Below are positions 1 to 64,000 of a DNA stretch of 64,000 nt, in pieces. The position numbers and the translations under genes are program-made. This DNA is from Patescibacteria group bacterium (lineage in GTDB: Bacteria > Patescibacteriota > Patescibacteriia > UM-FILTER-42-10), in contig JBAYKW010000001.1 of NCBI GenBank assembly GCA_041664365.1, forward strand, positions 7,168-71,167, in the 5' to 3' direction. The notes under the pieces were generated by a model, which ran no database searches, was not told the origin of the DNA, and saw only the letters and a program-made list of their open reading frames with translations. Each line of letters begins with the position of its first letter. The first letter of the stretch is position 1.

Positions 1-1
1 T

Positions 2-2614
2 TATGCACTGGAAGTTGGACTTGATTCCGGATTCAAACTGCTTTCAAGTATCGATCAATGGATGCTCCTAAAAAAGCATCTGGATGAATTTGAACTGAAA
101 TATTACAAACCGCTCGGCAACCCTACCAGATTTATTTATGCGCTGATCCAGCATTTCTCCCGCGTAAAAGACGAACATGTTTCGGCAAAAGAATATCTGG
201 CTTACGCACGGAAATTAAACAGCCGAAAAAACCTGAAACCGGATGAGAAGGAAGATGCGGAAAAGATATTGGAAGTGGCAAAAGCTTATCAGCAGTACCA
301 GTTGCTGTTGCAAAAAAACGGATATCTGGATTTTGGCGATCTAATCATACAAACTCTTGAGCTATTTAAAAAAAGAAAAAAAGTATTGGAGCAATTCAGG
401 AAGAAGTTCAAATACATATTGGTAGATGAATTCCAGGATACTAACTATGCTCAATATGAATTGATCAAGATATTGGCATCTCCTAAAAACAACATAACGG
501 TTGTGGGTGATGATGACCAGGCGATCTATCGTTTCCGCGGGGCATCCATGAGTAATATTTTGGAATTTAAAAAAGATTATCCGAAATCAAAAGAAGTTGT
601 ATTAATTAATAACTACCGTTCCCGGCAAAATATTTTGGACTTGTCTTATGAATTTATCCAGAAGAATAATCCGAACCGCCTGGAATATCAGCTGAAACAG
701 GATGCCGTGCAGAAGAAAAATCCGAAGATAAAAAAAGTGAGTAAAAAACTGGTTTCAAAAATTGATGGTGAAGGAATTATCAAACATATTGAATCAGATA
801 CTCAAGAAGATGAAGTGTTCAATATTTTGCGGGAAATTGAAAAGATTAAAAAAAGCGATCCGAAACTGACCTGGAATGATTTTGCAATACTAGTACGCGC
901 GAACAGCCAGGCGGATATTTTTGTAAATGTTTTTACCAACCAGGAAATTCCCTACCAATACGTAGCCGCCCGCGGTCTTTACCAGCAGCCCGAAATTCTG
1001 GATATCATCGCCTGGCTCAAGATGCTGGATAACTATCATGAAAGCCCGTCGCTATTCCGTGTTTTATCAATAGATCTGTTTAAAATAAAAACATCAGATT
1101 TGATCAATCTTTCCAATGAAGCAAAGAAGAAACGCATCTCGCTTTATGAAGTGATAGAAAGTCATCAGGAAGTCGGCGGGATTAGCCAGGATACCAGAAA
1201 ATCCTTAAACTATATTTTGGATCTGATAAAAAAACAGACAGCACTCGCCAAGGAAAAATCGGTCGGGCAAATCTGTTTTGAATTTCTTAAGGCAATCGGT
1301 TATTTGAATAAAATGAGCACTAAAGATGCTGAGGGGTATCACATTAAAATTCAGAATATCAGCAAGTTTTTTCGTAAAGTCCAGGACTTTGAGCGCAATA
1401 ACGAAGACAAGTCAGTGAAAAAATTCATGGAAGAACTGGAATTGGTTATTGATGTCGGTAACGATCCCGCGCCCGCGCAGATGGAAGAGGGGCCGGAAAG
1501 TATAAAGATAATGACAGTACACGGAGCGAAAGGTTTGGAGTTCTCTTATGTATTTATCGCCAATCTGGTGGATAAGCGTTTTCCCAGCATTGAGCGCCGT
1601 GAGCAGATTGAAGTTCCCGGTAAACTGATTAAGGAAATTATTCCGGAAGGGGATATTCACTTGCAGGAAGAGCGCCGGCTTTTTTATGTTGCCTGCACGC
1701 GGGCGCGGAAAGGCCTTTTCTTCAGTTCCGCCAAAGACGTGGGCGGAAAGACTGCCAAAAAACCATCACGGTTTTTATTTGAGATTGATATGGTAAAAGG
1801 GGAAAGATCGGAAAAATCTGAACAGCTGAATCTGGGATTTGATATTGTCAGGAAGAAAAATTTGAAAGTTGAAAAAATTAAATATCCGCTGCCAAAAACA
1901 TTCAGCTACTCTCAACTCAAGGCCTACGAAAAATGCCCGAAGCAGTATAAATATATGTTTATTTGGAAAGTTCCGGTTTTGACCGGGCGTCACACCTACA
2001 GCTTCGGTACCTCGGTGCATAATACATTAAAAGCGTTTTATGCTTTAGCACAGCAGGGGCATAAACCCACCAAAGCGCAGCTGATGAAGTTGTACGAGGA
2101 AAACTGGATTGATGACTGGTATGACTCCCGCCAGCATATGCAGGAAAGAAAAAAAGCAGGAAAGCTGATGCTGGAGGAATATTTCAAGACCAATAAAATA
2201 ATCAAGGCTCCTGTATTTCTGGAAAAGGGTTTCAATCTGAAAATCGGTGATTATTCATTCCGGGGGTTTATTGACCGGGTTGATTCTTTGGATAAGGAAT
2301 CCGTGGAGATTATCGATTATAAAACAGGCAAGAAGCCGGCGCGTAAAACGGAAATTGACCATGAACAGCTGATGATTTATCATATAGCTATGCAGGAGGT
2401 CTTTAAAATGAAGCCTGCAGAACTTAGTTTATATTTTTTGGACGGTAATGTTAAATATTCATTTACGGCATCGGTAAAAGACATTGAAGATCTGAAAGTA
2501 AAGATTATCGAATCGATCAAAGAAATTGAAAAAGGGGATTTTACTCCGGCACCGACCATTTATAAATGTGCGACTTGTGATTTCAGGGAAATCTGCGAGG
2601 ATCGTGCTGTATAA
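2..2614 (+). CDS. SF1 UvrD/PcrA-family DNA helicase (5'-partial, runs off window start) fused to a C-terminal PD-(D/E)xK Cas4/AddB-like nuclease domain
   Basis: ORF is open to position 2. Helicase motifs VDEFQDTNYAQYELI, VVGDDDQAIYRFRGA, TVHGAKGLEFSYVFI and RLFYVACTRAR. C-terminus has IIDYKTGK and a four-Cys cluster (CPKQ…CATCDFREIC) typical of Cas4/AddB nucleases. Walker A is missing, presumably upstream. Confidence 0.75.
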   Translation, partial: YALEVGLDSGFKLLSSIDQWMLLKKHLDEFELKYYKPLGNPTRFIYALIQHFSRVKDEHVSAKEYLAYARKLNSRKNLKPDEKEDAEKILEVAKAYQQYQLLLQKNGYLDFGDLIIQTLELFKKRKKVLEQFRKKFKYILVDEFQDTNYAQYELIKILASPKNNITVVGDDDQAIYRFRGASMSNILEFKKDYPKSKEVVLINNYRSRQNILDLSYEFIQKNNPNRLEYQLKQDAVQKKNPKIKKVSKKLVSKIDGEGIIKHIESDTQEDEVFNILREIEKIKKSDPKLTWNDFAILVRANSQADIFVNVFTNQEIPYQYVAARGLYQQPEILDIIAWLKMLDNYHESPSLFRVLSIDLFKIKTSDLINLSNEAKKKRISLYEVIESHQEVGGISQDTRKSLNYILDLIKKQTALAKEKSVGQICFEFLKAIGYLNKMSTKDAEGYHIKIQNISKFFRKVQDFERNNEDKSVKKFMEELELVIDVGNDPAPAQMEEGPESIKIMTVHGAKGLEFSYVFIANLVDKRFPSIERREQIEVPGKLIKEIIPEGDIHLQEERRLFYVACTRARKGLFFSSAKDVGGKTAKKPSRFLFEIDMVKGERSEKSEQLNLGFDIVRKKNLKVEKIKYPLPKTFSYSQLKAYEKCPKQYKYMFIWKVPVLTGRHTYSFGTSVHNTLKAFYALAQQGHKPTKAQLMKLYEENWIDDWYDSRQHMQERKKAGKLMLEEYFKTNKIIKAPVFLEKGFNLKIGDYSFRGFIDRVDSLDKESVEIIDYKTGKKPARKTEIDHEQLMIYHIAMQEVFKMKPAELSLYFLDGNVKYSFTASVKDIEDLKVKIIESIKEIEKGDFTPAPTIYKCATCDFREICEDRAV

Positions 2615-2619
2615 AATAT

Positions 2620-5175
2620 ATGATTACAATCAATCAGGAACAAATTGAAAAGATTTCGGGATTGTCAGCCGAAGCCGTGTTGGAGAAGCAGACAAAGTAC
2701 GGTTACAATGAGCTGAATTCCCAGAAGAAACATAATATATTTCAAATCCTTTTTGAAGTTATCAAAGAGCCGATGCTGGCTCTTTTGATTTCCATCAGTG
2801 TTATCTACCTCTTCTTAGGCGAGCAAAAAGACGCCTTTGTTTTAATGTTCGCGGTGGTGGGAGTAGTCGGCATCACACTGTTTCAAAAACGCAAAACAGA
2901 AAGAGCGCTAGACGCTTTAAAAAATTTATCCAGTCCTCGTGCATTGGTGATTCGTGAGGGAAAACAAATCAGGATTCCCGGCAGAGATGTGGTAAAAGAA
3001 GATATTATGGTTTTGGCCGAAGGAGACAGGGTGCCGGCGGATGCAGTAATTCTTTCCAGCGTTAATCTGCAGGTAGATGAATCATTATTAACCGGTGAAT
3101 CGCTTTCGGTAAAGAAAACGCAATATGAAGGGCAGGATCTGCCGAAAAGACCCGGTGGGGATAATCTGCCCTACGTTTATTCAGGCACGCTGGTTGTTCA
3201 AGGTAAAGCAACAGCCAGAGTTGAAGCAATCGGCGCGGATACGGAAATGGGGAAAATCGGCAAGGCGCTGGATTCCATAAAAGAAGAGGATACCCTACTG
3301 CAGAAAGAAACCGCCCGGCTGGTGCGTTATATCGGCAGTATCGGTTTGTTGCTTTGTGTTTTAATATTTCTGATCTACGGGCTGGCAAGAGGGGAATGGA
3401 TTGCCGGTTTACTGTCCGGTCTGACTTTAGCCATGGGAATACTGCCGGAAGAGTTTCCGATTGTTCTGTTAATATTTTTAGCCCTAGGAGCATGGCGGAT
3501 ATCAAAGAGAAATGTTTTGACCAGGCGCATGCCGGCGATTGAGACTTTGGGAGCCGCTACTGTTTTATGTGTCGACAAAACCGGAACAATCACACAGAAC
3601 AGAATGTCTTTAAATACTATTTATGTTGATGGTGAATACTATGACGTCGCTGAAAAAAAATCATTGCCGGAAAAATTCCACTCACTTTTAGAATATGCCA
3701 TGCTGGCCAGTCAGGAAGACCCATTTGATCCGATAGAACAGGAAATTAAAAAAGTAACTGTGGGTCTTCTTGAAAATACCGAGCATATCCATAAAGCATG
3801 GCAATTGAATAAGGAATACCCATTTACTAAAGAACTGCTTTCCATTGCGCACGTTTGGGAATCCAAAGATATGAAGGAATACACTGTCGCCGCCAAGGGC
3901 GCTCCGGAAACAATCGCTGATCTGTGTCATTTTACGACGGAAGAATTCAAAGAGCTTGAGGAAAAAATTAATGTTTTGGCCAATCGCGGTCTTCGGCTTC
4001 TCGGAGTGGCGAAGGCGACTTTTGAAAAAACAAATCTGCCTCAATCACAACATGATTTCAAATTTGAATTCGTGGGACTGCTCGGATTCTTAGATCCAAT
4101 CCGTACGCAGGTACCGGGCGCATTGCAGGAAGCATACAGCGCAGGTATTCGTGTAATTATGATTACCGGTGACTATCCGGGAACTGCCAGTTTTATTGCC
4201 CGGCAGATCGGGTTGAAAGATCCGGATAATTTTATCACCGGTCCACAGCTGGAAGCGATGAGCGCGGAAGAATTGAAAATTAAAATTGATTCGGTAAATG
4301 TTTTTAGCCGGGTTGTACCGGAACAGAAGCTGGCGATAGTCAATGCCTTGAAGGCACATGGTGAAATTGTGGCGATGACCGGCGACGGGGTAAATGATGC
4401 CCCTGCTCTGAAGTCGGCAAATGTCGGTATCGCTATGGGTAAAAGGGGAACAGATGTTGCACGTGAAGCCGCTTCACTTGTTTTACTGGATGATGATTTT
4501 ACTTCAATCATCCAGGCGGTAAAGCGGGGGAGGATTATTTTCAAAAATCTAAAAGAGGCCATATCGTATATCTTCGCGGTACATGTGCCGATCGCCGGAC
4601 TGGCATTTTTACCAGTTCTGTTTGGCATGCCGGTTATTCTCCTACCGATTCATATTACTTTCTTGGAATTGATTATTGATCCTGCCTGCACGATTGTTTT
4701 TGAAGCGGACCAGGCGGAAAAAGATGTTATGAAGCGCCACCCTCGGAATTTGAAAGAGCCATTATTTAATCGTAAGGCACTATTTTTTAGTCTAATTCAA
4801 GGGTTGAGTGTATTGATGATTACATTTGCGATTTATTTAATTACTTTAAACATTGGCAGAGGAGAACTTGAGGCTAGGACGCTGACATTTATCAGCCTGG
4901 TTGTAGGTAACTTGATTATGATTGCGGTAAATCTGTCCTGGTCGGAAAGTATCTTGAGTATTTTCAAATCTTCCAATCGCATAATGTGGTTGGTAATATC
5001 CGGCACGCTTGCTTCGTTAGTATTGATTTTTTCAGTTCCCTGGTTGACTGATCTGTTTCATATGTCCAGGATGAATTTGCAGAATGTGGTTTTGATTCTG
5101 ATATTTGGTATAGTTGTTGTATTCTGGTTTGAGCTCATGAAGAAGATTTTCAAGAGAAAGTATAAGGAGATTTAA
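2620..5175 (+). CDS. P-type (E1-E2) cation-transporting ATPase, P2/Ca2+-Mg2+-like
   Basis: Motifs TGES, CVDKTGTITQN (DKTGT phosphorylation site) and MTGDGVNDAPAL. Multiple transmembrane segments at both ends. 851 aa. Confidence 0.85.
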   Translation: MITINQEQIEKISGLSAEAVLEKQTKYGYNELNSQKKHNIFQILFEVIKEPMLALLISISVIYLFLGEQKDAFVLMFAVVGVVGITLFQKRKTERALDALKNLSSPRALVIREGKQIRIPGRDVVKEDIMVLAEGDRVPADAVILSSVNLQVDESLLTGESLSVKKTQYEGQDLPKRPGGDNLPYVYSGTLVVQGKATARVEAIGADTEMGKIGKALDSIKEEDTLLQKETARLVRYIGSIGLLLCVLIFLIYGLARGEWIAGLLSGLTLAMGILPEEFPIVLLIFLALGAWRISKRNVLTRRMPAIETLGAATVLCVDKTGTITQNRMSLNTIYVDGEYYDVAEKKSLPEKFHSLLEYAMLASQEDPFDPIEQEIKKVTVGLLENTEHIHKAWQLNKEYPFTKELLSIAHVWESKDMKEYTVAAKGAPETIADLCHFTTEEFKELEEKINVLANRGLRLLGVAKATFEKTNLPQSQHDFKFEFVGLLGFLDPIRTQVPGALQEAYSAGIRVIMITGDYPGTASFIARQIGLKDPDNFITGPQLEAMSAEELKIKIDSVNVFSRVVPEQKLAIVNALKAHGEIVAMTGDGVNDAPALKSANVGIAMGKRGTDVAREAASLVLLDDDFTSIIQAVKRGRIIFKNLKEAISYIFAVHVPIAGLAFLPVLFGMPVILLPIHITFLELIIDPACTIVFEADQAEKDVMKRHPRNLKEPLFNRKALFFSLIQGLSVLMITFAIYLITLNIGRGELEARTLTFISLVVGNLIMIAVNLSWSESILSIFKSSNRIMWLVISGTLASLVLIFSVPWLTDLFHMSRMNLQNVVLILIFGIVVVFWFELMKKIFKRKYKEI

Positions 5176-5259
5176 ATAATAATCATTAGGGTGCGAAAAG
5201 AAGTTAAGAAATTATAAATGCAATTCTACTCATAAAGGAAATTAACAATCATAAATATT

Positions 5260-6279
5260 ATGGATGTAATAGCTACAATCTGGAAGGTACCATATTATTA
5301 TGACCGTAATCAGCGGATGATAGATAGGGGTGTGGATTGTTTTAGGGTGAAATGCTCACACAACAGTGCTGATGAAATTATAAATTGCCTGCGGTCTGCC
5401 CGTAAACAGATTAATCAGAGCGGAAAACCAGTAAGACTATTAGCCGATCTTCCGGAAGCCAAAATTCGTTTGGGAGAATTCCCGCAAGAAAAAATTAATT
5501 TACCAGAAGATTATCAGTGTCTTTTCAAAAAAGCACAAAATTCTTCGGATCCTCTGGAATTTATTCCAATTAGAAATGAGAACGTAGGGAAATATTTGAT
5601 TGTGGGGGATGAATTTTATTTAGGGGACGGGCAATTATCATTTACGGTGATTAAAATTAATAGTACCAATGAATTTGTTGCAAGGACCAACAATTCCGGC
5701 AGGCTTATTTTTCGGTCTTCTATGACCATACCAAAGATGATGGATGAGATTAATCACATTACCCCATTTCTCGATGAAATAATCCCTCGGCTTCCCGAGG
5801 CTCAACCCGAAATGGTCGCTTTTTCTTTTGTTAGTTCCAAGGAAATGCTCCAGGAATTATTAACTAAATTGTCTAAATACACAACTCCTGATTGGCAGCC
5901 AAAAATAATCGCAAAAATTGAATCTCAAGCAGGAGTGGAAAATATTGATGAAATATTGGAATTGGCGGACGGGATTATGGTGGCAAGGGGAGATTTAGCA
6001 TTAACTATGCCCTATGCAAAATTGGGGATTACTCAAAAAATGTTAGTAAGCAAAGCACGCAGTGCCGGAAAGTACGTAATTGTTGCTACACAAGTCTTGC
6101 AGTCTTTACTTGATAATTATCTTCCGATGCGTTCTGACATATTGGATATCACTAATATGTGTTTAGATGGAGCATCTGCCGTAATGCTTTGCGCTGAAAC
6201 GTCACATAGTGATCATCCAGAGAGAGCGGTAGAGGTTGCCAAAGAAATAATAACCGCGGTGAATAATACTATAGTTTAA
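5260..6279 (+). CDS. pyruvate kinase-like protein (barrel domain only, lacks C-terminal regulatory domain)
   Basis: Signature KIIAKIESQAGVENIDEIL…MVARGDL and an N-terminal CFRVKCSHNS…GKPVRLLADLPEAKIRLG stretch resemble pyruvate kinase. At 339 aa it is about 130 aa shorter than typical pyruvate kinase. Confidence 0.55.
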   Translation: MDVIATIWKVPYYYDRNQRMIDRGVDCFRVKCSHNSADEIINCLRSARKQINQSGKPVRLLADLPEAKIRLGEFPQEKINLPEDYQCLFKKAQNSSDPLEFIPIRNENVGKYLIVGDEFYLGDGQLSFTVIKINSTNEFVARTNNSGRLIFRSSMTIPKMMDEINHITPFLDEIIPRLPEAQPEMVAFSFVSSKEMLQELLTKLSKYTTPDWQPKIIAKIESQAGVENIDEILELADGIMVARGDLALTMPYAKLGITQKMLVSKARSAGKYVIVATQVLQSLLDNYLPMRSDILDITNMCLDGASAVMLCAETSHSDHPERAVEVAKEIITAVNNTIV

Positions 6280-6398
6280 ACTAATAACATCGTTTAAGTA
6301 TTTATATGAAGTAATAGTGTCGGGTCTTGACACTTTTTTTATTTTTTGTAATATGTAGTCTCGCGCATAAATGGTTTCTGATCTGAAGGAGTCAGCTG

Positions 6399-6572
6399 AT
6401 GACTAAAGAGCAGGGCGACAGACTGCCCACACCCCCTTCACAAACCGACCATCATGGTCAAAAGCCTCTTGCGACGACCTCCGATTTCGAAAGGGTTCAA
6501 CAGTTCTCTGATGAGTTCCTGGAGACCTACGGCGGCCACGATCAGATCCCTCAAGGTCTCTTTCTCGGCTAG
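6399..6572 (+). CDS. small hypothetical protein (57 aa) in GC-rich island
   Basis: ATG sits 7 nt after a perfect AAGGAG. It is below the ORF-track cutoff. GC-rich like the neighbouring 648-aa gene. Overlapping alternative frames exist on both strands, so the call is weak. Confidence 0.3.
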   Translation: MTKEQGDRLPTPPSQTDHHGQKPLATTSDFERVQQFSDEFLETYGGHDQIPQGLFLG

Positions 6573-6751
6573 ATGCCTCATTGGCGGCCGTCTGTGCGGG
6601 CTTCCGGCCTTCATTGAGGTTTCGCACCCTCGGACCAATCTCTCCGGTCCGGAGCCCCCGACCTAATAAGCTGCGCGCGGATCGCTCGTTCTCGGGCCTT
6701 GCTGTTGTTTTTGACAGCGGGCCTTATTTTATTTGCATTGAAATTCGCCTT

Positions 6752-6817
6752 GGGGTCTTGACCCCGTTAGAGAAATTCTCTAACGGGGTTGACAAAATGA
6801 GTGTTTTGCTGTATGAT
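6752..6817 (+). promoter_or_regulatory. overlapping palindromes (ggggtcttgacccc; ccccgttagagaa/ttctctaacgggg) directly abutting a TTGACA-N17-TATGAT promoter
   Basis: TTGACA at 6789-6794, a 17-nt spacer, and TATGAT at 6812-6817. The 13-nt inverted-repeat arms are at 6762-6774 and 6776-6788. Confidence 0.45.
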
Positions 6818-6916
6818 GACACGTTTGCAGTATTGTCACAGTGACAGTACCTGTGAGCAGTCTACAGCGTTTCACTCCGAAGCGCGTAGACAGTACCTTA
6901 GCTAGGGGAGAGTGTC

Positions 6917-8863
6917 ATGCCGTATTTCCTTCAGGCACTGCTCGTAAGCGTCGTCTCCATCATGGTGCCGATCGCTTTCGGCGCTGTGCTGAAGTACCAC
7001 CGTCCCACAATCGCTTGGGCAGGTGGTTTCCTTGCCACTGTCCTGTACACTCTCATCGTGTTCTGGCTTTTCTGGAGCGGCGCTGTCGGCGTGTACGGAC
7101 CGACTCCGTTCGCTGATGCGCTCATCTTCGGGTTCGCCCTGTCGGGTGTCTTCATCGGCCTCGGGAGCGCCAAAGGGGGGTACAGAAACGAGTTCTCCGG
7201 CCGGAGTGTCATTGGCTTCGGCTCGGGCTGTGCTGCGATGCTGTGGGTGCTCGGCGTGAGCGTGTTCGGATCTTCGGACATGGTGCATGCCGAGAAGAAG
7301 GCAAGGGTGATCGGTACGGTCGCGGAAGTGACCGAGATCGCTGACGTCATCCAGCCCGCGGATCCGGCACACATCTGTCTTGTGTCCGAGTCGATCGCGC
7401 GCGTGAAGGCCAACCAGGCGCTGTCCGAGTTCAAGATGGACGGCGGTGTGGTGGCAGGATCGCGTTTCAAGATCGGTGACCCGACGAAGCAGTTCGTCTC
7501 CGGACAGCTGTGGTGGATCTTCCCGGTGGAGTTCCAGGGCTGGCTCAAGTGGCGTCAGTCCAAGGAAGTCCCCGGCTATATCCGCGTTTCGGCGGAAGAT
7601 CCGTACACGGAAGGTCAGGCTGTTCAGCAGGATAGCAACGGGCAGCCGATCGTCATCCGGTATCTGGAGAGCGCCTGCTGGGAGTTCCGGGCTGACCGCT
7701 ACCTGCGGGGACACGGGTATATGAGCGTGATCCTGAAGGATTTCACGTTCGAGGTAGACGACAACTGGCGTCCGTTCTATACGGTTTCAGTCATGAAAAG
7801 AACCGTCGGTTACGCCGGCGAAATCACGACCGGAGTCGTCACGCTTGATCTGCAGACCGGCGATGCCAATCCCTACGGTATCGCGAACCTCCCTTCGTGG
7901 ATCGACCGCGGTGTTCCGCTCGACGTGATCGACAAGAATCTCAAGCGCTGGGCGAAGTACCGGCTTGAGGGATGGTGGTACTGCCTCCTACACAACGACA
8001 AGTCGATGGAACCAACGGAAGGATGGTTCCTGATCACCGATCCCGACGGTACCAGTCAGTGGTTCACTGGGCTCACCTCAACCAACGCGGGCGACGAGGC
8101 ACTCACCGGCTACACGGTTTCGGACACACGCACAGGTCTCACGACATACGTGAAGGCCCAGGGTGTGACCGAGTCTGTCTCGGCTCAGGCTGCGAAGTCG
8201 CTCTGGAGCAACTTCGATGGGTACGAACCGACCGAGCTCGTTCCGTACAATCTCTATGGACGTCTGACGTATGTCATTCCGATGGCGTACAACGGACAGT
8301 TCAAGGGCGTCAGTCTCGTCTCGCTCTCCAACCAGGAGGTTGCGGCGAAGGGAGCGACGCTTGAAGAGGCGCTTCGTGAATACCGCAATGCGCTCGCGCG
8401 TTCGGGCAGTAATGCCCTTGCACCGAGCGGTGGAGACCTCGCGCAGCTGACAATCACCGGCGTGGTGGGGCGGGTCGGGCAGCCGATCAGCCAGCAGACT
8501 GGGCAGCCGGTCATTCCGTTCACGATTGATGGCGTGGCCAAGGTGTTCACGGCCATCTACACGTACGACAATCCTGCCGTACTCGTGATGCGATCCGGCG
8601 ACGCTGTGACAGTCGAGTACCTCCAGACTGGCGAACGCGTGATCGCTTGCGAATCGGTGATCCTGTCGGGCATCCCGATTTCCGACGAGAACCCGGTGCA
8701 GGCACGCGCGAATGAACATCGTGCAATCGCCGATCGTGAACGCGGTCGGATCGATACGCAGCAGGAGCGTAACCAACTTCTCGAGAGCAACCGGATGAAC
8801 AACGTTGATCCGGAAGCACTCAAGAAGTTCCTCGACAGCCAGTCCGACAGCACTGCTCATTAG
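6917..8863 (+). CDS. GC-rich polytopic membrane protein (4 N-terminal TM helices plus ~500-aa extracytoplasmic domain), function unknown
   Basis: 648-aa ORF in DNA visibly far more GC-rich than the flanks. GGGGAGAG lies before the ATG. Hydrophobic N-terminus. No family recognised. Antisense ORFs in this span are shadow ORFs. Confidence 0.7.
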   Translation: MPYFLQALLVSVVSIMVPIAFGAVLKYHRPTIAWAGGFLATVLYTLIVFWLFWSGAVGVYGPTPFADALIFGFALSGVFIGLGSAKGGYRNEFSGRSVIGFGSGCAAMLWVLGVSVFGSSDMVHAEKKARVIGTVAEVTEIADVIQPADPAHICLVSESIARVKANQALSEFKMDGGVVAGSRFKIGDPTKQFVSGQLWWIFPVEFQGWLKWRQSKEVPGYIRVSAEDPYTEGQAVQQDSNGQPIVIRYLESACWEFRADRYLRGHGYMSVILKDFTFEVDDNWRPFYTVSVMKRTVGYAGEITTGVVTLDLQTGDANPYGIANLPSWIDRGVPLDVIDKNLKRWAKYRLEGWWYCLLHNDKSMEPTEGWFLITDPDGTSQWFTGLTSTNAGDEALTGYTVSDTRTGLTTYVKAQGVTESVSAQAAKSLWSNFDGYEPTELVPYNLYGRLTYVIPMAYNGQFKGVSLVSLSNQEVAAKGATLEEALREYRNALARSGSNALAPSGGDLAQLTITGVVGRVGQPISQQTGQPVIPFTIDGVAKVFTAIYTYDNPAVLVMRSGDAVTVEYLQTGERVIACESVILSGIPISDENPVQARANEHRAIADRERGRIDTQQERNQLLESNRMNNVDPEALKKFLDSQSDSTAH

Positions 8864-8908
8864 TCCTTCGGGACCGCTACGAAGCCAGCGCTTGGCTTCC
8901 GCAAGACC

Positions 8909-8960
8909 CTATCATCCTCACCGATGATGCGATACCGGGGTCTTTTTCTTTTGTGTAATT
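8909..8960 (+). terminator. bipartite hairpin (gaccc/tatcatc…gatgatg/ggggtc) followed by tttttctttt
   Basis: Imperfect nested stem ending at ccggggtc, followed by a T-rich run, immediately 3' of the GC-rich gene. Confidence 0.35.
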
Positions 8961-8967
8961 TTCCTAT

Positions 8968-8996
8968 TTGACACAAAGTCAATCTTATGGTATGAT
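8968..8996 (+). promoter_or_regulatory. TTGACA-N17-TATGAT promoter upstream of M4 protease gene
   Basis: TTGACA at 8968-8973, exact 17-nt spacer, TATGAT at 8991-8996. Confidence 0.4.
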
Positions 8997-9110
8997 ATCA
9001 ATATTAATATGTGACTAAATAAATAAACATGTGGATTTATTATCCATTTCTGCAATCAACCCGACAATATGATTTGGTTGTTTTTGTTTATGTTGACTAA
9101 ATAGTACATC

Positions 9111-12100
9111 ATGAAAAAAATTATAACGTTTTTTCTGACATTAACGATATCAGTAATTTATTTAGTGGGTGTATTTCATAATGCTTATGCTGAATCAAAT
9201 CAAACTGAGGATTCTAATATTGCTCAATTACAAAATGAGGACGGGAAGGAAACATTAACTGATCTGCAAAACAAGTTGGGAGATAATCTGCAATACACTA
9301 TCGATCAGAATACTGGCAATTTATCTTTTATAAAAAGCCAGGGTAATGGAATACCGCTTACTGGTGCAAGTAGTAATGCAGTGGGTGGAACAAGTATGGC
9401 CGGGTTATTTTTGAAAGAATACGGCGCGTTGTTTGGGATTAATGATCCGGTGTCAGATTTATCCGTAATGAAAGAGACAACGGATGCATTGGGCATGAAA
9501 CACATCCGATATAATCAGCGCTATGCCGGCGTGCCGGTCTTTGGTGGAGAGGTGATTGTCCATTTGAATGGTAATCTGACGGTTGCTTCGGCCAACGGCA
9601 GGGCTATATCTAATACATCTTTAGATGTTACTCCTGTAATTTCCAGTGAAGTTGCTGTAACAAAAGCGAAAGAAATTTGGCAAAATCAATTCGATACAGA
9701 TAATCCGGAAGTGCTGAAAACAAACCTGTATGTTTTTAATAAATCGCTTTTTAACAAAAATAATGAAGATCAAAATTATTTAGTTTGGCAAATAGAATTA
9801 TATAAAAAAACTCCCAGTCTGCATGAATTTTATTTTATTGATACCCGAGACGGCAGTCTCGTTCACCAAATTACAGGTATCAAGAACGCCATTAGTCGCC
9901 GTATCTATGACTGTTCTTACGGAGATGGTTTTTGTTACTTAGATGCATATGATGCAGTCTCCGCTTATACATTAGGCCGTTCCGAAGGAAAGCCGATCCG
10001 CGGTACCAACCCCTGGTATGGTCTAACCGATGTGGATAATTTGTACAGTATAACAGGTTATGCTCATAATTATTTTTTAAATACATTTAGCCTTAACGGT
10101 GCAAATAATTTAGGCGGGCTGGGAGATGGAACTTATGTCCCATATACAAGGACTGAAGGCCTAGCTTATATAGACCCGGTGTATCCAGCATGTCCAAATG
10201 CTTTTTATGATGGTTACGCTATAAATTTCTGTACTGGCTGGGTAACTACCGATATTGTTGCTCATGAGTACGGTCATGGTGTTACTCAATTTTCTGTAGT
10301 AGATGGTTATGGAAATCCTGCCGGTTTGATTTATTCTGACGAATCGGGTGCTTTAAGTGAGTCTTATGCTGATGTTTTTGGTGAAGCTGTTGAGAATTAT
10401 AGTGATGGATCTGGTGATTGGTTGATTGGCGAGGATTTGACCGGTGGTGCCCTGCGCAGCATGAGTGATCCGATGAGTATGTCATATCCCGATCGTTTTA
10501 ACAGTCCTTATTTTTATTGTGGTGATTCTGACCAGGGGGGAGTTCATATCAATAACTCAGTACCGAATTACGCCGCATATTTAATGGCTATGGGTGGTAC
10601 TTTCAACAATTGTACGATTAATGGTATCGGGCGGGCTAAGGAAGAAGCAATATATTACCGCGCACTTACTCAATATCTCACCACCAGTTCCGGTTTTAAT
10701 GATGCATATAATGCTCTAGTCACTTCCTGCCAGGATCTTTATGGAGCTTTGAGCAGTGATTGCCGGCAAGTAGTTAAGGCTTTACGTGCGGTGGAAATGA
10801 ATCAGGGTGGATACTGCAGTGGACAGACAGCTGTTGACCCGGGTTGTGCTGTTATTGATGCGACGCCAAGTGTTACTCAAGTTTCATCTGATAAAGCTGA
10901 CGGTACTTATATTGCCGGTACCGTGATTGATATTGATGTTACTTTTTCTAAAGCGGTTACTTCAAGTGGTGAAATTACTGTAACTTTGGAAACGGGCGCT
11001 ACAGACAGAAGTTGTACTTTCTCAGTTAGCAACGCTGCTTTCGGCAGTTGTGACTATACCATTCAAGCCGGTGATAACAGTAACGATTTAAATGTTAAAA
11101 GCATTTCTGGCTCGATAACAGATGCTTACGGTAATACGGTAACTGACCTTACACCCGGAAGCGATTTGTCTAGTAATAAAAATATTAAAATCGGTGCTCC
11201 TACGCTTGGACTGTTACTTTCACAAGCATCTGATACTGAACCTTTCATCAAACGTGTTGGTCATCATGGCAACAAAATTAAATCATTCGCTGTACACAAA
11301 GGAAAAGGAGGGGTATTAAGTGTTGAAGCCGATATTAATGGTGACGGAATTAATGAAATTGTCGTTGCGCCAGAAGCCGGACTCGGAGGTAAGGTAAAGG
11401 CTTATACAAAAAACGGGGCAGCGCTTGCTTCTTTCAGTCCTTTTGGCAGTAAATTCAATGATGGAATCAGTCTTACTTCGGGCGATGTGAACAACGACGG
11501 GAAAAAAGAAATCATTGTTTCCCCGCTCACTAAGGGAACGCCAAAAATAAAAGTTTTCCGCTACGCAAATAAAAAATTTACACTGCTGAAAGAGATTAAA
11601 GTTTTTGGCAGTAGTGTCCCGGGCGGTCTGATTGTAAGTTCCGGTGATGTCAATGACGATAATATTGACGAAATTATTGTTTCGCCGTATCAGGATCAGG
11701 ATAAAAAAGATCGGGTGGTAAAAATCTATGCTTACCGTAACAACAAACTGGTTAAACTTGCTTCAAAACAGCTCTATAGTAAACGCACTGAATATCAGGG
11801 AATTAAAACTACCACTGCCGATCTGGACGGTGATGGCAGAGATGAAATTATTGCCACTCCTTCGCTAAATTTTGGCGATGACATCCAGGTCTACGGATAT
11901 GCAAACGGGGGGTTAACGCATCTGGATGATGTATGGGCATACTCCGCGTCTTTTAACGGGCTTACATCTCTTGCAACCGGCGACATTAATTCTGACGGCA
12001 GAAATGAAATTATGCTTACGATAAAAACCGGTGGATTACCTTATGTCTTTATCTATAAATTTAACAATGGAAAACTTGTTCTGCATGACAAATTCCGCGC

Positions 12101-12302
12101 ATATGATAAGGAATTTACCGGCGGTGTCAATCTTGCCGTGCTTGATATTGATGGAGATAATAAAGCGGAAGTGATCACTGCACCATATAGTGGTAAACAG
12201 AAAGTAAAAGTATGGGACGTCGAATCAACTAAACAAAAACTGCACTCTTCCTTTTGGGGGTTTGGCAAGGATTTTGAAGGTGGAATCAATTTTGCCCGGT
12301 AA
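9111..12302 (+). CDS. secreted M4 (thermolysin-like) zinc metallopeptidase with FTP/PepSY propeptide and C-terminal FG-GAP/VCBS β-propeller repeats
   Basis: Signal peptide. HEYGH zinc site within VAHEYGHGVTQF, plus GALSESYADVFGEAVE. At least six repeats of the form GDxNxDGxxEIIVxP. 1063 aa. Confidence 0.8.
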   Translation: MKKIITFFLTLTISVIYLVGVFHNAYAESNQTEDSNIAQLQNEDGKETLTDLQNKLGDNLQYTIDQNTGNLSFIKSQGNGIPLTGASSNAVGGTSMAGLFLKEYGALFGINDPVSDLSVMKETTDALGMKHIRYNQRYAGVPVFGGEVIVHLNGNLTVASANGRAISNTSLDVTPVISSEVAVTKAKEIWQNQFDTDNPEVLKTNLYVFNKSLFNKNNEDQNYLVWQIELYKKTPSLHEFYFIDTRDGSLVHQITGIKNAISRRIYDCSYGDGFCYLDAYDAVSAYTLGRSEGKPIRGTNPWYGLTDVDNLYSITGYAHNYFLNTFSLNGANNLGGLGDGTYVPYTRTEGLAYIDPVYPACPNAFYDGYAINFCTGWVTTDIVAHEYGHGVTQFSVVDGYGNPAGLIYSDESGALSESYADVFGEAVENYSDGSGDWLIGEDLTGGALRSMSDPMSMSYPDRFNSPYFYCGDSDQGGVHINNSVPNYAAYLMAMGGTFNNCTINGIGRAKEEAIYYRALTQYLTTSSGFNDAYNALVTSCQDLYGALSSDCRQVVKALRAVEMNQGGYCSGQTAVDPGCAVIDATPSVTQVSSDKADGTYIAGTVIDIDVTFSKAVTSSGEITVTLETGATDRSCTFSVSNAAFGSCDYTIQAGDNSNDLNVKSISGSITDAYGNTVTDLTPGSDLSSNKNIKIGAPTLGLLLSQASDTEPFIKRVGHHGNKIKSFAVHKGKGGVLSVEADINGDGINEIVVAPEAGLGGKVKAYTKNGAALASFSPFGSKFNDGISLTSGDVNNDGKKEIIVSPLTKGTPKIKVFRYANKKFTLLKEIKVFGSSVPGGLIVSSGDVNDDNIDEIIVSPYQDQDKKDRVVKIYAYRNNKLVKLASKQLYSKRTEYQGIKTTTADLDGDGRDEIIATPSLNFGDDIQVYGYANGGLTHLDDVWAYSASFNGLTSLATGDINSDGRNEIMLTIKTGGLPYVFIYKFNNGKLVLHDKFRAYDKEFTGGVNLAVLDIDGDNKAEVITAPYSGKQKVKVWDVESTKQKLHSSFWGFGKDFEGGINFAR

Positions 12303-12405
12303 TTTTGTGGACAATATATATTAATTCTTCATGAAAGCAACGTAACACTTTGATTGCTATATTTTGTGTATTTGAATAAATAATTTCGGTAAATAAGATA
12401 CCGCT

Positions 12406-12432
12406 TTGACATGCACTAATATGTATGATAAT
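12406..12432 (+). promoter_or_regulatory. TTGACA … (TATGAT/GATAAT) promoter-like element upstream of GC-rich lipoprotein gene
   Basis: TTGACA at 12406-12411. GATAAT follows after 15 nt, or TATGAT after 12 nt. AGGGAGGG RBS at 12466-12473. Confidence 0.35.
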
Positions 12433-12481
12433 TTAGTTTTTCCGCGCTCCAATTGTCTGTGTCGTTCCAGGGAGGGCAGAA

Positions 12482-13132
12482 ATGAAGTTGCTGGATGCCG
12501 GCGTCATGCTGGTGCTCGTGGTGCTGATGGCATGCTGCATGATCAACCGTGATGATGTGGCAACCAACAAGCCGGATATCAGTACGGCTCAGGCGGCGGT
12601 GGATACCGTCTCCTACGATCCACTCAATACTCCGCCGTCAGGGATATCGGCGGTCAACCGCTTCTACGCCATCGTGGCGGAATACTTCCGCACTGTCGAA
12701 GAAGAGAATTCCGCCTGGATGAGTAATGAGCAGCATTCCAAGACCCGGTTCGAGAAGGAAAATCTGACCAGCTTTTTCACCTGGTGCTGTTTGAGGGACT
12801 ATTACCAGGACAAGCTGACACCGGAAGACAAACGCTGGCTGTTTGCCAATCTGGACGGATCGCGCCCACTGCCAGTCGGCATCGCGTTCGACTACTGGGG
12901 TCCGATCACGGACGTCCTGGGATTTGAGCCGACGGGTAATCCGCGTGCAGATTTTGAGGACTTTCTCCTCAACTCCTTTCCGGATACGGATTACCAAACG
13001 GGGTTCGACGCCTTTCATGACGCAAAAGCCATGAAGGCAATTCACCAGACGGTCCGTGCGCGGATGAAATCGCTAGGGGTCGAATATCCCAATGATCTTT
13101 CGCAGGCCGAGAGTCTGCTCACGTCCGAATAG
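12482..13132 (+). CDS. GC-rich putative lipoprotein, unknown function
   Basis: Hydrophobic N-terminus with an L-M-A-C lipobox-like motif. GGAGG RBS. Codon usage far more GC-rich than the neighbours. Confidence 0.55.
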   Translation: MKLLDAGVMLVLVVLMACCMINRDDVATNKPDISTAQAAVDTVSYDPLNTPPSGISAVNRFYAIVAEYFRTVEEENSAWMSNEQHSKTRFEKENLTSFFTWCCLRDYYQDKLTPEDKRWLFANLDGSRPLPVGIAFDYWGPITDVLGFEPTGNPRADFEDFLLNSFPDTDYQTGFDAFHDAKAMKAIHQTVRARMKSLGVEYPNDLSQAESLLTSE

Positions 13133-13165
13133 AAGCAACCGCTTCTGTCCGGATTTTTTTATTTT
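13132..13165 (+). terminator. hairpin (gaagc aacc gcttc / tccgga) plus T7
   Basis: Short stems followed by TTTTTTTATTTT. Confidence 0.35.
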
Positions 13166-13166
13166 A

Positions 13167-13264
13167 CCCCCACACCAATATTATTAATAAAAATGGACGG
13201 ATATTTAATTGTAATTATGTTAGATTTATAAAATGTAAATTAAACTACCATATTGGTGTGGGGA
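13167..13264. repeat. 13-14 bp perfect inverted repeat (ccccacaccaata / tattggtgtgggg) bracketing a 70-bp AT-rich spacer
   Basis: Arms at 13168-13180 and 13251-13263. The arms are paralogous to the hairpin at 16347-16368. Confidence 0.55.
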
Positions 13265-13293
13265 TAAAAAAACGAAGACATGGTTAGTCTTCG
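13265..13293 (-). terminator. intrinsic terminator for the minus-strand GC-rich gene (stem cgaagac/gtcttcg, A-tract on + strand)
   Basis: On the - strand it reads cgaagac-taaccat-gtcttcg followed by TTTTTTT. The stop codon lies in the loop. Confidence 0.5.
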
Positions 13294-13769
13294 CAGGAAA
13301 GAGCGGTAGCGGGCGAGTGTTCGTCAGATTGTTCCGGAATCCTCCAGATGGCCAGCGAGCGACTTTTGGTCTTCCGGTATCCGATACCGTCGTCCGTGGC
13401 TATCAGATCGCGCATTGCGCGCAGGATCCGTGTTTCGCTGACGCCCCAGCCTTTGGCATTGAGGCGTTGCCGCACGTCGTTCGGTCGGATCTCCTTCAAT
13501 GGCTTTGCCATAGCCAGGATTCCGCGGATTTCCGCGAACAGGAGTTGGTCCGATTCCGCAGTGTCGGGGTAGTCGCGTGTTCGTACCTGTTCGGTACAGG
13601 GTACGATATGACGTAGCTTCGCCCTCTTGAGTGTCTCCTTTTCGCGCTTGCGATAATCCCTGATGACGGGGACGGCGAGCAGGGCGACCCAACCCAAGAC
13701 ACAGATGGCGATCAGCAGGTCCCCGTACTGACTGGCTCCCTGAGCGGTGGTCGTGACCGTGGTGTCCAT
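13284..13769 (-). CDS. GC-rich membrane-anchored protein with C-terminal winged-helix-like segment
   Basis: Internal start at MDTTVTT (AAAGG precedes it) is preferred over the track start at 13850. One TM helix. RILRAMRDLIATDDGIGYRK resembles a winged HTH. Confidence 0.45.
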   Translation of the reverse strand: MDTTVTTTAQGASQYGDLLIAICVLGWVALLAVPVIRDYRKREKETLKRAKLRHIVPCTEQVRTRDYPDTAESDQLLFAEIRGILAMAKPLKEIRPNDVRQRLNAKGWGVSETRILRAMRDLIATDDGIGYRKTKSRSLAIWRIPEQSDEHSPATALSCED

Positions 13770-13906
13770 AATAACCTTTCTTGTTCGGTTACTCTCCCGT
13801 CTGGCAAACATCGGTTCCACGGCGTTTGCAGTAATAAAACCTAGCACCACTAGTCTTGTTTGTCAACGAGTGATATAATTCTATAATAATAATTGATTGT
13901 AATAAT

Positions 13907-14155
13907 ATGCCTGAAAAACAAGAAAAAAAAGAAGAATTCGTAATTTCCGGCGATAAAGTTGTGGAAAAAGTGAAGGAATTGATCAAAGAGGGAAATGCCC
14001 GTCGGATTATTATTAATAATGAAAAAGGCGAATCAATTATTGAGATTCCCGTAACAGTAGGGGTAGTTGGTGCTTTGATTGCGCCAGTTTTAGCCGCTAT
14101 TGGTGCGGCAGCCGCTCTGCTGACAAAATGCACAATAGTCGTGATTAAAAAATAG
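13907..14155 (+). CDS. DUF4342-like small membrane-associated protein
   Basis: 82 aa. Pattern EEFVISGDKVVEKVKELIKEGNARRIIINNEKGESIIEIPVTVGVVGALIAPVLAAIGAAAAL fits the DUF4342 family. Confidence 0.5.
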   Translation: MPEKQEKKEEFVISGDKVVEKVKELIKEGNARRIIINNEKGESIIEIPVTVGVVGALIAPVLAAIGAAAALLTKCTIVVIKK

Positions 14156-14158
14156 TGT

Positions 14159-15058
14159 ATGCCAGAAGCAATTATCAGTGTTAAGAATTTTTCTAAATCC
14201 TTCGGAGACAATAAAGTTGTAACTGATCTTTCTTTTGATGTACAAAAAGGAGAAGTCTTCGCCTTGCTCGGTGCCAACGGATCGGGGAAAACAACAACTA
14301 TCCGCTGTCTTTTAAACATTCTACAACCGGATACCGGATCGCTTCTGATTGATGGAAAAAAATATGACCAGTCCATGTCCGGTCACGTCGGCTATTTGCC
14401 GGAGGAAAGGGGATTATATACTTCCGAAAGAGTAATTGATACCATGGTCTATTTCGGCGAACTGAAAGGAATGTCAGCTAGCGATGCCAAAAAATGGTCC
14501 TATGGATATCTGGAAAAAGTCGGATTGCATGATAAGGCAAGATTAAAAGTTAAAAAACTGTCATCCGGCCAGCAGCAAAAGATTCAGCTCGGGATTACGA
14601 TTATCAATCAGCCGGATTTATTGATACTGGACGAGCCGACCAAAGGGCTAGATCCGGTAAACAGGACTCTGCTCATGGATATGCTTTTGGATATGAAGGA
14701 AAAGGGAAGTACGATAATATTTATTACTCATCAGATGGAAGAGGTGGAAAAGATAGCCAACCGTCTCCTTATGATCCAGGACGGCAAACGGATTTTATAC
14801 GGAGCGGTGGATGAAGTAAAAGCGCAATTCGGCGAGGATCGGATACACGTTCAGTTCAGAGGTATATTGCCGAAAAACGACCAACTCTATTCCATCGCTA
14901 ATGACACGACTAATTCCGCCTCCTTGATTTTAAAAGAAGGAATCACCCCGAAAGACACGCTATCATATTTAGCTGGGACAGAACTGAAAATTACAAAATT
15001 TGAAGTGGCGGCACCTTCATTAGAAGAAATATTTGTAATGGTATCAAAACAACAATGA
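14159..15058 (+). CDS. ABC transporter ATP-binding protein
   Basis: Walker A GANGSGKTTT, ABC signature LSSGQQQK, Walker B LLILDEPT. Confidence 0.85.
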   Translation: MPEAIISVKNFSKSFGDNKVVTDLSFDVQKGEVFALLGANGSGKTTTIRCLLNILQPDTGSLLIDGKKYDQSMSGHVGYLPEERGLYTSERVIDTMVYFGELKGMSASDAKKWSYGYLEKVGLHDKARLKVKKLSSGQQQKIQLGITIINQPDLLILDEPTKGLDPVNRTLLMDMLLDMKEKGSTIIFITHQMEEVEKIANRLLMIQDGKRILYGAVDEVKAQFGEDRIHVQFRGILPKNDQLYSIANDTTNSASLILKEGITPKDTLSYLAGTELKITKFEVAAPSLEEIFVMVSKQQ

Positions 15059-16278
15059 ATACAATCCTGAAAGTTGCGAAAAAAGAATATTTGAAGATAG
15101 TTCAGAAACCATCTTTTTGGATTATGATTGTAATTGTTCCAATTCTCTATCTGGGCTTAGTCGCCATTTCGGGAACATCAGCAACTCAGGTTGAAAAAAA
15201 GATAGCGGAAGAAGTAAAAAATATCGATAATGTATTGATCATTGATCAGTCAGGGATTGTTAATAAAGATTCGATTGTTCCCCCATATTTTGTTGCTACG
15301 GATATTGACCAGGCTAAAGAGCAGGTTAGGGAAGGAAAAGCAGATGCGGCGTTTATCTATCCAGAGAATATACTGAATGATAAAGTGATTGAAATATATG
15401 CTATTGATACTAGCCTCATTTCACGTGACCGGTTTAATATTGTGGCAAAAGAAATACTGAAGCAGAATATTTTAATGGAAATCCAGGATCCGGCAAGAAT
15501 TGCATTATTCTCAAGTGAAATAAAACTGGAAAAAACTTTATACAAAGACGGGGTGGTGGTAGATCAGCGATTTGAAATATTCATTATTCCGATAATTTCC
15601 ATATTGGTTTACTTTGTGATGGTCATGTTCTCATCCGGATTTATGTTATCCAGTGTCTCAGAAGAAAAAGAGAATCGGATGATTGAAACAATACTGTCTA
15701 TTGTTAAACCGCGCCAGCTAATCTGGGGGAAACTGATCGGACTTACCGGTGTGTCTTTGACTTCACTGTTTGCCTTAGGAGCTCTGATGACCGGGATCGT
15801 AATTGTTTCGACAAATATTTTTCCGATCACGATTGACTGGTCGGCCGTCGATGTAACATTCGGACAGGTACTTTTATCCATATTTTATACGATCGGCGGA
15901 TATCTATTTCTGTCCAGTATCATGGTGGGAGTAGGTGCGGCAATGCCGAAATACCGTGATGCCCAGCAGTTTTCCTCTGTTTTTATTATCCTTTCAATAA
16001 TCCCGGTCTATTTCGCATCATTTTTGCTGGCGGAACCATCAGGAGTATTATCGAGGACGGTAAGTTTTACCCCATTTACTGCCCCGCTGATTTTGATTTT
16101 CCGCAGTTCAATCGGTGCGTTAACCACCTGGGAGTCAATAATGGGAGTCGTAGTTGTATCGTTATACGTTATGATTGGATTCTATTTTGCATTCAAATTG
16201 TTTGAGGTCGGATCGCTGGAAGTAAATAAGAAAATATCCTTTAAATTTCTCTTACAGAAGCAAAAGGAAAAGAAGTAA
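15055..16278 (+). CDS. ABC-2 family transporter permease
   Basis: Overlaps the ATPase stop. Polytopic membrane protein typical of an ABC-2 exporter partner. Confidence 0.7.
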   Translation: MNTILKVAKKEYLKIVQKPSFWIMIVIVPILYLGLVAISGTSATQVEKKIAEEVKNIDNVLIIDQSGIVNKDSIVPPYFVATDIDQAKEQVREGKADAAFIYPENILNDKVIEIYAIDTSLISRDRFNIVAKEILKQNILMEIQDPARIALFSSEIKLEKTLYKDGVVVDQRFEIFIIPIISILVYFVMVMFSSGFMLSSVSEEKENRMIETILSIVKPRQLIWGKLIGLTGVSLTSLFALGALMTGIVIVSTNIFPITIDWSAVDVTFGQVLLSIFYTIGGYLFLSSIMVGVGAAMPKYRDAQQFSSVFIILSIIPVYFASFLLAEPSGVLSRTVSFTPFTAPLILIFRSSIGALTTWESIMGVVVVSLYVMIGFYFAFKLFEVGSLEVNKKISFKFLLQKQKEKK

Positions 16279-16290
16279 ATTATATCGATA

Positions 16291-16326
16291 AAAGACCTGC
16301 CGAATCAGCCGGTCTTTTTTGTATTA
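16291..16326 (+). terminator. hairpin (agacc…ggtct) plus TTTTTT after ABC permease
   Basis: aaagacctgccgaatcagccggtctttttt. Confidence 0.45.
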
Positions 16327-16346
16327 CCCGCATGGCTTGACTTCTA

Positions 16347-16396
16347 CCCCTACACTTGAGTGTGGGGGTTGACAAAAAATTTTATTCTGGTAGTAT
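16347..16396 (+). promoter_or_regulatory. hairpin cccctacac-ttga-gtgtggggg fused to TTGACA-N16-TAGTAT promoter
   Basis: 9-bp stem ending in GGGG immediately followed by TTGACA (16369-16374); TAGTAT at 16391-16396. Confidence 0.4.
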
Positions 16397-16470
16397 TGGC
16401 AATTACTGTCGCAGGTGGACGAAAAGTTCGCCACATGGATGTGAACCAAAGCCTCTAAGGGGACTGGTAC

Positions 16471-16908
16471 ATGCGTAAGCAGGCAAGTGCTTCCGTCGAT
16501 CGCGTGGAAAAACTCCGCCTCTGGGTGGAACGCTGTGATGATCATGACACGGGGAGTCTCTTCATGTCGATCCGGCCGGGTGCTTCAACACATGAAGGCG
16601 GCGTATATATCAGCTGCCAGGAAGGTACGAGGTACCTCTTCGCTGGTGAAGCAATTAACCTCAAGTCGCTGAATGCTGCTCTCGCGAGTAATATTCGCGA
16701 CGAATTCGAGGTGATTGTGACTGGCGTTCTCTACCAAGTCATTCATGGCGCCTTCGAGGTAGTTACTCAGGCACATCTGGCCGACACCGAGGATGGTGAA
16801 GGCAAGGTTGTGGCACCGAACTGGTCAGAAAAAGAACTGGCACGCATGCGCCGGGACTTTGCTCCCATCCACTTCATTCAGGCGGAAACGCTTGTCGTAA
16901 ACCTGTAG
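16471..16908 (+). CDS. GC-rich hypothetical protein (145 aa)
   Basis: GC-rich ORF between a promoter module and a terminator module. No recognisable domain. Confidence 0.5.
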   Translation: MRKQASASVDRVEKLRLWVERCDDHDTGSLFMSIRPGASTHEGGVYISCQEGTRYLFAGEAINLKSLNAALASNIRDEFEVIVTGVLYQVIHGAFEVVTQAHLADTEDGEGKVVAPNWSEKELARMRRDFAPIHFIQAETLVVNL

Positions 16909-16938
16909 ACAGTCCGTTCTTTTGGTCTTAACCGGCCG

Positions 16939-16978
16939 CCCGTAAATCCCCATTGGAATTTGCGGGATTTTTTTATTT
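16939..16978 (+). terminator. terminator module cccgtaaat-ccccattgga-atttgcggg + ATTTTTTTATTT
   Basis: 9-bp stem with one G·U pair, then a T-tract. Near-identical in design to the element at 17520-17556. Confidence 0.5.
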
Positions 16979-16996
16979 ATGAATTGGGGTGCTTAA

Positions 16997-17053
16997 CCCC
17001 GTTAGAGAAAATTATCTAGCCAGATTGACGGAATATTATTTTCTGTTAAGATA
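16997..17053 (+). promoter_or_regulatory. degenerate copy of the ccccgttagagaa element followed by TTGACG-N16/17-TAAGAT promoter-like sequence
   Basis: ccccgttagagaaa at 16997-17010 shares a 13-nt arm with 6762-6774 but the second arm has decayed. TTGACG at 17025-17030. Confidence 0.3.
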
Positions 17054-17129
17054 CTTATTCACAGTCAGGTATATTTCGATATCTGAATTGTGACCAGGCA
17101 CATTCGAGGAGTGGAGAGAGGAGTGGAGA

Positions 17130-17504
17130 ATGGAACAACAGGGCAGACATCATTCAGCCAGCGTGGAGAAGATTTTCGTTGCAGTGATACTGCGTCCTGA
17201 AGCTCTGCCCCAGGGCATGAGTTTTCTGGGAGACACGAGGGTTAACTTTTCCATCGGAGAAGTTGCCTTTCCCGAACTGCTTCCTTCGGATTCCTATCAT
17301 GTCGACGGAGAGTTGGATCAACTCACGGACGCTGGTCGGGAGAAGGTCAGGCCCGTCTGGAATCGTGCTGTGGATCAAGCCAGGACCCGACTGCCGGAAT
17401 TGGCGACTGTCTTCCCCGATTGGGAGGTGCGCTCCATCTTCCTTTATCGGAACGTCAACAATACCATGGTTCGTGATGTGGATCGATTTGATCTTAAACT
17501 TTAG
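17130..17504 (+). CDS. GC-rich hypothetical protein (124 aa)
   Basis: GC-rich ORF preceded by the direct repeat ggagtggaga(x2), which contains a GGAG RBS. No recognisable domain. Confidence 0.5.
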   Translation: MEQQGRHHSASVEKIFVAVILRPEALPQGMSFLGDTRVNFSIGEVAFPELLPSDSYHVDGELDQLTDAGREKVRPVWNRAVDQARTRLPELATVFPDWEVRSIFLYRNVNNTMVRDVDRFDLKL

Positions 17505-17519
17505 TTGCCATAGGCAACT

Positions 17520-17556
17520 CCCGCAATATCCCACTTGGTATTCGCGGGATTTTTTA
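17520..17556 (+). terminator. terminator module cccgcaata-tcccacttgg-tattcgcggg + ATTTTTTATT
   Basis: Stem with a one-nucleotide bulge, then T6. A paralogue of the element at 16939-16978. Confidence 0.5.
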
Positions 17557-17606
17557 TTGTAATATATTCAATTTTTGCATCAGAATTATGGTTTGGAAGA
17601 CGGGGG

Positions 17607-17635
17607 TTGACAGAATATTAAATTAGGTATATCAT
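17607..17635 (+). promoter_or_regulatory. GGGGG-TTGACA-N17-TATCAT promoter upstream of pilB
   Basis: TTGACA at 17607-17612, TATCAT at 17630-17635. Confidence 0.35.
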
Positions 17636-17718
17636 TGCATGTTTTGCTATTAATAAACGGTTGAAACAGATATTATCAAATAAATGTTCTAATCTTAGCC
17701 AAATAATTTTGTAATAAG

Positions 17719-19386
17719 ATGATTGCGACAAAACAGGTTACCGATGCCCTGAGAAAAGAGGGTATCTTATCCAAAGAAACATCGCATAAACTCAAGGAGT
17801 ACGAAAAACTCCAGATGGGTAATGTTTTGGATTTTTGTATTGAGCAAGGCATGGTCCCGTCATCTAAGCTGATTTCATTACTGCAGGAATCTCATTCACT
17901 GCAGGTAGTTGATTTGAATCAGGTAAAAATATATCCGGAAGTGGTTAAAAAACTTCCTTCTTCAATTTGTCTGGAACATTTGGTACTGCCCTTCCAGGAA
18001 GATAAAGCATATATTTATGTGGCAATGGCCCGACCGGAAAATACGGAACTGATTACTTATGTAAAAAAGTCGCTGAAAAAGGATGTGGCGGTGTATCTGG
18101 CCAATCAGAGGGATATTAAACAATACCTGGAGGAAACATTTAATAATTCCGCGGAATCAAGTAAAAAAGCAATTGATGAACTGATTGTCAGGGCATGCCG
18201 GATAAATAACACGCCGGAAACAATGGGACAGGAAGCCCCGATCATTTCATTATTAAACCAGATGATAATCTTCGGTATAAAAAGCGAAGCAAGCGACATG
18301 CATATTGAGCCGCGCGAAGATTCAGTTGCTGTGCGTTTTCGCATGGACGGCATGCTGCACCAATTTTTCACCCTGCCGAAAGAACTGCTAGCTCCGATAA
18401 TTGCGCGTACTAAAATATTATCTCAGATCCGTATTGACGAACATATGCGTCCACAGGACGGGAGATTCAGTTTTGACGAATCGGGATATAAAGTGGCGGT
18501 CCGTCTTTCTATCATCCCGACTCTGCACGGCCAGAAAGCATCCTTAAGATTTTTAGATACGGATAACGAGAACCTTTCGCTCAATACTTTGGGCCTGGAA
18601 AAAAACAATCGGGAAAATTTGAAAAAAATTCTTGGGTTTACCAATGGAATGGTTCTAATTACCGGCCCGACCGGCTCGGGTAAAACAACAACTTTGTATT
18701 CATTGATTAAAGAGATTAATAATCAGCAGGTTAATATTTCAACAATTGAAGATCCGATAGAATACCATCTGACCGGAGCGAACCAGATTCAGGTAAATCC
18801 GCATGTAGATTTGAATTTTGCGAGCGGTCTGCGTTCAATTTTGCGCCAGGATCCGGATATTATTATGATCGGAGAAATTCGGGACAAAGAAACTGCGACC
18901 ATTGCCATTAATGCCGCGATGACCGGTCATTTAGTATTAACATCTTTACATACCAACAGCGCCGCCGCCGCAATCCCGAGACTTTTGGATATGGGTGTGG
19001 AGCCGTATTTAATAGCTTCCACCTTGAAAGCAATTATCGGCCAGCGTTTGGTGCGTAATATATGCGCATCCTGTAAAACGGAATTTGTTGTCGATTCAAT
19101 TCCTAAAGAACTGGTAGAAAAATACTCTGCCACAGAAAAACCAATCGCTGCAAAAGGACAAGGGTGCCCTGAGTGTTTAAATACCGGATATTCAGGCCGA
19201 ACCGGAATTTTCGAAGTTTTAAATGTCGATGAAGATATCCATGATCTGATTATTAATCGGGCACATTCTTCATCAATAGAAGCAGCTGCCATAGCAAAAA
19301 ATATGAAATCGATGTATGAAGATGGAATAATCAAAGTACTTAATAAACAAACTACCTTAGAAGAGGTAATAAGGGTTACTAAATAA
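17719..19386 (+). CDS. pilB: type IV pilus / type II secretion assembly ATPase (PilB/GspE family)
   Basis: GspE N-terminal domain. Walker A GPTGSGKTTT. Asp/His boxes. C-terminal tetracysteine CASCK…CPEC. Confidence 0.85.
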   Translation: MIATKQVTDALRKEGILSKETSHKLKEYEKLQMGNVLDFCIEQGMVPSSKLISLLQESHSLQVVDLNQVKIYPEVVKKLPSSICLEHLVLPFQEDKAYIYVAMARPENTELITYVKKSLKKDVAVYLANQRDIKQYLEETFNNSAESSKKAIDELIVRACRINNTPETMGQEAPIISLLNQMIIFGIKSEASDMHIEPREDSVAVRFRMDGMLHQFFTLPKELLAPIIARTKILSQIRIDEHMRPQDGRFSFDESGYKVAVRLSIIPTLHGQKASLRFLDTDNENLSLNTLGLEKNNRENLKKILGFTNGMVLITGPTGSGKTTTLYSLIKEINNQQVNISTIEDPIEYHLTGANQIQVNPHVDLNFASGLRSILRQDPDIIMIGEIRDKETATIAINAAMTGHLVLTSLHTNSAAAAIPRLLDMGVEPYLIASTLKAIIGQRLVRNICASCKTEFVVDSIPKELVEKYSATEKPIAAKGQGCPECLNTGYSGRTGIFEVLNVDEDIHDLIINRAHSSSIEAAAIAKNMKSMYEDGIIKVLNKQTTLEEVIRVTK

Positions 19387-19394
19387 TTACAAAC

Positions 19395-20603
19395 ATGAGC
19401 AATTTTGAATATACATTTATTGATCTGGAAAACACCATCCACCGTGGATTAGCACGGGGTTGGACCAAGAAAAGAGTCTCAAAACAACTGTCCAATGAAG
19501 GCAATTCAGTTGTTACTTTAGTAAAGATAAAAAATAGAAATGCAATTTTTCAGAGTATGTTCCGGTATATTTCCAGGATTGACCGTATTCTTTTCATGCG
19601 CAGTCTGATGACTATGATGAAAGCGGGACTTAATTTACCGGACGCGCTGGCATCATCCCGGGAACAGAACTCCAATCCGAACATGAAAATAATTATTGCG
19701 GATCTTGAAAAGGCTGTTAATTCGGGAAAAACACTTTCATCCGCACTGGAAAAATACAAAAATGTTTTTTCCCCAGTTTCAATTGCCATGATCAGAATCG
19801 GCGAACACGGAGGAAAACTAGTTGATGTTCTGCAATTTCTGACTACTCAGCAAGAGAGTGATTATAAATTACTCAGGAAGATCAGAAATTCTTTGGTATA
19901 TCCGGCTCTTATTTTTGTAACAATGATTGCAATCGTGGCTGTGATGATGGTGGTGGTAATCCCGAGGATTGCAGCAATCTATGATGATGTTTCTGCGGAA
20001 CTGCCATTATTCACCCGCGCATTGATTGCGATCAGTAACTTTATCGTAAGCTACGGTTTGCTTCTGGCAGTCGGAATTGCGTTATTGATAATTTCTTTTC
20101 GGCTTGGTATTACGTATTCCGAGAAATTCAAAAAATCAATCCATCGTATGACACTTCGTTTGCCGATGGTTGGAATGGTTGTTAGAAAATTAAATTTAGC
20201 AATGATTTCCAGATCTCTACATATGTTAACCAAGTCCGGCGTTTCAATTGATCAAAGCCTGATATTAGCCAGTAATGCCGCAAGCAATGTTGTCTATCGT
20301 GATGCTGTCCGGTCAGGTGAAGTTTTTGTCAGACGCGGTGTTTCACTTTCCGATATCTTTAAAGGCGAGCCGGATCTGTTTTTACCGTTATTTCAGAAGA
20401 TGGTTTCAACCGGTGAAAAGACCGGTTATCTGGATGATATGCTTCAGCATTCGGCAAAATATTATGATGATGATATTCAGAATTGGAGCGATAATCTTTC
20501 AACGTTAATTGAACCGGTAATGCTCTTAATCACCGGCGTGCTGGTCGGCGGACTGGCCTTGGCAGTAATGTATCCGCTCTGGAACTTTGCAAACATATTA
20601 TGA
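19395..20603 (+). CDS. pilC: type IV pilus platform protein (PilC/GspF family)
   Basis: 402-aa polytopic protein with duplicated GspF-type domains, directly after pilB. Confidence 0.8.
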   Translation: MSNFEYTFIDLENTIHRGLARGWTKKRVSKQLSNEGNSVVTLVKIKNRNAIFQSMFRYISRIDRILFMRSLMTMMKAGLNLPDALASSREQNSNPNMKIIIADLEKAVNSGKTLSSALEKYKNVFSPVSIAMIRIGEHGGKLVDVLQFLTTQQESDYKLLRKIRNSLVYPALIFVTMIAIVAVMMVVVIPRIAAIYDDVSAELPLFTRALIAISNFIVSYGLLLAVGIALLIISFRLGITYSEKFKKSIHRMTLRLPMVGMVVRKLNLAMISRSLHMLTKSGVSIDQSLILASNAASNVVYRDAVRSGEVFVRRGVSLSDIFKGEPDLFLPLFQKMVSTGEKTGYLDDMLQHSAKYYDDDIQNWSDNLSTLIEPVMLLITGVLVGGLALAVMYPLWNFANIL

Positions 20604-21040
20604 ACAAACTAAAAAAACAACCCGGGTTTACTGTAATTGAAGTATTGATTGTTATTATCGCGATCAGCCTGATTGCCGGTGTGGCTGTAATTTCATTATC
20701 AAAGGGAAAAACAGGAGCGCAGGCTGTAACGGAAGCGGAAAAAGTCGCCCAGATTATCCGAGATGCTCAAGCGCGATCACAGTCGGCGGAAACAGGTCGC
20801 GCATGGGCGGTTCGATGTAACGGCAACTCAGTTGATTTAATGGCAATTAATCCGGAATCAATATCTGAAACATACAGCTTCCCGGAAAGATTTACGTGTT
20901 CTGCAAGCGATGACATTATTTTTGATAAACTAACCGGTATCCCGAGTCAGGATTTGGATTTATTCATCCGTCTTGATGGTGCTAATAGTTCGCGCATTGA
21001 AGTCAGAGTGCCAGGAACTGTTAAAATATCATCTTTATGA
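20600..21040 (+). CDS. prepilin-type (class III signal) pilin/pseudopilin
   Basis: N-terminus KKQPG|FTVIEVLIVIIAI has Gly at -1, Glu at +5 and a hydrophobic helix. Confidence 0.7.
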   Translation: MNKLKKQPGFTVIEVLIVIIAISLIAGVAVISLSKGKTGAQAVTEAEKVAQIIRDAQARSQSAETGRAWAVRCNGNSVDLMAINPESISETYSFPERFTCSASDDIIFDKLTGIPSQDLDLFIRLDGANSSRIEVRVPGTVKISSL

Positions 21041-21528
21041 ACTGGAAAGACCAAAAAGGAAGTTTGTTGATTGAAGTGCTGCTGAGCATCAGCCTGGCAG
21101 CGGTTTTTTCTTTGGCGATCGGTAATCTAATCGGAGTTAATCACCAGTTAGTTATCGCATCAAAGCAGGAGGTGGAAGCAACAGCCTATGCAAAAGAATC
21201 AATGGAGCAAATATTTGCCATAAAACAGTCCGATTGGAATAAAATCAGCGGTTTTTCTGAGGGGTTTTATCATATTGAAGAGGTCGGTAGTGAATTTCAA
21301 ATAGTCGTGCCAAGCGATCCGACACACCCTGAACAGGAACTTGACGGCAAGTATTACCGGACAGTCCATATCGGCAATGCTTATCGGGACATTTCAGGTA
21401 ATTTGAGTGATATGGGAACCGAAGATGCTCAAGCGAGAAGACTTGATGTAAAAGTGTCCTGGCAGGAAAGAGATAGCACAAGAAATATTGAATTTACCAG
21501 TTATGTTACTAACTGGAGGGGGCAATAA
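21037..21528 (+). CDS. minor pilin-like protein
   Basis: N-terminus QKG|SLLIEVLLSISLAAVF with Glu at +5. Confidence 0.55.
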   Translation: MNWKDQKGSLLIEVLLSISLAAVFSLAIGNLIGVNHQLVIASKQEVEATAYAKESMEQIFAIKQSDWNKISGFSEGFYHIEEVGSEFQIVVPSDPTHPEQELDGKYYRTVHIGNAYRDISGNLSDMGTEDAQARRLDVKVSWQERDSTRNIEFTSYVTNWRGQ

Positions 21529-22040
21529 TGAAGAATAAATTATTTAAATTAAATCAAAACGGTACAACATTAATGGAGTTGATGGTGTATTTAGGTATAT
21601 CCAGCGTGGTTACTCTGATGCTGACGATGTTTCTGGTGAACAGTACCGAGCAGCGAGTTATGACTAATGATCAGCAGATGGCTCAACATAATGCCAGACA
21701 GGTGATTGAAAAGATGACTTACTCTTTGCGCAACGCTTATAGTGTTGATGTTCAAGCAAGCGGGACAAAAGCGGTGATTTATTCCTATTACTATACAAAT
21801 CCGGGTATTCCAGACAATGTAATTACGGTATATGAGCTGAATGGCGGAAAAATGTATTATGGGCAGGATATTAACACGATTCCTGATCCTTCCGGTATGA
21901 AACTTTTGACCGATGAAGATGTGAATGTATCACTAGTTTCTTTTAAAAAAGTTTCTTCTTCACTTCGAATTAATCTGAATGTAGAAAAAGGAGAAGGGAA
22001 GTCGGATATTAATTCTACTGTGTCTTTCAGACAGCAATAA
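21528..22040 (+). CDS. minor pilin-like protein
   Basis: N-terminus NG|TTLMELMVYLGISSVV with Glu at +5. Confidence 0.55.
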   Translation: MKNKLFKLNQNGTTLMELMVYLGISSVVTLMLTMFLVNSTEQRVMTNDQQMAQHNARQVIEKMTYSLRNAYSVDVQASGTKAVIYSYYYTNPGIPDNVITVYELNGGKMYYGQDINTIPDPSGMKLLTDEDVNVSLVSFKKVSSSLRINLNVEKGEGKSDINSTVSFRQQ

Positions 22041-22041
22041 C

Positions 22042-23085
22042 ATGAAAAATAATGTTGTAAAGAATCAGCAAGGAAGCATAACCATTTTAATGGTCTTCTT
22101 TACAATGATAGTAATGTTTCTTTTTGTCTTTTCTAATAATGTTACCGCTACCAGGGAAAAAGTCATTACCCGTAATGCGATTGCGACAGAAAAAGCATTT
22201 TACTCGGCACAAACCTGCATTGAAGAAGGATATCTGCAATTACGCACAGATGAAAATTATGCCGGTACAACAATTAATATTAATGGAGTAGAATGCGAAG
22301 TAATTCCCCAGCATAATGCCGGTGTAGCTTCGGGCAAACTGGTTGGTACCGGAACATTTTCTGAAAGTGTCAGAACGGTTGCCAGTTATTATGCCGACGC
22401 TGGCGCATCAACTGTACGAAACGATACAACGATCTATCATATCATAGACCGCTCAGGCAGTATGGACGATGACGGCAACGGATGCACAGTCGCGGGTTTA
22501 TATAATCCGACAGACTGTACGAATAACGGCGGTGTGTGGGGTCCTCAGCCGATGATATTTGCCAGAGAAGCGGCAAAGTCTTTTATCAATGAAATGGATC
22601 CCGCTTACGACAAAATCGGCGTAGTGCATTATGACGATGTTGCCGGATGTGATTTTATCGCTTCTGCTGATTTATCAGCTGCTCGAGTTGCTGTAGATAC
22701 GGTTCCGGACCCGGACGGCGGTTATACTAATATCGGTGATGCGATTGCTCTGGCAACAAGTAATATTGTCACATATGCACCAGGTACAGATATAAAGGTG
22801 GAAATTATGCTGACAGACGGGGTTACTAACCGACCAAATAATGAGACATACGCCGAACAGTTTGCATTGGATCAGGCAAATATTGCCGACAGCAACGGTA
22901 TACTAATATTTGCCATTGGACTGGGTAGTAGTGTCAATGAAGATTTTTTAAGAAATGATATAGCTACAGACCCTACTATGTATTTCTACGCGCCTTCGCC
23001 GGAAGATTTAGAAGGTATTTATAACCAAATTGCCAACATCATTCTTTCCTACAACATCAGCCAAGACGGCTGGATAGAGGAATAG
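22042..23085 (+). CDS. pilus-associated von Willebrand factor A protein (TadG-like, N-terminal pseudopilin-like TM helix)
   Basis: N-terminal hydrophobic helix. vWA MIDAS motif DRSGSMDDDG, TNIGDAIALA and ILTDGVTN. Confidence 0.65.
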   Translation: MKNNVVKNQQGSITILMVFFTMIVMFLFVFSNNVTATREKVITRNAIATEKAFYSAQTCIEEGYLQLRTDENYAGTTININGVECEVIPQHNAGVASGKLVGTGTFSESVRTVASYYADAGASTVRNDTTIYHIIDRSGSMDDDGNGCTVAGLYNPTDCTNNGGVWGPQPMIFAREAAKSFINEMDPAYDKIGVVHYDDVAGCDFIASADLSAARVAVDTVPDPDGGYTNIGDAIALATSNIVTYAPGTDIKVEIMLTDGVTNRPNNETYAEQFALDQANIADSNGILIFAIGLGSSVNEDFLRNDIATDPTMYFYAPSPEDLEGIYNQIANIILSYNISQDGWIEE

Positions 23086-23104
23086 TTTAATATTTTTTGA
23101 GTGT

Positions 23105-23140
23105 GCAGGCGCGACATCGATGTCGCGCCTGCTTTGATTA
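23105..23140 (+). terminator. 12-bp perfect GC-rich hairpin (gcaggcgcgaca-tcga-tgtcgcgcctgc) + TTTGATT
   Basis: Follows the stop of the vWA gene. Confidence 0.55.
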
Positions 23141-23148
23141 GGTATTGA

Positions 23149-23206
23149 CCCCATTAGAAACATTGTTTCTAATGGGGTTGACAATCCTTCTCTGATATGA
23201 TACCAT
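23149..23206 (+). promoter_or_regulatory. palindrome ccccattagaaaca/tgtttctaatgggg fused to TTGACA … TATGATA promoter-like element
   Basis: TTGACA at 23178-23183. TATGAT at 23196-23201 gives a 12-nt spacer; alternatively TACCAT at N17. Same hairpin-GGGG-TTGACA architecture as 6762 and 16347. Confidence 0.4.
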
Positions 23207-23293
23207 CCTCGGTCACGCGTGGATCAGGTTTTCACTGAAATGCCCTTGCGCGTGAGGGTGTTTCGCACACGGAAGTGTAAAGGTGGGAGAAGT

Positions 23294-23743
23294 ATGAAGA
23301 CGGCCATAATCATCGTCCTTGGTCTCGCTATCCTCGCAACCGTGATCGGCGTCAGCGTCTACAGGACGAACCAGGTGTTCGCTCTGCGGGCGATGACCAG
23401 CATCCCCGTGCTGGCGCTGACCGACCTCGCCGAAGGAGTGGATTACCGGCTGGAATCGTTCCAGCCTTTCATCCTGCGCAAGGACACGCACTTGAACGAA
23501 GCGTACATGGTAATCGTCAGATCCGACAAACTGCCGGTTTCGAGTTACAATCACTTGGCCGCCCTCGTGGTAGCCAAGCAGCTGGTGGAGATCTGCCCCG
23601 CAGACTCAACCCAGTCGGCTTCGGCGACGGTGACCACCGTGATCAGCGAAGGCGAAGGAGGCATGACTCGTATTCTGCACCTCCGCCCCCAGTACCTCTG
23701 CACGGAGCCCGAACCCAGGTCCATCCCCGCCGGCATTTATTAG
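23294..23743 (+). CDS. GC-rich membrane-anchored hypothetical protein
   Basis: Start chosen at MKTAIIIV, which has AAGGTGGGAG 6 nt upstream; the track start at 23219 has no RBS. One N-terminal TM helix. Confidence 0.5.
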   Translation: MKTAIIIVLGLAILATVIGVSVYRTNQVFALRAMTSIPVLALTDLAEGVDYRLESFQPFILRKDTHLNEAYMVIVRSDKLPVSSYNHLAALVVAKQLVEICPADSTQSASATVTTVISEGEGGMTRILHLRPQYLCTEPEPRSIPAGIY

Positions 23744-23931
23744 CAGCTCTTTCCTTTGCCTCGTTCCCCGAAAGGTTCCCATTCATATCTTGGATGTTCG
23801 GAGCCTTTTTTCTTTGGAAAAATGTGGTTTTTTGCCTCTAAATAATGTTTGCTGAAACTGGTAAAATCTGTTACAATCTAAGTGGAAATCTCTTCAAAAA
23901 ACTACGATGAGATAAGATTCTTTAGTGTCAT

Positions 23932-24336
23932 ATGCCTCTAAGAAGATACCTGTTAATTATGGGATTCGGGACCCTCATTTCGTGGGGGGCTTTTGTATTG
24001 GTTATTCTGAATATTGACCCGTTCAGCTCCGGATTTGTCGGCCTTTTTTCCTTTTATATCATGCTTTTTTTGGCGTTAATGGGTACATTTGCCTTATTTG
24101 GTTTCATTGTACGGGCCGTATTTGTTAAAAGATCAGTATTATTCAGGCATATCGGGGTTTCATTGCGACAGTCAGTATTATTCTCTTCCCTGATTATGGT
24201 TTCCTTAATGCTCCAAGCCAACAATCTTTTTACCTGGTGGAACGCGATCTTGCTGATTTTGGGGTTAGGGCTGCTGGAATTCTTCTTTTTAGGCAGGGAA
24301 AATCCATTAACTCAACATGAACAGCATCAAGAATAA
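23932..24336 (+). CDS. small integral membrane protein
   Basis: 134 aa, 4 predicted TM helices, AT-rich like the host. Confidence 0.45.
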   Translation: MPLRRYLLIMGFGTLISWGAFVLVILNIDPFSSGFVGLFSFYIMLFLALMGTFALFGFIVRAVFVKRSVLFRHIGVSLRQSVLFSSLIMVSLMLQANNLFTWWNAILLILGLGLLEFFFLGRENPLTQHEQHQE

Positions 24337-24342
24337 TATTTT

Positions 24343-25383
24343 ATGAAAAAAACACTGGAACAACTGAAACAAAAAGCGCTGGAAGAAATCCAGAAAATTA
24401 ACGACTCCGAAGGATTAAAAAATCTGGAGATCGAATATTTGGGCAGAAAAGGAAAAATTACTAAGGTACTGAGGGAAATAAAAGATATTTCGGACGAAAT
24501 GAAACCGGTAATCGGCAAACTGGCCAATGAAATCAAAAATGAATTAGCTGACGCGCTGAAAACAGCGGAAACAAAATTTTCCGTAAATTCGGAAAAAGAT
24601 ACGGATTTTTTCGATCCCACTTTGCCTGGCGTCAGGATGCAGGAAGGACATCTTCATCCGATCACCCAGATGCTGGAAAAAATATGGGACGTTTTCCGTT
24701 CCATGAATTTTGATATTGTCGAAGGGCCGGAAATAGAAAATGATTATTACAATTTCCAGGCTTTGAATGTACCGGCGGACCATCCGGCACGTGATATGCA
24801 GGATACTTTTTATATAAAGCATGAAAAAAAAGCGCCTCTCGATAAATATGGCGAATTGCTGTTAAGAACCCATACTTCTTCCGCATCGCAGGTCAGAACG
24901 ATGGAAAAAAACAAACCACCACTACGTGTGATTGTCACCGGCAAATGCTATCGCCGTGATGAAGATATTTCCCACACACCGATGTTCCACCAATTCGACG
25001 GTGTTGCAGTCGATACCGATATTACTTTTTCCGATCTGAAAGGAACGCTCCATTATGCCATGAGGGAGATTTTGGAAAAAGATATTAAGGTCCGTTTCAG
25101 AATTTCTTATTTTCCGTTTGTTGAACCGGGGGCGGAATTTGATATCTCCTGCACCATCTGTGACGGCAAAGGATGTCCGACCTGTAAAAATACCGGCTGG
25201 CTCGAGATGGGCGGTTGCGGGATGATCCATCCGAATGTTTTGAAAGCAGCTAATTACGATCCGAAAAAGTACCAGGGGTTTGCATTCGGCTTTGGCATTG
25301 AAAGACCTTTGATGATTAAACACAAAATTGCTGACATCCGCGCTTTGTTTGAAAATGATATCAGATTTTTAAAACAATTTTGA
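24343..25383 (+). CDS. pheS: phenylalanine--tRNA ligase alpha subunit
   Basis: Class II aaRS motifs (FRISYFPFVEPG, GFAFGFGIERP). 346 aa. Confidence 0.9.
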   Translation: MKKTLEQLKQKALEEIQKINDSEGLKNLEIEYLGRKGKITKVLREIKDISDEMKPVIGKLANEIKNELADALKTAETKFSVNSEKDTDFFDPTLPGVRMQEGHLHPITQMLEKIWDVFRSMNFDIVEGPEIENDYYNFQALNVPADHPARDMQDTFYIKHEKKAPLDKYGELLLRTHTSSASQVRTMEKNKPPLRVIVTGKCYRRDEDISHTPMFHQFDGVAVDTDITFSDLKGTLHYAMREILEKDIKVRFRISYFPFVEPGAEFDISCTICDGKGCPTCKNTGWLEMGGCGMIHPNVLKAANYDPKKYQGFAFGFGIERPLMIKHKIADIRALFENDIRFLKQF

Positions 25384-25386
25384 TAT

Positions 25387-25440
25387 TGGTAGGTAGTAAG
25401 TAGTATGTGGTGGGTCGAGAGTCGGTGGGGGGTAGGTAGC
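25387..25440. repeat. G-rich low-complexity block containing GGTAGGTAG (x2)
   Basis: Sequence ggtaggtagtaagtag…ggtggggggtaggtagc. Inverted copies (cctacctac, ctacctact) lie at 25849-25893. Confidence 0.4.
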
Positions 25441-25465
25441 TATTAAAACTATTATAATATAGATT

Positions 25466-25825
25466 ATGGCGAAAAATTATGAAAACTTAGATGTCTGGAA
25501 AAGTAGTATTGTACTTAACAAGGATATTTATTTGATAACTCAAGATTTTCCTAAGGAAGAATTGTATGGTCTAACTTCTCAGATTAGAAGAGCGTCAGTT
25601 TCGGTTGCTTCTAATATTGCGGAAGGTGCGGGTAGAGCTTCTAAGCCGGATTTTAGCAGATTTATTAATATTTCTTTAGGTTCGCTCAATGAGGTCGAGA
25701 GCCTGTTATTTATTGCGCGTGAATTGAAGTATTTGAATTCAAATAAATTTAATGAGCTTAAAGGTTCTATAGAAAAACTAGGTGCAGGACTGGGAGCTTT
25801 CAAAAAGTATTTATCTAAAGAATGA
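25466..25825 (+). CDS. four-helix-bundle protein (formerly 23S rRNA intervening-sequence protein family)
   Basis: 119 aa. Pattern DVWKSSIVLNKDIYLITQDFPKEELYGLTSQIRRASVSVASNIAEG is typical of this family. Wedged between pheS and pheT. Confidence 0.75.
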   Translation: MAKNYENLDVWKSSIVLNKDIYLITQDFPKEELYGLTSQIRRASVSVASNIAEGAGRASKPDFSRFINISLGSLNEVESLLFIARELKYLNSNKFNELKGSIEKLGAGLGAFKKYLSKE

Positions 25826-25848
25826 AATAACCTTCAATTGTTAAAATC

Positions 25849-25893
25849 CTACCTACAAAACTTATCCAATAACCACCAACAACGTTCAACATT
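25849..25893. repeat. inverted copies of the GTAGGTAG motif (cctacctac / ctacctact)
   Basis: Reverse complement of the left-flank motif; together they bracket the four-helix-bundle gene. Confidence 0.4.
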
Positions 25894-25908
25894 CTACCTA
25901 CTAATAAT

Positions 25909-30398
<4,490 letters not shown>

Positions 30399-30427
30399 CG
30401 CAATTTCACAAATTTTAAGCGAAGCAC

Positions 30428-30456
30428 TTGCAAATTATTTCGATTTCGGGTATGAT
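30428..30456 (+). promoter_or_regulatory. TTGCAA-N17-TATGAT promoter; a 5-bp hairpin + T5 (30477-30495) follows in the secE leader
   Basis: Exact 17-nt spacing. A leader hairpin agccc-gacaa-gggct-ttttt follows. Confidence 0.45.
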
Positions 30457-30506
30457 TTAAATACAGAAAAATCAGAGCCCGACAAGGGCTTTTTAAAGAC
30501 CAAAAA

Positions 30507-30701
30507 ATGCCTATAACCAACAACAAAATATTTCGATATTTCAAAGAATCGAAAGACGAACTTAGGAAAGTAACCTGGCCCAGCCGCAAGGAGGCGATTA
30601 AGCACACTTTGATCGTAATTGGTGTCAGTGTGTCAGTAGCCTTGTTTTTAGGACTGGCCGATTTTCTTATGAATATGGGTCTTGAGCAATTAATAAAATA
30701 A
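30507..30701 (+). CDS. secE: preprotein translocase subunit SecE
   Basis: 64 aa with a single C-terminal TM helix (KVTWPSRKEAIKHTLIVIGVSV…), directly upstream of nusG. Confidence 0.8.
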   Translation: MPITNNKIFRYFKESKDELRKVTWPSRKEAIKHTLIVIGVSVSVALFLGLADFLMNMGLEQLIK

Positions 30702-30704
30702 GCA

Positions 30705-31250
30705 ATGCCAAAACAAACCGCTAAACATGGAAAACGTTGGTATGTATTACATACTTATTCGGGATATGAAGAAAATGTTTCCCGAAATCTTCGACAGAGA
30801 ATTGAATCAATGGATATGGAGGATAAGATTTTCAACGTTTTGATTCCTACCGAAAAGAAGATCAAGATAAAAAATGGTAAACGTAAAATTGTAACGGAAA
30901 AAATATTCCCCGGTTATGTGCTGGTGGAAATGATCGTTACTGATGAATCATGGTACGTGGTGAGAAATACACCGAATGTTACCGGATTTGTGGGTACCGG
31001 CACTACGCCAACACCTATATCTGAAGATGAAGTGAAGAATCTACAGAAAAGAATGGGAATTGAAGAGCCGAAATATAAGATTGACGTGTCAGTCGGCGAT
31101 CCGGTACGGATTGTGGACGGACCTTTTAAAGAAATGGAAGGAAAAGTTTCTGAAGTTGATGATGCCCGTGGAAAAGTTAAAGTACTGGTATCGATGTTCG
31201 GCCGGGAAACGCCTACCGAACTGGATTCACTTCAGATTAAGAAACTGTAA
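30705..31250 (+). CDS. nusG: transcription termination/antitermination factor NusG
   Basis: NGN domain (RWYVLHTYSGYEENV) and KOW motif (VGDPVRIVDGPFKEMEGKV). Confidence 0.9.
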   Translation: MPKQTAKHGKRWYVLHTYSGYEENVSRNLRQRIESMDMEDKIFNVLIPTEKKIKIKNGKRKIVTEKIFPGYVLVEMIVTDESWYVVRNTPNVTGFVGTGTTPTPISEDEVKNLQKRMGIEEPKYKIDVSVGDPVRIVDGPFKEMEGKVSEVDDARGKVKVLVSMFGRETPTELDSLQIKKL

Positions 31251-31261
31251 AGAATATTAAC

Positions 31262-31594
31262 GTGAAGGATGTAGAATACAACAAACTGGTACGTGACCGT
31301 ATCCCAGAAGTGATCGAAGCTTCCGGTGACGAGTGTCAGTATGAACAAATGGAAGAAGATGAATATCGGACAATGCTCAGAGAAAAGTTTGTTGAAGAGG
31401 CAAAGGAACTAATAGCTGCTGACGGTAAAGATGAGATTATCAACGAACTCGCTGATTTACTGGAACTGGTTGAAGCGGTTCAAGATCTGGAACAGATATC
31501 TCCCGATGATGTCGCAGATAAGAAAAATATGAAAAAGGAAGAGCGGGGAGGATTTGAAAACAGGATAAAATTAATCAGTATTAAAGAGTCTTAA
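31262..31594 (+). CDS. MazG/PRA-PH-like all-alpha NTP pyrophosphohydrolase family protein (GTG start)
   Basis: Pattern KLVRDRIPEVIE…EEAKEL…ELADLLELVEAV. The in-frame start is GTG with no obvious SD. Inserted between nusG and rplK. Confidence 0.45.
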   Translation: MKDVEYNKLVRDRIPEVIEASGDECQYEQMEEDEYRTMLREKFVEEAKELIAADGKDEIINELADLLELVEAVQDLEQISPDDVADKKNMKKEERGGFENRIKLISIKES

Positions 31595-31699
31595 AAAGCT
31601 TTAAGGTTGAACTCCGTGGTCAGTACATTGCTTCTAGATGTATTTAACTCCGGAAACTTAAATCTTCAATCGAAAATCTCATAACTTAAATCTATCAAA

Positions 31700-32125
31700 A
31701 TGGCAAAGAAAATAAAGACAGTCATCAAACTACAAATTCAGGCGGGAAAAGCAAATCCAGCGCCTCCGGTCGGGCCGGCATTAGGCCAGCACGGCTTAAA
31801 TATCCAGGAATTCTGTACTAAATTCAATAACGAAACAAAGGATCTCGGCGGAGATATTATTCCGGTTGAAATCACTGTATTTGAAGACAGGACTTATTCC
31901 TTTATCCTTAAGACACCACCGGCAGCAGAACTACTCAAAAAAGCGGCTGGTATTCAAAAGGGCTCCAGTAATTCATTGATCACCAAAGTGGGCAAAGTAA
32001 CCAAAGCGCAAATCAAGGAAATAGCCGAAAAGAAAATGCCGGATCTGAATGCCAATGACATCGAAGGTGCGATGAAAATTATTGAAGGTACTGCCCGTCA
32101 AATGGGGCTTACAGTCGAAAAATAA
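31700..32125 (+). CDS. rplK: 50S ribosomal protein L11
   Basis: 141 aa; [24 protein letters not shown]. Confidence 0.9.
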
Positions 32126-32144
32126 TTATTAATCGACAAATTCA

Positions 32145-33029
32145 ATGGATGAACAACAACCAAGTAAGCAAAAAAAAGGGAATCTAATCAGACACATATA
32201 TTTTTATATTGCGTCATTTATTACTCTGGCACTGGTTGTCGGTTCTTTGATTGCATTAATCAACCTGGGTTTGAAAACATGGGTATTTTCTGATGCCAAT
32301 AATGATCCGTATCGTGTCGGACCACCACCCGTACTCTATTTCAATTCGGATGTAGATCCGAAAGCGATTGAGGATGCTGATGGCATAGACTGCGCAGAGG
32401 AATGCCAGATTACAGATGATAATAAGACCATCATTAGTTCCTGGGAAGATAGCTATGCGATCTGGAAGGAAACAGCCGAGAATCCTAATTATCAGAATTC
32501 ACGTTCCGCAGTTGCCGCGCTGTCATTCCTGATTATCGCGCTACCGATATTTATTATCCATTTCCGATCCGTGCAGAAAGATGCCAAGAAAGAGGGCAAT
32601 TCAACTGTTATGCGCCCAATTTATTTCTACTTAGTGTCTTTGGGAGCACTGTTAATGTTTGTGATTGCTGGTGGTATAATGATCAACCTAGTTTTGAAAA
32701 CCTGGATTTTCCCGGCCGCATCAGAAGCTGACAGATTGAACCAGAAAGTATACAGTCAGGAGAATTCCATGGTTATGGAAAAAGGCACTGTACAAAGCAT
32801 TATTGACTGCGCGGAAAAGTGCCAGCTTGAAGAAGCGACTGTTACGAACGCTAAAGGATGGCTGGTTGATTACGAAACTTGGCAGAATTTATCCCAAACT
32901 TCATTTGATAATACTCAAACTGAAGCCGCACGCAATCTACCGTTTATCCTTTTAGGTATCCCGTTGTTCTGGTACCATTGGCGGACTGTGCGCAGGGAAC
33001 AGGAATCTCATAAAAAATTAGAAGAATAA
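32145..33029 (+). CDS. membrane protein with internal tandem duplication (2 x [TM-TM-CAEEC/CAEKC-TM])
   Basis: Two homologous halves: IRHIYFYIASFITL…DCAEECQ… and MRPIYFYLVSLGAL…DCAEKCQ…. Inserted between rplK and rplA. Confidence 0.55.
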   Translation: MDEQQPSKQKKGNLIRHIYFYIASFITLALVVGSLIALINLGLKTWVFSDANNDPYRVGPPPVLYFNSDVDPKAIEDADGIDCAEECQITDDNKTIISSWEDSYAIWKETAENPNYQNSRSAVAALSFLIIALPIFIIHFRSVQKDAKKEGNSTVMRPIYFYLVSLGALLMFVIAGGIMINLVLKTWIFPAASEADRLNQKVYSQENSMVMEKGTVQSIIDCAEKCQLEEATVTNAKGWLVDYETWQNLSQTSFDNTQTEAARNLPFILLGIPLFWYHWRTVRREQESHKKLEE

Positions 33030-33090
33030 ATAATAATTAACTTGTGGGACCTCGGCAAAACCGGGGGTTTGCACCACGAAGGGAAATACA

Positions 33091-33774
33091 ATGACCAAAA
33101 AAAGTAAGCGTTATATCGAAGCAAGCAAGAAAATCGACAAAACTAAGGTCTATCCGATAGCGGAAGCGATTAATATTATCAGAGAAACATCTACCACCAA
33201 GTTTGATTCTTCGGTGGAGGTGCACATCAGTCTGGGAATCGATACCAAGAAAGCGGATCAAATGATCAGAGGAACCTTTTTGATCCCTCATGGTTTGGGT
33301 AAAAAACTACGGATTGCAGCTTTTGTATCTCCGGAAAAAGAAAAAGAAGCGAAAGAGGCAGGTGCGGATATTATCGGCGATGAATCAGTGATTAAAGAGA
33401 TAAAATCCACCAAAAAATGCGATTTTGACATTGCTATTGCTGAACCGCAGATTATGAAAAATTTGGGCAGTATTGCCAAAATTCTGGGTCAGAAAGGCTT
33501 AATGCCAAACCCTAAAACCGATACCATTACCAAAGATGTGAAGAAAACTATTTCCGAATTAGTATCCGGCAAAGCTATGTACCGTTCCGATGATTCCGGT
33601 AATGTACACCAGATGATCGGCAAGGTATCTTTTGATGATCAGAAACTGAAAGAGAATTTTGAAGTACTGATGGATGCGATTAAAAAAGCCAGACCGGAGT
33701 CACTGAAAGGTTCATACATTAAGCAGGTCCATATGGCGAGTTCCATGGGACCAAGCGTAAAAGTAGCTTTTTAA
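33091..33774 (+). CDS. rplA: 50S ribosomal protein L1
   Basis: 227 aa, L1 family. Confidence 0.9.
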   Translation: MTKKSKRYIEASKKIDKTKVYPIAEAINIIRETSTTKFDSSVEVHISLGIDTKKADQMIRGTFLIPHGLGKKLRIAAFVSPEKEKEAKEAGADIIGDESVIKEIKSTKKCDFDIAIAEPQIMKNLGSIAKILGQKGLMPNPKTDTITKDVKKTISELVSGKAMYRSDDSGNVHQMIGKVSFDDQKLKENFEVLMDAIKKARPESLKGSYIKQVHMASSMGPSVKVAF

Positions 33775-33797
33775 CCATAAACTTTAGGGAGAGGAAT

Positions 33798-34340
33798 ATG
33801 GAAAAAGAAACCAAAAAACATGTTCGCCCGTCGTGGGATGATTATTTCATGGCGATTGCAAAAATTATCGGAACACGCAGTACTTGTGACCGCCTTTATC
33901 AAGGCGCTGTTTTGGTTAAAGACCGGAGAATTATTTCCACCGGCTATAACGGTTCGCCTCCCGGTCTGCCGCACTGTGATGATATAGGGCATCTAATGGA
34001 AGAGGGGCACTGCGTCAGAACCATTCACGGAGAACACAATGCTATTCTTCAGGCTGCCACAATTTCGGGAACAAATACTCAAGGGTCGATATTGTATATG
34101 AAATACAGCCCCTGCATACATTGCACAAAATATATTATTGCCGCTGGCATTAAAAAAGTTGTGATGGGAAAAGTATACCGCAATTCGAAAGTAGTGGATT
34201 TCCTTAAAGAAGCGGGGATTGAAGTGGAGGTCTATCAGGAAAATAAAGAATGGCAGGAACAATTGCAGGAAATATTTGCGGAAGAGATAGAAGTAATGAA
34301 ACCGGATGAGGGTGATGTGGAAATGAAAACCAAAAAATAA
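33798..34340 (+). CDS. dCMP deaminase (ComEB/cytidine-deoxycytidylate deaminase family)
   Basis: Zinc motifs HAEHNAILQAA and PCIHCTKYII. Confidence 0.8.
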   Translation: MEKETKKHVRPSWDDYFMAIAKIIGTRSTCDRLYQGAVLVKDRRIISTGYNGSPPGLPHCDDIGHLMEEGHCVRTIHGEHNAILQAATISGTNTQGSILYMKYSPCIHCTKYIIAAGIKKVVMGKVYRNSKVVDFLKEAGIEVEVYQENKEWQEQLQEIFAEEIEVMKPDEGDVEMKTKK

Positions 34341-34352
34341 TAGATTATCTAC

Positions 34353-34895
34353 ATGGACAGACAAGTTCTTGGATTCACAGGACTGATCGCAAGCGGAAAA
34401 GGTACCGCTTGCAAATATCTGAGCGAAAAATACGGAGCCGAAAGTTTCCGTTTTTCGACTATTCTGCGGGATGTGGCGGACCGGGTGTATTTACCGCAGA
34501 CCAGGGAAAACCTGCAGAATATTTCTCAAGTGCTGAGAGAAAACTTTTCCCAGGATATTTTATCGAAAGCAATCGCTGAGGATGTGAAAAAAGCCAAAGT
34601 AGATGTGATAGTAATTGACGGTGTCCGGCGTTGGACGGATATTGAACATCTGAAAGCGATCCCGGGATTCAAACTGGTCAGCCTGCAGGTAGATGCGAAA
34701 ACCCGTTATGAACGGCTCGTAAAAAGGGCGGAAAATCCTGGTGATGAATTAAAAACTTGGGAGGAATTTCAGAAAGACAGCGCAGCGGAAGCGGAAGTAC
34801 ATATTCAAGAAATGATTGAAAAAGCAGATGTGATTATTGATAATAACGGAACGATGGAAGATTTTAATAAACAATTAGATAATCTGCTCGGATGA
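34353..34895 (+). CDS. P-loop nucleotide/nucleoside kinase family protein (adenylate/cytidylate/dNMP kinase-like)
   Basis: P-loop GLIASGKGT. 180 aa. Sits inside the thymidylate-metabolism gene block. Confidence 0.45.
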   Translation: MDRQVLGFTGLIASGKGTACKYLSEKYGAESFRFSTILRDVADRVYLPQTRENLQNISQVLRENFSQDILSKAIAEDVKKAKVDVIVIDGVRRWTDIEHLKAIPGFKLVSLQVDAKTRYERLVKRAENPGDELKTWEEFQKDSAAEAEVHIQEMIEKADVIIDNNGTMEDFNKQLDNLLG

Positions 34896-35314
34896 AGATA
34901 AAAATAAAGCGACTACATCCGGATTTGCAGATCCCAAAGTACGCACACCCGGGCGATGCTGGAATGGATATTTATTCCTTGGAAGAGATAACATTAAAGC
35001 CGGGTAAAAGACATCATTTTAAAACCGGGTTTGCCCTGGAATTACCGGAAGGATACGTGGCATTGGTCTGGGATAAAAGCGGGCTGGCTTCAAAATACGG
35101 AATCACTAGTTTTGGCGGGGTGATTGAATATACTTATCGTGGTGAATACGGAGTAGTTTTATATAATGCCGGCGAGGAGGATTTTGTCATTAACAAGGGG
35201 GATAAAATCGCACAACTTTTAATTCAAAAAATTGAAACAGCGGAAATTGAGGAAGTGGATGAACTCTCTGAATCACCCAGGGGTGAAGGCGGATTTGGAA
35301 GTACGGGCAAGTAG
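34892..35314 (+). CDS. dut: dUTP diphosphatase (dUTPase)
   Basis: Motifs AHPGDAGMD, GVIEYTYRGE and C-terminal RGEGGFGSTG. Confidence 0.8.
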   Translation: MKIKIKRLHPDLQIPKYAHPGDAGMDIYSLEEITLKPGKRHHFKTGFALELPEGYVALVWDKSGLASKYGITSFGGVIEYTYRGEYGVVLYNAGEEDFVINKGDKIAQLLIQKIETAEIEEVDELSESPRGEGGFGSTGK

Positions 35315-35315
35315 A

Positions 35316-35360
35316 TTAGGGTTTAGGGATTAGGGAGTAGGTGGCGAGCTTGCTCGCCTT
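35316..35360. repeat. telomere-like G-rich repeat TTAGGG-TTTAGGG-ATTAGGG-AGTAGG followed by 7-bp palindrome ggcgagc-tt-gctcgcc
   Basis: Four G-runs in 30 nt (G-quadruplex-capable on the + strand) in the dut-thyA spacer. Confidence 0.4.
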
Positions 35361-35396
35361 ATAAATAAGAAGCATCAAGTTGAATTTTAGATAGTA

Positions 35397-36296
35397 ATGA
35401 AACAATATCTCGATTTATTACAAACGATTGTTGACAAGGGTGTCGATAAATCCGACCGCACCGGAACGGGAACGCGCAGTCATTTTGGCTATCAAATGCG
35501 GGTGAATCTACAGGACGGGTTCCCGCTTTTAACCACCAAAAAAATGTTTGTGAAAGGAATAATTCACGAACTGCTTTGGTTTCTAACCGGTGATACGAAT
35601 ATCAAATATCTGGTGGACCGAGGAGTAAAAATATGGAATGAATGGCCGTACGAAACATATAAGGCAAGTTCGGAATATCAGAATGAATCGCTGGACGAAT
35701 TTGTGGAAAAAATAAAATCAGAAACAAGTTTTGCGGAAAAATGGGGAGACTTAGGTCCGGTTTACGGCAAGCAGTGGATCCGCTGGGAAGCGCCGGACGG
35801 AACAAAAATCAACCAGATTCAGAACGCGGTGGATATGATTAAATCTAATCCGGATTCCAGAAGGATTCTGGTCAGCGGGTGGAACGTAGCGGATATCCAA
35901 AGTTTAGTTCAAGGTAAGAAATCTGCTCCGCCACTCTGCCATACCGTGTTTCAGTTTTACGTAGTAAACGGCAGATTATCCTGCCAGCTTTATCAGCGCA
36001 GTGCCGATGTATTTTTAGGCGTGCCTTTTAATATTGCCTCATATTCGCTACTCACGATGATGATGGCGCAGGTGACCGGACTTGAGTCGGGAGATTTCAT
36101 CCATACGTTCGGGGATGTACACATTTATAATAATCACATGGATCAGGTAAAACTCCAGCTTTCCCGCTCCCCGAAGAAACTTCCGGTGATGAAAATAAAT
36201 CCGGATGTTAAGGATATATTTCAATTTAAGTTTGAAGATTTTTCTCTAGAGGATTATGACCCGCATCCGAGGATTGTCGCCCAAATAGCTGTTTAG
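35397..36296 (+). CDS. thyA: thymidylate synthase (ThyA)
   Basis: Core motifs [38 protein letters not shown]. 299 aa. Confidence 0.9.
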
Positions 36297-36297
36297 G

Positions 36298-36825
36298 ATG
36301 ACGGGAAGAAAAAAATATCTGAATCTTGATATAAAAATTATGTCCAAGTCTCATATCAATATCATCTGCGCTTTATCCGAAAACCACGCCATCGGTCGGA
36401 ACGGCAAACTGTTATGGAGTATTCCGGAAGATCTAGCAAGGTTTAAAGAGATTACAACAGGACATCCGATAATTATGGGACGAAAAACCCATGAATCGAT
36501 CGGGAGACCATTGCCGAACCGTACAAATATCATCATATCGCGCAACCTGAAAGCGACTAAAGGCGGGTTCGTATCTTCATCTCTGGAAAATGCAATAGAA
36601 TTTGCATCGAAGCAGGAAGGCGGGGACGAAATATTTATAATCGGTGGTGGGGAGATTTACAAACAGGCACTGCCACTCGCGGATAAACTGTATCTGACTG
36701 TCGTTAAAGGCGATTATGATGGGGACACTTTTTTTCCTGATTATTCCGCATTTGAAAAAGTTACGGTGAAAGGTAACGGAAGGCACGAAAATTTTCAATT
36801 TACATTTTTAGAACTGGAAAAATAA
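36298..36825 (+). CDS. folA: dihydrofolate reductase (alternative start 36343 MSKSHINIICA…)
   Basis: Motifs INIICALSENHAIGRNGKLLW and PIIMGRKTHESIG. Confidence 0.8.
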   Translation: MTGRKKYLNLDIKIMSKSHINIICALSENHAIGRNGKLLWSIPEDLARFKEITTGHPIIMGRKTHESIGRPLPNRTNIIISRNLKATKGGFVSSSLENAIEFASKQEGGDEIFIIGGGEIYKQALPLADKLYLTVVKGDYDGDTFFPDYSAFEKVTVKGNGRHENFQFTFLELEK

Positions 36826-37502
36826 TGTTAAAAGGCAAGCTGATTGTTTTAGACGGAACGGACGGGTCCGGTAAAAAGACCCAGACGGATTTATTGTTGG
36901 CGCGTTTAGAACAGGAGGGAATCGGCAAAGAATACGCGGATTTTCCGAGATACGGAAAGCGTTCCGCCGCGATGGTGGAGGATTATTTGAACGGAGAGTT
37001 CGGCAAAGCGGACGAAGTTAATCCTCACACGGCCTCGCTTTTTTACGCTTTGGACCGTTATGCTGCCAGTAAGGATTTATACAGAAGTCTAATTGATGGA
37101 AAGATTGTTATCGCCAACCGGTATGTATCATCCAATATGGGGCATCAGGGCGGAAAAATCAAAGATGATAAGGACAGAGAAAAGTATTTTGATTGGCTTG
37201 ATAACATGGAATATAACATGCTTGGAATTCCGAGGCCAAATGCTACAATTCTGCTTTATGTCCCGGCCAGAATCGCGCAAGGACTGGTTGCGAAAAAAGA
37301 AGCGAGGGAATATTTGAAAGGCAAAACGCATGATATTCATGAAGAGGATTTGAATCACCTAGAAAACGCGGAAAAAACCTATCTGGAAGCGGCAAAGAAA
37401 TACGGTTTTCAGATTGTGGAATGCGTGGAAAATGGCGAACTGCTTTCCCGCGATGCAATTCATGAAAAGGTGTGGGAAATAGTATCAGGATTGATCAAAT
37501 AG
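36825..37502 (+). CDS. tmk: thymidylate kinase
   Basis: P-loop LIVLDGTDGSGKKTQ. Confidence 0.85.
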   Translation: MLKGKLIVLDGTDGSGKKTQTDLLLARLEQEGIGKEYADFPRYGKRSAAMVEDYLNGEFGKADEVNPHTASLFYALDRYAASKDLYRSLIDGKIVIANRYVSSNMGHQGGKIKDDKDREKYFDWLDNMEYNMLGIPRPNATILLYVPARIAQGLVAKKEAREYLKGKTHDIHEEDLNHLENAEKTYLEAAKKYGFQIVECVENGELLSRDAIHEKVWEIVSGLIK

Positions 37503-37520
37503 CCCCGGCGTGGGAGCGAC

Positions 37521-37556
37521 TTGACAGATATTTCTAATATGCGCTAGTGTATAATT
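37521..37556 (+). promoter_or_regulatory. TTGACA plus TGTATAAT (extended -10-like) element at left edge of GC-rich island
   Basis: TTGACA at 37521-37526; TATAAT at 37550-37555 is preceded by TG. The 23-nt spacer is non-canonical. Confidence 0.25.
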
Positions 37557-37697
37557 ACATAGTAAGAAAATATTGGGCGGCCTAAAGGTCGTTTATTTTA
37601 TTTAGAGGAGGGTTTTCTAGATCACTAGCTGAGATTGTTTTGGCTGGTGATTTGGGGAATAGCCCTTTGACAATTGGCTCTGACGAAAGGGGAGATT

Positions 37698-38240
37698 ATG
37701 TACCGACTTGCGAGGATTTGCATGCTTGGTTGTGTGCTACTTTTACTGGTGACTGTCGATGCAAGCGCACAGTATGTGCTTGCCCGGTCAGTTGTCGGTG
37801 CAGGGCACGGACCTAGCACAAGCGGTCAATGGACGCTTCAAGCGTCACTTGGCCAGAGTGTTTCCAGTCGGGCAGGCGGGATGGTTTTTCTGGTCCACTT
37901 CGGTTACTGGAATGAGATCAGTGTCGTTTCCGGTGTTGATATCCCTCTGGTGCCGATGTCGACTTCACTTGACCAGAACTATCCCAATCCCTTCAACCCA
38001 GCTACGGTGATTCCATTCTCCATCGGAGGCAGCGAACCTGAGCAGGTTTCACTTCGCATCTACAACCTGCGCGGCGCTCTAGTGCGGGAACTGACCACGG
38101 GCTCTTGCCTCCCCGGATTCTACAAAATCCAGTGGGATGGTACTGATACCCAAGGGTTACAGGTTGCGACGGGCGTTTACTTCGTCCGGCTCGTGACAAA
38201 CCACGAAACCTTCAGCAGGAAACTCCTGCTGGTCAAGTAA
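37698..38240 (+). CDS. GC-rich secreted protein with type IX secretion system (Por) C-terminal sorting domain
   Basis: AAGGGGAG RBS and a signal peptide. CTD motifs LDQNYPNPFNPATVIPFSI, VSLRIYNLRGALVREL, IQWDGTDTQG and GVYFVRLVTNHETFSRKLLLVK at the extreme C-terminus. Confidence 0.65.
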   Translation: MYRLARICMLGCVLLLLVTVDASAQYVLARSVVGAGHGPSTSGQWTLQASLGQSVSSRAGGMVFLVHFGYWNEISVVSGVDIPLVPMSTSLDQNYPNPFNPATVIPFSIGGSEPEQVSLRIYNLRGALVRELTTGSCLPGFYKIQWDGTDTQGLQVATGVYFVRLVTNHETFSRKLLLVK

Positions 38241-38252
38241 GGGAGAAACGGA

Positions 38253-40499
38253 ATGAAGACATTCGGCATTCTTATGGTGGCACTGCTTGTGGCAGTCGCG
38301 GCACTTGCTGCCGTACCCGCGCAGGTGTCATACCAGGGACAGCTCACGAACGCCGGTGCTCCGGCTTCCGGCGAGCTCGTCTTTGCTTTCCGCATCTTTG
38401 ACCAGAACACTGCCGGATCACTCCTCTGGAGCGACACCGACACGCTGACCGTCACGAACGGTTTGTTCGATGCATACCTCGGCTCCAACACGCCTCTGCC
38501 GAAGGAAATTTTCACCGGAGCCGCGCTCTGGCTGGAGATCGACGTGGCGGGTGAAACTCTAGAGCCGCGCCAGCAGATCGTGACGGTTCCTTACGCCTTC
38601 CGTTCAGCCATGTCTGATACTGCGATCGTCGCGCTCAACGCGAGCGGTGGCGAGTCTCTGTGGGAGACGAACGGCACGGACGTGTACCGGCCGACGGGGA
38701 ATGTTGGGATTGGGACTAATAATCCCACAAGTAATCTGGATATTCGTGGGATTGTCCAAGTTGTTGATGAAGCATCTCCTGACACGAAGGACTATGCCAG
38801 TCTTGGTGTTACGAGGGCGAATGTCGCAACCAACAACAGCTACATTGGACTTACTAAGCAGTCAATTGTTCCCTGGGGCATTGGCATCAGCAGTACAGAA
38901 AAGTTCATTGTTGGCGTTGCATCAAGTAACCCGGCAAGGACGATTCCGGCTCCGCTTTTGACCATTGAACCTTTCACTGGTAACGTCGGCATCGGAACAA
39001 CAAGTCCGATACAAGAACTGGATGTGGCTGGAACGATTTATTCCAGCAAGGTGAAGTCCAATACTCCTCTGGATGATGAATTCTCCGGGAGTAACGGATA
39101 TTGGGGGCTGAGAACCGACACTTCCAACAGGTTCAACCTGGATGTCTATAATGGTGGTAGCCCCAAAGCGGCAATCACAGTTACAAACACTGGAGATGTC
39201 GGCATTGGGACGACGGTACCAGGAAGAAAATTAGATGTAAATGGACAAATCTACAGCTCTGTTGCGGCATCGGATATTATCAATTCCGGTGGTAACTTCT
39301 TGGGAAGCGGGGGATACTGGAGTTTTAGAACTGGAGTTGATAATCGAATGGGGTTAGATGTCTACAACGGAGGATCATCACTTGAAGCTCTAACTGTCTT
39401 ACAGAATGGCAAGGTCGGCATCGGGACCACTTCGCCGGCCTACACACTGGACGTCAACGGCACGATTCACGCCACGAACATCATCGCCGACAGCTTCGAC
39501 GACGGTGATTGGACGATCGGGAGTGGGGTGCTCTGGACGAACGACAAGGTCGGGATCAATCTGTCTTCACCGAGTTACCCGCTTCATGTTCAGGAGAGCA
39601 GTTCAGCAGACAACAAGCGAGCTGTTTACGGTAAAGAAACTGCGACTTCTGGTAACGTGTTCGGCGTTTACGGGGAGACTCTATCAAACGCAAGGAGTAC
39701 AACCGACACTCCGGAACGTTCGAGTGGCAGTGCAGCTGGGGTCTATGGACTCTCAAGCAGAACGGGTGCGGTCGGCGATGTGTTCGGAGTGCTTGGAGAA
39801 ATCCGGGGAGAAGGAGGGGATGGACCTACTCCGGACTTTGCTGCAGGAGTCTACGGCGTCAGCTATGCAACAACTGGCAAGTCAGCTGGTGTCATCGGTG
39901 ATTCCAAATCTGCAAGCAACTACGGTGCTGGCGTGTTCGGTGTCAACAGCTCCACCAGTGGAGCTACGCGGGGAGTGTGGGGCGAGGTACACTCACACGA
40001 TGGTGCTGGTGTTTATGGTCGCAATGTAGATGAAGATACGCACGTACTCTACACGGCAGGGTATTTCGAAGGAAACCTTGAAGTGCTCGGCACATCCACT
40101 ATGGCGGCCACACTCTATGTTCCGGACATCGCTCAGTACGCTGACACCAAGGACGGCATGGTGCAGTCCTACGGCATGACGTCGGCGTCGCCCATGGTTT
40201 CCGACCAGGGTTTCGCCGAACTGCGGAACGGCACTGTCCGGGTAACGCTGGATGACACGTTCTTTGAACTCATCTCCGAGACCGAGGAGCCGCATGTGCA
40301 GGTGACGCCTTACGGTCCGACCGGGCAATTGTGGGTGGAAACGCACACTGACGGTTTCACCATCCACGATCCCATCGGATCCTCCGCGAAGGTGGCGTAC
40401 ACCGTGACGGCGGTAAGACGCGGCAAGGAGGGAGTCCGTCTCGAACAAGTTGACCCGCAGACCTCGGAGCGTCTGAGGGAATTGGAATCCGCTCGGTAA
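38253..40499 (+). CDS. GC-rich tail-fibre-like / cell-surface repeat protein
   Basis: Signal peptide. At least four repeats of G(N/D/K)VGIGT(T/N)xP…LDVxG(T/Q)I. The N-terminal VSYQGQL…FRIFD…LWSDT…VTNGLF module is seen in Bacteroidota tail-fibre-domain proteins. 748 aa. Confidence 0.6.
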   Translation: MKTFGILMVALLVAVAALAAVPAQVSYQGQLTNAGAPASGELVFAFRIFDQNTAGSLLWSDTDTLTVTNGLFDAYLGSNTPLPKEIFTGAALWLEIDVAGETLEPRQQIVTVPYAFRSAMSDTAIVALNASGGESLWETNGTDVYRPTGNVGIGTNNPTSNLDIRGIVQVVDEASPDTKDYASLGVTRANVATNNSYIGLTKQSIVPWGIGISSTEKFIVGVASSNPARTIPAPLLTIEPFTGNVGIGTTSPIQELDVAGTIYSSKVKSNTPLDDEFSGSNGYWGLRTDTSNRFNLDVYNGGSPKAAITVTNTGDVGIGTTVPGRKLDVNGQIYSSVAASDIINSGGNFLGSGGYWSFRTGVDNRMGLDVYNGGSSLEALTVLQNGKVGIGTTSPAYTLDVNGTIHATNIIADSFDDGDWTIGSGVLWTNDKVGINLSSPSYPLHVQESSSADNKRAVYGKETATSGNVFGVYGETLSNARSTTDTPERSSGSAAGVYGLSSRTGAVGDVFGVLGEIRGEGGDGPTPDFAAGVYGVSYATTGKSAGVIGDSKSASNYGAGVFGVNSSTSGATRGVWGEVHSHDGAGVYGRNVDEDTHVLYTAGYFEGNLEVLGTSTMAATLYVPDIAQYADTKDGMVQSYGMTSASPMVSDQGFAELRNGTVRVTLDDTFFELISETEEPHVQVTPYGPTGQLWVETHTDGFTIHDPIGSSAKVAYTVTAVRRGKEGVRLEQVDPQTSERLRELESAR

Positions 40500-40527
40500 C
40501 ACGAGTGTGAGAATTGAACATAAGTGA

Positions 40528-40580
40528 CATGCGTTTTCTGTACAACATGCATATGTTGGCCGGGGAGCGCATTTTTTTAT
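40528..40580 (+). terminator. terminator-like region (atgcg…cgcat outer stem, caacat-gcat-atgttg inner hairpin) + ATTTTTTTATT
   Basis: GC-rich stems and then a T7 tract after the tail-fibre-like gene. Confidence 0.3.
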
Positions 40581-40605
40581 TGAACAAAGTGTAATTAGTG
40601 TCATG

Positions 40606-40654
40606 CTGAATTTATTTCAATATCTATTAATGAGAGATTCTGAAATAAATTCAG
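40606..40654. repeat. 14-bp perfect inverted repeat ctgaatttatttca / tgaaataaattcag (21-nt spacer) upstream of gatB
   Basis: Arms at 40606-40619 and 40641-40654. TATATGATA follows at 40695-40703, 13 nt before the gatB ATG, with no SD (short-leader or leaderless transcript?). Confidence 0.5.
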
Positions 40655-40715
40655 AATGACGATTAGAAAATTGGTATTATTGAGCTTATTGGTGTGTATA
40701 TGATACAATTACCCC

Positions 40716-42212
40716 ATGAAACTGGAAACAATCATCGGTCTGGAAATACATGTACAGCTCAATACCAAGAGCAAGATGTTTTGCGCATGTTCCAATGACA
40801 GCGATCAAGCCAAGCCGAATACCAATGTCTGCTCAATCTGCATGGGACATCCCGGGACACTGCCGGTAACCAACCAGCAGGCGGCTGACCATGCCTTGCT
40901 CACTGCACTGGCGCTACACTGCAAGATAAATGAGTATTCCAAATTTGACCGGAAAAACTATTTTTACCCTGACTTGCCGAAAGGCTATCAGATTTCTCAG
41001 CTTGACCAGCCGGTCGGTGAGGACGGGCGCTTGATTATTACCATCGGTGAAGAGCGGAAACGCATCGGGATAACCCGCCTGCATATGGAGGAGGACGCGG
41101 CAAAGTTGATGCACCCCAACGATGCGGATTATAGTCTGGTGGATTTTAACCGCGCTGGTTCGCCACTTATTGAAATAGTCACAGAACCGGATATTAGGAC
41201 GCCGGCGGAAGCCAGAATATTTTTAGCTGACTTGAAACTGCTTTTAGAATACTTGGACATATCCGACGCTGACATGGAAAAGGGCAATTTGCGCTGTGAC
41301 GCGAATATTTCTCTCCGGCCGGAAGGTGACAGGAAATTTTATGCAAAGACGGAAATAAAAAACATGAACTCTTTCCGTGGTGTGGAAAGAGCGCTTATCT
41401 TTGAAATAGAAAGACAGTCCAAATTATGGGAAGCGGGTACTCCACCTGATAAGCTGATAACCAGGCGCTGGCTGGACGACCAGGGGATTACCAAAGAAGA
41501 GCGCAGTAAAGAGGAAGAACATGACTACCGGTATTTCCCCGAGCCGGATTTGGCGCCACTTCATTTTACTGAGGAATATGTCAGAAGTATTGAAACAAAA
41601 TTGCCGGAACTGCCGGATGAAAAAAGAAAAAGGTTCCATTTGGAATTGGGCACGACCTATTCTCAGGCGGTTACTCTGACTTATTCCCGGACAGTTGCTG
41701 ACTTTTTTGAAAACACAATTACTGAACTTAAAGCATGGGTAGCGAGCCAGGAAGACAAATCTGAATTGGATGAGGAGACGAAAAAGAAACTGGTGAAGAT
41801 GACAGTTAACTGGATCACTACAGAACTTTTCATGCTGATTAAAGAAAGCCAAATTGAACCTGAAAAAATCAAAGTAACACCGGAGAATATGGCCGAACTG
41901 GTTAAGATGGTTTATATGGAAGAAATAAACAGCAGTGCCGCGCAACAAGTTCTGAGGATAATGTTTGAAAAAGGTTCCGATCCTTCTCAGGTTGTTGAAG
42001 AAAAGAATTTGAAGCAGATGAATGATTCATCAGAGATTGAGCTGATTGTGAAAAAAATTGTTGAAACAAATGAAAAAGCTGTTATTGATTTTAAATCAGG
42101 AAATGATAAGGTACTGCAGTTTTTAGTAGGATTAGTAATGAAGGAAACTAAAGGGAAGGTCAATCCGAAAGTAGCCACCGAAATGCTGAAAAAGATTATG
42201 GGTCAGTTTTGA
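40716..42212 (+). CDS. gatB: Asp-tRNA(Asn)/Glu-tRNA(Gln) amidotransferase subunit B
   Basis: N-terminus MKLETIIGLEIHVQLNTKSKMFC and a C-terminal GatB/YqeY domain. 498 aa. Confidence 0.9.
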   Translation: MKLETIIGLEIHVQLNTKSKMFCACSNDSDQAKPNTNVCSICMGHPGTLPVTNQQAADHALLTALALHCKINEYSKFDRKNYFYPDLPKGYQISQLDQPVGEDGRLIITIGEERKRIGITRLHMEEDAAKLMHPNDADYSLVDFNRAGSPLIEIVTEPDIRTPAEARIFLADLKLLLEYLDISDADMEKGNLRCDANISLRPEGDRKFYAKTEIKNMNSFRGVERALIFEIERQSKLWEAGTPPDKLITRRWLDDQGITKEERSKEEEHDYRYFPEPDLAPLHFTEEYVRSIETKLPELPDEKRKRFHLELGTTYSQAVTLTYSRTVADFFENTITELKAWVASQEDKSELDEETKKKLVKMTVNWITTELFMLIKESQIEPEKIKVTPENMAELVKMVYMEEINSSAAQQVLRIMFEKGSDPSQVVEEKNLKQMNDSSEIELIVKKIVETNEKAVIDFKSGNDKVLQFLVGLVMKETKGKVNPKVATEMLKKIMGQF

Positions 42213-42345
42213 ATAGAAAAAAACTGTGGAAAACTCGGTATTAGATGGGGGTTTACAGGCGGTTTGATAACTGATACACTGCGATTGAAATGATTAACAA
42301 CCACACCGACAATTTGTTCCGAAAATATATTGCGCGGTGATTTAT

Positions 42346-42368
42346 TCCCTGAAAAAGGGATTTTTTTT
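42346..42368 (+). terminator. hairpin tccct-gaaaa-aggga + T8 located 17 nt upstream of pyrB start (attenuator-like)
   Basis: Stem at 42346-42360, T-tract at 42361-42368. AAGGA RBS and pyrB ATG follow. Confidence 0.45.
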
Positions 42369-42384
42369 ATCCTAAGGAAACAAT

Positions 42385-43305
42385 ATGAACAAAATCAACT
42401 TCAAAAACAGGGACGTTATCTCAATCAGGGATTTTTCCAAGCAGGAAATCCTCCATGTACTGAAAAAAGCCAAAGAATTTAAAAGCTCACCAAAGACCGA
42501 CCTGCTCAAAGGAAAAATCATGGCCAGTTTGTTTTTTGAGCCGTCTACCAGAACCCGCTTCTCGTTTGAATCCGCGATGCAGCGGCTGGGGGGTTCCGTC
42601 ATAACTCTGGCTGACGCGAAAACCAGTTCTTCCGCGAAGGGCGAGTCGCTATCTGACTCTATCCGGATCGTGGAAAAGTACTGCGACGTTATCGTCATGC
42701 GCCATTCACTGGAAGGCGCGGCACGTCTGGCAGCGGATGTTTCGAATAATCCGATTTTAAACGGCGGTGACGGTGCCAATCAGCATCCGACCCAGACTTT
42801 CCTGGATCTGTTTTCCATACTGGAAACGCAAAAAAAACTGAATGGCTTAAATGTGGCGATGGTCGGAGATCTGAAATACGGACGCACAGTTCACTCTCTG
42901 GCGTATGCGCTGTCGCTGTTCAACTGCCGGCTGTACTTTATCTCACCGGAATCCCTAAAAATGCCAAAGCATGTATTAAATGAGATTAAAGAGAATAAAA
43001 CTAAATACTCCGAACATACCCGGCCGGAGGGGCTGATGCCGAAAATGGATATTTTCTACGCGACTCGTATCCAGAAAGAAAGATTTGCGGACGCGATGGA
43101 ATACGAAGAAGTGAAGGATGTTTACATCATCAATAATGAACTGCTGAAAAAGGTAAAAAAGAATTTCCGGATCCTGCACCCGCTGCCGAGAGTGAATGAG
43201 ATTAATTATGAAGTGGATGATACTCCTTACGCTTACTACTTTCAGCAAGCTTCCAACGGCCTTTGGGTACGCGAAGCACTTTTAGCCTTAACCTTAGGAA
43301 AATAA
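42385..43305 (+). CDS. pyrB: aspartate carbamoyltransferase catalytic subunit
   Basis: Motifs STRTRFSFESA, HPTQ and HPLPR. Confidence 0.9.
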   Translation: MNKINFKNRDVISIRDFSKQEILHVLKKAKEFKSSPKTDLLKGKIMASLFFEPSTRTRFSFESAMQRLGGSVITLADAKTSSSAKGESLSDSIRIVEKYCDVIVMRHSLEGAARLAADVSNNPILNGGDGANQHPTQTFLDLFSILETQKKLNGLNVAMVGDLKYGRTVHSLAYALSLFNCRLYFISPESLKMPKHVLNEIKENKTKYSEHTRPEGLMPKMDIFYATRIQKERFADAMEYEEVKDVYIINNELLKKVKKNFRILHPLPRVNEINYEVDDTPYAYYFQQASNGLWVREALLALTLGK

Positions 43306-43308
43306 ACT

Positions 43309-43758
43309 ATGCGCGCCTATAAAGTTTACGCAATCAAAGACGGTACAGCAATTGACCACATCCCTTCGGGAAAGGGTATGGATGTGATTAATCTGCTGGG
43401 AGTTGCTAATGACCAGGACATTGTTACCCTGGGTATGCATTTCAACAGCAAAAGGAACAAGAAAAAGGATGTGGTGAAAATTGAAAACAGAGAACTCACA
43501 CCGGAGGAAGTTAGCAGATTGGCAATCGTTGCGCCAAATGCTACGATTAATATCATCCGGAATTTTGAAGTTGCAAAAAAGATTCCAATCAAAATCCCGG
43601 AACAAATAAACGGGATAATAAAATGCGGTAATCCGAATTGTGTCACCAACCACGAACCGGTGGTAACAAAATTCACGCTAGTCAAGGAAAAGCCGATTGA
43701 ATTGTACTGTTTCTTTTGCGAGCGGACGTTTGGGATAGATGAAATAACACTTGCCTGA
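43309..43758 (+). CDS. pyrI: aspartate carbamoyltransferase regulatory subunit
   Basis: 149 aa. C-terminal zinc domain CGNPNC…CFFCE. Confidence 0.85.
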   Translation: MRAYKVYAIKDGTAIDHIPSGKGMDVINLLGVANDQDIVTLGMHFNSKRNKKKDVVKIENRELTPEEVSRLAIVAPNATINIIRNFEVAKKIPIKIPEQINGIIKCGNPNCVTNHEPVVTKFTLVKEKPIELYCFFCERTFGIDEITLA

Positions 43759-43761
43759 TTT

Positions 43762-44679
43762 ATGCCTGATATTTCCATCAATTTAGCGGGAATTAAATTT
43801 AGTAATCCGACAATTCTAGCGTCGGGGATTCTTGGTGTTACCCGGGATTCGTTAAAGTACGTTTTTCAGAACGGCGCGGGCGGTTGTGTGATCAAGTCCA
43901 TCAGCCGGGAAGAGCGCAAAGGGCACGATGCACCGAACATGCACGCGATTGAAGGCGGATTTATGAACGCGGTAGGATATTCCAATCCGGGACTGGAAAA
44001 GGCAAAAGAAGAATTTGTTAAGCTTAAAGATTTAGAAGTGCCGGTTATTGCTAGTATCATTGGCAAAGACGCGGATGAGTTTGCTTACATGGCGGAGAAT
44101 TTTCTGACTGACGAATTTTCGGCGGTAGAAGCGGTTTTATCTTGTCCCCACACTCCGGGTTACGGAACAATGGCCGGGCAGGGAACACCGAAAGCAACCG
44201 AAGAGATTACACGCAGAATCAGGGAAAAAACCAAGCTCCCTTTATTTATTAAAGTTTCACCGGAAAGTCAGCCAATCGGAGAAGTAGCAAAGGCGGCGGA
44301 AGCGGGCGGTGCGGACGCAATCTCCGCAGTCAATTCTATGGGTCCCGGGATTCACCTGGATATCTATGCCAAAAAACCTATCTTACATTTCGGCATGGGT
44401 GGTGTCACCGGTCCGGCACTGAGGCCGATTGCGGCGCGGTGCGTTTCTGATATTTATCAGTCTGTAAAAATTCCGGTGATCGGTATTGGTGGAGTCACAA
44501 CAGGAAGAGATGCGATTGAAATGATGATGCTGGGTGCATCCGCAGTACAAATTGGAACGGCGGTGTACTATCGCGGAGCGGAAGTATTCAAACTGATTTG
44601 TGATGAGATTATGGAATATATGCAAGCGGAGGGTTTTGAATCAATTAATGAAATAATCGGGCTGGCACATAAGAAGTAA
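43762..44679 (+). CDS. pyrD: dihydroorotate dehydrogenase (class 1B catalytic subunit)
   Basis: FMN-binding TIM-barrel motifs; followed by pyrK. Confidence 0.85.
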   Translation: MPDISINLAGIKFSNPTILASGILGVTRDSLKYVFQNGAGGCVIKSISREERKGHDAPNMHAIEGGFMNAVGYSNPGLEKAKEEFVKLKDLEVPVIASIIGKDADEFAYMAENFLTDEFSAVEAVLSCPHTPGYGTMAGQGTPKATEEITRRIREKTKLPLFIKVSPESQPIGEVAKAAEAGGADAISAVNSMGPGIHLDIYAKKPILHFGMGGVTGPALRPIAARCVSDIYQSVKIPVIGIGGVTTGRDAIEMMMLGASAVQIGTAVYYRGAEVFKLICDEIMEYMQAEGFESINEIIGLAHKK

Positions 44680-44732
44680 TTCGTAATCGGTAAGTGGTAA
44701 TTCGTAATTTGTAATTAGTAATTGGTAATATA
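44680..44732. repeat. GTAAT-word low-complexity spacer (inverted relative to 49190-49250)
   Basis: ttcgtaatcggtaagtggtaattcgtaatttgtaattagtaattggtaat. Confidence 0.35.
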
Positions 44733-45548
44733 ATGAATCATTGGATCAATAAGCTGGATAAACCGTTAATGATGCCGATTGTCAGGCGCGAAAAAGAAAA
44801 CGAGAATGTAGACACATTTTATTTTAAACATGCTTTGAATTCGCAGGCTGGCCAGTTTGTTATGCTTTGGATTCCGGGACTGGATGAGAAGCCTTTCAGC
44901 ATTGCGTACGACACCGGTGATGAACTGGGTCTGGCAATTGCAAAGGTTGGTCCGTTTACTGAAGAGCTTTTTAAACTGAAAGTCGGGGACCGTGTTGGAA
45001 TCCGCGGGCCATATGGTCATGGTTTCTGGAAAGAGGCCGGGGCCAAAAAAGTAGTAATGGTTGGCGGTGGATACGGCGTAGCACCATTATTAAACATGGC
45101 GGAAGAACTGGTTAAAGACGGCGTTGAAATCCATTTTATCAACGGCGCCAGGTCAAAAGACCTGCTGTTGTTTCAGGATCGCATTAACAGTTTAAAGGCA
45201 AAAATTTATACAACAACCAATGACGGATCATTTGGTATTGAAGGTATGGTTACAGTTCCCTTGCAGGAAATTATAGCCAAGGAGAAAATCGATCTGGTTT
45301 ATACCTGCGGACCGGAATTGATGGAGAAGGCGGTGTTCGATTTTTGTGAAATATCCAATATTAATTGTCAGATCAGCATTGAACGCTATATGAAATGCGG
45401 TATGGGTGTTTGTGGTGCCTGCTCTGTGGACGGTACTGGTGAGCCGATGTGTGTAAAAGGTCCGGTGGTTGATTCGGAAAGAGCGAGGTTGATTTCAGAG
45501 TTTGGAAAATTTCACCGGAATGGATCCGGAGTGAAAAAGGATTTTTAG
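44733..45548 (+). CDS. pyrK: dihydroorotate dehydrogenase electron-transfer subunit
   Basis: FAD/NAD-binding fold plus C-terminal [2Fe-2S] Cys cluster CGMGVCGACSV. Confidence 0.8.
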   Translation: MNHWINKLDKPLMMPIVRREKENENVDTFYFKHALNSQAGQFVMLWIPGLDEKPFSIAYDTGDELGLAIAKVGPFTEELFKLKVGDRVGIRGPYGHGFWKEAGAKKVVMVGGGYGVAPLLNMAEELVKDGVEIHFINGARSKDLLLFQDRINSLKAKIYTTTNDGSFGIEGMVTVPLQEIIAKEKIDLVYTCGPELMEKAVFDFCEISNINCQISIERYMKCGMGVCGACSVDGTGEPMCVKGPVVDSERARLISEFGKFHRNGSGVKKDF

Positions 45549-45549
45549 T

Positions 45550-46836
45550 ATGAATATTACGCTGAAGAATTGCATTTTGGAATCGGCAGAGACGGATGTT
45601 CATATCTCAGATGGCATTATAAGTAAAATTGGCAAAGGTGCGGAAGGGGAAATAATCGACTGTTCCGGTCTTGTTTTACTTCCCGGTTTGATTGACGGTC
45701 ATGTACATTTTCGTGAACCGGGTGCAGAACATAAAGAAGACTGGCTCACCGGATCGCGCGCGGCGGTCAAAGGGGGCGTCACTACAGTTCTGGATATGCC
45801 GAACAACAACCCGCCGATTATTGACGAAGCGTCTTTACGATTAAAAAGAGCAAAAGCAGAAAAAAGCGTGATTAATTACGGTTTTCATATTGGAGCCACA
45901 ACCGGCAATCTGGATTTTATTAATTCCGCTGAAAATATTGCCGCAGTAAAAATATATTTCGGCTCATCTACCGGTGATCTCTTGGTGGACAAAATGGCCG
46001 ATGTGGAAAAAATATTTGAAGGAAGCAAAAGACTGTTTCTCGTCCACGCTGAAGATGAAGCTTTTATTCAGGAAAAGAACAAAGAATACAGCGGGACGGA
46101 TGACCCGATGATCCATACCAAGGTTAGGGCGCCGGAAGCTGCAATACTAGCAGTCAAAAATATCTTAGCCATTGTTGAACGGACCAAAGCGCGCGTGCAT
46201 TTTTGCCACGTCAGTACGGCGGGCGAATTGAAACTGATCAAATCAGCCAAAGCCAAAGGCCTGCCCGTCACCTGCGAAGTCGCACCACACCATTTATTCT
46301 TGAACAGCAGTGAATACGGCAAACAAGGTAACTGGGTGAAAATGAACCCGCCGCTCAGACCGGAGTCGGATCGATTGGCACTGTGGCGCGGGCTTTTCGA
46401 CGGCACAGTTGATACCATCGCTACCGATCACGCGCCACATACTAGAGAAGAAAAAGAACAGCCCTATTGGCAGGCGCCGGCCGGTGTTCCGGGGGTGGAA
46501 ACTATGTTACCATTACTACTGAACGAGGTGAGTAAAGGCAGAATTGATTTAAAAAAAGTAATTCAATTAACCTGCGAAAATCCCGCTCGAATATTTAAAA
46601 TTAAGCATAAAGGAAAAATTGAAGAAGGGTATGATGCGGATTTGGTTTTAGTAGATATGCAGATGGAAAAAGAAGTGATCAATGAAGAAATGGAGTCCAA
46701 ATGCGCCTGGACCCCGTTTGCCGGGAAGATCCTGACCGGCTGGCCGGTCGCGACGATGGTCGGTGGAAATATCGTTTACAATTCTTTGGAAATTAACGAA
46801 CAATTTAAAGGTAAGGAGATAAATTATGAGTTATAA
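45550..46836 (+). CDS. pyrC: dihydroorotase
   Basis: Amidohydrolase motif DGHVHFREPG. Confidence 0.85.
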   Translation: MNITLKNCILESAETDVHISDGIISKIGKGAEGEIIDCSGLVLLPGLIDGHVHFREPGAEHKEDWLTGSRAAVKGGVTTVLDMPNNNPPIIDEASLRLKRAKAEKSVINYGFHIGATTGNLDFINSAENIAAVKIYFGSSTGDLLVDKMADVEKIFEGSKRLFLVHAEDEAFIQEKNKEYSGTDDPMIHTKVRAPEAAILAVKNILAIVERTKARVHFCHVSTAGELKLIKSAKAKGLPVTCEVAPHHLFLNSSEYGKQGNWVKMNPPLRPESDRLALWRGLFDGTVDTIATDHAPHTREEKEQPYWQAPAGVPGVETMLPLLLNEVSKGRIDLKKVIQLTCENPARIFKIKHKGKIEEGYDADLVLVDMQMEKEVINEEMESKCAWTPFAGKILTGWPVATMVGGNIVYNSLEINEQFKGKEINYEL

Positions 46837-47500
46837 GAAAGATTTTATAGAATTTCTAGTGCGATCAGAAGCTTTGAAGTTTGGCGAATTTACCTTAAAA
46901 AGCGGACGAATTTCACCGTATTTTTTCACTACCGGCAATTTTAATACCGGATCGTCTATTTATAAACTGGGATATTTCTATGCTGCGCTGATCCGTGAGG
47001 AAGTGGTGGATTTTGACGTGATCTTCGGACCAGCCTACAAAGGAATCCCGCTGGCAGTCGCCACGTCCATGGCGCTGGCTAAAGATTTCGGCATGGATAA
47101 AGGATACCTTTTTGATCGGAAAGAGGTAAAAGATTACGGCGATAAAAGTGCGTTTGTCGGTTATGAACCTACACCTGGGCAAAAGATTATTTTGATTGAT
47201 GATGTAATGACAACCGGAAAGACCAAGGAAGATGCTGTAAATATAATCAAAGAAAAATTTGAAAATGTCAGTTTCGCGGGACTGGTTATTGCATTCAACC
47301 GCCAGGAAAAAGACAATGACGGCAATGATGCGCTTTTGGAATTTGAAAAATCATTCGATATTCCGGTAAAAGCAATTGTGACAGTCAGAGAGGTAATTGA
47401 CGTTCTACACAACCAGAAAATTGACGGGCAAATTTACCTGGATGACGCAACTAAAGATAGAATGGAAGAATACCTTGCCAGGTATGGTGTTTCTCAGTAA
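46826..47500 (+). CDS. pyrE: orotate phosphoribosyltransferase
   Basis: PRPP-binding motif ILIDDVMTTGKT. Confidence 0.85.
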   Translation: MSYKKDFIEFLVRSEALKFGEFTLKSGRISPYFFTTGNFNTGSSIYKLGYFYAALIREEVVDFDVIFGPAYKGIPLAVATSMALAKDFGMDKGYLFDRKEVKDYGDKSAFVGYEPTPGQKIILIDDVMTTGKTKEDAVNIIKEKFENVSFAGLVIAFNRQEKDNDGNDALLEFEKSFDIPVKAIVTVREVIDVLHNQKIDGQIYLDDATKDRMEEYLARYGVSQ

Positions 47501-47527
47501 AATAGCGGTAATAATTTATCAAAAAAT

Positions 47528-48316
47528 ATGAACAGCGAACCATCATTTCCGAATGATCAAGATCGCGAGCAGTCAGCGGAGATGCCGAGGGAAATAGAAA
47601 CAAAAATTGTAAATTTAGGTGATCCGGAAGAATTTAAAAAACGCCTATTGGATCTGGGCGCTGTACTTGTTGATGGCAGGCGTCTTTTACAGGACCGCAG
47701 TTTTAAGCGGGAAAAAGATAAACAAGTGGATAGTACCGACCTTCCTTTTAATACCGCCGAGGTTAAAGACCCGACCGATTTACAGAATGTTCTGGAGCTG
47801 TTGGGAGTAGATATTGTCTCTGAGCCGGATGAGAGTGGAGTTATGATGATTCGTACACGTGCAGGCGCTCCTGTCCGTATGGTGCGTTTAAGAAAAGAAA
47901 ATGATACGACAGTCCTGACAATCAAGGAAAAAAGAAATAAAGCACAGACAGTGGATAATCGGATGGAAACCGAGGTGGAATTGATTGATGAAAATTCGCT
48001 GAATCAATTATTGGCATCAATGAGGTATTCGCATTTGGCTGATAAGGAAAAATACCGGACAACATACGGATTAGACGGATGTAAGGTTGAATTAAACGAG
48101 GGTCCGATTGGAGCGCCTTGGGCGGAGATTGAAGCGGGAAGTGAAGAACAGGTTATAGCGCTTGCCAATGCGCTGGGTTATCAGCCGGAAGATTTGGCCG
48201 GTATGTCGGATGCGGATTATTATGCACTTAAAGTTCCTGATCTTACACCAGAGGAACTTAATAACATGACTTTTGCCAAAATGAAAGACAGGGCACCAAA
48301 AGACCAACCGGAATAA
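47528..48316 (+). CDS. CYTH-domain (triphosphate tunnel metalloenzyme) protein
   Basis: N-terminal EIETKI (ExExK signature). 262 aa. Embedded between pyrE and pyrF. Confidence 0.5.
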   Translation: MNSEPSFPNDQDREQSAEMPREIETKIVNLGDPEEFKKRLLDLGAVLVDGRRLLQDRSFKREKDKQVDSTDLPFNTAEVKDPTDLQNVLELLGVDIVSEPDESGVMMIRTRAGAPVRMVRLRKENDTTVLTIKEKRNKAQTVDNRMETEVELIDENSLNQLLASMRYSHLADKEKYRTTYGLDGCKVELNEGPIGAPWAEIEAGSEEQVIALANALGYQPEDLAGMSDADYYALKVPDLTPEELNNMTFAKMKDRAPKDQPE

Positions 48317-48329
48317 TTAATATCACACT

Positions 48330-49139
48330 ATGAATAAACAAAATCAAACATACCTTCAAAGGGCAGAAAAAGCGAAAAACCCGGTGGCTGTAAAATTACT
48401 CCAGCTCATGGGGCAGAAACAAACCAACCTCGCGCTGGCGGTGGATGAGCCGGAGGCCGATTTGGTTTTAAAACTGGCGGACACTATCGGACCGGAGCTT
48501 TGCCTGTTAAAAACGCATATAGACATCATTGAGGGTTTTAACGAGGGATTTATCACAGAATTATCAAACCTCGCTAAAAAGCACAATTTTTTAATCTTTG
48601 AGGACCGGAAATTCGCTGATATCGGCAATACAGTCAAAATGCAGTATGGCGGGGGGATGTATAAAATAGTGGAATGGTCTGATATGGTAAATGCGCATAT
48701 TGTCCCGGGTCCCGGAATTATTGAAGGGCTAAAGGAAGTGGCTGAGGCAAGCGGAAAGGAGCGGGCATTAATCCTGCTGGCACAGATGAGTTCCAAAGGA
48801 AATCTGGCGACGGACGAATATACCGAAAAGGCGGTAAGGATGGCGCGCGAGTACGCTGATTTTGTGATCGGATTTATCGGGAACGGGGGAGATGTGAAAG
48901 AACTGAGCAAACTGACTGGACTAAACAGTGAAGAGTTTATTATAATGACTCCGGGTGTTAAACTGGGTGGCGGGGATGATGCGCTGAAACAGCAATACAC
49001 CACACCATCCGATGTAATAACCGCCGGTTCTGATATCATCATTGTCGGACGGGGGATTTACGGCGCGGACGATCCGGTTGCGGAAGCCAAGGAGTACAGA
49101 CAAGTCGCGTGGGACGCATATTTGAAAAGAATTGGATAG
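48330..49139 (+). CDS. pyrF: orotidine 5'-phosphate decarboxylase
   Basis: TIM-barrel OMP decarboxylase, type 2. 269 aa. Confidence 0.8.
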   Translation: MNKQNQTYLQRAEKAKNPVAVKLLQLMGQKQTNLALAVDEPEADLVLKLADTIGPELCLLKTHIDIIEGFNEGFITELSNLAKKHNFLIFEDRKFADIGNTVKMQYGGGMYKIVEWSDMVNAHIVPGPGIIEGLKEVAEASGKERALILLAQMSSKGNLATDEYTEKAVRMAREYADFVIGFIGNGGDVKELSKLTGLNSEEFIIMTPGVKLGGGDDALKQQYTTPSDVITAGSDIIIVGRGIYGADDPVAEAKEYRQVAWDAYLKRIG

Positions 49140-49189
49140 AAACTAGTCCGATGCATTTACGGAGTAAATGCCCGGGCGCAATGGTTACA

Positions 49190-49250
49190 TATAAATACCA
49201 CTTACGAATTACAAATTACCAATTACTAACTTACTAATTACCAAACCCAA
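49190..49250. repeat. GTAAT-word low-complexity spacer, inverted copy (reads attac… on + strand)
   Basis: Its reverse complement gggtttggtaattagtaagttagtaattggtaatttgtaattcgtaagtgg shares words with 44680-44732. Confidence 0.35.
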
Positions 49251-50186
49251 ATGAGACACTGTCTTACTCTAAAAGACTATTCCAAAGAGGATATCCTGGA
49301 AATAATCCGCAAGGCGCAGGAGATCAAAGCCAATCCGGAAAGATACGGGGATGTTTTGAAAAACAAAACACTAATCATGCTGTTCCAGAAGACATCCACC
49401 CGCACACGTCTATCCTTTGAAGCCGGCATGACTCAGCTGGGCGGACATGCGATATTTTTGGACAGCCGGACATCTCAGTTCGCATTAACCGATTATAAAG
49501 ACGAGATCCAGGCGGTGATGCGTTTTGGTGATGTGCTGATGTTCCGGGCAAAATCCTTTAATGACGTAAATATTGCCGCATCCCTCAACAAAATTCCGGT
49601 CATCGATGCCTGTTCCGAGAAATACCATCCTTGCCAGTCACTGGGAGATCTCTTGACCATGGTGGAACACAGCGGGGGAATTGAAAATATCAAAAAAGTA
49701 ACTTGGCTCGGCATTGAAAACAATGTCAGCAACACACTGAAACTGGTCTGCGCCAAACTGGGGATCGATATCTATCTGGCGGCACCAAAGGTACACGAAA
49801 TCAGCGTTGATGAAGAGCTAAACCAAATGGCAGAAGCAACCGGGAAGGTACACAAAACTGTGGATATGGAAGAAGCAATGAAAGATACGGATTACGTTCA
49901 CACCGACACCTGGATGGATATGGAATTTTTTGAAGACGGCAAAGTGAAGCCGGAATTTCAAGCGGAATATGAGAAGAGAATAGAAGAATTCAAGCCGTTC
50001 CAGCTCAATGCCGGAATCGTGGATAAATACAGCCCCAAGGTCGGAATTATGCACTGTATGCCGTGCCATGTCGGCTATGAGATATCACGTGACGCTATTG
50101 ATCATCCCAACTCCATAATTTTTGATCAGGCGGAAAACAGGATGCATATTCAAAAAGCCATCATTTTGTGGCTCATGGGGAAATAG
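49251..50186 (+). CDS. ornithine carbamoyltransferase-like protein (OTC/ArgF family)
   Basis: Motifs STRTRLSFE, HPCQ and HCMP, closer to OTC than to ATCase (pyrB is separate at 42385). Confidence 0.7.
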   Translation: MRHCLTLKDYSKEDILEIIRKAQEIKANPERYGDVLKNKTLIMLFQKTSTRTRLSFEAGMTQLGGHAIFLDSRTSQFALTDYKDEIQAVMRFGDVLMFRAKSFNDVNIAASLNKIPVIDACSEKYHPCQSLGDLLTMVEHSGGIENIKKVTWLGIENNVSNTLKLVCAKLGIDIYLAAPKVHEISVDEELNQMAEATGKVHKTVDMEEAMKDTDYVHTDTWMDMEFFEDGKVKPEFQAEYEKRIEEFKPFQLNAGIVDKYSPKVGIMHCMPCHVGYEISRDAIDHPNSIIFDQAENRMHIQKAIILWLMGK

Positions 50187-50203
50187 ATAAAAACCTTATT
50201 TCA

Positions 50204-50240
50204 CAAAACAGGCTCTGAATATTTCAGGGCTTGTTTTTTG
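50204..50240 (+). terminator. intrinsic terminator (caggctctgaa-tat-ttcagggcttg + T6)
   Basis: Stem with G·U pairs that forms only on the + strand, then TTTTTT. Confidence 0.55.
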
Positions 50241-50577
50241 TTTAAGTGTGTAATTCGGAGACCCACAAAAAGTAATGGATTCTCGGATCGCCTCCGATGT
50301 CGGTGTCCAAAAAACCTCCCCCGGAAATTATTTCTCAATCTAAGAACCCGACACGTCCTTCCCCTCCTTATCAAGGAGGGGAGCAGATTATTGTTACTAT
50401 TTTAAAATCATGTTCCGGAGGGGTGGTAAACCCAAGGGTAATTTACGGCAATCCCGTTCCTATGTTATTGCCATTCTGAACTTGTTTCAGAATCCATTAT
50501 TGCTATGGAACCGGAGATGCTGAAACTAGTTCAGCATGGCAGAATAATAACGGAATTCCTTTCAATGGGTACTGTTT

Positions 50578-50904
50578 TTATGTTAATAGACGATATAGCT
50601 CCAGCAAGCAATCTGAGTTGCGATTGAGATAAAGTGTCTTTGATCCCTTGGTAACATTTGGAAATCTTATTGATGATAATCTGTCGAACTCTTCATCACT
50701 AAGCTCGGTGTCGGTTATCTCCAGACCATTTTCCTCTGCCAGTTGTTTGATCGCTTCGGCCTGCTCGATAGATAGACCGACCAACAGGATTTTGCCGTTA
50801 ATCGATGCGGTTTGTGATTTGATAAAATCCAGAGAGGGGATAGTATCATGAGTATCGGTTGACTCACTAATATCAAGACTCGGGTTCATGTCCAGTGTTT
50901 TCAT
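50578..50904 (-). CDS. acidic hypothetical protein (108 aa)
   Basis: AT-rich ORF on the - strand inside the duplication-flanked insert. No domain recognised. Confidence 0.45.
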   Translation of the reverse strand: MKTLDMNPSLDISESTDTHDTIPSLDFIKSQTASINGKILLVGLSIEQAEAIKQLAEENGLEITDTELSDEEFDRLSSIRFPNVTKGSKTLYLNRNSDCLLELYRLLT

Positions 50905-51020
50905 AGAAGATTGTTATGAATTATTGTATTAGATAGTTATTTAATTTCAGCAATTATTTGCACAACATTATCTTAACATTACGATTCAGGTAAAGCAATC
51001 TGAATGTGGCCAAAATGCAG

Positions 51021-51047
51021 TTGACACATTTTAGTCGGTATTATAAT
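51021..51047 (+). promoter_or_regulatory. TTGACA-N15-TATAAT promoter for RidA gene
   Basis: TTGACA at 51021-51026, TATAAT at 51042-51047. GGGAGG RBS at 51099-51104. Confidence 0.45.
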
Positions 51048-51110
51048 ATTGCTAACCGTTCGCGCCTGTATTTGCAGGCATTTGCTGTGTCCGCAATCCG
51101 GGAGGTTACA

Positions 51111-51506
51111 ATGCCCAAGAAACAGAAGCCCGCGGGGATCCTCGCGATGGAGAGTGTCGGTCAGCCGTTTTCGACCTGCGTGCAGATCGGCAACCACTTC
51201 CACTTCTCCGGCACGGTCGGCCGGGTCGTCGACGGCAGGGTCGTCGGTGATCTCGAAGAGCAGATCGAGGAGATCTTCACCAAGATGGATAGCATGCTGG
51301 GCGTCTGCGAACTGTACCCCGACGATGTCTTCAGCGCCACGATCCTGCTGGCCGGCGACATGTCGGGCTACGGTCTCGTCAACACGAGCTGGAATCTGTT
51401 CTTCCGGTCCGCGGAGATCATGCCCCGTCGCAAGGCCTACGCCGTGAGCGCGCTGCCCTTCGACGCGCTGATCGAGATCGAGTTCGACGCGGTCAAGCAG
51501 GACTGA
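51111..51506 (+). CDS. RidA/YjgF/L-PSP family protein (GC-rich)
   Basis: Start at the ATG following GGGAGGTTACA. C-terminal AYAVSALPFDALIEIE resembles the RidA signature. The track's overlapping ORFs (51006, 51049) are alternative frames in GC-rich DNA. Confidence 0.7.
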   Translation: MPKKQKPAGILAMESVGQPFSTCVQIGNHFHFSGTVGRVVDGRVVGDLEEQIEEIFTKMDSMLGVCELYPDDVFSATILLAGDMSGYGLVNTSWNLFFRSAEIMPRRKAYAVSALPFDALIEIEFDAVKQD

Positions 51507-51534
51507 ACGCCCAAGCGGAACAAGCTGTACACAA

Positions 51535-51566
51535 GAGGATTCCATCCGGGGTCCTCATTTTTTATT
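51535..51566 (+). terminator. hairpin gaggattcc-atcc-ggggtcctc + ATTTTTTATT
   Basis: 9-bp stem with 2 G·U pairs, then a T6 tract. Confidence 0.5.
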
Positions 51567-51568
51567 AT

Positions 51569-51657
51569 AAAAAGCCATCATTTTGTGGCTCATGGGGAAA
51601 TAGGATAATAATCTTTACAACAAAACAGGCTCTGAATGTTTCAGGGCTTGTTTTAGA
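51569..51657 (+). repeat. direct duplicate of 50152-50240 (last 11 codons of the OTC-like gene plus its terminator)
   Basis: aaaagccatcattttgtggctcatggggaaatag is identical in both copies. The terminators acaaaacaggctctgaat(a/g)tttcagggcttgtttt are near-identical. The 16-nt spacer between has diverged. Confidence 0.7.
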
Positions 51658-51676
51658 TTTTTAGGTTTATTAGAAA

Positions 51677-52993
51677 TCAGCAACCATTGCGAGTACTACG
51701 AATGTAGGACGATGCAATCCTGATACTTTTTGACTTAAGTGCATTATCCCTAGGATCTTTTTTTGTCTCACCTTTTTTATTAATATTCTTATAATTTGTA
51801 AGACTTTCTGTAAATGTCGGCATTCCAATTTTAACTAGGGTATCTTTAGTTACATCACCATTAGTAGGCTTAAGTCCATATTTTTTTAATACTTTCTTTA
51901 TTACCGATTGAAGGCTATCGTCTAAAACAGAGTAATGTGATTTTTCATAATTAGTATAATAGTATGTTGCTCCCCAATTATCAACTCGAGTTTTCAGATA
52001 GTTGAGTGTTTTAAATAGACCATTTCTGTTTACTATTTTTATATCTTTAATAATTTTCTTAAATGCATTTGGCACAGGATATATTTTACTGCCTCGGAAT
52101 TTGATTCCAAGAAATTCAAAATCACTTCTCTCTATAGTGCAATACTTGTTATTATCCTTTGGTTTACTTATTGATAATGGATGTAATTTAAGTCGTAGTT
52201 TGTTCTCAATAATTTCTTTAGCAACTTTATGCATTTTTACTGCCTCTTCTTTTGTCTTGCACATAATAATAAAATCGTCTGCATAACGTACCATTTTATA
52301 ATTATGTTTTATCATTATCTCATCTAGTGGGTATAAATAAATGTTTGCAAATAATGGTGAAAGTATCCCTCCTTGAGGTATTCCGCCCTCTTTTGTCACG
52401 AAATTATCATATTCTCCAATTAAAATAAGATCATTCTTGTTACCTATCTCATTAATCAATGCACCTTCAATCAACTTATTTATTGATTTATCAGGTAAAC
52501 AAGGAAAAACATAATTATTTAGTAGATTAGAGACATCTATAGTATCAAAAAATTTTCTAATATCTGCATTATACACCCATTCATAACCGTGTTTTTTATA
52601 AAGTACAATTCTATCAACAGCATCTTTAACACGCTTTTTTTTAATGTATGCAAAACTTACAGGATTATCAATGTTATATCTTACTTTGATATAGTCAAAA
52701 ATTACAAGTTCAATTGCTTTTTGAACAACTCTGTCACGAACTGCGGGTATTTTGATAGCTCTAGTTTTCGATCCTTTCTTTAAAGGATAGCCTCTTAATG
52801 CTAAAAATTTGTATTTATTGTTAAGTAGATCTTTTCTAATAAAATTAAGCTGATTTTTTAAGTCATTTTCGAAATCCTCTATTGTCTGATTATCAATGCC
52901 TTTAGATTTATCTCTATGCTTTATTGAATCCCAAGAAAGTCGCAAATTATTTTGAGTTGCGACTTTTTTAAGTAGATTATTCGTTTTTTTCAT
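51677..52993 (-). CDS. group II intron-type reverse transcriptase/maturase (no endonuclease domain)
   Basis: RT motifs TRAIKIPAVRDRVVQKA, GIPQGGILSPLFANIYL and RYADDFIIMC (YADD). Maturase X-like NWGATYYYTN. 438 aa. Confidence 0.75.
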   Translation of the reverse strand: MKKTNNLLKKVATQNNLRLSWDSIKHRDKSKGIDNQTIEDFENDLKNQLNFIRKDLLNNKYKFLALRGYPLKKGSKTRAIKIPAVRDRVVQKAIELVIFDYIKVRYNIDNPVSFAYIKKKRVKDAVDRIVLYKKHGYEWVYNADIRKFFDTIDVSNLLNNYVFPCLPDKSINKLIEGALINEIGNKNDLILIGEYDNFVTKEGGIPQGGILSPLFANIYLYPLDEIMIKHNYKMVRYADDFIIMCKTKEEAVKMHKVAKEIIENKLRLKLHPLSISKPKDNNKYCTIERSDFEFLGIKFRGSKIYPVPNAFKKIIKDIKIVNRNGLFKTLNYLKTRVDNWGATYYYTNYEKSHYSVLDDSLQSVIKKVLKKYGLKPTNGDVTKDTLVKIGMPTFTESLTNYKNINKKGETKKDPRDNALKSKSIRIASSYIRSTRNGC

Positions 52994-53052
52994 AATTAGT
53001 ACCCCTAAGCTCTCCGGCTGGTCTGCACCAGTGTAACCTGCTTTTAAGGATA

Positions 53053-53215
53053 TAGTGCAGTCTTAGAGTTGGTAACATTCAGGCTGATGGTTATAACCAT
53101 TAACATTATTGTCAGCATTCTGAGACTTAAGCTACTTAGTACCTTGTAGATTGAATTATACCGATTCATCGTGAATTGGCAAATATTGTCTATTTTGGTG
53201 TTTAAATAAGCAGCT
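53053..53215. repeat. tandem direct repeat copy A (~158 bp)
   Basis: Differs from copy B at only 3 positions (tta/atg and a/g). Confidence 0.7.
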
Positions 53216-53372
53216 AAATTTACTCGGCCGCCGATATCCGCCAAAATGCTATCGGCTTCCGGCGCTATTTTTCGCCATTCCATGTTCTTTGCTGTTAATA
53301 ATAATTCTTGTTCCGCCAATCCGGAGGCTTGGGCGCTACAATTAGCGGTTCCAGAATAAAGCAAGTTACATG

Positions 53373-53535
53373 CAGTCTTAGAGTTGGTAACATTCAGGCT
53401 GATGGTTATAACCATTAACATTATTGTCAGCATTCTGAGACTTAAGCTACTTAGTACCTTGTAGATTGAAATGTACCGATTCGTCGTGAATTGGCAAATA
53501 TTGTCTATTTTGGTGTTTAATAGCATATACAAAAT
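53373..53535. repeat. tandem direct repeat copy B (~158 bp)
   Basis: Near-identical to 53053-53215. A 157-bp more GC-rich spacer separates the copies. Confidence 0.7.
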
Positions 53536-53656
53536 AACATAGAATATAGTTTTGTCAACTCCATTAGTATACTAATCGATATCAATCCGTGATCATAGAA
53601 TCGAGAATAACCAAAACAACGCATTTAGAAATTATTGATAATAACTATTTTTCGTT

Positions 53657-54091
53657 CTAGCAATCCTTCTTCTCATCTTTTTCCGACTGCGCCAGTAAAT
53701 ACTCCAAGACCTTGTATTCCGAAAGTTCTTCTACATTCGACTTTTTAATTAATCTATCGAAGTATAAAACTAAAAACAAAACAATGAAGAGTGATATAGT
53801 AACATACCAATTCATAGAATGAATGACTTCATTCAAAGCATTTAATAGTAAACTACCAGTTATACCTAGAGCGAATCCAAATGTAACTGATACCAACGTT
53901 TGTCTATCTTGTTTGATATTATTCAAAGCATTTTGCAATCCGATATTTTCTATATCAAAAGCTGCTATGTATTTTTCAACTACAGCATTTTGTTGATTAG
54001 CCGAAAGTTTCTGCCACAACTTCTTATTGGAGCGCTTTAGTCTTTTAGTAATTTCTTTCCTAAGGTCATTTTCCCTCTTTTGTAAATTCAT
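53657..54091 (-). CDS. small membrane protein (2 TM), last gene of defence-like operon
   Basis: 144 aa with a charged N-terminal half and two hydrophobic helices. Confidence 0.45.
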   Translation of the reverse strand: MNLQKRENDLRKEITKRLKRSNKKLWQKLSANQQNAVVEKYIAAFDIENIGLQNALNNIKQDRQTLVSVTFGFALGITGSLLLNALNEVIHSMNWYVTISLFIVLFLVLYFDRLIKKSNVEELSEYKVLEYLLAQSEKDEKKDC

Positions 54092-54100
54092 AATGATAAT

Positions 54101-54646
54101 CTAATTTTTAATTTTCTTCGCGATCCATGCTCCGCCCCCAATAAGTATTCCTAAGCCTACAGCCCAATCCGTGAATGATCCTGAATTGTTTGACGAATTA
54201 GTGCTTGCAGAATTTGTCGGGGTAATCTGATTTGCTAAAGTCGCTGCACCTTTTACTTCGCCTTGATCATCAGTTTGTACAGAAGCCTCATCAAGTTCTC
54301 TTTGTAAATTTTCTTTTTCTTCTTCCAGTCTTTTGATTTCCGTTTGCTGATTTTCGTACTCAGTTTTGGCATTTGAATAATCAGCGTAAGAATAATATGT
54401 CCTACCATTAAATTCATAGGTTATTGGTGTTGGGGCGGTGTATGTTTCTGCCTCTTCTTCTGTTCCATTACATTCTGGATAATATGGCGCACATGTAGCG
54501 GATAATGGCGTGCCATCACAACAACCACAACCACATACCCCATCATGATGTGAACAGCATCCACTTCTTGCATCTGCATTATATTGTGGCAATAACAAAA
54601 ACAACCCAAATATGAAGATACTTAGGATATAATGCACTTTTTTCAT
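54101..54646 (-). CDS. secreted Cys-rich, coiled-coil protein with C-terminal membrane anchor
   Basis: Signal peptide; CCSHHDGVCGCGCCDG…C…C; EIKRLEEEKENLQRELDEA coiled coil; C-terminal hydrophobic GLGILIGGGAWIAKKI. Confidence 0.45.
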   Translation of the reverse strand: MKKVHYILSIFIFGLFLLLPQYNADARSGCCSHHDGVCGCGCCDGTPLSATCAPYYPECNGTEEEAETYTAPTPITYEFNGRTYYSYADYSNAKTEYENQQTEIKRLEEEKENLQRELDEASVQTDDQGEVKGAATLANQITPTNSASTNSSNNSGSFTDWAVGLGILIGGGAWIAKKIKN

Positions 54647-54789
54647 TGTGATTTGCCCAATAGTTAGCTATATTTCAACACTACTCCAACTTATCCTAGA
54701 AATCAAGAAAACCGCTTTTGGAGGATGCTTAATTAACCTCTGTACAGACACAATATTTCTGTTTAGGAACCATCATGTAGTAATCTGTG

Positions 54790-55761
54790 TCAAATCAATC
54801 TACTAACAGAAAAACCGTCTACTTTTTTCGTGCTCTTGTTTATTTTAATACTTATATTTTTAACTACACTTGGAAGTATTTCATCAACAGATTTATCAAG
54901 ATTTATTGAATCACCTGAACAGGTAATACTAATTGCAATGCTACAATTCACATACACGTAATAGTACTTTTCATCAGCTTTATATATATAATAATTCCAT
55001 ATAAATACATCATTGTATTCATGATCAACAATATTTTCAAGTTGTATATTTCTGTCTATATTAACTGCGAAGAATAATTCTTCAGGGTATACAAGATTAT
55101 TTATATCATTTAATCCTATCTCCTCAATCATCAGCGATAAGTATTGCTCATTAATAAATTCTATCTTTTCAGCATAATCTGTTAAAAATTTATCTAATAA
55201 ATTATAAAAATAAACATCAGATTCTTTTCTTAATTCTTCATGTAACTCATCTGAATCACCAAAAGCATTTCTATCATTTGAGATAAAACATAAATCATTA
55301 CATTTATTGCGAGCAAATTTAACTTCCTCCCATATTATGAAATCTCGAAATCCAATGTCACTATACTTTTTAGTAGAGTGGAAAGGAGGTTTATTATTTA
55401 ATGATCTACTTATAATTTGTGGGACTAGTACAGGACAGCTTAAATTATCAATAATCTCTATATTCTTATTTTCTACTATCTTTAGCAACCTTTTTTTGTA
55501 TCCAGTTACTTCATTATTTTTAAGCGTAATTTCGCTTGATGTAGATATTTTCAATTTCTTTTTGAATTCTTTCAATGACTTTTCTATATCTTTACAGTCA
55601 TCAATTTCTTTACTGAAGTTTTTTATTGTTTCAGATATCACAATGTCAGGAATAAATAGTTTCGATTTAGTTTTTTTTAAATACGCAAATAATGCTTGGA
55701 ATCTTGGAGTATCAAGATAGTAATTATCTTTTAATTCAGTTGAATCAAGAATTATATTCAT
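54790..55761 (-). CDS. PIN-like (DUF4935-type) domain protein
   Basis: Conserved acidic positions in MNIILDSTEL, IPDIVISETIKNF, IGFRDFIIWEEV and CFISNDRN fit a PIN-like nuclease fold. 323 aa. Confidence 0.4.
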   Translation of the reverse strand: MNIILDSTELKDNYYLDTPRFQALFAYLKKTKSKLFIPDIVISETIKNFSKEIDDCKDIEKSLKEFKKKLKISTSSEITLKNNEVTGYKKRLLKIVENKNIEIIDNLSCPVLVPQIISRSLNNKPPFHSTKKYSDIGFRDFIIWEEVKFARNKCNDLCFISNDRNAFGDSDELHEELRKESDVYFYNLLDKFLTDYAEKIEFINEQYLSLMIEEIGLNDINNLVYPEELFFAVNIDRNIQLENIVDHEYNDVFIWNYYIYKADEKYYYVYVNCSIAISITCSGDSINLDKSVDEILPSVVKNISIKINKSTKKVDGFSVSRLI

Positions 55762-55781
55762 TAAAATATTATTAAATTATA

Positions 55782-56888
55782 CTAAATTTGGGAGAATCCC
55801 AAATCCTTTCCAATTGGCTTGAGCACCCCATCATTTACAGTTGCAATACCAAGATCTAGCGAATTAATAAACTGTATGTATTTATCATCACGCGGTTCAC
55901 GAGAAGGTGTAAGTATTTTGTATTGATCACTGAATTTAAGATTTTTTTCTTTTTTAAATTTGTTAATCTCAAAATAGTCATATTCATATAATTGAACAAT
56001 TGCTTTCCTTGCCTGTGATCTAAAATTTCTATTTTCAGTACTTTTTACTTCAAATAAGAATGAGCGTTTTTCATCATGTGCAAATAAATCAACAAATTCA
56101 TTTGATAAGGTTGCATATCCTTTTTTTCTAAAAATATCGATTAGATTTTGCAAAACTGAATAGTGGGATGATTCTGCCCTCGCAAGAATCTCATTATCTC
56201 TTGTTATTATAGAATGTGGCTTAGTGATAATTCTTTCATTAATTTCATTTATAAACCTTAATGACGCTGCGTGACGCAGTGTCTCAGTCGCATTATGTAC
56301 TTCATAAAAATCAGATGGCTTATCCTGTATAATATTTCCTCTTGTTGAGTGTCCAGAATATAAATATAATGATCTCTGTCTGAATAATATTTGTTTCGCA
56401 ACCTCTGGTGAAACTTTTGAGAAACTACCCATTCGTGGGAAGCCTTCTATTTCCGATACTGGTATTGAGTTTTCAACCAGTTTATCAATTAAATGAGCTG
56501 TCTGTTCATTATTATTTGGATTAGGGGATTCCCAAGTTGCTGGATCGGGTATTTCACCAAATAAATATATTTCTGTTAGTGGAACTAATAATGGCCATCT
56601 ATTTTCATTATGTTTAACTTCGTAATGCCATAAATAATTATCTTTAATTGAAAAATGAAACCCAACGACCCCTATTCCTATAATCCCGGATTTTGCATTT
56701 CGAAATGCAGAGTTATTTGAGCCAGTACTATGGATAAAAAAGATATCACCAGTCTGTATTTTCCCCCATCTTTCCTTTAAATGTGATTCCAATCCCCATG
56801 TCATGTACTTAAAAGCAGTCAGCCAATGCTCAGGTGGACCTGTAAATCTAAATAATTGTTTTGTGCTTATAGCTGAACTTAAATTCAT
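55782..56888 (-). CDS. PUA-like (EVE/ASCH-type) domain fused to PD-(D/E)xK nuclease - candidate modification-dependent restriction enzyme
   Basis: Start taken at MNLSSAIS (overlaps the MazG stop as TAAtATG). N-terminus FRFTGPPEHWLTAFKYMTWGLES…GDIFFIHSTG…IIGIGVV is PUA-like. C-terminus FVDLFAHDEKRSFLFEVKST…QLYEY carries a D…EVK nuclease motif. Confidence 0.45.
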   Translation of the reverse strand: MNLSSAISTKQLFRFTGPPEHWLTAFKYMTWGLESHLKERWGKIQTGDIFFIHSTGSNNSAFRNAKSGIIGIGVVGFHFSIKDNYLWHYEVKHNENRWPLLVPLTEIYLFGEIPDPATWESPNPNNNEQTAHLIDKLVENSIPVSEIEGFPRMGSFSKVSPEVAKQILFRQRSLYLYSGHSTRGNIIQDKPSDFYEVHNATETLRHAASLRFINEINERIITKPHSIITRDNEILARAESSHYSVLQNLIDIFRKKGYATLSNEFVDLFAHDEKRSFLFEVKSTENRNFRSQARKAIVQLYEYDYFEINKFKKEKNLKFSDQYKILTPSREPRDDKYIQFINSLDLGIATVNDGVLKPIGKDLGFSQI

Positions 56889-56889
56889 A

Positions 56890-57237
56890 TTACAAATTTG
56901 TATATTTTGTGTGTTTACCCTTTGCTTTGTCAATTGGATACTTTTCTTCATTCTTTTTAATCTTTTTCTCAAGCGCTTCTTCAATATCAATATTCAAATC
57001 ATTACTCATTAATAGCACCCAGTATAAAACATCCGCCAACTCTTCTCCAATATCCGATTTGTTTGTATCAATATATTTTTTTATCTCTTCATCATTCTTC
57101 CATTGGAAATGTTCCATAACTTCTCCTGCCTCAAGCATAAGCGATAATGCGACGTCTTTTGGATTGTGAAATTGTTTCCAATCTCGGGCATCCCTGAAAG
57201 CAATTACTTGTTTTATTAATTCTTCAATATTTTTCAT
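56890..57237 (-). CDS. MazG-like nucleotide pyrophosphohydrolase
   Basis: Motifs RDARDWKQFH…LMLEAGEVMEHF…EELADVLYWVLLMSNDLNID. Confidence 0.65.
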   Translation of the reverse strand: MKNIEELIKQVIAFRDARDWKQFHNPKDVALSLMLEAGEVMEHFQWKNDEEIKKYIDTNKSDIGEELADVLYWVLLMSNDLNIDIEEALEKKIKKNEEKYPIDKAKGKHTKYTNL

Positions 57238-57394
57238 ATAGTTTAAATAATGCTTATATATATAACAATCCTACGCCCATATTAGCCAATTATCAAGCTC
57301 TTTTTTGTTGAGGAAATAATAGCAAAATAACCATAAAACCTGGGGGCCGGGGCCACATGAAGGATGATAGAGAGAATCAGGATAAGACCCCCGG

Positions 57395-57475
57395 AATTAA
57401 TTCACTTATTTCAAAGAGTAACGGGATTGCTTCATCCTACATTCGTAGGACTCGCAATGGTTACTGCTATCTGTA
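57395..57475 (+). mobile_element. remnant of a second group II intron RT 3' end, inverted relative to the intact copy
   Basis: gggattgcttcatcctacattcgtaggactcgcaatggttactg matches the reverse complement of 51677-51722 (RT C-terminus …IASSYIR.TRNG). It abuts the miaA stop. Confidence 0.5.
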
Positions 57476-57489
57476 TTGGTGTGAGGGGA

Positions 57490-58368
57490 TTATCCCAGAA
57501 AATCAGCAACTAGTGCTTCCGCCTCTTGGGTGCTTTTAACCCATTTTATCCGACCGTCGCGCTTGAACCATGTCATTTGCCGTTTGGCGTAATGATGGGA
57601 GTCGTTCTTAATACTGGCTATCGCATCATCAAGTGACAGCTCATGCTTAAAATAGGCGGAAAGCTGTTTGTAGCCGATCGCGGACATTGCAGGGATCTCC
57701 CAGCCGTATTGCTCGCCCAGTGCTTTCACCTCATCTACCAAGCCCTCTTGAATCATCTCATCCACTCGGCGGTCGATGCGGTCATACATTTCTTCCCGGG
57801 ATAATTTGATGCCGATTTGCAGGGCATCTAAGTTCGGTGATTTTTTCCCCTTTAGTTCCGAATACTTCTCGCCGGATATTTTGAAAACTTCTATTGCCCG
57901 GATCAGCCGGCGTTTATTATTAATATCTATTTCCTGTGCCGATTTATAGTCCAGCTGAATCAGCATCTTGAACAGCTCTTCGGCGGTCTTTTCTTCCAAT
58001 TTGTTACGTAAAACTTTATCGACTCCTCCTTTGGGGATGTCCAGATTATCCACGATGGACTGGATGTAGAGGCCGGTACCGCCGACCAGGAAGGGTAGTT
58101 TTTCTTTTTCTTCGTTGATGATGGCGAAGACTGTTTTCTGAAACTGCGCCAGACTGAATTCCTGATCCGGGTCCATAATGTCAATCATCCGGTGAGTAAT
58201 GCCCTGCCATTTGTCTTTGGTTAATTTTCCGGTGCCGATATCCATACCGCGGTAAACCTGGCGGGAGTCGGCAGAGATTATATATCCGTTAAATTTCTTC
58301 GCCAAGGCTAAAGACATGCCGGTTTTACCGGCGGCGGTTGGTCCTAGGATGACGACGATTTTTTTCAT
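57490..58368 (-). CDS. miaA: tRNA dimethylallyltransferase
   Basis: P-loop ILGPTAAGKT and the MiaA fold. 292 aa. Confidence 0.9.
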   Translation of the reverse strand: MKKIVVILGPTAAGKTGMSLALAKKFNGYIISADSRQVYRGMDIGTGKLTKDKWQGITHRMIDIMDPDQEFSLAQFQKTVFAIINEEKEKLPFLVGGTGLYIQSIVDNLDIPKGGVDKVLRNKLEEKTAEELFKMLIQLDYKSAQEIDINNKRRLIRAIEVFKISGEKYSELKGKKSPNLDALQIGIKLSREEMYDRIDRRVDEMIQEGLVDEVKALGEQYGWEIPAMSAIGYKQLSAYFKHELSLDDAIASIKNDSHHYAKRQMTWFKRDGRIKWVKSTQEAEALVADFLG

Positions 58369-58445
58369 TGACCTCTAAATAAGTTTATGTTAAATTATGA
58401 TACTTCGACCGTGCCTTTGGATTCACTCTGACAGGAGGTCATTGC

Positions 58446-58964
58446 ATGGTTTTCTTGCTGGACGAGCTATTCTTCGTCTGGTCAGCCATCTGGCAGGAAG
58501 AGGTAACGGCCTTCGCCGTCTTTCTAGCCGGGTATGGCTTCTGGAGGGGGTTCTTCACACTGCTCATCGGCTCGAGCATCGGCATGTCGCTGATGTTCTA
58601 CTTCCCCGAGATGCTCCTGTGGCTGGGCGAGCAGATAATCGTGCTTACCAAGCGCGTCCTCCGGCAGAACGGCGCCAATGGCCGTTCACAACAGATGGAG
58701 CTACGACTTGTCGCAATCAACGCTGGTCTGCAGAGATTTCGCGACATGCTGACTGGTTACATTGTGAACAGCCGGTACCCCAGCGTCGTGATCTTCATCC
58801 TGGTCGCCATCCCGCTCCTGCCGTACGCAGTCACGGTCTCCATCATCACTGCGCGGCTTCTGAAACTGCCGCGCGCGTTCCTGCTCATTTTCACAGGGAA
58901 CATGGTCGGTGTTCTGACCACAGCTCTCATGTCTTACCACCTGTTCTCACTTTTCAATCGTTAA
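58446..58964 (+). CDS. GC-rich small polytopic membrane protein (DedA/VTT-like?)
   Basis: AGGAGG RBS and about 5 TM helices. Flanked by AT-rich DNA with a TATGATACT -10-like at 58410-58418 and a terminator hairpin + TTATTTTTTT at 58965-58996. The 58397 frame is a shadow ORF. Confidence 0.5.
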   Translation: MVFLLDELFFVWSAIWQEEVTAFAVFLAGYGFWRGFFTLLIGSSIGMSLMFYFPEMLLWLGEQIIVLTKRVLRQNGANGRSQQMELRLVAINAGLQRFRDMLTGYIVNSRYPSVVIFILVAIPLLPYAVTVSIITARLLKLPRAFLLIFTGNMVGVLTTALMSYHLFSLFNR

Positions 58965-58988
58965 GCTTTGCTCCCGGCTGGACAAGGC

Positions 58989-60275
58989 TTATTTTTTTAA
59001 ACTGCCTTCCAGACTCCAGGGATTAACTTTCGTTACTTTAACTTCTGTAAACTTTCCGATCAGATCTTTTGTGCCGTTTTTTATCTGGATTGGTTTGTTG
59101 GTGTCCGTTTTTCCGAACAACAAACCTTTTCTAATATTCTCCGGCAAAACCATTACAGTTTTATTCAGTAATTTCTGATTATTCAAAAGTGCATATTTTT
59201 TTACATACTCGTTCAGCTTCACTTCCCGTCGCTTTTTAACATTTTGCGGAATATTATCTTTAAAAAGTTTTGTCGCCTGCGTACCCGGTCGTTTGGAATA
59301 CTGCGCCAGATAGGCCATATCAAATTTTACTTTTTCATATAGATCCAGTGTGTCTTGGAAATTTTCTTCTGTTTCATCGCAGAACCCGACGATGATATCC
59401 GTAGTGATTGCAACGTCGGGCATTTTAGTTCTGATCCTTTTGATAAGATCCAGGTATTCTTCGCGGGTATATTTCCGGAGCATTTTTTTCAGCATGTTGT
59501 TACTGCCGGCCTGAACGGGGATGTGCATGTGCGGACAGATTTTTTTGTCGCGAGCTATTACATCGATCAGTTCATCGGAAAAATCAGTTGGGTAAGGGGA
59601 TATGAAGCGGATCCAGAAATCGCCTTTAATCTGCCCAAGTTCTGTAAGCAGATCAGCAAATGACTTTACTGTTCCTTTTTCCGGGTTGATATACGAATTG
59701 ACGGTCTGTCCGAGCAGGGTTACTTCTTTGTAACCGCTGTTAACTAAATCACGCACCTCGGTAATGATTTGGCTTGCGGGACGTGAAACTTCCCGGCCTC
59801 TGGTATAGGGGACGGCACAGTAACGGCAGAATTTGTTACATCCGTTCTGGATGGTGACAAAAGCCTGGAAATGGGATTTGTGTTTGGTCGGCAGTTTGAA
59901 ATAGTCGCTTGCCGGATTTATATCCTCAATATCCTGCATGCGTTTTTTGAGAACCTGCGGGAGTGTGTGCATTTGCGACATGTCCAGAAGAATATCAAAC
60001 TGCTTGCCGAGTCCTTTTTTATCCTTCGGTAAGACACATCCAGTTAGGAGGGTAGTGAGCGGTTTTTCTTTCCGCAGTTTATTCCAAGTTTTTAATTTAC
60101 CGTCAATCCTGTTTATTGCTGATTGTCTTACAGAGCACGCCAAAACATTAATCAAATCTGCTTCTGATTCATTGTCCGTCGGCGTAAATCCCATCTGCTC
60201 AAGCAGAGCGTCCATTTTCTCCGCGTCCAGCTTGTTCATCTGGCAGCCCAGGATGTGGTTGTAATATTTCGGCAT
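58989..60275 (-). CDS. miaB: MiaB-like radical-SAM tRNA methylthiotransferase
   Basis: MTTase N-terminal domain, radical SAM CNKFCRYC, C-terminal TRAM domain. Confidence 0.8.
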   Translation of the reverse strand: MPKYYNHILGCQMNKLDAEKMDALLEQMGFTPTDNESEADLINVLACSVRQSAINRIDGKLKTWNKLRKEKPLTTLLTGCVLPKDKKGLGKQFDILLDMSQMHTLPQVLKKRMQDIEDINPASDYFKLPTKHKSHFQAFVTIQNGCNKFCRYCAVPYTRGREVSRPASQIITEVRDLVNSGYKEVTLLGQTVNSYINPEKGTVKSFADLLTELGQIKGDFWIRFISPYPTDFSDELIDVIARDKKICPHMHIPVQAGSNNMLKKMLRKYTREEYLDLIKRIRTKMPDVAITTDIIVGFCDETEENFQDTLDLYEKVKFDMAYLAQYSKRPGTQATKLFKDNIPQNVKKRREVKLNEYVKKYALLNNQKLLNKTVMVLPENIRKGLLFGKTDTNKPIQIKNGTKDLIGKFTEVKVTKVNPWSLEGSLKK

Positions 60276-60281
60276 GCAGGA

Positions 60282-62081
60282 CTATTTCCGTTCTTTAATT
60301 TCTTTTTGAATCTTTTCCACAAATTCTTCCTGGGTCATTTTCTTTGTATCTTTAGAACCCCTGGTCCGGACAGTCAGATCTTTATCCTTTACTTCCTTGT
60401 CGCCGATGACCAGCATGTAGGATACTTTCAGTTTTTCCGCTTTGCGGATTTTGTAGCCGACAGTTTCCCGGTTCAAATCAACTTCCGTGCGGATGCCCTG
60501 CGCTTTCAGCGATTTGGCTAGATCCCCTGCAAACTTGAAATGATCTTTGCCGACCGGAATTACATATACTTGAGTAGGGGACAGCCAAGTCGGGAAAGCT
60601 CCGCCGAAATGCTCAATCATAATTCCGACGAATCGTTCCATGGAACCGAACGGCGCGCGGTGGATCATCACCGGCCGGTGGTCTTTGTCATCCGCACCTT
60701 TATATTCCAGTTTGAATCTTTCCGGGAGATTGTAGTCCACCTGGATCGTTCCCAGTTGCCATTCTCTGTTGATCACATCTCTGACCACAAAATCAAGTTT
60801 CGGTCCGTAGAAAGCTGCTTCGCCCTCCTGTTTGATATATTTAACTTTCTTTGATTTAACCACTTCCTCGATTTCCTTTTCCGCCCGCTCCCACAGCTCA
60901 TCAGAGCCGACGTATTTGCTGGATTTCGGATCCCGAAGGCCGATGCGTGCTTCAAAGTCTTTAAACTTCAGGGTGGAAAAGACCGTTTTAATCAGTTCAA
61001 TCACATTGGAAAATTCTTCCTTAATTTGGTCCGTTCGGCAGAAAATATGAGCATCATCAATCGTAAATCCGCGCGCCCGGACCAGTCCGGTCAGCTCGCC
61101 GGATTGTTCGTAGCGGTAAACAGTACCGAATTCTGACAGGCGAATCGGTAAGTCACGATAACTGCGCATCTGAGACGAATAGATGTGAATGTGGTGGGGG
61201 CAGTTCATCGGTTTCAGCACAAACTCTTCGCCGTCGATATTCATCGGCGCATAGATATTTTCACGGTAATTCTGCCAGTGGCCGGATGTTTTATACAGAT
61301 CAATCTTGCCGATATGCGGGGTAATTACCTGGTCATAACCGTCCTTTTCCTGCAGTTCGGTCAGGAATTTCTCCAGTTCTCTGCGGATCGTCGTACCTTT
61401 CGGGGTCCAGAGTGGCAAGCCCGCTCCGACTTCGGCTGCGATATGGAAGAGTCCTAGTTCTTTGCCGATTTTCCGGTGGTCTCTTTCCTTGGCCAGTTCC
61501 AGATTGTGCTTGTACTCTGAAAGCTCTTTCTTACTGTTGAAAGCCAAGCCGTAAATTCTGGTCAGCTGTTTGTTCTTTTCGTCCCCGCGCCAATAAGCGC
61601 CGGCGATGCGGTCCAGGGAAAAGGCACAGTTTTGCAGTTGCTCCGTGGTTTCAACGTGTGGCCCACGACAAAGGTCGGTAAAATCACCGGTCTTGTAGAT
61701 CGTCACTTTGTCTTTCTTCTGCGGGTCCAGATCCTGCGCCTCATCTTTTGAAATTCTGGTAGTACCCTTTGTCTGCAGGTCATTTAAAAGTTCCACCTTA
61801 TAGTCCTGTTTCTGCTCCGAAAAAAATTCTACCGCTTTTTTAATCGGAAATTCTTCCAGGATAAAAGCCTGTTTCTGGTTAATCAGCCGGATCATTTCCT
61901 TTTCTATTTTTTTCAGATCATCCGGAACCAGCTGAGCAGGCAGGTCAATATCATAATAAAAACCGTTTTCAATAACCGGTCCCACTCCAAATTTGGCTCC
62001 CGGATAAAGATTGGCGACCGCCGCTGCCATAACATGGGCCAGAGAATGTCGTTTTAGTTCGATTGGTATTTCTTTCTTCAT
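60282..62081 (-). CDS. thrS: threonine--tRNA ligase (lacks N-terminal TGS domain)
   Basis: Editing-domain HSLAHVMAAA; class II core; anticodon-binding domain. 599 aa. Confidence 0.9.
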   Translation of the reverse strand: MKKEIPIELKRHSLAHVMAAAVANLYPGAKFGVGPVIENGFYYDIDLPAQLVPDDLKKIEKEMIRLINQKQAFILEEFPIKKAVEFFSEQKQDYKVELLNDLQTKGTTRISKDEAQDLDPQKKDKVTIYKTGDFTDLCRGPHVETTEQLQNCAFSLDRIAGAYWRGDEKNKQLTRIYGLAFNSKKELSEYKHNLELAKERDHRKIGKELGLFHIAAEVGAGLPLWTPKGTTIRRELEKFLTELQEKDGYDQVITPHIGKIDLYKTSGHWQNYRENIYAPMNIDGEEFVLKPMNCPHHIHIYSSQMRSYRDLPIRLSEFGTVYRYEQSGELTGLVRARGFTIDDAHIFCRTDQIKEEFSNVIELIKTVFSTLKFKDFEARIGLRDPKSSKYVGSDELWERAEKEIEEVVKSKKVKYIKQEGEAAFYGPKLDFVVRDVINREWQLGTIQVDYNLPERFKLEYKGADDKDHRPVMIHRAPFGSMERFVGIMIEHFGGAFPTWLSPTQVYVIPVGKDHFKFAGDLAKSLKAQGIRTEVDLNRETVGYKIRKAEKLKVSYMLVIGDKEVKDKDLTVRTRGSKDTKKMTQEEFVEKIQKEIKERK

Positions 62082-62086
62082 ATTTT

Positions 62087-62575
62087 TTAGGTTAATGGTG
62101 TAATAATTATTTTTTTTAAATTATATTTATCATCATATTCAATTTTTACGAATTGGAATGTATTTGGATTTGCAAACATTTTTGGTAACCAATTATTCAG
62201 ATCAGGAACAAGTTGATAATCAAGTAAATTATTCTTTGGTATCCACTCCAGTGTCCCTTCATCCACTTCTTGTATAGTTATATTTTTCTTGTAGATATTG
62301 CCATAAAAAATATATATTTGCCAAAATCCAAATTTATCTTTTACAGATAGATTTGCTCTGTAATGCAAATTTTCCATTGAGGTTACTCCTGCCTCTTCTT
62401 TTGCTTCTCTTTGGATTGCTTGTAGTGGAGTTTCACCATTATCAATCTTACCTCCCAAACCATTATATAAATTTGGCAAAATCTTTTTCTTTTTACTGCG
62501 TTTCAACATTAAAACTTCCTCAAATTCATTTTCGAGAAAAACGTCAGTTACGCAGAAATGTGATGATTCTTTCAT
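62087..62575 (-). CDS. NUDIX hydrolase
   Basis: Nudix box GGKIDNGETPLQAIQREAKEEAGV. Confidence 0.75.
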   Translation of the reverse strand: MKESSHFCVTDVFLENEFEEVLMLKRSKKKKILPNLYNGLGGKIDNGETPLQAIQREAKEEAGVTSMENLHYRANLSVKDKFGFWQIYIFYGNIYKKNITIQEVDEGTLEWIPKNNLLDYQLVPDLNNWLPKMFANPNTFQFVKIEYDDKYNLKKIIITPLT

Positions 62576-62822
62576 ATTAATTTGAAAATTAAAAAACCAA
62601 ACAACTAACAGTGTTTGGGGTCCCAGAGTCGTGGGACGGTTCCACCCATATTCCTAAGTGTAATAATACAAGGATTAGGCGCTTTTTTTGAATTGGCTGA
62701 TAAACTTAGCGGTTTTGGCCATACCCTTTTACTAGGGTAAGAAAGTTGGTAGCTTTCTCAATCGTTTAAAAGTAGTTTAAAGATATTCCAAAACAGACTG
62801 TTTGTCAAATTCAGCAGTTTAG

Positions 62823-63980
62823 TTATTTCGAGATTACGATTTCGATATGATCCTTTAATGAAGGGGAGCGGAACACCCAAAACGGAGAGAATTTCACGTC
62901 CACATTTTGAATTTCCGGGAAGTCCAGAAAATATGTCTTGATCTCCTGTTTATCACGGTTCAAAAGATTGTCACGGTCAAAAATCGGACTGGCTAATTTT
63001 ACTTTGGTTGTGCCGTCCAGTTTAACGCTTAAAACAGCCGTTTGGTTTTCCAGGTCAAATGATTTTATAGCATATTGCAGGAGGTTTATTTCCGTACCGG
63101 CCAGTTCTTTGTTGCTGGAGACTTTTTCTGACAATAAATTTTTCGCGTAATTGAACAATTCAGTTTCGTCAAAGACAGCAGCTATTACATTTATCTTGCT
63201 GGTTATTTCAAAAGAATTAACCTCGGCATCGGGTTTAACACTCGCTTCTTCATTCAGTATCTGATAGACAACTGCCTGTGGCAGGATTTTTTCTGCTGAA
63301 TTTTCTATTGCAATCTCTCGGGACAATTCTTCCGCCGCTTTTTCCTTTAATTCAACGGCAAACTCTTCTTTGGAATCGTTGATGTCTTTCAATGTGGCGA
63401 CAGTTACATCACGGAGTCCATTATTCATTGCTTCTGAACTCTCGGCGTAAATTTTATCCTGCAAACCTTTCCAGAGGGCGACAATTGTAAAACGGGAAGG
63501 TCCGATATTTCCCGTCTCGCCTGACTGGTCGGCTTCCACTTCGACTTCCACTTGTCCGCCGGCCGGGACGGTTACTGTTTCTTTGGTCCGGAACAGAACA
63601 TCGTCTTCAGAAAGCAGGCGTGTAGACGCGACCAAAGGTTGATTGCTAGTATATTTATTATAAATTGTAACCGTTCCTTCCGCCTTACCCTGAACTTTGC
63701 TCTGACTGGTTACATTGGTAAATGTTTTAGTTTCCTCGATCTGTTTTTCCACCAACCGACCCGGTAGAGAATTAGTCTGATTTTCAAGTTGATTTATTTC
63801 GGCAGTCAAAGGCAAATCAAAAGAAATACTGACCGCTTCGGGGCTTGGGGTGATTGTAATCACCGTTTTGGCCAGTGATACATATACAATGGCGACTACC
63901 GCAACCAAAGCCACACCAAGAAACAGTACAGCCATTTTTGAATAGCGCTTTCCAATTTTTGTTTTTTTGATTGTCGGCAT
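62823..63980 (-). CDS. membrane-anchored extracytoplasmic hypothetical protein
   Basis: N-terminal TM helix (MAVLFLGVALVAVVAIVYV) then a ~350-aa Thr/Ser/Glu-rich domain. Complete within the window. Confidence 0.5.
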   Translation of the reverse strand: MPTIKKTKIGKRYSKMAVLFLGVALVAVVAIVYVSLAKTVITITPSPEAVSISFDLPLTAEINQLENQTNSLPGRLVEKQIEETKTFTNVTSQSKVQGKAEGTVTIYNKYTSNQPLVASTRLLSEDDVLFRTKETVTVPAGGQVEVEVEADQSGETGNIGPSRFTIVALWKGLQDKIYAESSEAMNNGLRDVTVATLKDINDSKEEFAVELKEKAAEELSREIAIENSAEKILPQAVVYQILNEEASVKPDAEVNSFEITSKINVIAAVFDETELFNYAKNLLSEKVSSNKELAGTEINLLQYAIKSFDLENQTAVLSVKLDGTTKVKLASPIFDRDNLLNRDKQEIKTYFLDFPEIQNVDVKFSPFWVFRSPSLKDHIEIVISK

Positions 63981-64000
63981 TTAACTTAAAAAGAATGGTT

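Follow-up and report, generated by a model that had tools for sequence, protein, structure and literature searches.

The five minus-strand genes beside miaA include a two-gene unit, in which a MazG-like pyrophosphohydrolase gene (gene 1) is joined to the gene of a predicted reader-nuclease (gene 2). Judged by comparative genomics, this pair is the only conserved unit among the five genes. We hold it to be somewhat probable that the pair is a horizontally moving cassette, consisting of a type IV-like reader-nuclease and a coupled modified-dNTP pyrophosphatase. The pair recurs across the CPR bacteria and resembles modification-dependent restriction, of which it seems to be a variant not described before.

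Layout of the locus and its island

The ORF listing of the window (the whole stretch of DNA analysed, 64,000 nt) contained five co-directional minus-strand ORFs (Table 1), with the coordinates and the TAAtATG between the first two genes that the first-pass annotation had reported. That annotation had also described all junctions as overlapping or near-abutting. This holds for the TAA-t-ATG junction, which is likely a translational coupling site, and for the gaps of 20 nt between genes 2 and 3 and 9 nt between genes 4 and 5; the 143 nt between genes 3 and 4, 5′ of the Cys-rich gene, are not near-abutting. The block lies in an island of low GC content (26-34%, compared with about 44-45% elsewhere), where the PIN gene had 26% and the Cys-rich gene 39% GC. 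The number of promoter-like sites in the region equals the chance expectation, so the candidate promoter of the pair is weak evidence. The hairpin over the gene 2 stop codon has 10 pairs, 3 of them G-C, followed by a T-rich tail; it is not above chance for the region, and the two-gene unit may end here. No PADLOC-DB v2 model matched genes 1-5 at E ≤ 0.01, in keeping with the earlier statement that no named system fits. The island held no AAA_5 GTPase (McrB), McrC or methyltransferase, and a crude motif scan of the whole window found no methyltransferase either.

Table 1. Coordinates of the features discussed in the text (window numbering).
Feature	Position	Strand	Basis or remark
Gene 1, MazG-like all-alpha NTP pyrophosphohydrolase, DCTPP1/RS21-C6 type, 115 aa	56890..57237	-	Pfam, PDB phmmer
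Possible promoter of the MazG/reader-nuclease pair, TTGATA-17-TAGGAT	57268..57296	-	Consensus scan; 31 nt upstream of MazG start codon
Junction of genes 1/2, TAA-t-ATG	56886..56892	-	Read directly from sequence
Gene 2, predicted reader-nuclease fusion, 368 aa from ATG	55782..56888	-	Start ATG 1 nt past MazG stop
Gene 2, predicted N-terminal PUA-superfamily (EVE/YTH-like) reader domain	56355..56858	-	About residues 11-178
Gene 2, predicted C-terminal PD-(D/E)xK nuclease domain	55815..56195	-	About residues 232-358; fold search, conserved motifs
Gene 2, candidate catalytic residues	D267 56088-56090; E280 56049-56051; K282 56043-56045	-	Plus H242, Q299
Weak terminator-like hairpin over gene 2 stop codon	55784..55806	-	Consensus scan
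Gene 3, PIN_12 (PF16289, formerly DUF4935), 323 aa	54790..55761	-	Pfam
Gene 4, Cys-rich protein, 181 aa	54101..54646	-	Hydropathy, Cys count
Gene 5, membrane protein, 144 aa	53657..54091	-	Hydropathy; two predicted TM segments, residues 65-84 and 89-117
RT gene	51677-52993		Beside the five-gene block

Gene 3 matched PF16289 over profile positions 1-172 of 172 (2.9e-21, 77.1 bits, cutoff 32), which upholds its annotation as PIN-like DUF4935. Only four other homologues of this protein occurred among 5.8 billion proteins, and the two with context examined (L095 and L096) stood without MazG, reader-nuclease, Cys-rich or membrane partners. The gene 4 product begins with a hydrophobic signal or anchor and has eight Cys within residues 30-59, besides a coiled-coil stretch and a tail that is hydrophobic and Gly-rich. 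Neither gene 4 nor gene 5 had a significant family match in Pfam, PADLOC, PHROG or NCBIfam. In 94 loci related to gene 2, we observed no homologue of the PIN, Cys-rich or membrane genes. By this comparison, genes 3-5 are neighbours and not part of the conserved module; they would represent unrelated cargo of the same low-GC island.

The block adjoins miaA and is flanked by the RT gene and by an inverted copy of the RT 3′ end (75 nt, 84%, 51672-51746 / 57398-57472), as annotated before. The description of the RT as part of an intact group II intron did not stand. The Rfam group II intron RNA models gave no match within 48-60 kb at E ≤ 1, and none at E ≤ 0.1 in three homologue loci. Between the RT stop codon and a duplicated argF terminator there are only about 22 nt, which leaves no room for domains V and VI. 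The RT scored 196 bits against TIGR04416, below the cutoff of 300, and in PADLOC matched generic RT models only. We therefore rejected an intact or mobile group II intron. The RT has a direct-repeat architecture that is common to three lineages.

Predicted architecture of the two proteins

Gene 1 was confirmed as MazG-like by its matches to PF12643 (2.1e-18, 66.8 bits, cutoff 27) and PF03819 (1e-8). Against the PDB, phmmer matched the protein to 4qgp (1.6e-20) and, over its full length and including the C-terminal KYT(D/N)L, to mouse/human dCTP pyrophosphatase 1 (1.1e-18). By sequence, the protein is thus nearest to DCTPP1, an enzyme that prefers 5-modified dCTPs and clears them from the nucleotide pool. 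The EXXE...EXXD metal-binding motif is intact, and the metal-binding residues E36, E39, E42, E66 and D69 are invariant in 62 orthologues.

The ORF listing lengthens gene 2 to an upstream TTG lying inside gene 1. The protein had no family match in Pfam (E ≤ 0.01), PADLOC, PHROG or NCBIfam. Its AlphaFold model (pLDDT 89.8, pTM 0.79), the fold search and the conserved motifs supported an N-terminal PUA/EVE/YTH-like reader followed by a C-terminal PD-(D/E)xK nuclease, as the first-pass annotation had proposed. The fold search matched the putative reader to EVE proteins (PH1033, MJECL36), YTH, THYN1 with 5mC DNA, VcaM4I and the McrB N-domains of S. marinus and T. gammatolerans. Trp31, His53, Trp87 and Pro99 are invariant in this domain, as is the motif QTGD-FF-HS...GIIGIG. 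In the candidate nuclease domain, Asp267 is invariant, and Glu280, Lys282 and Gln299 are at least 90% conserved in 50 sequences of 22-79% identity. NucS and Hjc-type repair nucleases were also among the fold matches of gene 2.

We scanned 71 distant homologues, of which 20 carry the AAA_5 McrB GTPase domain and at least nine an HNH domain; others carry MrcB_N, DpnI_C or Mrr_cat. Some of the AAA_5 homologues also have MrcB_N in tandem. In the AAA_5 fusions examined one by one, the matching region occupies the position of the modified-DNA reader of known type IV enzymes. The domain itself falls below the Pfam thresholds for EVE, YTH and ASCH, which means that family membership does not reveal its ligand. 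Since the EVE family named in the first-pass annotation (PF01878) gave no match, and a recognisable EVE domain occurred in only one of the 71 distant homologues, we call the domain PUA-superfamily/EVE-like and not a member of PF01878.

Conservation of the pair in relatives

Homologues of gene 2 formed 375 clusters, mostly from Patescibacteria, with 65-79% identity among the top 120 clusters. Adjacency was counted in 74 evaluable unique Patescibacteria relatives with 30-79% identity to gene 2. A MazG-like gene adjoined the gene 2 relative on the same strand in 69 of them, and in 65 of these 69 pairs the two genes were separated by about -1 to +14 nt. The pairing was kept at 43%, 38%, 33% and 30% gene 2 identity. 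Moreover, the gene order was swapped in relatives at 38-43% identity with the pairing retained, which favours functional linkage over inherited synteny. The gene order reported earlier is thus conserved for genes 1 and 2, and no homologue of genes 3-5 accompanied them.

The two proteins co-diverge weakly but significantly (Mantel r 0.29, reached by none of 2000 permutations). MazG was 44-83% identical across the relatives, compared to a nearly constant nuclease identity, and the MazG alleles appear, from these identities, to have been reshuffled. An intact adjacent MazG was missing in five of the 74 relatives, four with none nearby and one (L076) with a fragmented and partly inverted gene, meaning that the nuclease is not always lethal without MazG in cis. 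Both the reshuffling and these absences count against the reading favoured below. Four of 73 relatives (L011, L032, L035 and L038) had a C5 cytosine methyltransferase within three genes downstream of the module. These enzymes probably belong to separate type II systems, because HpaII and Eco47II restriction enzymes occur there as well; the methyltransferases are nonetheless awkward for generic 5mC as the target.

Possible roles and known systems

In the reading that we favour, the unit would be a two-gene cassette transferred horizontally among Patescibacteria, and gene 2 would encode a single-chain modification-dependent (type IV-like) restriction nuclease. From the folds and their relatives, we infer that the N-terminal domain reads a modified base, probably flipped out of the invading DNA, and that the PD-(D/E)xK domain then cuts close by. 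The MazG encoded by the translationally coupled gene 1 would hydrolyse modified nucleotides of that same class in their triphosphate form, the most likely substrate being a 5-substituted dCTP. It may in this way keep salvaged or phage-made modified nucleotides off the host chromosome, so that self-restriction is avoided, and may also starve a phage that is building hypermodified DNA. A stricter version, in which MazG hydrolyses the triphosphate of exactly the base that the nuclease reads, is put forward only tentatively. In such a two-layer 'pool and polymer' arrangement, a type IV enzyme would be made safe for a host living on scavenged nucleotides, hypermodifying phages would be denied their building block, and nucleotide-pool sanitation would be the self-immunity arm of modification-dependent restriction.

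An abortive-infection sensor-effector is, in our opinion, an unlikely alternative that still deserves weight. Its PUA-like domain would bind a free modified nucleotide arising from infection, and not DNA, as in PUA-Cal-HAD; binding would switch on the fused nuclease and lead to indiscriminate DNA degradation. MazG would then be either a second, dNTP-depleting effector or a buffer that breaks down the signal nucleotide as long as the cell is uninfected, setting an antitoxin-like threshold. In a 2026 preprint, a PUA-like domain senses free m6-dAMP, and in rare systems a MazG-like enzyme takes the place of the calcineurin-like dNTP-depleting effector beside the PUA domain (PMC12871103). A toxin/antitoxin-like pair would fit the tight, stoichiometric coupling between MazG and nuclease, and this model accounts equally well for the retention of the pair through order swaps. 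However, neither a HAD nor a calcineurin-like domain was found in the window genes or in the relatives' gene tables examined. Moreover, the closest relatives of the reader are in McrB and HNH enzymes, which act on DNA, and its best structural matches include the DNA-bound readers THYN1, VcaM4I and McrB-N.

We consider it quite improbable that the pair is a housekeeping module for genome hygiene or repair, and not anti-phage, in salvage-dependent CPR bacteria. MazG would then rid the pool of non-canonical dNTPs, and the task of the reader-nuclease, shared with RadC and sometimes with a Schlafen-type helicase, would be to incise host DNA where a base is damaged or misincorporated. About 15 relatives have RadC directly in one operon with the pair, where it lies either upstream of MazG or between the two genes; in several divergent relatives, the next gene after the pair encodes an SLFN-g3/DUF2075 helicase. 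The RadC operon, seen in one clade, and a sequence conservation of the family that is unusually strong for a defence gene could both point to housekeeping, with which the NucS and Hjc-type fold matches and the failure to find a copy on viral contigs also agree. Nevertheless, neither RadC nor an SLFN helicase is present in the window, and the gene 2 family is patchily distributed (among 5.8 billion database proteins, a few hundred clusters at 90% identity). The genes beside the pair were different in every lineage examined and were mainly of the restriction-modification (RM), toxin and CBASS types, with HNH genes also among them, and the GC content of the pair was below that of its flanks in 16 of 17 loci; the island and defence setting proposed in the first-pass annotation is borne out by the same data.

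A single novel defence operon comprising all five genes is very improbable and largely refuted by comparative genomics: the genes share a strand, close spacing and one low-GC island, and the slot after the nuclease gene in relatives (n = 33) often holds another nuclease (HNH family in five, NYN in one), so that a third nuclease partner is not absurd, but this slot is otherwise heterogeneous, genes 3-5 have no homologue in the pair-carrying loci, both PIN_12 homologues examined stand alone elsewhere, and the 143-nt gap coincides with a GC shift. The PIN, Cys-rich and membrane genes should therefore not be counted in the system.

In the usual view, a type IV restriction enzyme does not require self-protection, because its host simply lacks the modification. 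If the coupled modified-dNTP pyrophosphatase is real, this assumption would fail for nucleotide-salvaging organisms such as CPR bacteria, and a simple design rule would follow, namely a reader-nuclease with a matching pool cleaner. The pair would also offer an annotation for about 375 Patescibacteria clusters of 'hypothetical protein' that current domain and defence databases do not recognise, and the 368-residue protein is a compact candidate enzyme for modified-DNA detection.

Among the closest known systems are the modification-dependent endonucleases of the PUA superfamily, i.e. the EVE-HNH enzymes VcaM4I and TspA15I, the PUA-DUF3427-PD-(D/E)XK enzyme YenY4I, and the predicted EVE-PD(D/E)XK proteins (Bell, Wolf and Koonin 2020). 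EVE-PD(D/E)XK type IV enzymes were thus already predicted (PMC7641849), and endonucleases of the superfamily were shown to depend on 5mC or 5hmC (PMC6765204). Compared to these, the gene 2 reader has diverged too far to be matched by the Pfam EVE model, the nuclease lacks the DUF3427 middle domain of YenY4I, and the family occurs essentially only in CPR bacteria. Neither PMC7641849 nor PMC6765204 mentions a near-obligate, translationally coupled MazG partner of the DCTPP1 type, and this partner appears to be new. Many McrB-like AAA_5 proteins also have an N-terminal or internal domain that is homologous in sequence to the reader; unlike McrBC, the present system has no AAA_5 GTPase and no McrC, and the fused PD-(D/E)xK domain would cut without NTP-driven translocation. 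PUA-Cal-HAD likewise combines a PUA-like sensor with an NTP-hydrolysing enzyme, which is MazG-like in rare PUA + MazG-like + HAD variants (PMC12871103), whereas our pair has neither HAD nor calcineurin-like domain, its PUA domain is fused to a nuclease and not to a phosphoesterase, and MazG is a separate small protein. Gene 1 resembles DCTPP1 (RS21-C6) over its full length (~1e-18), in the intact metal-binding motif and in the common KYT(D/N)L, and differs in being minimal and hard-wired to a nuclease gene. In SauUSI, a modification-dependent nuclease also lies beside a small nucleotide-pool pyrophosphohydrolase, as MutT-type genes adjoin SauUSI homologues (figure legend, PMC7641849), where the pairing is given no mechanistic discussion. 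The folds there are Nudix and PLD-helicase-DUF3427, in contrast to all-alpha MazG and PUA-PD-(D/E)xK here; by analogy, this recurrence of the pairing in unrelated folds hints that the principle may be general.

Locus layout and the two enzymes of the pair

All five minus-strand open reading frames that the first-pass annotation had reported within 53657-57237 were found, and genes 1 and 2, hereafter the pair, were joined as it had described (TAAtATG, i.e. the TAA stop codon of gene 1, one base, and the ATG of gene 2). The GC content was 26-34% across ~51.5-57.3 kb vs ~44-45% elsewhere in the window; miaA bounds this stretch on one side, and an argF-like gene plus terminator on the other. The proposed domains (MazG-like, PUA/EVE-like plus PD-(D/E)xK, PIN, Cys-rich and membrane) proved correct; Pfam supported those of genes 1 and 3, whereas the assignment of gene 2 was supplied by fold search. 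PADLOC-DB v2 recognised none of the five genes as part of a named system.

Gene 1 encodes a MazG-like all-alpha NTP pyrophosphohydrolase (PF12643, 2e-18). Its top match among solved structures was an archaeal pyrophosphatase, followed by mouse/human dCTP pyrophosphatase 1 (RS21-C6/DCTPP1; 1e-18), whose match extended from end to end and took in the C-terminal KYT(D/N)L. Five metal-binding residues (E36, E39, E42, E66 and D69) did not vary among 62 orthologues. The pyrophosphatase resembles DCTPP1, and its active site is intact. The substrates preferred by DCTPP1 are 5-modified dCTPs.

Sequence searches with gene 2 against Pfam, NCBIfam, PHROGs, PADLOC and the PDB gave no usable match, and the protein was identified solely via structure prediction with fold search and via the domain architectures of distant homologues. 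A first model, for which 32 close homologues were used, was of middling quality (pLDDT 69.5). The addition of 19 distant homologues raised the pLDDT to 89.8 (pTM 0.79) in an AlphaFold model based on 50 sequences of 22-79% identity; the fold assignments from both models were identical. In the predicted model, residues ~232-358 adopt a PD-(D/E)xK fold, with matches to an XisH-like protein, AF1548, N.BspD6I, NucS, FokI, Can2, SdaI and Hjc. Across the 50 sequences, D267 was invariant, and E280, K282 and Q299 were at least 90% conserved. A profile-free exhaustive search of 1.8 billion representatives showed that the two domains occur separately in other proteins. Moreover, a Pfam scan of 71 distant homologues revealed an AAA_5 GTPase of McrB type in 20, HNH in at least 9, MrcB_N in 8, and DpnI_C, Mrr_cat or EVE in a few. 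When the AAA_5 fusions were inspected one by one, the region common with gene 2 was the N-domain, located where known type IV enzymes carry their modified-DNA readers. The predicted gene 2 product joins a PUA/EVE-like reader to a PD-(D/E)xK nuclease that appears to be active.

Gene 3 encodes a PIN_12 protein (formerly DUF4935; 3e-21). The gene 4 product carries a hydrophobic segment at its N-terminus, eight Cys within a span of thirty residues, a coiled-coil region and a hydrophobic tail rich in Gly; for that of gene 5, two transmembrane segments are predicted.

Features of the window and of related loci (L-numbers: loci from other genomes or metagenomes with relatives of gene 2, the PIN protein or the RT)
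Feature	Locus	Position	Strand	Details
Gene 1, MazG-like	window	56890-57237	-	115 aa
Gene 2, reader-nuclease	window	55782-56888	-	368 aa; ATG at 56888 is the best start
Gene 3, PIN_12	window	54790-55761	-	323 aa; starts 20 nt past gene 2 end
Gene 4, Cys-rich	window	54101-54646	-	181 aa; preceded by 143-nt gap
Gene 5, membrane protein	window	53657-54091	-	144 aa; preceded by 9-nt gap
Reverse transcriptase (RT)	window	51677-52993	-	
75-nt inverted repeat	window	51672-51746 / 57398-57472		84% identical
RT direct repeats	window	53056-53205 / 53371-53520	-	upstream of RT; 150 nt x2, 98% identical, spacing 315 nt
RT direct repeats	L104	2423-2585 / 2777-2938		RT at 3001; ~160 nt x2, spacing 353-354 nt, end 63 nt before ATG
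RT direct repeats	L110	1893-2050 / 2277-2434		RT at 2501; 158 nt x2, 97% identical, spacing 384 nt, end 66 nt before ATG
86-nt direct repeat	window	50152-50237 / 51569-51654		86% identical
pyrF	window	48330-49139		
OMP decarboxylase gene	L104	758-1486		
RT homologue with phage-like context	L106	116-4345		
Split MazG gene	L076	1-381		upstream of nuclease gene
HNH family after nuclease gene	L020	7116-7826		
HNH family after nuclease gene	L028	2298-2993		
HNH family after nuclease gene	L042	2006-2695		
HNH family after nuclease gene	L050	2617-3312		and others
C5 cytosine DNA methyltransferase	L011	8170-9474	-	
C5 cytosine DNA methyltransferase	L032	4533-5588	-	
C5 cytosine DNA methyltransferase	L035	1808-2788	+	
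C5 cytosine DNA methyltransferase	L038	3534-4580	-	
RadC with pair, divergent clade	L059, L061/62, L065, L067/68, L069, L072, L073, L077, L080, L081, L083, L084, L086, L097			
Schlafen group 3 / DUF2075-type helicase after pair	L074, L078, L079, L097, L101			620-770 aa

Conservation and surroundings of the pair

The gene 2 family is compact, with 375 clusters at 90% identity. The best 120 of these were 65-100% identical to the query, and their named members belong to Kaiserbacteria, Paceibacterota, Doudnabacteria, Minisyncoccia and other Patescibacteria. A genome-contig scan with a single sequence returned 5 loci only, a number unfit for estimating prevalence, and a viral-contig scan for the nuclease found no relative. 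All window proteins were compared by tblastn with 94 related loci from genomes and metagenomes. The nuclease gene was directly adjoined by a same-strand MazG-like gene in 69 of the 74 evaluable unique loci, with a gap of ~-1 to +14 nt in 65 of these 69 pairs. The order MazG, nuclease persisted at 33% identity in L101, where a Schlafen-type helicase follows, and at 30% in L103. It was swapped in L097 (43%; nuclease, MazG, helicase, RadC) and in L099 (38%; nuclease, MazG, adjoined by HNH, DUF4007 and a BrxC-like gene). Among the comparative data, nothing argues more strongly for a functional link between the two enzymes than this adjacency, which outlasts a swap in their order. The pair is near-obligate and probably translationally coupled.

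Pairwise divergence of MazG tracked that of the nuclease to a small but significant extent (Mantel r 0.29; reached in 0 of 2000 permutations). Identity to the window proteins was 44-83% for MazG vs 67-78% for the nuclease, so alleles appear to have been reshuffled. We also observed a natural disrupted partner in L076, where the MazG gene is split: the part for residues 63-115 keeps the strand of the nuclease gene, and the part for residues 4-55 is inverted.

Conservation of gene order did not extend to the PIN, Cys-rich and membrane genes, whose products had a homologue in none of the 94 loci. The PIN protein is nearly an orphan, with five homologues, itself included, among 5.8 billion proteins. 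The two homologues whose context was examined were solitary, in unrelated surroundings, and a sub-module of genes 3-5 was rejected on these contexts.

The genes flanking the pair differed in every lineage examined. Of the 17 loci whose flanking sequence was long enough for comparison, 16 had a lower GC content in the module than in the flanks (mean difference 6.5 points). Among 73 unique relatives, the three genes downstream included HNH (6), C5 DNA methyltransferase (4, some with HpaII- or Eco47II-type enzymes), Schlafen-type helicase (3) and NYN (3) genes; Fic, HipA and the restriction enzymes HpaII, Eco47II, BsuBI and DpnI were also found downstream. The slot right after the nuclease gene was heterogeneous, and PIN_12 occupied it in the window only. 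In 5 of 33 loci it held an HNH family of 230-236 aa with a C-terminal HNH motif and 44-48% mutual identity, which may represent a MazG/reader-nuclease/HNH sub-variant. In a clade of 53-58% identity, a RadC (JAB) gene was operonic with the pair, either immediately ahead of MazG or, in L073 and L081, separating MazG from the nuclease gene; there is no RadC in the window. The helicase that follows the pair in several relatives raises the possibility that the system comprises three or four genes in some variants. Low GC, lineage-specific flanks and defence-type neighbours bear out the island context proposed earlier. Taken together, this points to an accessory cassette that is mobile and lands in defence-type islands, not to a core gene pair.

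The flanking reverse transcriptase and its repeats

The RT is of group II intron type, has a QGxxxSP motif, and scored 196 bits on TIGR04416, under the cutoff of 300. The first-pass annotation had it within an intact group II intron. Nevertheless, Rfam group II intron models gave no match at the RT or near three RT homologues, and there is no space after the stop codon, the duplicated argF terminator beginning ~22 nt past it. On the other side, where an inverted intron remnant had been proposed, lies an inverted 75-nt copy of the RT end. This repeat occurs in just two places in the window, one arm being the 3' end of the RT ORF and the other falling in the interval that separates the miaA stop codon from the MazG promoter region; both contain the hairpin TCCTAC-ATTC-GTAGGA. 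The RT and the five genes are thereby bracketed, and the repeat could mark the boundary of the island or be what is left of a second RT copy in inverted orientation.

Upstream of the RT, the proximal copy of a direct repeat ends 63 nt ahead of the start codon. The same layout precedes RT homologues at 48% and 44% identity (L104 and L110); the three RTs belong to a class of 44-50% identity. Within each of the three lineages the copies are near-identical (97-100%), which implies concerted evolution; blastn of the window repeat region against the RT homologue loci detected no similarity. In each lineage, a single reading frame of the RT strand runs without a stop codon from the distal repeat, across the spacer and into the proximal repeat or beyond it. 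It spans more than one repeat unit, and the unit lengths (315, 354 and 384 nt) are multiples of three. We rejected a DGR, as the mismatches between copies are not adenine-specific and the RT motif is of group II type. UG17/DRT10 (ncRNA, SLATT and RT) was likewise rejected: the RT_UG17 match was weaker than those of group II models, and the membrane gene has no family match and is not kept beside RT homologues. One possibility, by analogy, is that the repeats provide terminal redundancy for template switching, an arrangement loosely recalling the rolling-circle cDNA synthesis of DRT2 (PMC11100668).

An 86-nt direct repeat, duplicating the 3' end of the argF-like gene and its terminator, brackets a 1.4-kb insert with an orphan ORF of 108 aa and a gene resembling RidA/L-PSP; the GC content of the latter (58%) is far over the ~44% of the genome. 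The arrangement suggests an independent insertion, flanked by att sites or a long target duplication. In L104, ~1.5 kb separates the RT homologue from an OMP decarboxylase gene, and the window RT is similarly placed relative to pyrF, which hints that the RT element is syntenic and older here than the five-gene block. A close homologue in L106 (48% identical) has a phage-like context with ParB-methyltransferase genes and a Sf6-type terminase; the RT clade is therefore carried by viruses too.

Possible function and comparison with known systems

On balance, and with moderate confidence, we read the pair as a restriction module resembling type IV systems, to which an enzyme acting on the nucleotide pool is coupled. 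By analogy with SRA/EVE readers and PUA-superfamily endonucleases, the reader would bind a flipped modified base in DNA, and the MazG enzyme would remove the corresponding modified dNTP. Such coupling would shield the chromosome of a salvage-dependent host from gaining the mark that its own nuclease attacks. The MazG enzyme might also drain the precursor pool of phages with hypermodified DNA. Some PUA-superfamily endonucleases have been shown by experiment to cut 5mC or 5hmC DNA (PMC6765204). Against a 5mC version of this model stand the C5 methyltransferases close downstream of the cassette in four relatives and the conservation of the gene 2 family, unusual for a defence gene.

A sensor-effector pair, in which the PUA domain binds a free modified nucleotide and MazG acts as a dNTP-depleting effector or a signal buffer, has precedents in PUA-Cal-HAD systems and in rare systems of PUA, MazG-like and HAD proteins from a 2026 preprint (PMC12871103). 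We regard it as unlikely, as there is no HAD here and the relatives of the gene 2 reader are DNA-acting enzymes. Little credence can be given to a housekeeping module for hygiene or repair: the RadC and helicase links and the strong conservation would suit it, whereas the patchy distribution, GC deviation and defence-type neighbours would not. A single defence operon of all five genes, as the first-pass annotation had it, is scarcely credible, the comparative data ruling it out with only the pair conserved.

Compared with known systems, the restriction module that we favour parallels SauUSI, whose homologues are adjoined by genes for MutT-type pyrophosphohydrolases (PMC7641849). Gene 2 is not McrBC, since it lacks the GTPase and McrC, and by HMM it is no member of Pfam EVE. 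EVE-PD(D/E)XK and EVE-HNH type IV enzymes have already been predicted (PMC7641849) and PUA-superfamily endonucleases characterised (PMC6765204), so gene 2 is a highly divergent addition to known enzymes. The literature that we searched on type IV restriction or EVE in combination with MazG/DCTPP1 yielded no description of the pair; on that basis, the element that appears new is the coupling of a DCTPP1-like MazG to such a nuclease.
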